Assembly: GCA_965368975.1 (NCBI GenBank)
Contig: CBDUPA010000048.1
Coordinates: 1 to 13,903, forward strand
Reading direction: 5' to 3'
From: an uncultured bacterium
Lineage (GTDB): Bacteria; Acidobacteriota; Thermoanaerobaculia; Multivoradales; JAHZIX01
DNA length: 13,903 nt
Part shown: positions 1-13,903 of the stretch, piece by piece
Numbering within the stretch: position 1 is the stretch's first letter
Layout: each line of letters starts with the position of its first letter
Position numbers and translations under genes: made by a program
The notes under the pieces: generated by a model
Seen by the model: only the letters and a program-made list of their open reading frames with translations
What the model was told of the DNA's origin: nothing
Database searches by the model: none

Positions 1-68
1 AGCCTCGGTTGCCCAATAGCCTCGAAAATCTTCGCTTCGGTTGGGGTTTTAAGCCCAGGGTAAAGCAA

Positions 69-147
69 GGGTGCGCCTGGCCTGCCACCCCCGTGCACCC
101 CTGCGGAGCCGAGGGTGCCACCCCCAGGCACCCTGGCGGGTACCGCC
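69..147. repeat. GC-rich cluster of short inverted and direct repeats
   Basis: GGGTGC (69-74)/GCACCC (95-100); AGGGTGCC (112-119)/GGCACCCT (127-134) 8-bp stem; GGCGG (135-139)/CCGCC (143-147); direct repeat TGCCACCCCC at 83-92 and 116-125. Function unknown. Confidence 0.4.
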
Positions 148-476
148 GGCCGCGGACCGTACACCCTCGCCAGCCTCGTTACGTGCTCACGGAAACGACG
201 AAATGGAATACCGATACGAACTCGTGGCGACCGGCGATATGGTGACGAGGGTCGGCGATTTGTTGCCCGGTGTCGGGGACTTCTTCCGTGCTCCCGGTAC
301 AGCGAACTGGAACCGGCCGACTGTTTGGTCAAAAGCACACCTTGGTCGTCATTCGAGCTGAGGTACTGAGGTGGTATCCTCCCGTGGCGGGTGCCGCGAT
401 CGTAGATTCTTCAACAAGATACAGGTGTCCGAAAGTTTAGCAGTGACCTAATAGAGCCGGAGGTGGGGTAACAAAC

Positions 477-1589
477 ATGTGGGAACCGACACGCTTCGAG
501 AAGCGTATGCAACAGGCGCTTGAGAGCGAACTGAACCAGGCTGATGCAGAGAATTTCTATAGCCAGTACATCAGCGCGCGTAGAATTCTGCTCAAGGACA
601 TCTACGGAGAAATTCGTGGCGCCGAGCCCAATCTTACAGACCACGGCGCAGACCATATTCAAAATGTTCTGAAAAACCTAGAAGCACTCCTCCCTCCACC
701 GGAAATGGAAGATCACTTCACTGCCCTAGAACTCTATCTGCTCGGCCTTACAGTGCTATTTCATGATGTTGGGAATCTGGAGGGGCGTGCCGAGCACAAC
801 AAGCGGATAGCACGTTTCTACGACTATGTCCGCCGTGATTCACCCGAGCGAATCATGAATGAGAAACGACTTGTGATTGCTGCAGCGAAAGCGCACACAG
901 GACGCTCCTCCGATGGAGATCGCGACACCCTCCGTGATGTCCCTGAGGATGAGTACTTTGAGGCCGAGCGCGTGAGACTTCGCCAACTGGCTGCTCTTCT
1001 CCGGTTTGCTGATGAGCTGGCAGAAGGTCTTCAGCGAACATCTCTCTACCTCCTTCAAGAGCAAAACTACCCCCGAGACTCAGAACTACACCACCGGTAC
1101 TCATCTGTGACGCACGTGGCAATTGATCGTCAAAGAGGAAGAATAGCACTCAACTACCATGTGGATTTTGATGTACTTTCTGATACCCTTGAGGGACGCT
1201 TAGAAGCGCTAGAAAAGCTCCTGCAGTATGTCTGCGTTCGAATCACAAAGCTAGACGAAGAACGAAGGTATGCCAGATTTTACTGCACCCAGGTTCTGGA
1301 CCCATTTCAGAAGACTTCGGCTCGCATCGAGATTCATAGTGAAGGCGAGTTCTTGGACCTGGGACTCGGTTCAATTGAGCTCTCAGACAAGGTGATTCCC
1401 AATGGGAGATCGGGTGCCCACGATCAGATTTCTAGGGCGTTCGATCCAGCGAGGATCAAAGATATTGTGAAGTCGAAGGTGTCAAGAAGGCGCGATAATG
1501 TCCGTGGCCAGGTAGACGCAGCTGGCGGACAGGCCGCGGCACAAGATGACGAGACCATGAACTTGAGTGGTACGGGAGAGTTCTCGTGA
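477..1589 (+). CDS. HD-superfamily metal-dependent phosphohydrolase (HD-CE-like conflict effector), 370 aa
   Basis: Motifs LTDHGADHIQNV, LFHDVGN (HD), RAEH, AKAH and LAALLRFADEL supply the H..HD..H..H..D ligands. GGAGGT at 459-464 precedes ATG 477. Confidence 0.85.
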   Translation: MWEPTRFEKRMQQALESELNQADAENFYSQYISARRILLKDIYGEIRGAEPNLTDHGADHIQNVLKNLEALLPPPEMEDHFTALELYLLGLTVLFHDVGNLEGRAEHNKRIARFYDYVRRDSPERIMNEKRLVIAAAKAHTGRSSDGDRDTLRDVPEDEYFEAERVRLRQLAALLRFADELAEGLQRTSLYLLQEQNYPRDSELHHRYSSVTHVAIDRQRGRIALNYHVDFDVLSDTLEGRLEALEKLLQYVCVRITKLDEERRYARFYCTQVLDPFQKTSARIEIHSEGEFLDLGLGSIELSDKVIPNGRSGAHDQISRAFDPARIKDIVKSKVSRRRDNVRGQVDAAGGQAAAQDDETMNLSGTGEFS

Positions 1590-3328
1590 CAACGATCAAC
1601 CCTTTTTCCTTCTCCGCTGCAACAGATTTAGAGGCGGGTGATCTACTTTATTATTACATTTCTGATCACAATCACTCGCGTTTCATTCAGTCTAAGCGGA
1701 ATATCTTCTTGCTCGGTGAGCGTGGTTCCGGCAAGACTATGACACTTCGCTTTCATTCACTTGAGGTTCAAGAGCTGAAGGCTAAAGAGTCTCAGTCTAA
1801 GCCTTCCCTTGACTGGATTGGAGTCTATGTCCCCTGCAGGACTCCGTTGACACAGCGGACGGATCATGAGCTGCTGGACAAACAACGAGGCTACGTCTTG
1901 TCAGAACATTTCCTTTCGCTTTCGATTCTCAGTGCCATTCTCCAGGCTCTAGAGGTTATTCGGGAAGCATTTCGCACTCTAGATGAAGGCGCGCTCTCGG
2001 AAGAGGTTGAGGCAGTTCTGGCAACGACTCTGCCGGCAGGAAGCAGCTTCCTGTCAAGAATGAGGCGTTTTACCGCGGCAGAAGCAAGAAGAACACAAGT
2101 AGCGATTAACCAAGCGGACGAGGATTTCTATCCCAATGCATTTTCGTTTGCAACTCTCGTTATCCCGATGCTGGAAGCACTGACAAGAATGGAGCCCTTC
2201 TCAAGGTCTCACTTTCTGATCATGCTCGACGATGCAGACTACCTGAACCCACATCAGATTCAAGCGGTAAACTCATGGATCGCATATCGAGATCACTCAA
2301 GATTTAGCTTTAAACTAGCGACTTCGAAGGTCATGCGTCCACATCGCATTACCTCCTCGGGAGGCTCTATCGCAGAGGGCCACGATTTCACGGTAGTTGA
2401 CATGGAAAACCCACTCCACAACGAGCGATCCGACTTTGGGCGTCTTGCCCGACTAATAATCGAGCGACGGCTTGAACGAATCAAATGTAAGTCGACCCCA
2501 GAAGAGTTCTTCCCTGTAGGTCCCTCAGTTGAACGTCAGTTAGAGGAGTGCAGGGCACAGGCACGGACAGAAGCCAAACAGAAGTATCCAAACGGAAGTG
2601 ACAAGCAGATCAGTGACTATGTTTATAAATATTACCGGGCCATCTTCTTCCGAAGACGGCCCAAAGCTAATCGCCCCGTGTATTCCGGATTTGACATGAT
2701 TACTTATTTGTCGACAGGCGTTGTGAGAAATCTCTTGGAGCCTTGCTATGCGATGTACGATAAGGCGCTGTCGCGGACATCGGACCAAGAGTCAGATAGT
2801 TGTCCGATTCAGAGTATCAGCCCTACGATTCAGAGTGAGGTTATTCTAGCTCTGAGCGAGCGACCGTGGGCAAAGCTGGAGGAAGGGCTTCACAACCACA
2901 TTGCTGACTGCACTAAGAAGCAAGCAGAGCAGCTCAAGCAACTGTTCGATGCCTTGGCTCGACTTTTTCGAGAACGCTTGCTCTCAAATTGCTCAGAGCC
3001 GAGAGCAACTTCTTTCACAATTTCAGGAGGGGATTCATTGGAGAGACAAGAGCTGGACCAGCTGCTGAGCATTGCGAGGAAGGCTCTACTACTATACGCG
3101 CGGCAAGGCCCGGCAAAAGCAGCTGGCGCAAGGGAGACATACTATGTCCCGAGTCGTATGCTCTGGCCTGCAAGAGGTTTAGATCCGCTTGGTCAACACG
3201 CTCGTGTCTCACTGAAGGCGAAGGATCTGATGGCAGCGGCTCGCGGCCAGACTAAGCCGTGGACCGGAGCAAGTAAGTCACCGACGCTATCCGACGAGCA
3301 GGCGAGGCTATTTCATGAAGAGAGTTGA
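1586..3328 (+). CDS. P-loop ATPase, ORC/CDC6-like AAA+ type, 580 aa
   Basis: Walker A GERGSGKT, Walker B FLIMLDD after a helical insert, then FKLA, GHDF and LSTGVVRNLLEPC segments. The GTG start overlaps the upstream TGA (GTGA 1586-1589). Confidence 0.85.
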   Translation: MTTINPFSFSAATDLEAGDLLYYYISDHNHSRFIQSKRNIFLLGERGSGKTMTLRFHSLEVQELKAKESQSKPSLDWIGVYVPCRTPLTQRTDHELLDKQRGYVLSEHFLSLSILSAILQALEVIREAFRTLDEGALSEEVEAVLATTLPAGSSFLSRMRRFTAAEARRTQVAINQADEDFYPNAFSFATLVIPMLEALTRMEPFSRSHFLIMLDDADYLNPHQIQAVNSWIAYRDHSRFSFKLATSKVMRPHRITSSGGSIAEGHDFTVVDMENPLHNERSDFGRLARLIIERRLERIKCKSTPEEFFPVGPSVERQLEECRAQARTEAKQKYPNGSDKQISDYVYKYYRAIFFRRRPKANRPVYSGFDMITYLSTGVVRNLLEPCYAMYDKALSRTSDQESDSCPIQSISPTIQSEVILALSERPWAKLEEGLHNHIADCTKKQAEQLKQLFDALARLFRERLLSNCSEPRATSFTISGGDSLERQELDQLLSIARKALLLYARQGPAKAAGARETYYVPSRMLWPARGLDPLGQHARVSLKAKDLMAAARGQTKPWTGASKSPTLSDEQARLFHEES

Positions 3329-4217
3329 TAAGCTTATTGCGGTAGCAAGTTGGGAGCCAAGATTCTATCTTGGGCTCAAGAGGTTGACTCAGCAGGTGAA
3401 GATAAAGAGGTTTGAAATATTCTATTTTCGGGAGTATGCGGAGCGCACTGACTCTGTACGTAAGGAAGCAGCGCTCCTAGCGCGAAACCACGACATCTCC
3501 TGCTCAATGCACGAGCTCTGTTTCGAAGATCCGGCTGCCTCATGGAGGGAGATTTCCTCAACTGTACGCACCGATATCTCAAGTAATAGCAACGTGCTCG
3601 TTGATATCACTACCATGCCACGGGAAACTATATGGTCAGTGCTCTTCTGGTTAGAGGTGTCGAGAGCAAATGTTTCCTATGTTTATCATAGGCCTGAGAG
3701 TTATTCTCAGTCTTGGTTAGCTCGGGATCCGGATCCTCCTCGTTTCGCTTTCAAGCTCGCAGGATCTCCAGAATTGGATAAGCCAACTGCAGTAGTTGCT
3801 GTCACTGGGTACGATAACGAGAGAGCTGTACAGGCAATTGACTTTCTAGAACCTTCCCAGGCAATCCTGTTTAGGCAAATTGGAGATCAACTGGAGAACT
3901 GTGAGCGGAGAGTTGATGAGTCTAACCTCATTCTGTCTCGAGATCTCCATGTGCAGGTGCTTGAGATCGATGCTTACTCTGCCGATCACGGGTTTACCCA
4001 ACTCTATAGACTCACAAGAGATCTGGCGAATACTTACAACGTAGTCATGTTCTCCTTCGGCCCCAAACCCTCAGCGGTGTGCTTATTCAGGGTCCAGCGT
4101 AGAGTGCCGCAAGTTAGCCTCGCGTACATACATTGCAAAGACTATAGTGAGGCTTACTCGACAGGAATTGGGGCGACCCTACAGGGTGCTCTCGCTCTGC
4201 AACCAGAGAGCGCTTGA
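3315..4217 (+). CDS. Hypothetical protein, probable tandem CARF-like Rossmann fold, 300 aa
   Basis: Overlaps the ATPase gene by 14 nt. Two alpha/beta halves: LIAVASWEPR...VLVDITTMPRE...YHRPESY and VVAVTGYDNER...VVMFSFGPKP...YIHCKDY. The CDS is secure; the fold is inferred. Confidence 0.7.
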   Translation: MKRVDKLIAVASWEPRFYLGLKRLTQQVKIKRFEIFYFREYAERTDSVRKEAALLARNHDISCSMHELCFEDPAASWREISSTVRTDISSNSNVLVDITTMPRETIWSVLFWLEVSRANVSYVYHRPESYSQSWLARDPDPPRFAFKLAGSPELDKPTAVVAVTGYDNERAVQAIDFLEPSQAILFRQIGDQLENCERRVDESNLILSRDLHVQVLEIDAYSADHGFTQLYRLTRDLANTYNVVMFSFGPKPSAVCLFRVQRRVPQVSLAYIHCKDYSEAYSTGIGATLQGALALQPESA

Positions 4218-4230
4218 GGTAGTAGTCAGC

Positions 4231-5427
4231 GTGTTGACATTAGACTTGTGCTCTGGTGCTGGCGGCCTTACGAGGGGGTTTGTGCAGGCCGGATTTGAGG
4301 TTAAGCTGGCAATTGAGGTTGACCCGCATGCGGCGAATAGCTACCGAGCCAACTTCGACAGCGTCGAGCTCTTGTGCGAAGATGTGAGGGATGTACCCGA
4401 TGAGTTCTTGGTACGAAAGGTCAAAGAATTGGGAGGGCCACTTGGAGCTGTCATTGCAGGTCTTCCCTGCCAAGGTTTCTCAGAATCTAACCGTAGATCT
4501 CGCACTCGCGAGAATCCAAAGAATCAACTCTATCGGGAATTTCTAAGGATCCTGCGGATCCTCTCTCCTCGGTGGTTTGTCATCGAGAATGTAGCCGGAA
4601 TAACTACTCTAGAATCTGGAGTTTTCTTAGATAGCATCCTAAGGACGTTTCGTGGTGCTGGCTTTAAGGTCTGTGCGAAGGTCTTGGATGCTAGTGATTT
4701 CTCTGTACCGCAAGTCCGCCGGAGAGCTTTCATCGTCGGGAACAGTATTGGGGTAAATTTCAAATTTCCAGATCCGCTGGAGTTGCCTGCAACTGAGAAG
4801 CCTACAGTACTTCATGCAATCTCGGATCTCCCTACCTTAAGGAACGGGGCACAGGAGGACATTGTTGATTATAGGATTGCTTGGGAGGCTGCGAGTAGAT
4901 ACGCGCAGAATCTTCGGCCTCAAGACTCACTTGCAGTAACAGGTAACCGCGTAAGCCGAAATACAGATCGTGTCTTGGCGAGATATAGACATATACCACA
5001 GGGCCGTAACTGGACAGCAATTCCGTCCTCGATGATGAGAAATTACAAAGATCTAAGTGCTTGTCATACGGGGATCTATTATCGATTGGCTTGGGATCAG
5101 CCGTCCAAGGTGATTGGGAATTTTCGGAAGAACATGCTCATCCATCCCGAGCAACATCGAGGACTGTCGATTCGGGAAGCTGCCCGCTTGCAATCGTTCC
5201 CAGATTCTCACACCTTCTTGGGGCCACTTAATCACTGTCAGCAGCAGGTGGGCGACGCAGTGCCTCCCTTATTGGCAGAGGCAGTTGCCCGAGCGATCTT
5301 TCGAGCTGATCCCCTATTTTCAGCTAGTCTGGTGAGCCAGTCAGCGAGAATTGAGACATACCGATTGATAACAGCAGGCAAGACAGGCCCCCCTGACCCA
5401 TTTCCAGGCTCAGCTTCGGCTGATTAG
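4231..5427 (+). CDS. dcm: DNA (cytosine-5)-methyltransferase, about 398 aa
   Basis: Motif I DLCSGAGG, IV GLPCQGFS, VI ENV, VIII QVRRRAF, IX RGLSIREAARLQSFPD, X QQVGDAVPP. Start moved from 4147 to the in-frame GTG at 4231 (GAGGT at 4216-4220), which removes a 71-nt overlap. The symbol denotes the family only, not CCWGG specificity. Confidence 0.95.
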   Translation: MLTLDLCSGAGGLTRGFVQAGFEVKLAIEVDPHAANSYRANFDSVELLCEDVRDVPDEFLVRKVKELGGPLGAVIAGLPCQGFSESNRRSRTRENPKNQLYREFLRILRILSPRWFVIENVAGITTLESGVFLDSILRTFRGAGFKVCAKVLDASDFSVPQVRRRAFIVGNSIGVNFKFPDPLELPATEKPTVLHAISDLPTLRNGAQEDIVDYRIAWEAASRYAQNLRPQDSLAVTGNRVSRNTDRVLARYRHIPQGRNWTAIPSSMMRNYKDLSACHTGIYYRLAWDQPSKVIGNFRKNMLIHPEQHRGLSIREAARLQSFPDSHTFLGPLNHCQQQVGDAVPPLLAEAVARAIFRADPLFSASLVSQSARIETYRLITAGKTGPPDPFPGSASAD

Positions 5428-5470
5428 GCAAGGCTCTCTACCGAAGCCGCCAGGCGGGACCTGGGCGGGG

Positions 5471-5492
5471 TATTTGGGTCCATACTTGGGTC
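5471..5492. repeat. Tandem 10-bp direct repeat TA(T/C)TTGGGTC, candidate integrase arm-type binding sites
   Basis: TATTTGGGTC (5471-5480) and TACTTGGGTC (5483-5492), about 135 bp inside the tRNA-derived att core. Confidence 0.4.
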
Positions 5493-5624
5493 TTTCAGGA
5501 CGTTAATTTTACGTAAACTCGCGATAGCCCCTGCAATACCCTAAGTTGAGTTATGTCAGTGCTTAACGGTGAAACTTGCACCCTGCTGACGGTCAATGAA
5601 ATCCTATTCAACACCGAACTCATT

Positions 5625-5672
5625 TGATTCGTAATCAGCAGGTCACCGGTTCAAGCCCGGTCGTCGACTCCA
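5625..5672 (+). pseudogene. 3' fragment of tRNA-Thr(CGT); attachment-site core
   Basis: TGA-TTCGTAA-TCA anticodon arm (CGT at 5630-5632), variable loop AGGTC, T-arm ACCGG-TTCAAGC-CCGGT, acceptor strand CGTCGAC, then T and CCA (5670-5672). No D-arm or matching 5' acceptor strand upstream. Confidence 0.9.
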
Positions 5673-6082
5673 GTTCAACCTCTTTATTCCCAATACTTAG
5701 ACTATTGTAGCTGCTCAGCAATTGAGTGGCAAGCCGTGGTGCGGGCCTCCATCGGGGCTTCCTGGCATGAGATTTGGTGCAATTTGAGATTGCTGCAGCG
5801 AATTGGCTGTTGCTGCTCCAGGGATGGTCGATGATGAGGTTTGCTGTTTTACTCTGGCACGCATCACCGGTGGCATCTGCGAGTCTGTGCTCTCTCCAGC
5901 GCAGGCGGGTGAGAAACCCGCTACTTGTGGCTGTCTAGTCAGCAGGAGCCTGTGCAGCAGGGAGCCTCGCAGTCTGCAGTGGTGGTGTCCAAACGGGCGA
6001 GAGTTCGTAGGCGTACGAATCATGCGAAGTTGCCTTGGTGCTAATGACCGGCAAGAACTATTCCTTTGTCTTGGAGACCAAC

Positions 6083-9000
6083 ATGCGCACGTCCTCTATC
6101 TTTGTCAGTCTGATTTTGGTCCTCGCTCTCTATCCCGCCGAGGCGACGATTTACTGTTCCGACCTTGCTCCGTCCGTCCAGAACACCTTTGTCGAGTTCA
6201 CTCCCGGCGCCAATCCGCAGCTGCCGAGTACTTTCTGCTCTGCCGGCGGTGCCTACTGCACGACACCAATCGCGAGTGCCGTGCAGTACGAAGTCGAGGC
6301 TGCTTGTGACCCGACGGACGAAGGTGGTGGCGGCTGCTACGTGCGAGCGACAGTACCTCTCCAGTTTCCTGGCAACAGTCAGAATGGCTTCAACCAGCAC
6401 TCCAAGGTCTTTTGGTTTCGCCAGGGCAACCCGGCGCCGAGCGGCGTCTGTGCTCCGGGTGGCTTTCCGACCGGCAACGGCTGCTCACCCAACTCCATCT
6501 GTGGCTCCAGCTTCAACGAGATTCTTGTCGAGGAAGGTGAGACGTTCATCCAGGTCGGCGGGCTGCACTGTGGCAATGTCTTCAACGCCGAAGGTTTGCA
6601 GATGTGGCAGGTCGACGCAATCAGCTGTAACTTCCGGTCCGCCTCCAGCTGCGTGCGTCAGACCATCGTCCCCGTCGATCTGACGGCCTCGCTCGTAGCC
6701 GGTCTCTTCAACTGCCCTGAACCGCCTCCGGAATACGACTGCGACTGCTCGACGTGTCCTTCTATCGGCAGCTCAGCAGGGGGCGGTGGTGGTGGCAGTG
6801 GCAACGCCGGTGACGGAGCCGGCAGCTACGACGGCGGTCTCGCGACCGGACCAGGTGCGCGCCTCTATTACCGCGCCAAAGGCGTCGGCACAGCTGGTCA
6901 TCCCGGTTCAGTCTCTTGGGGAGTTGAACTCGGCGTCGGCTGGTCGCACCACTACGCAATCCGGATCGTCGAAGATCCCGACGCCAACCACGTCTGGTTC
7001 CTCAACCGCATGGGGAGCTTCCGCGAGTTCTCGAACCCGGACGGCTCGGGCGTCTACCAGACGGTGAACCCGAGCGATGAGTACCGGACTTTGACCCACC
7101 TGAGCGACGGAATGGGTGCGACGCTGGGCTGGGAGCTGCGTGAGCTGGACGGCACTGTCCACGCCTTCGGGGCCACCGGTCGCTGGACCTCGACGACGGA
7201 CCGCTTCAGCAACGCCAAGACGGCGACTTACACCGGGGGTCAGCTGACCCACGTCGACTTCCCTGACGGTCGCAGCGAGACGTTCACCTACCATGGCAGC
7301 GGCAAGCTGGCGACGATCTCCGAGGTTGGTGTAGACAGTGTCACGACGCGCACTTGGTCCTATACCTGGACCAGCGACGAGTTGACGCGCATCGATGCAC
7401 CGGACGGCACGGCGCTGCTGTTCCTCTACAGCGGTGGCTACCTGACCCGCGTGACCAAGGAAGGAACCAGCGGCGGCCTGCGCGTCGAGGCGGCGTGGGA
7501 GTACACGGGCGGCCGGGTGACCCGGATGTGGCGCGGGGATGTTACCCATGATGGTCTCAACTCAGTAGAACTCTATGAATTCGCCTACGACATGCCCGGA
7601 CTGCCCACCGAGGTCGATGTCACCGATCCATTGGGCAACGTCTCGACCTACCACCTGGGTCGCGACGAGGCTGGTAACAAGCCGAGGTTGGAGCAGCTCG
7701 AAGGTGATTGTCCGACCTGCGGGCTCGGCCCGAATACTGTGCTGACCTACGGCGATCCGAGCCACCCGCTGCGTCCGACGCAGGAGGCAGACGGGCGTGG
7801 CATCGTGACGACCTACGCCTACGATGCCAACGGTCAAGTCATCAGTCGCGTCGAAGCCCTGGGCACGGCGCTGGAGCGCGAGACCACGTGGCAGTACGAT
7901 GCGACCTACCCCGCGCTCGTGACTCGCGTCGAACGGCCGTCCGTCGAGGGTGCGCCGGAGACGCGCATGACGATCCACACCTACAGTGCAGGCGGCGCCC
8001 TCCAGCAAAGCCAGGAGAGTGGCTTCGAAGACAGCTCGCCCTTTGTGTTCGACACCCTCTACACCACGAACGGTGCCGGTATGCGCACCAGCGTCGATCC
8101 GCCCGGCCACGGCACTGCCGATGCCATCAGCTGGACCTACGATGCGACGCGCGGCGATCTGATCTGGCTCAACCGCACCGACCCTCTGATCGGTGCCACC
8201 ATCTTCACCTACGACGCCTTCAACCGCCGCACTCAGGTCACCGACCCCAACGGCGTGGCCACCGAAACGGCGTACGACGCGCTCAACCGCGTCACCTCCT
8301 TCACCCAGAAGGGCGCTAGCCCAGCCGAGGACCTGGCGACCACGTACACCTACACCGAGTTCGGCGACCTCTTCCAGGTCACCCTGCCGCGCGGCAACGT
8401 GATCGAGTATCGCTATGACGCTGCTGGCCGTCTGAGCCGCATCGAACGCAAGCCCGATCTCGCCGGCCGCGCCGAGCGCACGCTCTACACGCTCGATACC
8501 TACGGTCACCGCATCCAAGAACAGTTCCAACGCTGGAACGGCGCCAGCTTCGACACCGAGAGCACCACCAGCTATACCTACTCGACGCGCTGCAATCTGG
8601 ACCAGATCCAGCACGCCGACGGCTCCGTGACCGAGTTCGCCTACGACTGTAACGGCAACCTGACCGATGTCTGGGACGCCAACCACCCCAGTGCCAGCCA
8701 GACAAACCCACCCACCACGCTCTACGCGTACGATTCGCTCAACAGGCTAGAGCAAGTCAGCCAGCTGTGGGGCCCGGGACCAGGTGCGACCTACACCCAG
8801 GCGGACTATCAATATGACGTCCAAGATCACCTTGTGAGCGTCACAGACGCCGAGGGCAACGCGACGGCGTACACTTATAGTGACCGCGACCTGATGACCG
8901 AAGAGTCGTCGCCGGTCTCCGGAGTCACCAGCTACGTCTACGGTGACTCTGGTCAGCTCACCAGCGAAACCGACGCCCGTGGTATCACCACGGCACGCGT

Positions 9001-10885
9001 TTACGACGATCTGGACCGCATCACGCAGGTCGATTACTCGGGAACCGACTTGGACATCACCTACACCTACGATGATCCCATGGTTGACTTCAGCCTCGGC
9101 CGGCTGACCCAGATCGGCCGAGCCAGTGGCAACGTCGACTACCAGTACGATCGATTCGGCTGGGTCACGCAGGACGGCGCTTTCACCTACGCCCACGACG
9201 CCAACGGCAATCGCCAGACCATCACCTACCCAGGTGGCCTTATCGCCACGTACACCTTCGACCATGCCGACCGCGAAGTCAGCCTGACCGCACAGCCCTC
9301 CGGTGGCAGCGTCCAGAGCATCGCCAGCGCTGCCACCTACGCCGCGCTCGGCCCCCTGACATCGCTGACCCTGGGCAACGGCCTGACCGAGAACCGCGCC
9401 TGGACGCCGAGGTACTTCCCTCAATCCATCGAGTTGAGCGGTGCTGGCGGCACCGCGCTGCGTTGGAACTACAGCACTGACGCCGAAGGCAACATCACTA
9501 CCATTTCCAACCCTAACAATGCTGCCGACAACCGGACGTTCGCCTATCAAGACGTGCAGTACTACTTGACCTCGGGCAATGGTCCATGGGGTGCTCTGAG
9601 CTGGACCTACGACCAGATTGGCAACAGGTTGACCGAGACGCGGGATGGGCTGACCGATACCTACAGCTACGTCCAGAACGCCGGCTCGAACAACACCGCC
9701 ATCTTGGAGCAGATCCAGCTCGGCATCGGTGGTCAGCGTTCGTACCAGCACGGCCCCGCTGGGCACATGACACAGATCGATTCCGCCGGCAACGTCACCG
9801 ACCTAGCGTACGACGCTGCTGGAAGATTGAGCCAGTTGCTCAAGCCGGTCACTCAGAACACGACCGACTTCTTGTACGACGGTCGTTCGTACCTGGTGAG
9901 TTCGGAAGCCGGTGTGATGGACGGCATTTTCGCGGACGACTTCGAGCTAGGTACCCTGAGCTGCTGGTCTTCGAAGTACGACAACGGAGTCGTCACCACC
10001 TCCGGGCAAGACTGCCAAACGTTCGTGACACTGCCCACCTACAGCTCCGAAGGTGTGCTGCATTCGCTCGACAAATTCGACGGTAGGGAAGGCATCGACG
10101 AGGTGCAGCACTTCCTGTACTTTGCGGGTCGGCCGGTGGCACAGGTGGCCGAGGCGAGTGGTGGCGTGGTTTACGAGTGGATCACGACGGATCACCTCGG
10201 AACGCCGGCAGTTGTCACGGATGCTGTGGGCATCGAGGTGTGGAGCGGGGGATTTGAGCCGTTCGGGCGGGATTATTCGACGGCGGCGGGGACGTCGTTG
10301 CGGTTGCCGGGGCAGTGGGAGGATGGGAGCTGGGAAGGAAGCGGATCTGGGGTGCTCCCATACCAGAATGTGCATCGGTGGTATCTCGCAGGTAATGGCC
10401 GGTTCTCCCGAAGCGATCCAATCGGATTGGCAGGAGGACTGAATATTTTCTTGTTCGGAGCAGGAAATCCTGTATCAAGGACCGATCCCTTGGGATTGCA
10501 GACGCGAAATGATCTAGCAGACTTCAAGATTCCCACTGCAGAAGAGATTGAGAAAGCTCACCAACGAATTTGTGCTCGTCAGGCATTCTTTGGCAACTAC
10601 AGCGATATGGTGGAGGCGAACTGGAGAAAGTCCGATAAGTACTTTCACTGTAAGGCGAATTGCGAAGCTGCCCGGTGTGGAGATTTCGGATTTCAACATG
10701 CTTGTCAATTAAGTGATCTCAGGGAATCCTTCGATCGCATTATAAAAGGAGATCCTCCAAGCGCCTCAGAAGAAGATCAGGCAGCAAATAGACATGGCAG
10801 GGAAGGGGCGAGAGAGTACCCGGACAAGACCTGCCAGATCATCTGTGCTCGTTTTCGGCCTAAGGGGTTGCCTGAAGAATACTAG
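6083..10885 (+). CDS. rhs: Secreted Rhs/YD-repeat polymorphic toxin with serum amyloid A-like C-terminal domain, about 1600 aa
   Basis: ATG 6083 with GGAGA at 6073-6077; signal peptide MRTSSIFVSLILVLALYPAEA; Cys-rich N-domain; LGVGWSHHY motif; many YD repeats; Rhs core end TDHLGTP...PGQW...HRWY...GRFSRSDPIGLAGGLN...NPVSRTDPLGL; 128-aa tip from 10499. Confidence 0.95.
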   Translation: MRTSSIFVSLILVLALYPAEATIYCSDLAPSVQNTFVEFTPGANPQLPSTFCSAGGAYCTTPIASAVQYEVEAACDPTDEGGGGCYVRATVPLQFPGNSQNGFNQHSKVFWFRQGNPAPSGVCAPGGFPTGNGCSPNSICGSSFNEILVEEGETFIQVGGLHCGNVFNAEGLQMWQVDAISCNFRSASSCVRQTIVPVDLTASLVAGLFNCPEPPPEYDCDCSTCPSIGSSAGGGGGGSGNAGDGAGSYDGGLATGPGARLYYRAKGVGTAGHPGSVSWGVELGVGWSHHYAIRIVEDPDANHVWFLNRMGSFREFSNPDGSGVYQTVNPSDEYRTLTHLSDGMGATLGWELRELDGTVHAFGATGRWTSTTDRFSNAKTATYTGGQLTHVDFPDGRSETFTYHGSGKLATISEVGVDSVTTRTWSYTWTSDELTRIDAPDGTALLFLYSGGYLTRVTKEGTSGGLRVEAAWEYTGGRVTRMWRGDVTHDGLNSVELYEFAYDMPGLPTEVDVTDPLGNVSTYHLGRDEAGNKPRLEQLEGDCPTCGLGPNTVLTYGDPSHPLRPTQEADGRGIVTTYAYDANGQVISRVEALGTALERETTWQYDATYPALVTRVERPSVEGAPETRMTIHTYSAGGALQQSQESGFEDSSPFVFDTLYTTNGAGMRTSVDPPGHGTADAISWTYDATRGDLIWLNRTDPLIGATIFTYDAFNRRTQVTDPNGVATETAYDALNRVTSFTQKGASPAEDLATTYTYTEFGDLFQVTLPRGNVIEYRYDAAGRLSRIERKPDLAGRAERTLYTLDTYGHRIQEQFQRWNGASFDTESTTSYTYSTRCNLDQIQHADGSVTEFAYDCNGNLTDVWDANHPSASQTNPPTTLYAYDSLNRLEQVSQLWGPGPGATYTQADYQYDVQDHLVSVTDAEGNATAYTYSDRDLMTEESSPVSGVTSYVYGDSGQLTSETDARGITTARVYDDLDRITQVDYSGTDLDITYTYDDPMVDFSLGRLTQIGRASGNVDYQYDRFGWVTQDGAFTYAHDANGNRQTITYPGGLIATYTFDHADREVSLTAQPSGGSVQSIASAATYAALGPLTSLTLGNGLTENRAWTPRYFPQSIELSGAGGTALRWNYSTDAEGNITTISNPNNAADNRTFAYQDVQYYLTSGNGPWGALSWTYDQIGNRLTETRDGLTDTYSYVQNAGSNNTAILEQIQLGIGGQRSYQHGPAGHMTQIDSAGNVTDLAYDAAGRLSQLLKPVTQNTTDFLYDGRSYLVSSEAGVMDGIFADDFELGTLSCWSSKYDNGVVTTSGQDCQTFVTLPTYSSEGVLHSLDKFDGREGIDEVQHFLYFAGRPVAQVAEASGGVVYEWITTDHLGTPAVVTDAVGIEVWSGGFEPFGRDYSTAAGTSLRLPGQWEDGSWEGSGSGVLPYQNVHRWYLAGNGRFSRSDPIGLAGGLNIFLFGAGNPVSRTDPLGLQTRNDLADFKIPTAEEIEKAHQRICARQAFFGNYSDMVEANWRKSDKYFHCKANCEAARCGDFGFQHACQLSDLRESFDRIIKGDPPSASEEDQAANRHGREGAREYPDKTCQIICARFRPKGLPEEY

Positions 10886-10907
10886 CCTGAACGGAAGGAT
10901 GATCGAC

Positions 10908-11063
10908 ATGAGGAAATTGCTGATTTTGCTAGCTTTCCTTCTAGTCTTAGGTACCCTAGCCTATCTTGTAAGAGGTTGGCTGGCTGTAGATTCGTGCCTT
11001 GATCGCGGTGGAAGCTGGGACTACGAGCATCGGGTCTGTCTTGCTCCAGAAACCGACGAGTAG
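10908..11063 (+). CDS. Small single-TM protein (51 aa), candidate immunity protein
   Basis: MRKLLILLAFLLVLGTLAYLVRGWLAVDSCLDRGGSWDYEHRVCLAPETDE. GGAAGGA at 10893-10899 precedes the start, which lies 22 nt after the toxin stop. Composition is similar to the toxin tip. Confidence 0.7.
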   Translation: MRKLLILLAFLLVLGTLAYLVRGWLAVDSCLDRGGSWDYEHRVCLAPETDE

Positions 11064-11084
11064 ACCAGGGAAACGACTACAAGC

Positions 11085-11171
11085 GTCACGAGCTACGTCT
11101 ACAGCGACTCCGGCCAGCTGACCAGCGAGACCGACGCGCGCAACATCACGACCACCCGGACCTACGACGAC
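11085..11171 (+). pseudogene. Orphan Rhs core fragment, paralogous to 8924-9010
   Basis: Encodes VTSYVYSDSGQLTSETDARNITTTRTYDD versus VTSYVYGDSGQLTSETDARGITTARVYDD in the full gene: 25/29 aa and 66/87 nt identical by hand count. Confidence 0.9.
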
Positions 11172-11899
11172 CAGGTCGAAGCCAGCCTGGGCGAGCTGGC
11201 AGCGGCACGCCGCTTGGCTCGGGATGCGGAGGAGCTGTACTTGCAAGCGCGCGCCTACTTCGCGCTGGATTGCAGGCCTACCATTTGGCACGCCTCGCAG
11301 CCTGGCAAGCGCAGTCCGCGCGGGCCGTCGAGGAATTGGAGCGTGCTCTCCAACTGCTTGATCTACCTACCGTGCCTCGGCTGCGTCGCTGGCTGCTCGT
11401 CGAGCTGGCATTCTTCTATTTTGAGACAGGAGCTGCCGTGCGGGGTAGTGAAGAGATGGAGTTAGCCCGATCGCTGGGGCCCCGCTCCTCGGACCTGGAC
11501 GCCGCCCGGGGCCTACTGTTTGTCCACACAGGAGAGGTGCCGGAAGGGCTTCGTTGGTTGGGCAAGGCGCGCGAGAGCGTGCAAGCCTCACAGCCAGGAG
11601 TGCCTGTGCATCGCTCTTTGCCAATCCTCACGCTGGACTTGGTCGAGGCGGAGCTGACCTTGCCCTCACCGCGCCGCGATCCGGCCCGCTGGCTAGAAGA
11701 CGAGGCTTCGCGTGCGGCACTGGGCCAGCGTCCGCCATTGTTGCAAGAGCGCTGGCGACAATTGGTGCCCAAGGTGCGCTTGAACCAGGTAGAGCCGACC
11801 TTGCTCCATCTCCTGTGCGCCGATCTGCAACGCGCCGAAGCTTTTCCGCACCGGGAATGGGTGGCGGGTGCCGCCAGCCCAATCCTGAGTTCTAGGTAG
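11172..11899 (+). pseudogene. 5'-truncated, probably frameshifted helical (TPR-like) gene remnant
   Basis: QVEASLGELAAARRLARDAEELYLQARAYFAL in one frame continues as AYHLARLAAWQAQSARAVEELERALQLL...ARGLLFVHTGEVPEGLRWLGKA in another, with a frame change near 11265-11270. No convincing start or RBS. Confidence 0.5.
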
Positions 11900-11944
11900 G
11901 GCGATCAGGCATCTTGGATTCAGTATCTAGATGCCTTCGTTTGG

Positions 11945-11972
11945 TTGACAGGGTAGTCCTTCCCGCTGTAAT
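11945..11972 (+). promoter_or_regulatory. Candidate sigma70 promoter for the 12092-13903 gene cluster
   Basis: Perfect TTGACA (11945-11950), 16-nt spacer, TGTAAT (11967-11972), in an intergenic position. The -10 lacks the conserved second A. Confidence 0.4.
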
Positions 11973-12091
11973 GGTACCAGCCCATCCGGGTGCCAGCCTG
12001 TTCAGCTCAGGCTGACGCCCTCCCAGCAAACGGCCCGATCCAGCGTTGCACCGCCGAACCGGGCCTAGCCACTCAAAGGAGGATTGTTCCC

Positions 12092-12502
12092 ATGAGTGAC
12101 CAGCCGCAGCATACCAATGCGCAGCCGCCGAGCGCCCTGCAGCCGCGCCACTGGGAGGCGCACGCCGTCTTCCGCGAGACGTACTTGCACCTCTACCCGG
12201 AAGCGTATAACCGCGACGCCTTCCGCAGCGTCGGCGTGACGCTCTACGACAACGCCCTGCTTCACGAAGAAACCTACAAGGAGCGCGGCGAAGTACCGGT
12301 CAAGTCGGACCTGCGCGCCGCGCTCCGGGACCTGCGTCAGCTGCAAGGCTACATCCACCACCTTGGTGCAGAGGCGGGCAGCGACGACGACCCCGAGATC
12401 GTCCAGTTCCAGAGCCTGGCGATCGAGGTGTCTGAACAACTGGGAGTCCAAGCAGCCCAGCTCGAAGCAAGCCTGGGGGCAGCTCCGGACCAGGAGAGCT
12501 GA
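12092..12502 (+). CDS. Hypothetical protein, 136 aa, helical C-terminal half
   Basis: Strong RBS AAAGGAGGA (12075-12083) before ATG 12092, in frame with the 11990 ORF; GC3-rich codons; 3 nt from the next gene. Confidence 0.8.
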   Translation: MSDQPQHTNAQPPSALQPRHWEAHAVFRETYLHLYPEAYNRDAFRSVGVTLYDNALLHEETYKERGEVPVKSDLRAALRDLRQLQGYIHHLGAEAGSDDDPEIVQFQSLAIEVSEQLGVQAAQLEASLGAAPDQES

Positions 12503-12505
12503 GCG

Positions 12506-13492
12506 ATGCCGGACATGAACACCGGCACCCACGTCGCACAAGCCGAGCAGGAGATCCAGCGTTGCTGCGCGCAACTGCTCGTTCGCTTTGGAGCAGAGCT
12601 TGGGCGATATCCGCCGCGGATCTGCATCCAGGGTTTGTCACCTGGATCGGACCGCAGGCGAGACGAGCAGCCGCAACCGGTACGCGTACCCGCGCATGCT
12701 CTGACGGGCTCGAGGTCCGAGGTTTTGACGGCGTTGCTCCATGCGATGGTGCACTGGGTCAACGGTCTGCGCGATATCAAGGACTGTTGCTATCGCGGCT
12801 ACCACAACCGCAGATTCCGCGACCTCGCCCAGCAAGTCGGCTTCGAGGTCGGAGAGCGTGTGCACCGCTTCGGCTGGACCGATCTGCAAACGAGTGCCGC
12901 ACTCACAGCTGAGCTTCAGGAGATCTCGTTCGACGAGAGCATCCTGTCTCCGCTGCTGGCGGGACTCAGCGCCGAGAAGCGACGCCCTCGACCCTGTCGC
13001 ACCAACCTTCCGAGACGCCGACCGGTCAGCCCTTTCTGGCAGGACGGTAGTGCCCTACCGAGGCTATCGCGCCTGCGCGTCGAACTGGTGCGCGAGGCGA
13101 GCGCACCCTTGCACACGTACCCTCGGGTGCGTGCTCAAGGTGACGCCGCCGCGCTGCTCTGGCAGGTTCTGCAGAGCTACGACCGCGAAGCCTTGGCCGT
13201 GCTGTTCCTGGACGCAACCCGCCGCGTGATCGGCTGGGATGTGCCGTACATCGGCACCCTTACCGGTGCGCAGGCCGAGCCGCGTGGCATTCTGGTACCG
13301 GCGCTGCTGGCGCAGGCGCGATCGGTTGCTGTTGGGCACAACCACCCCTCGTGCAACCCGAGACCAAGTCGGCAGGATGAACGCTTCACGTACCGGCTGC
13401 GCGAGGCTGGGCGAGTCCTGGGCGTCGAGCTGTACGTCTCGATCACGCTCGTGGGTGCCGGCCAGTGGCGCCAGATCCTGCCGGTGCGGTGA
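12506..13492 (+). CDS. radC: Fusion of a SprT-like zincin domain (degenerate) and a RadC-like JAB domain, 328 aa
   Basis: N-half LLHAMVH...GYHNRRFRDLAQQVGFEV...GW; C-half DREALAVLFLD...IGTL...EPRGI...GHNHPSCNPRPSRQD...AGRVLGVEL. Confidence 0.85.
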   Translation: MPDMNTGTHVAQAEQEIQRCCAQLLVRFGAELGRYPPRICIQGLSPGSDRRRDEQPQPVRVPAHALTGSRSEVLTALLHAMVHWVNGLRDIKDCCYRGYHNRRFRDLAQQVGFEVGERVHRFGWTDLQTSAALTAELQEISFDESILSPLLAGLSAEKRRPRPCRTNLPRRRPVSPFWQDGSALPRLSRLRVELVREASAPLHTYPRVRAQGDAAALLWQVLQSYDREALAVLFLDATRRVIGWDVPYIGTLTGAQAEPRGILVPALLAQARSVAVGHNHPSCNPRPSRQDERFTYRLREAGRVLGVELYVSITLVGAGQWRQILPVR

Positions 13493-13502
13493 GGGAGGGG
13501 AT

Positions 13503-13903
13503 ATGCCGAAAGCCCACCTGACCCACCGCATCATCGATACCTTGACTGCGGGCGAGTGGATGACCGACTACTGGGATCCGCAGTTGCCCGGCTTTGGGGT
13601 ACGTGTCTCCAAGAGCGGTCGCAAGACGTTCATCGTGCGCTACCAGGGCGCCAACGGCAGCAAGCGCCGCTTGAATCTGGGCATGTATCCCGTGATGAGT
13701 CTGGCCGAGGCCCGCGACCAAGCCCGCGAGAAGCTAGCCGCTATCGCCAAGGGCGAGGACCCGCAGGTCGAGAAGGTTGTAGAGCGCGAAGCGCCGATCT
13801 TCGGGGAACTGGCCGAGGTCTACCTGGAGCGTCACGCCAAGGTGAAGATGTGGGCGGTCATCAGAAAACGCCGTAATTCGGTCGTTTCGCTCATTTCCCT
13901 GAA
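13503..13903 (+). CDS. int: Tyrosine integrase, N-terminal arm-binding (DUF4102-type) domain; partial, runs off the window
   Basis: Translated by hand, not in the ORF track: MPKAHLTHRIIDTL...DYWDPQLPGFGVRVSKSGRKTFIVRYQGANGSKRRLNLGMYPVMSLAEARDQAREKLAAIAKGEDPQ...FGELAEVYLERHAK. GGAGGG at 13494-13499 precedes the start. Confidence 0.9.
   Translation, partial: MPKAHLTHRIIDTLTAGEWMTDYWDPQLPGFGVRVSKSGRKTFIVRYQGANGSKRRLNLGMYPVMSLAEARDQAREKLAAIAKGEDPQVEKVVEREAPIFGELAEVYLERHAKVKMWAVIRKRRNSVVSLISL

Follow-up and report, generated by a model that had tools for sequence, protein, structure and literature searches.

A recurrent, mobile cassette of an HD-CE phosphohydrolase, an ORC/CDC6-like ATPase, a tandem-CARF protein and a C5 DNA methylase as a probable anti-phage system

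What would a cytosine DNA methyltransferase be doing in one operon with a phosphohydrolase, an ATPase and a candidate nucleotide sensor? The question arises from a stretch of 13,903 nucleotides from an uncultured bacterium, which we call, at its full length, the window, and in which a sequence-only reading had proposed an uncharacterized defense operon directly against an island attachment site. The four genes stand on the plus strand between 477 and 5427, and the ORF coordinates bear out both their co-orientation and the junctions of -4, -14 and +13 nt given in that reading, with overlaps of 4 nt between genes 1 and 2 and of 14 nt between genes 2 and 3. Its domain calls (HD-CE, ORC/CDC6-like ATPase, CARF-like protein, C5 methyltransferase) all hold against Pfam, PADLOC and fold comparison, and the catalytic motifs of the cassette are all intact. 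The features on which the argument draws are these:

477..1589, plus strand: HD-CE phosphohydrolase, 370 aa, predicted effector (PF24391)
1586..3328, plus strand: ORC/CDC6-like AAA+ ATPase, 580 aa, predicted switch and possible DNA sensor (PF24389)
3315..4217, plus strand: tandem-CARF protein, 300 aa, predicted nucleotide or oligonucleotide sensor (PADLOC CARF6 and fold)
4231..5427, plus strand: C5 cytosine DNA methyltransferase, 398 aa from GTG 4231 (PF00145)
1..315, no strand assigned: repA repeat, an internal segment conserved within an island family, upstream of variable cargo and truncated by the contig start
5553..5712, plus strand: island end (att) in three parts, aligned to the tRNA-Thr gene and four non-tRNA copies

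The four genes are passed on together and evolve as one unit. In a search for loci with the CARF alignment, the full set of four was found in 32 of 38 independent loci from many bacterial phyla, which excludes chance, and the remaining six loci are accounted for by contig-end cuts or decay. Gene order follows that of the window in 6 of the 32 complete loci and runs methylase-HD-ATPase-CARF in the other 26. The methylase is present in 34 of the 38 loci, the contig ends at its place in three, and one is a lone CARF remnant; the synteny check that the sequence-only reading had named beforehand found it beside genes 1-3 wherever its position could be assessed, in 34 of 34 loci. For the four proteins, pairwise-distance matrices show correlations of r 0.59-0.89 across 31 loci plus the window, a level reached in 0 of 500 permutations.

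The unit is also mobile. GC content lies at 0.48-0.54 from about 250 to 5750 and at 0.58-0.68 in most of the remaining window, in agreement with the lower GC first remarked on, and it reaches the genome level just to the right of the att block. This block begins 125 nt downstream of the cassette and comprises a conserved island arm (5553-5624), a 48-nt 3' part of tRNA-Thr(CGT) with a terminal CCA (5625-5672) and a conserved stretch downstream (5673-5710). The att site proposed earlier is real: its middle part is identical to the 3' 48 nt of the true tRNA-Thr(CGT) gene (G000:C15:32268-32343), and the whole 160-nt block of 5553-5712 recurs at four further places in the genome. At the other flank, repA has 15 matches in its own genome at E<=0.001, including the window copy, at 71-100% identity; other copies reach further left than that of the window, and none of the Rfam families matches the repeat. 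On another contig, C28, repA stands between a RadC-integrase backbone and a different cargo. The cassette rides as cargo on a tRNA-Thr integrative island; sister copies of this island bear different defense genes, those in the same genome being SIR2-NACHT, TIR-SIR2, nSTAND1, CHAT plus Mrr, an HSP90-like ATPase and a TIR-kinase. The flanks of the foreign loci hold type I restriction-modification genes, AbiEii/AAA_21, DUF1156, DUF499, Schlafen-AlbA_2 and integrases.

Because a mobile unit that recurs across phyla is here the cargo of a defense island, the cassette is very probably an anti-phage system, of a kind that has so far been predicted only computationally. We are confident, short of certainty, that it is one horizontally mobile anti-phage or anti-plasmid system of a class that combines this ATPase, a CARF protein and a methylase with an exchangeable effector. 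The class itself has very probably been described computationally already: genes 1 and 2 lie far above the Pfam cut-offs of PF24391 and PF24389, which ties them to the predicted CE-effector/ORC-CDC6-like conflict systems, and the families PF24389-PF24391 reportedly derive from the computational work of Nicastro, Burroughs, Iyer and Aravind (NAR 2023, doi 10.1093/nar/gkad879). PADLOC gave no system-specific match and NCBIfam no family over its cut-off, homologs are labeled "hypothetical protein" in RefSeq, and no named, tested system matching the cassette turned up in PADLOC, NCBIfam, the PDB or the literature searched, as the sequence-only reading had supposed. The same literature showed no tested member of the ORC-CDC6-like/CE-effector class. 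Should phage protection by the cassette be borne out, a whole class built from an ORC-like ATPase, a tandem CARF, a methylase and a swappable effector that targets nucleotides or NAD would have its first tested member.

The putative effector belongs to the HD superfamily. Gene 1 scores 99.1 bits against PF24391 (HD-CE; cut-off 27), and its metal site is intact, with H56, H60, H96, D97, H107, H140 and D179 invariant in 32 sequences. Its AF2 model (pLDDT 90.9) resembles the nucleases YhaM (Z 10.7) and Cas10d (Z 8.5) as well as the hydrolases and phosphodiesterases PDE3A (Z 10.8), Rel (9.3) and SAMHD1 (8.1), all of them middling values for a helical protein, and the likeness to SAMHD1 is lower than that to phosphodiesterases (10.8). 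Judged from this model, the fold matches do not separate nucleases from nucleotide hydrolases or phosphodiesterases, nor do they point to one subfamily. The PDB contains no sequence relative of the ATPase or the CARF protein, and none of the HD-CE enzyme at E<0.01. HD domains can act as nucleases, and the describers of the HD-CE family are said to have named it a nucleotide-targeting effector.

Nine sister systems, by which we mean loci whose ATPase belongs to this family, bear on the choice. The slot between methylase and ATPase is filled there by a PRTase-CE protein (L079), a calcineurin-like phosphoesterase (L080), a nucleoside-phosphorylase-like protein (L082) or SIR2 (L084); HD-CE, PRTase-CE and calcineurin-CE, the effector types of the CE-effector systems, thus all occur beside this ATPase family. 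In the report on PUA-Cal-HAD (bioRxiv 10.64898/2026.01.15.699771), a calcineurin-CE enzyme collapses dNTP pools, the system being triggered by Dam-derived m6-dAMP. Effector swapping in the sister systems, together with this dNTP collapse elsewhere, supports a nucleotide-directed effector, and we lean toward an HD-CE enzyme that acts on free nucleotides rather than on DNA. As reported, PUA-Cal-HAD shares with the cassette a nucleotide-sensing domain, a CE-class phosphoesterase and a dependence on DNA methylation, and is linked to it by the calcineurin-like enzyme that stands in for HD-CE in L080. It differs in its PUA rather than CARF sensor, its HAD partner, the lack of an AAA+ ATPase and the use of housekeeping Dam in place of a methylase of its own.

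The second and third proteins would supply sensing and switching. Gene 2 matches PF24389 at 320.1 bits (cut-off 27, E 4.1e-95); its Walker A motif reads G44-E-R46-G47-S-G49-K50-T, with an Arg within the P-loop, and G44, R46, G47, G49 and K50 as well as D215 and D216 of Walker B are invariant in 34 ATPase sequences. DNA binding by this ATPase is expected on the strength of its family membership alone. Gene 3 matches no Pfam family at E<=0.01, the CARF ones included, but it does match PADLOC CARF6 profiles (best E 3.4e-22), CARF6 being reportedly a clade of Makarova et al. 2020, and its relatives give weak matches to Csa3_N and HFX_2341_N only. The AF2 model of the protein (pLDDT 89.5, pTM 0.90) resembles Csa3 (2wte; VIA Z 15.4, rmsd 2.8, 135 aligned), Can1 across both domains (6sce; Z 14.6, rmsd 3.5, 232 aligned) and the SAVED domain of Cap5 (Z about 9.5), and so shares a fold with sensors of type III CRISPR and CBASS. 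It is accordingly modeled as two CARF-like Rossmann domains in one chain with conserved ligand-site loops, a pseudo-dimer like Can1 and SAVED. Full or near-full conservation marks S12-W13-E14-R16 and D97-T100-M101-R103 in the first half as well as G165-R170 and S247-G249-P250-K251 in the second; in the model these residues sit at strand ends, in each half within the loops that follow strands 1 and 4. We take the D-x-T-x-x-x-R loop after strand 4 to be the CARF motif, and the polar loops after strands 1 and 4 to be the ligand site. Unlike the CRISPR and CBASS sensors, the protein carries no fused effector, has an AAA+ ATPase as its partner and resides in a genome (99.3% complete) in which neither Cas10 (TIGR02578, 31 bits against a cut-off of 170; TIGR02577, no match) nor a SMODS cyclase (PF18144, no match) was detected; the cassette likewise encodes no Cas10 and no CD-NTase. 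What a CARF protein binds where no cyclase exists is one testable question that the cassette poses.

The two proteins likely form a complex. Their joint model scored 0.82, compared with 0.42 for the best of three controls; the score mark used is reached by 58 of 80 solved complexes versus 2 of 110 mismatched pairs, counts that hold only roughly because our own alignments were used. The runs had at least 86% of contacts in common with a partner pLDDT of at least 83, and, among invariant residues, the predicted interface takes in P142, R143 and G150 on the CARF side and L96 on the ATPase side. The model supports an arrangement in which the tandem CARF uses its conserved inter-domain linker to dock on the ATPase at the N-terminal AAA+ part. 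A form with kinase, ATPase and CARF fused is present in PADLOC (PDLC01925) and at locus L082, and also appears in an earlier paper (PMC4012209). The earlier proposal that a sensor licenses the effector gains support from this predicted complex and from effector swapping in the sister systems.

The fourth gene matches PF00145 (DNA_methylase) at 199.7 bits. Its ORF can begin at 4147 or 4231 and ends at 5427; the Pfam domain begins at residue 31 of the longer ORF, and the start is most plausibly GTG 4231, 13 nt past the TGA at 4215-4217 and preceded by GAGG at 4216-4219. In the numbering of the 4147 ORF, PC (P107-C108), ENV (147-149) and Q189-x-R-x-R193 are conserved in 35 methylases, and among proteins of solved structure the catalytic domains of DNMT1 come closest in sequence (E 4e-40). 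Within the variable region, 200-335, 39 positions are conserved in at least 92% of these methylases, a pattern that suggests one fixed target sequence.

We favor, by a modest degree, the view that the whole is a methylation-linked abortive-infection system with an ATPase-CARF switch and a nucleotide-hydrolyzing HD-CE enzyme. The ATPase-CARF complex would serve as sensor and switch, the ATPase reading DNA and the CARF protein a nucleotide or oligonucleotide of an origin other than a Cas10 or CD-NTase cyclase. Once activated, the complex would release the HD-CE enzyme, which would most likely hydrolyze free nucleotides (dNTPs, NTPs or a related pool) and not DNA, and the loss of nucleotides would lead to growth arrest or abortive infection. 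The methylase would mark host DNA in a way on which the system depends, the mark most likely holding the ATPase, as a reader of DNA, in check on self DNA, so that the logic would be that of restriction-modification with a metabolic output in place of a nuclease. Taken by itself, the proposal that the mark is read as "self" on DNA is tentative, and we place it somewhat below an even call; nothing specific favors the other role once suggested for the methylase, that it is guarded by the other three genes. Several observations count against this abortive-infection scheme. An extra ThyX gene, found in 10 of the 38 loci and in 4 of the 9 sister systems, falls outside it; the complex model is a prediction in which one control reached 0.42; and sister locus L085 has no methylase within the scanned stretch.

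Alternatively, the methylome itself may supply the alarm, a reading that we consider unlikely. The methylase would label host DNA, breakdown of that DNA by a phage would free methylated mono- or oligonucleotides, and these would bind the tandem CARF, upon which the ATPase would switch on HD-CE and nucleotide pools would collapse. The additional ThyX would serve either to adjust the pyrimidine pool or to produce the ligand. No cyclase is encoded in cassette or genome, and yet the ligand loops of the CARF protein are invariant, a single-chain pseudo-dimer suits an asymmetric ligand, and recurrent ThyX and Vsr (the latter in 9 of the 38 loci) point to nucleotide-level, methyl-pyrimidine biochemistry. 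Methylase chemistry varies among the sister systems (C5, N4/N6 or Dam-like), and their CARF partners are very divergent (hhalign probabilities 46-95%). We know of no case, however, in which a CARF domain binds a methylated nucleotide, and the ATPase is given no clear role. PUA-Cal-HAD, with its m6-dAMP trigger, is a direct precedent (bioRxiv 10.64898/2026.01.15.699771), but its reliance on housekeeping Dam weakens the parallel. If this reading were true, the cassette would offer a CARF sensor that works without a dedicated second-messenger synthase and a form of danger sensing based on system-encoded self-labeling.

A restriction-modification system proper, with ATPase, CARF protein and HD enzyme as an NTP-dependent restriction enzyme whose HD domain cuts DNA that lacks the m5C mark, seems to us improbable. 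A partner that cuts DNA is the simplest explanation of an obligatory methylase, a point against the preferred abortive-infection scheme, and this methylase co-evolves with the other genes, stands first in the operon in 26 of the 32 complete loci and appears to have one fixed target; Vsr shows that m5C is written genome-wide, and YhaM and Cas10d among the fold matches recall that HD domains include nucleases. A strict link between a cognate DNA methylase and an NTPase module is likewise shared with type I-III restriction-modification, BREX, DISARM and Druantia. Of the cassette proteins, however, only the methylase matches PADLOC profiles of such systems (Type II methyltransferase, DruM, DrmMII), and genes 1-3 match none for the signature proteins DrmA/B, DruA-E or PglZ/BrxC. 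Pfam and PADLOC recognize no endonuclease, PglZ, helicase or PLD domain in the cassette, and with NCBIfam added no restriction-endonuclease or nuclease domain in the scanned ORFs of at least 60 aa in 1-6030, which upholds what had been read from the sequence. The cassette shares with classical type II restriction-modification a C5 methyltransferase with conserved motifs, but not a recognizable endonuclease beside it. The sister systems weigh further against a DNA-cutting enzyme, since the slot is filled there by PRTase-CE, SIR2 or a calcineurin-like enzyme, none of them a DNase, and the methylase is still kept. The CARF nucleotide-sensor fold has, to our knowledge, no role in known restriction-modification enzymes, and the reported naming of HD-CE as a nucleotide-targeting effector also speaks against this reading. 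Why a system with a non-DNase effector always keeps a DNA methylase is a second testable question.

That the cassette is not primarily for defense, being instead an island-stabilizing addiction module in which the other three proteins are set free once the methylase is lost, or a housekeeping set of methylase, Vsr, ThyX and HD nucleotidase for 5-methyl-pyrimidine nucleotide hygiene, is very improbable: it would fit residence on integrative islands and a conjugative plasmid, patchy spread (not found in any of 5 genomes from the same family; ATPase family present in 10 of the 401 genomes from the phylum, its own counted) and co-occurrence with ThyX and Vsr, but the window has neither of these two genes, hygiene would leave the AAA+ switch and CARF sensor superfluous and misfits sister systems with N6/N4 methylases or SIR2 effectors, and addiction and defense are compatible rather than mutually exclusive. 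As a strict four-gene unit of about 5 kb with a named homolog on the conjugative plasmid, the cassette makes an easy cloning target.

The four-gene cassette at window positions 477-5427 is a real, intact and well-conserved set of defence-type genes. The sequence-only reading had described four co-oriented genes with tight junctions and lower GC, and this description proved accurate wherever we checked it against open reading frames, domain profiles and GC. The source genome comprises 7.1 Mb in 59 contigs, one of which is the entire 13,903-bp window, and its cassette genes are as follows.

477-1589, + strand: gene 1, HD-CE phosphohydrolase, 370 aa (PF24391, 99 bits, cut-off 27)
1586-3328, + strand: gene 2, ORC-CDC6-like AAA+ ATPase, 580 aa (PF24389, 320 bits, cut-off 27)
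3315-4217, + strand: gene 3, CARF-like protein, 300 aa (nine PADLOC 'CARF6' profiles, best E 3.4e-22)
4231-5427, + strand: gene 4, C5 DNA methyltransferase (PF00145, 200 bits)

Genes 1 and 2 overlap by 4 nt and genes 2 and 3 by 14 nt, while the methylase most plausibly starts at the GTG at 4231, 13 nt past the gene 3 stop, with a GAGG at 4216-4219. GC is 0.48-0.54 across the cassette versus 0.58-0.68 in most of the remaining window. Searches of Pfam and NCBIfam assigned no family to gene 3; the 'CARF6' name originates with Makarova et al. 2020.

The earlier suspicion that this is not a named, tested system is borne out by the lack of any such system in PADLOC, NCBIfam, PDB sequences, RefSeq names and the full-text literature. 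The proposed PADLOC check returned no system model for genes 1-3 in PADLOC v2, no NCBIfam family scored above cut-off for the cassette genes, and searches of the accessible full-text literature turned up no paper on the gene set. 'CE' stands for 'conflict effector', and the CE families trace to Nicastro et al. 2023. Three Pfam accessions in a row, PF24389, PF24390 and PF24391, correspond exactly to the ATPase and to two of the effectors that occupy one slot. Because of this shared origin and these accessions, we infer that the class was already predicted in that work, and the cassette would belong to a computationally predicted class without a tested member. The present analysis contributes the strict four-gene unit with an obligatory methylase, a tandem-CARF fold for gene 3 that is predicted to dock on the ATPase, ThyX and Vsr as accessory genes, and the setting in a tRNA-Thr island.

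The gene 3 family is rare but real: a collection of 5.8 billion proteins contains 81 further members at 33-52% identity to the window's protein, and a library of 1.84 billion representatives has 191 clusters at E<=1e-30. When 185,579 species genomes were scanned for the pattern, 38 loci were recovered, spanning Acidobacteriota, Planctomycetota, Bacteroidota, Chloroflexota, Desulfobacterota, Nitrospinota, Verrucomicrobiota, Gammaproteobacteria and others. Synteny across genomes, a check suggested at the outset, holds in 32 of the 38, where all four genes lie together, six times in the window's order and 26 times in the order methylase-HD-ATPase-CARF. Contig ends truncate the cassette in two loci where the methylase is still visible (L012, L031) and fall at the expected methylase place in three others (L027, L035, L041). 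Distance matrices of the four proteins correlate at r 0.59-0.89, and 500 permutations produced no correlation as high; because kin are not independent, the result goes no further than co-inheritance. The matrices cover 31 loci plus the window, after removal of loci missing one or more of the four genes and of L010, which has E-values identical to those of L009 for all four proteins and is apparently the same sequence. No cassette was found in five genomes of the same family, and ATPase matches occurred in only 3 of 55 genomes of the same order, all of them weak. This patchy distribution fits horizontal transfer.

Three copies are decayed or rearranged: one is a lone CARF fragment (L040:1319-2005), one has its methylase and HD genes partly duplicated in tandem (L024:3434-5160), and in one an ISL3 transposase splits the ORC-like gene (L081). 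The apparent long HD reading frame at locus L014 was rejected as a run-on of the ORF caller. One 810-aa representative (P0201) has GNAT and class I SAM methyltransferase domains fused to its tandem CARF, and in L027 a separate methyltransferase-GNAT gene (L027:3739-5091) follows the CARF gene at a distance of about 1.5 kb; this combination may be a further variant of the class.

The ATPase family extends to sister systems. PF24389 occurs in 10 of 401 sampled genomes of the phylum, the source genome included, and we compared nine neighbourhoods, eight from PF24389-positive genomes of the phylum and one from a plasmid hit. A DNA methylase lies near the PF24389 gene in eight of the nine, with varied methylase chemistry and a varied gene in the effector position, as in these examples.

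L087, Agrobacterium salinitolerans conjugative plasmid pDG3-1c, NZ_CP074396.1 110441-115390: C5 methylase; HD-CE; thyX and vsr alongside
L079: N6_N4 methylase; PRTase-CE (PF24390); CARF-like partner; ThyX
L080: Dam-like methylase; calcineurin-like phosphoesterase; CARF-like partner
L084: N6_N4 methylase; ParA and SIR2; kinase-ATPase fusion
L082: C5 methylase with Vsr nearby; nucleoside-phosphorylase-like protein; kinase-ATPase fusion

The three core proteins of the plasmid system are annotated in RefSeq as 'hypothetical protein'. Aligned with the partner genes by hhalign, the tandem-CARF profile gave probabilities of 95% for a further sister locus (L083), 51% for L079 and 46% for L080. A methylase, an ORC-like ATPase and a CARF protein thus form the constant core, and the effector is swappable among nucleotide- or NAD-acting enzymes.

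Within this core, structures were modelled for the CARF protein and for its predicted pairing with the ATPase. The gene 3 model (pLDDT 89.5, pTM 0.90) has two Rossmann-like domains, and its structural matches are headed by the CARF proteins Csa3 (Z 15.4) and Can1 (Z 14.6 over 232 residues, covering both domains), followed by Can2, Cad1, Csm6 and ring nucleases, with SAVED domains at Z ~9.5; the ESM Atlas returned only unnamed clusters. Invariant residues lie in the loops past strands 1 and 4 of each half, the place where CARF domains bind their ligand. Prediction of the ATPase-CARF complex scored 0.82, versus 0.42 for the best of three controls. Among solved complexes 58 of 80 come up to that mark, as do 2 of 110 mismatched pairs, counts that are rough because the alignments were custom. 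Model runs shared at least 86% of contacts, with partner pLDDT of at least 83, and place the CARF inter-domain linker (residues 138-155, with invariant P142, R143 and G150) on ATPase residues 85-96 and 160-177. Alignment profiles of the ATPase, HD and CARF proteins retrieved no relatives among PDB sequences at E<0.01; because neither chain of the complex has a solved relative, the score is unlikely to reflect memorised structures, and the modelling supports binding of the CARF protein by the ATPase. The ATPase itself has an invariant Walker B DD and a P-loop, GERGSGKT, with an internal arginine, a feature noted in Makarova et al. 2014 (PMC4012209) for a kinase-AAA+-CARF fusion family.

We propose that the ATPase-CARF complex would combine a DNA cue with a nucleotide cue and would then license HD-CE to degrade nucleotides, so that infection is aborted, while the methylase mark would keep the cassette silent on self DNA. 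A 2026 preprint from the Aravind group makes a similar argument for other systems of the ORC-CDC6-like kind, in which a DNA sensor is accompanied by a separate nucleotide sensor. In the source genome neither Cas10 above cut-off nor a SMODS cyclase was found, and signalling by cOA from a type III CRISPR or CBASS system resident there was rejected; the CARF ligand therefore has to originate from the cassette, host metabolism or infection. Less probable rivals to this model are an alarm derived from the methylome, a genuine restriction enzyme in which the HD protein serves as a DNase, and an addiction or hygiene role.

The methylase (window 4231-5427) keeps all catalytic motifs. Of the 99 positions that are conserved in 92% or more of 35 sequences, 39 fall in its variable region (200-335), a pattern suggestive of one fixed specificity. 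Among solved sequences, those nearest to it are DNMT1 catalytic domains of eukaryotes (E 4e-40, in two stretches spanning both halves), ahead of M.HaeIII (E 3e-28) and M.HhaI.

HD-CE has an HD fold (model pLDDT 90.9) with invariant H56, H60, H96-D97, H107, H140 and D179, and its structural neighbours are mixed: cyclic-nucleotide phosphodiesterases (Z 10.8), YhaM exonuclease (10.7) and GppA/PPX (10.6), then Rel (9.3), Cas10d (8.5) and SAMHD1 (8.1). Fold comparison therefore leaves several substrate classes possible, and Foldseek against the PDB gave no match to the HD model at E<=0.001. A nucleotide-directed HD-CE is favoured over a DNase mainly because the sister effectors act on nucleotides or NAD. 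A preprint shows that a calcineurin-CE enzyme of another system collapses dNTP pools (bioRxiv 10.64898/2026.01.15.699771).

Two accessory genes recur with the cassette. A ThyX paralogue adjoins it in 10 of the 38 loci (L016, L021, L022, L024, L028, L030, L033, L035, L036, L037), in three of them (L033, L036, L037) with a 4-nt overlap between the CARF stop and its own start, and Vsr is present in nine. In all five genomes checked this ThyX is an additional copy beside a housekeeping ThyX or ThyA, and all 12 sequences keep the RHR motif; the paralogue is apparently active. ThyX also accompanies the sister systems L079, L083, L084 and L087; because these include N6/N4 methylases, its role is not bound to m5C. 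No remnant of ThyX or Vsr was detected in the window by tblastn.

The setting of the cassette became clear only through comparison with the rest of the genome, which revealed an att site; within the window there are no direct repeats flanking the cassette, no tRNA by ARAGORN and no Rfam family, the terminal repeat included. The att block starts 125 nt past the methylase stop. Positions 5625-5672 are identical to the 3' 48 nt of a genuine tRNA-Thr(CGT) gene on another contig, in the same register from anticodon loop to CCA, preceded by ~70 conserved bases (the 'island arm') and followed by ~40. The genome has four further att-type blocks, none called as tRNA by ARAGORN.

At the other end, a repeat (repA, window 1-315) has 15 matches in the genome, the window copy counted, and probably caused the contig break. 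It is GC-rich, longer than 400 bp and without a clear ORF, sits between island backbone and variable cargo, and also occurs on contigs C54, C28, C46, C38, C51, C41, C50, C15 and C37. Contig C28, in window orientation, carries att, a ~150-aa gene, RadC, a P4-like integrase, unknown ORFs, repA and a three-gene cargo, with a weak 22-nt att-like match past the cargo. The window opens inside repA and has the four-gene cassette in the cargo place, then att; by this layout, the cassette is cargo of one member of a tRNA-Thr integrative island family. Genes adjoining the sister repeats are of defence type.

C28 (L059, C28:40000-59500): HSP90-like ATPase and two partners
C54 (L064): CHAT and Mrr
C15 (L060, L061): SIR2-NACHT, nSTAND1-pentapeptide, TIR-SIR2
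C49 (L063): TIR-kinase-FGE-sulfatase

The family may be a defence hotspot. The tRNA-Thr islands, among them one on C41 (L062), share the RadC and P4-like integrase backbone and carry varied defence-type genes. At window 11990-13901 lie a 170-aa ORF, RadC (12506-13492) and a P4-like integrase that breaks off at the right contig end after its N-terminal part (Arm-DNA-bind_3). The sister islands have this same backbone module, so a second island probably begins at this point. Between the two, an RHS-repeat protein of 1616 aa (6035-10885, + strand) has a low-GC tip, its C-terminal 100 residues matching serum amyloid A (PF00277, E 7.6e-25), and downstream of its gene 91 nt (11085-11175) repeat an internal Rhs segment at 76% identity. 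The arrangement is reminiscent of an orphan Rhs fragment accompanied by spare toxin tips.

Follow-up and report, generated by a model that had tools for sequence, protein, structure and literature searches.

Which family does the C-terminal tip of a large bacterial Rhs protein belong to, what would it attack, and how would the producing cell be protected from it? These questions are raised by the stretch of 13,903 nucleotides analyzed here (the window), in which a first-pass annotation had recognized an Rhs toxin whose tip resembles serum amyloid A (SAA). To our knowledge, SAA has served as a marker in the clinic for decades, while no molecular activity of it has found general agreement. In the reading that we regard as rather probable, the locus encodes a Sec-exported Rhs toxin with a prok-SAA lipid-head-group hydrolase as payload, and a protein of 51 amino acids encoded next to it is the cognate immunity protein.

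The Rhs carrier

6035..10885, forward strand: Rhs polymorphic-toxin gene, an open frame of 1616 amino acids counted from the first TTG
6083..6145, forward strand: predicted Sec signal peptide MRTSSIFVSLILVLALYPAEA, cleavage after AEA, read from the sequence
6146..6900, forward strand: Cys- and Gly-rich N-terminal region without a Pfam match
6901..10498, forward strand: RHS/YD-repeat shell and core (Pfam RHS_repeat), with the PxxxxDPxGL boundary motif at its end
10499..10885, forward strand: toxin tip, 128 amino acids and stop codon (10883-10885), first residue Q (nt 10499)

Likelier starts of the Rhs gene than the first TTG are ATG 6044, which gives the database form of 1613 amino acids (P0002), or ATG 6083, from which the protein begins with MRTSS. 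The Pfam family RHS_repeat (PF05593) matches the protein with an E-value of 9e-45 in ten stretches, as expected for an RHS/YD-repeat shell, and for P0002 a match to PF25023 is precomputed. The RHS core family PF03527 reached 21.7 bits, which is below its cut-off of 27.9 and weakens the reading as an Rhs toxin. The boundary motif is present as NPVSRTDPLGL (nt 10469-10498, with DPLGL at nt 10484-10498), and the frame stays open beyond it, so that the tip indeed occupies the toxin position after DPLGL to which it had been assigned.

Full-length relatives that also carry SAA tips are P0199, with 48% identity over 1622 columns, P0006 and P0195. Hydrophobic N-terminal leaders are alike in the relatives P0195, P0196, P0199, P0200, P0201 and P0212, and the region that follows the signal peptide is weakly common to P0199, P0195 and P0006 only (31-38% identity); it is possibly a receptor-binding or export module. 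Of 80 related genome loci, 51 have a DPxGL-type motif at most 90 amino acids upstream of the SAA domain, as do 114 of the 184 motif-bearing proteins from bacteria that were examined; RHS-family Pfam domains occur in 24 of the 35 longer homologues. Metagenomes commonly contain Rhs proteins with SAA tips, so that the locus is in itself ordinary as a discovery.

The tip is a serum amyloid A domain

10577..10882, forward strand: SAA/prok-SAA Lipocone domain proper (Pfam, AlphaFold2 model, Foldseek)

By family and by fold, the tip is confirmed as a true homologue of SAA. The motifs quoted in the first-pass annotation, NYSDMVEANWRKSDKYFHCKANCEAARCG, SDLRESFDR, EEDQAANRHGREG and the terminal RFRPKGLPEEY followed by the stop codon, are all present, and the SAA homology that had been recognized from them holds against Pfam, where the SAA family (PF00277) matches the tip with an E-value of 1e-26 and 93.7 bits at a cut-off of 30.8. 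On the full Rhs protein this match covers residues 1516-1616, and in a scan of the genome the profile gave 93.3 bits at the tip. Tip residues 27-128 align to profile positions 11-102 of 102; as the match begins at position 11, the first approximately ten residues of mature animal SAA are without a counterpart. A phmmer search of PDB sequences returned SAA chains as the best 8 of 11 matches (E 2.9e-13 to 5.2e-8), the other three lying at E 0.36 or above, and the alignment to human SAA1 (4ip8) extends from residue 19 to the last residue, 105, as had been anticipated from the colinear motifs. The bacterial tip also carries a Cys-bearing insert of 11 residues before (F/Y)RPxGLP that is absent from animal SAAs. 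Identity between the tip and animal SAA is 36-38% in structure alignments, and 42-46% over 74% of the tip in BLAST alignments.

The proposed SAA fold was likewise recovered. The AlphaFold2 model of the tip has a pLDDT of 93.9 and shows helices at residues 14-39, 47-58, 62-83, 87-106 and 112-115, which correspond to the four-helix cone with a short fifth helix of the Lipocone/prok-SAA type, and all seven Foldseek matches at E 0.001 or better were SAA crystal structures (target TM 0.86-0.90, rmsd 1.8-2.5 A). A profile search of PDB sequences with an alignment of SAA domains (A1) found SAA chains only, with noise from E 0.34 upward, and neither TelC nor Wnt. A wide search with VIA-align gave no match with Z of 8 or more, and SAA was not among the 50 matches listed; Wnt8A (7kc4_D, Z 6.1, rmsd 4.2, 99 aligned) and human PSS1 (9b4f_A, Z 5.6, rmsd 2.9, 67 aligned) stood there amid many unrelated helical proteins. 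A Z below 8 carries no weight for a helical bundle, and we draw nothing from this list. In an unrooted tree, the five animal SAA rows form one group with an SH-aLRT of 99.

Conserved polar residues and cysteines

10646..10648, forward strand: codon of H50, predicted catalytic His on helix 2 (DKYFH), position as defined in PMC12419801
10724..10726, forward strand: codon of E76, predicted catalytic Glu on helix 3, by conservation
10733..10735, forward strand: codon of D79, a fourth polar position near the helix end, by conservation
10775..10801, forward strand: D93-Q-A-A-N97-R-H-G100-R101, the helix-4 Asp and the sNxxGR motif of the SAA-Wnt clade (PMC12419801)

A domain of this kind was named "prok-SAA" by Burroughs, Nicastro and Aravind (eLife 2025, PMC12419801), who place it in the Lipocone superfamily as a tip of polymorphic toxins and predict that it cleaves phosphate-linked lipid head groups by hydrolysis or transfer. 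An Rhs toxin with an SAA tip is therefore not new as a kind, as it was described computationally in 2025 (PMC12419801), and the novelty first attached to the tip was overrated: that paper already sets out the connection to SAA, the role as a toxin and an origin of animal SAA in bacteria, and it cites Zamocky and Ferianc 2023. What is added here is the 51-residue partner, its linkage across loci, its orphan copies and the low-GC cassette.

The residue pattern given for prok-SAA, with a His on helix 2, a Glu on helix 3, an Asp on helix 4 and sNxxGR, is found in the tip, and the His of DKYFH (H50) and the Asp of DQAAN (D93), which had been singled out as candidate active-site residues, coincide with two predicted Lipocone active-site positions in PMC12419801. 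Conservation was counted over 181 bacterial and six animal SAA domains. H50 is invariant in alignment A1; it is also kept in all 181 and all six rows, but this second count is circular, as the rows were chosen by the motif that contains it. E76 is retained in 180 of the 181 bacterial and in all six animal domains, and the same holds for each of D93, N97 and G100, while R101 is found in 171 of the bacterial domains and D46 is near-invariant across both sets. At position 79, 163 of the 181 bacterial domains have D, and five of the six animal ones have Q. In the alignment with animal SAA, D46, Y48, F49, H50, E76, D93, A96, N97 and G100 are identical.

The tip has seven cysteines (C25, C51, C55, C60, C69, C112 and C116), and as this number is odd, at least one of them must be unpaired. 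C51, C55, C112 and C116 occur in 176-180 of the 181 bacterial and in none of the six animal domains and form one CxxxC on helix 2 and another on helix 5, whereas the other three are found in a part of the family (47, 50 and 82 of 181). The first-pass annotation had taken the seven cysteines as a sign of action outside the cytoplasm. Such action is supported, namely by the membrane-anchored partner described below; the bare cysteine count is a poorer basis for it, and of the cysteines it is the four family-wide ones that we count in its favor.

A small membrane protein encoded downstream

10893..10899, forward strand: Shine-Dalgarno-like GGAAGGA, 8 nt before ATG 10908, visible in the DNA itself
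10908..11063, forward strand: candidate immunity gene, 51 amino acids, with an N-terminal membrane helix and then the motif VDSCLDRGGSWDYEHRVC

The candidate immunity gene starts 22 nt downstream of the Rhs gene, or at an alternative ATG (10899) that would give 54 amino acids. Its family came to light when the sequence that follows 80 related loci was inspected: a small ORF with the motif CLDxGGxW...C lies directly downstream of the SAA tip in 65 of 81 loci from several phyla. The downstream windows, 44 kb in all, contain the motif 66 times, whereas 408 kb of other sequence, read in six frames, do not contain it once. C30, D32, G34, G35, W37 and C44 are invariant in the family. Its N-terminus is basic and continues into a membrane helix, which is replaced by a lipobox at three loci (L035, L040 and L045). 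For the 51-residue protein, a model with a pLDDT of 91.6 shows a helix at residues 2-32 and a hairpin at 36-38/43-45. Searches of Pfam and NCBIfam with 34 family members gave scattered single matches only, at E 0.0014 or weaker, and no family. As a word-index search with the 51-residue protein returned only the window's own copy, such proteins seem to be easily overlooked by gene callers.

The 16 loci in which the small ORF is missing comprise 14 with another gene downstream and two with too little sequence, and at ten loci without it a second conserved lipoprotein takes the same place; a Pfam search with four members of this second downstream family of approximately 150 amino acids gave nothing usable. 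On the toxin tree, the type of immunity gene clusters, with five changes as against 9.6 in shuffles and none of 500 shuffles as low. Orphan copies of the 51-residue family are present in two relatives (G014 and G016) where an SAA match was not found, and no toxin gene stands beside the two orphan copies with readable surroundings. The Rhs protein and its neighbor show the arrangement known from Rhs toxins, in which the gene next after the variable tip codes for its cognate immunity protein. Binding of the two proteins receives weak support from complex prediction, in which tip and partner scored 0.54 and the best control 0.02, the runs agreed in at least 93% of contacts and the partner had a pLDDT of at least 83; the tool itself rates a pass at 0.54 as weak, with 7 of 80 solved complexes and both passing mismatched pairs lying at or below 0.60. 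We think that the 51-residue protein probably protects the producer as the immunity protein of the SAA tip.

Base composition and delivery

The tip and the immunity gene form a low-GC cassette. Their GC contents are 0.486 and 0.50, compared to 0.623 for the Rhs body, and the difference is larger at third codon positions (GC3 of 0.465 for the tip and 0.481 for the immunity gene, as against 0.774 for the Rhs body and 0.742 downstream). A donor for a tip swap was not found inside the genome, where other Rhs genes match the core weakly (E 1e-7 or weaker), and the window contains no tRNA gene.

Delivery by a type VI secretion system (T6SS) in the source genome was considered and rejected, as neither a sheath protein (PF05943, TssC/VipB) nor a PAAR protein (PF05488) was found in this genome of 99.3% completeness and the N-terminus of the toxin is a predicted signal peptide. 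Other export or delivery machinery for the Rhs toxin was not found either.

Proposed mode of action and alternatives

In the mechanism that we propose, the Rhs toxin would be exported by Sec and delivered across the outer membrane of a target cell, and, as the boundary motif suggests, the tip would be set free by autoproteolysis at PxxxxDPxGL, in the way of other Rhs proteins. The tip would then most probably act at the outer face of the target's cytoplasmic membrane as a metal-dependent hydrolase that cleaves a lipid head group linked through phosphate, with H50, E76, D93 and N97 placed where the helical cone opens. The substrates that we favor, in analogy to TelC, VanZ and YfiM, would be undecaprenyl-pyrophosphate-linked envelope precursors such as lipid II. 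In the producer, the 51-residue protein would be anchored in the inner membrane, and its helix-hairpin (CLDxGGxW...C), stapled by a disulfide, would be displayed in the periplasm and could there bind and block the toxin; tip and immunity gene would travel together as a low-GC cassette.

The catalytic part of this reading is weakened by the fact that its chemistry is borrowed from distant Lipocone families, by the residue at i+4, which is Asn here and Asp in VanZ and YfiM, and by a report in which some other VanZ-like proteins with conserved sites were inactive on the test substrate (bioRxiv 10.64898/2026.09.16.752124). A tip without catalysis would be a lipid binder that kills by sequestering membrane or carrier lipid, or by disturbing or permeabilizing the membrane, its polar residues serving to hold the ligand. 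A crystal structure of mouse SAA3 that contains bound retinol (6py0) is one of the best fold matches of the tip. Animal SAA is lipid- and HDL-associated, membrane-active and antibacterial effects of it have been reported, and in the literature consulted we found no SAA-family protein, whether from bacteria or from animals, with a demonstrated enzymatic activity. The combination of His, Glu, Asp and Asn, kept in 180 of 181 bacterial and six of six animal domains, is nevertheless typical of catalysis or metal binding, and YfiM and VanZ are, in the accounts given of them, catalytic at the same positions. We therefore consider a plain lipid binder improbable, and a tip that is catalytic on ordinary membrane phospholipid instead of a polyprenyl-linked precursor, with head groups removed or exchanged as by phospholipase D or PTDSS, to be improbable to much the same degree. 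PTDSS1 and PTDSS2, which operate on the head groups carried by phosphatidylcholine and phosphatidylethanolamine, are Lipocone members, and the authors of that classification allow that toxins may target other lipids (PMC12419801). On the other hand, all three Lipocone families of bacteria or toxins for which these sources report a measured activity, TelC, VanZ/Llp1 and YfiM, act on polyprenyl-pyrophosphate-linked substrates, and human PSS1 (9b4f), although among the middling fold matches of the tip, is weightless with its Z below 8.

It is also conceivable that the module is not antibacterial at all, and that it is aimed at a eukaryotic or non-kin target or uses SAA for structure or signaling, in which case the small ORF would not be an immunity gene. 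According to PMC12419801, prok-SAA occurs in predator-type architectures without immunity genes, and the 16 loci without the small ORF would fit with this. But the linkage of the membrane-anchored partner to the tip is tight and widespread, the partner persists where an SAA match was not found, the second lipoprotein fills its place at ten of the loci without it, and an Rhs protein with DPxGL is a standard setting for interbacterial toxins, so that we regard this explanation as very improbable.

Relation to known systems

Like the prok-SAA domains as described in PMC12419801, the tip is a soluble cone of four helices, followed by a short fifth one, and stands at the C-terminus of a polymorphic toxin, and there, too, membrane or lipoprotein immunity partners point to periplasmic action. 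A carrier of the Rhs type with a Sec signal peptide is not named specifically for prok-SAA in the text of that paper. The immunity domain described in its main text, on which this comparison is based, has one helix, four strands and four invariant cysteines, whereas the partner found here has a single membrane helix, a hairpin of two strands and two cysteines that are invariant. It may be a minimal form of the four-Cys domain or a separate family; as a four-Cys variant at one locus (L087) begins with CLD, the two may be related.

Animal SAA (human SAA1, 4ip8/4ip9; mouse SAA3, 4q5g/6py0) shares with the tip the Pfam family, the fold and the colinearity up to the C-terminal Y. Unlike the tip, which is fused to a carrier of 1488 amino acids, it is a free secreted protein of approximately 104 residues with its own N-terminal ten or so residues and Q at position 79, and it lacks the four bacterial cysteines and the 11-residue insert. 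An assignment of the tip to the animal acute-phase type (Met-SAA) was rejected because of its carrier, the match from profile position 11, the cysteines and the insert.

TelC and TipC of Streptococcus intermedius similarly combine a Lipocone toxin tip with a membrane-associated immunity protein, and TelC, as reported in PMC12419801, cleaves lipid II and is toxic outside the cytoplasm only. TelC differs in its Lipocone clade, its LXG/T7SS carrier, its Gram-positive host and an unrelated immunity fold, and neither the profile search of PDB sequences nor Foldseek listed it as a match to the tip. VanZ, Llp1 and YfiM, which are lipid-linked oligosaccharide pyrophosphatases, belong to the same superfamily in the 2025 classification, but they are integral membrane enzymes of housekeeping or resistance and not secreted toxins. 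Their catalytic H...E...D-x3-D pattern, with H31, E72, D87 and D91 in YfiM, parallels H50...E76...D93-x3-N97, and the i/i+4 spacing of D93 and N97 is that of D143/D147 in VanZ and D87/D91 in YfiM, whereas the distance from His to Glu is 41 there and 26 in the tip. Exchange of K28, H31, E72 or D91 to Ala is reported to abolish the Ca-dependent lipid-linked oligosaccharide pyrophosphatase activity of YfiM (bioRxiv 10.64898/2026.09.16.752124). With classical Rhs toxins, such as the T6SS PAAR-Rhs effectors and the Sec-dependent WapA of Bacillus, the protein shares the YD-repeat shell, the PxxxxDPxGL boundary, an exchangeable tip that has an immunity gene of its own, and a shift in composition at the tip; its predicted Sec signal peptide and the missing PAAR and sheath set it apart from the PAAR-Rhs effectors.

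Meaning for the SAA family

More tentatively, and with some doubt on our side, the CLDxGGxW...C protein may found an undescribed micro-immunity family in which a single membrane helix carries a disulfide-stapled hairpin that plugs the mouth of a Lipocone cone at the membrane surface, and which circulates both with SAA toxins and, in genomes where no toxin was detected, as a protective gene by itself; the pair would then be a first genetic handle on SAA as an enzyme that cuts bacterial carrier-lipid head groups. If confirmed, the 51-residue immunity protein would be a useful marker for finding toxins with SAA tips. A bacterial toxin whose predicted active site is intact and which comes with a matching immunity gene is a simple and selectable test system, and the 2025 prediction of a lipid-head-group hydrolase activity for the SAA fold could be decided with it in either direction. 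As the predicted catalytic constellation is identical in animal SAA, such a toxin-immunity pair would, if the prediction is true, also inform on the animal protein.

Identity and fold of the toxin tip

The Rhs gene is an open frame of 1616 codons, and the N-terminus of its product reads as a Sec-type leader, with a signal-peptide-like leader also found at the start of several relatives.

6035..10885, + strand, Rhs toxin gene
10499..10885, + strand, toxin tip (stop codon 10883-10885)

Translation of 10400-10900 gives ...NPVSRTDPLGL / QTRNDL...RFRPKGLPEEY-stop, which places the tip exactly where the first-pass annotation had set it. That annotation had also taken the tip for a close homologue of serum amyloid A (SAA), colinear with human SAA1 to the last residue and expected to adopt its fold, and all of this is borne out. 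In the whole protein, Pfam recognises both SAA (PF00277) and, in 10 stretches, RHS_repeat (E 9e-45). The tip alone scores 93.7 bits, well over the SAA cut-off of 30.8 (E 1e-26), and aligns with positions 11-102 of the 102-position profile. A phmmer comparison with PDB sequences listed 11 matches: the best eight, at E 2.9e-13 to 5.2e-8, are all chains of serum amyloid A, and E is at least 0.36 for the remaining three. The alignment to human SAA1 (4ip8) continues to the final residue of each protein.

The tip was aligned with five animal SAAs and with 25 short homologues of bacterial or metagenomic origin, and the AlphaFold2 model computed on this alignment has a mean pLDDT of 93.9 and a pTM of 0.85. 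Its helices span tip residues 14-39, 47-58, 62-83 and 87-106, and a further short helix covers 112-115. The seven PDB matches that Foldseek gave at E <=0.001 are all SAA crystals (6py0, 4q5g, 4ip9, 4ip8, 6pxz; target-normalised TM 0.86-0.90, rmsd 1.8-2.5 A, identity 36-38%), and the first match beyond these stands at E 1.2. A structure search independent of Foldseek gave no match above Z 6.9 for the tip model, and Z values this low are uninformative for a helical bundle.

The interpretation in the first-pass annotation was right as well, and its central idea has already been published. Burroughs, Nicastro and Aravind (eLife 2025, PMC12419801) define a Lipocone superfamily, the SAA-Wnt clade of which holds animal SAA (Met-SAA) and "prok-SAA", the latter being a toxin tip of polymorphic toxins from whose kind animal SAA is derived in their account; they cite Zamocky and Ferianc 2023 on bacterial SAA. 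The present locus is one more member of the kind known from that computational paper.

Distribution of SAA-tip proteins

When 1.84 billion cluster representatives were scanned exhaustively with HMMER, 804 matched at E <=0.001, 411 at 1e-10 and 11 at 1e-30. Among the 150 matches listed, the proteins are 97-2155 aa long and nearly all carry the SAA domain at or near the C-terminal end. RHS-family Pfam domains occur in 24 of 35 longer homologues; PF00277 is present in all 51 shorter ones. Many of these bear names that mark them as RHS fragments, and the five at the weak end of the 51 are animal SAAs (42-46% identity). One database entry, P0148, is a 280-aa animal-type protein with two complete tandem SAA units, each with its own signal peptide, and is probably a fused gene model.

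Scanning one genome per species gave 175 confirmed loci, the best 80 of which were used onward. By record title, these 80 come from Acidobacteriota, many Pseudomonadota, cyanobacteria, Nitrospira, Bdellovibrio and others, and 51 of them have a DPxGL-type motif within 90 residues upstream of the SAA domain. Three full-length relatives match the Rhs protein throughout, the closest of these three (P0199) with 48% identity over 1622 columns. An SAA match occurs in two of 61 related genomes, counting the genome of the window. In a tree of 81 tips, the tip falls into a nine-row clade (SH-aLRT 96) with the record titles Acidobacteria, Thermoanaerobaculia and Holophagales, but also Steroidobacteraceae and Rhodanobacter, and this mixture suggests that SAA tips moved between phyla.

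Predicted active site and cysteines

The site predicted in PMC12419801 comprises a His on helix 2, a Glu on helix 3, an Asp on helix 4, a further acidic residue close to where helix 3 ends and an sNxxGR motif on helix 4, and would act on phosphate-linked lipid head groups. We compared 181 bacterial and six animal domains of 90-150 residues, all selected by the YFH motif, so that conservation at positions 48-55 is circular.

Conservation of tip residues (tip numbering; bacterial domains of 181; animal domains of 6)
D46: 181; 6
E76: 180; 6
D93: 180; 6
N97: 180; 6
G100: 180; 6
R101: 171; 6
D79, acidic residue near the helix-3 end: 163; 0 (Q in five of six)
C51 and C55, inside the motif-selected stretch 48-55: 180 each; 0
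C112: 176; 0
C116: 177; 0

As Gln stands in place of D79 in five of the six animal domains, animal SAA retains three of the predicted active-site residues but not the fourth, at position 79. The D93-x3-N97 pair mirrors the D-x3-D pattern of VanZ and YfiM (bioRxiv 10.64898/2026.09.16.752124).

The tip has one CxxxC pair on helix 2 and one on helix 5, and since these helices pack against each other according to PMC12419801, two disulfides are likely. The insert of 11 residues that holds C112 and C116 is absent from animal SAAs. The remaining cysteines of the tip are less common: of the 181 bacterial domains, 47 have C25, 50 have C60 and 82 have C69.

The candidate immunity protein

A small gene follows 22 nt after the Rhs stop, preceded by the Shine-Dalgarno-like GGAAGGA:

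10908-11063, + strand, microprotein gene, 51 codons, product MRKLLILLAFLLVLGTLAYLVRGWLAVDSCLDRGGSWDYEHRVCLAPETDE

Of 81 loci (the window and the best 80 of 175), 65 have a microprotein-type ORF directly after the SAA gene; 14 have other content there and two end too early to tell. Downstream windows totalling 44 kb contain 66 instances of the motif C-x-[DN]-x-G-G-x-[WFY], whereas the remaining 408 kb, read in six frames, contain none. In 34 aligned copies C30, D32, G34, G35, W37 and C44 are invariant, and all 34 have a basic N-terminus with a hydrophobic helix or, in three cases, a lipobox. Neither a Pfam nor an NCBIfam family matched. The model (pLDDT 91.6) consists of a single long helix (2-32) and a hairpin (36-38/43-45), an arrangement in which a disulfide could staple C30 and C44 together.

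On the tree of 81 tips, five of which have no partner label, partner type needs 5 changes as against 9.6 in shuffles, none of 500 being as low. Prediction of the tip-partner complex scored 0.54 (runs 0.58, 0.54 and 0.52) against 0.02 for the best control. The runs agreed in at least 93% of contacts and partner pLDDT was at least 83. Because scores up to 0.60 include both mismatched pairs that passed but few of the solved complexes, the result points weakly to a complex. From gene linkage and this prediction, we think that the microprotein is quite probably the immunity protein.

The microprotein family, recognised by the motif CLDxGGxW...C, occurs in four of the 61 related genomes, namely the two toxin-bearing ones and the genomes G014 and G016, in which no Pfam SAA match was found. 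The copies in the latter two (L091, G014:C6, 1363-1635; L093, G016:C25, 1492-1635; L092, G016:C51) have no adjoining toxin gene at the two with readable surroundings, the third lying at a contig start, and thus are likely orphan immunity genes, for which such a pattern is usual. In locus L080, the stretch some 77-560 nt past the SAA stop holds a second microprotein gene and, ahead of it, an ORF with the C-terminus ...FRPKGINEKY; this ORF resembles what is left of a displaced SAA tip, and the pair looks like an orphan toxin-immunity module in tandem.

In 10 of the 14 loci with other content (L020, L024, L032, L038, L050, L072, L073, L075, L081, L085), a second conserved partner family replaces the microprotein directly downstream of the SAA gene. 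Its members, of about 140-175 aa, carry either a lipobox or a membrane anchor, together with the motifs GW(I/V)P.(F/W)LP and (H/N)(N/D)(L/I)DTNE.W, and four that were scanned matched no Pfam family. The downstream gene of L049 is a microprotein variant without the Trp. L087 encodes a 91-aa partner (2732-3004) with a membrane helix and four cysteines that starts with CLD; in L086 such a partner is cut off at the locus end. The main text of PMC12419801 describes the prok-SAA partner as a helix-plus-four-strand domain with four invariant cysteines, and the L087 protein may be this domain. The microprotein, with two invariant cysteines and one hairpin, may be a minimal form of the published domain or a family of its own; the L087 variant hints that the two are related.

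Genomic setting

GC3 falls from 0.774 in the Rhs body to 0.465 in the tip and 0.481 in the small gene, and returns to 0.742 downstream. Such a break in composition marks a toxin-immunity module that was gained independently of the gene carrying it. The host genome (7.1 Mb, 99.3% complete) has one SAA copy, and neither a close Rhs paralogue nor TssC/VipB or PAAR was found in it. The window, a complete contig of 13,903 bp (C48), has these further genes:

477-1589, + strand, HD-CE protein
1586-3328, + strand, ORC/CDC6-like ATPase
3315-4217, + strand, PADLOC "CARF6" candidate-system match (E 3e-22)
4147-5427, + strand, type II C5 cytosine methyltransferase
11270-11899, + strand, ORF of 209 aa
11990-12502, + strand, ORF of 170 aa (both ORFs lie after the microprotein gene and before RadC)
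12506-13492, + strand, RadC-like JAB protein
to 13901, + strand, integrase start with Arm DNA-binding domain, running past the contig end

Flanked by the upstream defence-type group (477-5427; GC about 0.51, below the Rhs body) and by the RadC and integrase genes, the Rhs gene and its surroundings appear to belong to a mobile island. The 209- and 170-aa ORFs had no Pfam or PADLOC match, and the window holds no tRNA gene.

Proposed mechanism and its alternatives

The analysis directly shows family, fold, residue conservation, tip position, partner linkage with its predicted topology and the compositional break. Building on them, the tip would be released at DPxGL and enter the target through its outer membrane. 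On the outer face of the inner membrane it would then cut a phosphate-linked lipid head group in a metal-dependent reaction, with Und-PP-linked precursors as favoured substrates, and the microprotein hairpin would block it. As a whole, we consider this course of events somewhat better than an even bet. Periplasmic action has been argued from membrane or lipoprotein immunity partners (PMC12419801).

TelC cuts lipid II, as reported in PMC12419801. VanZ/Llp1 and YfiM act as Ca-dependent pyrophosphatases on lipid-linked oligosaccharides, and in YfiM alanine at K28, H31, E72 or D91 abolishes activity (bioRxiv 10.64898/2026.09.16.752124). This experimental support is confined to Lipocone families other than SAA, and our literature search found no assay of any SAA-family protein. 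Next to the near-invariant site residues, a non-catalytic toxin that merely binds lipid appears unlikely, and a catalytic tip with a phospholipid substrate is likewise improbable in our estimate. That the module is no antibacterial toxin at all, set beside its tight linkage to a candidate immunity gene, seems very unlikely.

We still prefer head-group cleavage blocked by the hairpin, and the value of the locus lies in a clean and very widespread toxin-microprotein pair, which offers a bench system for asking whether the SAA fold is an enzyme.
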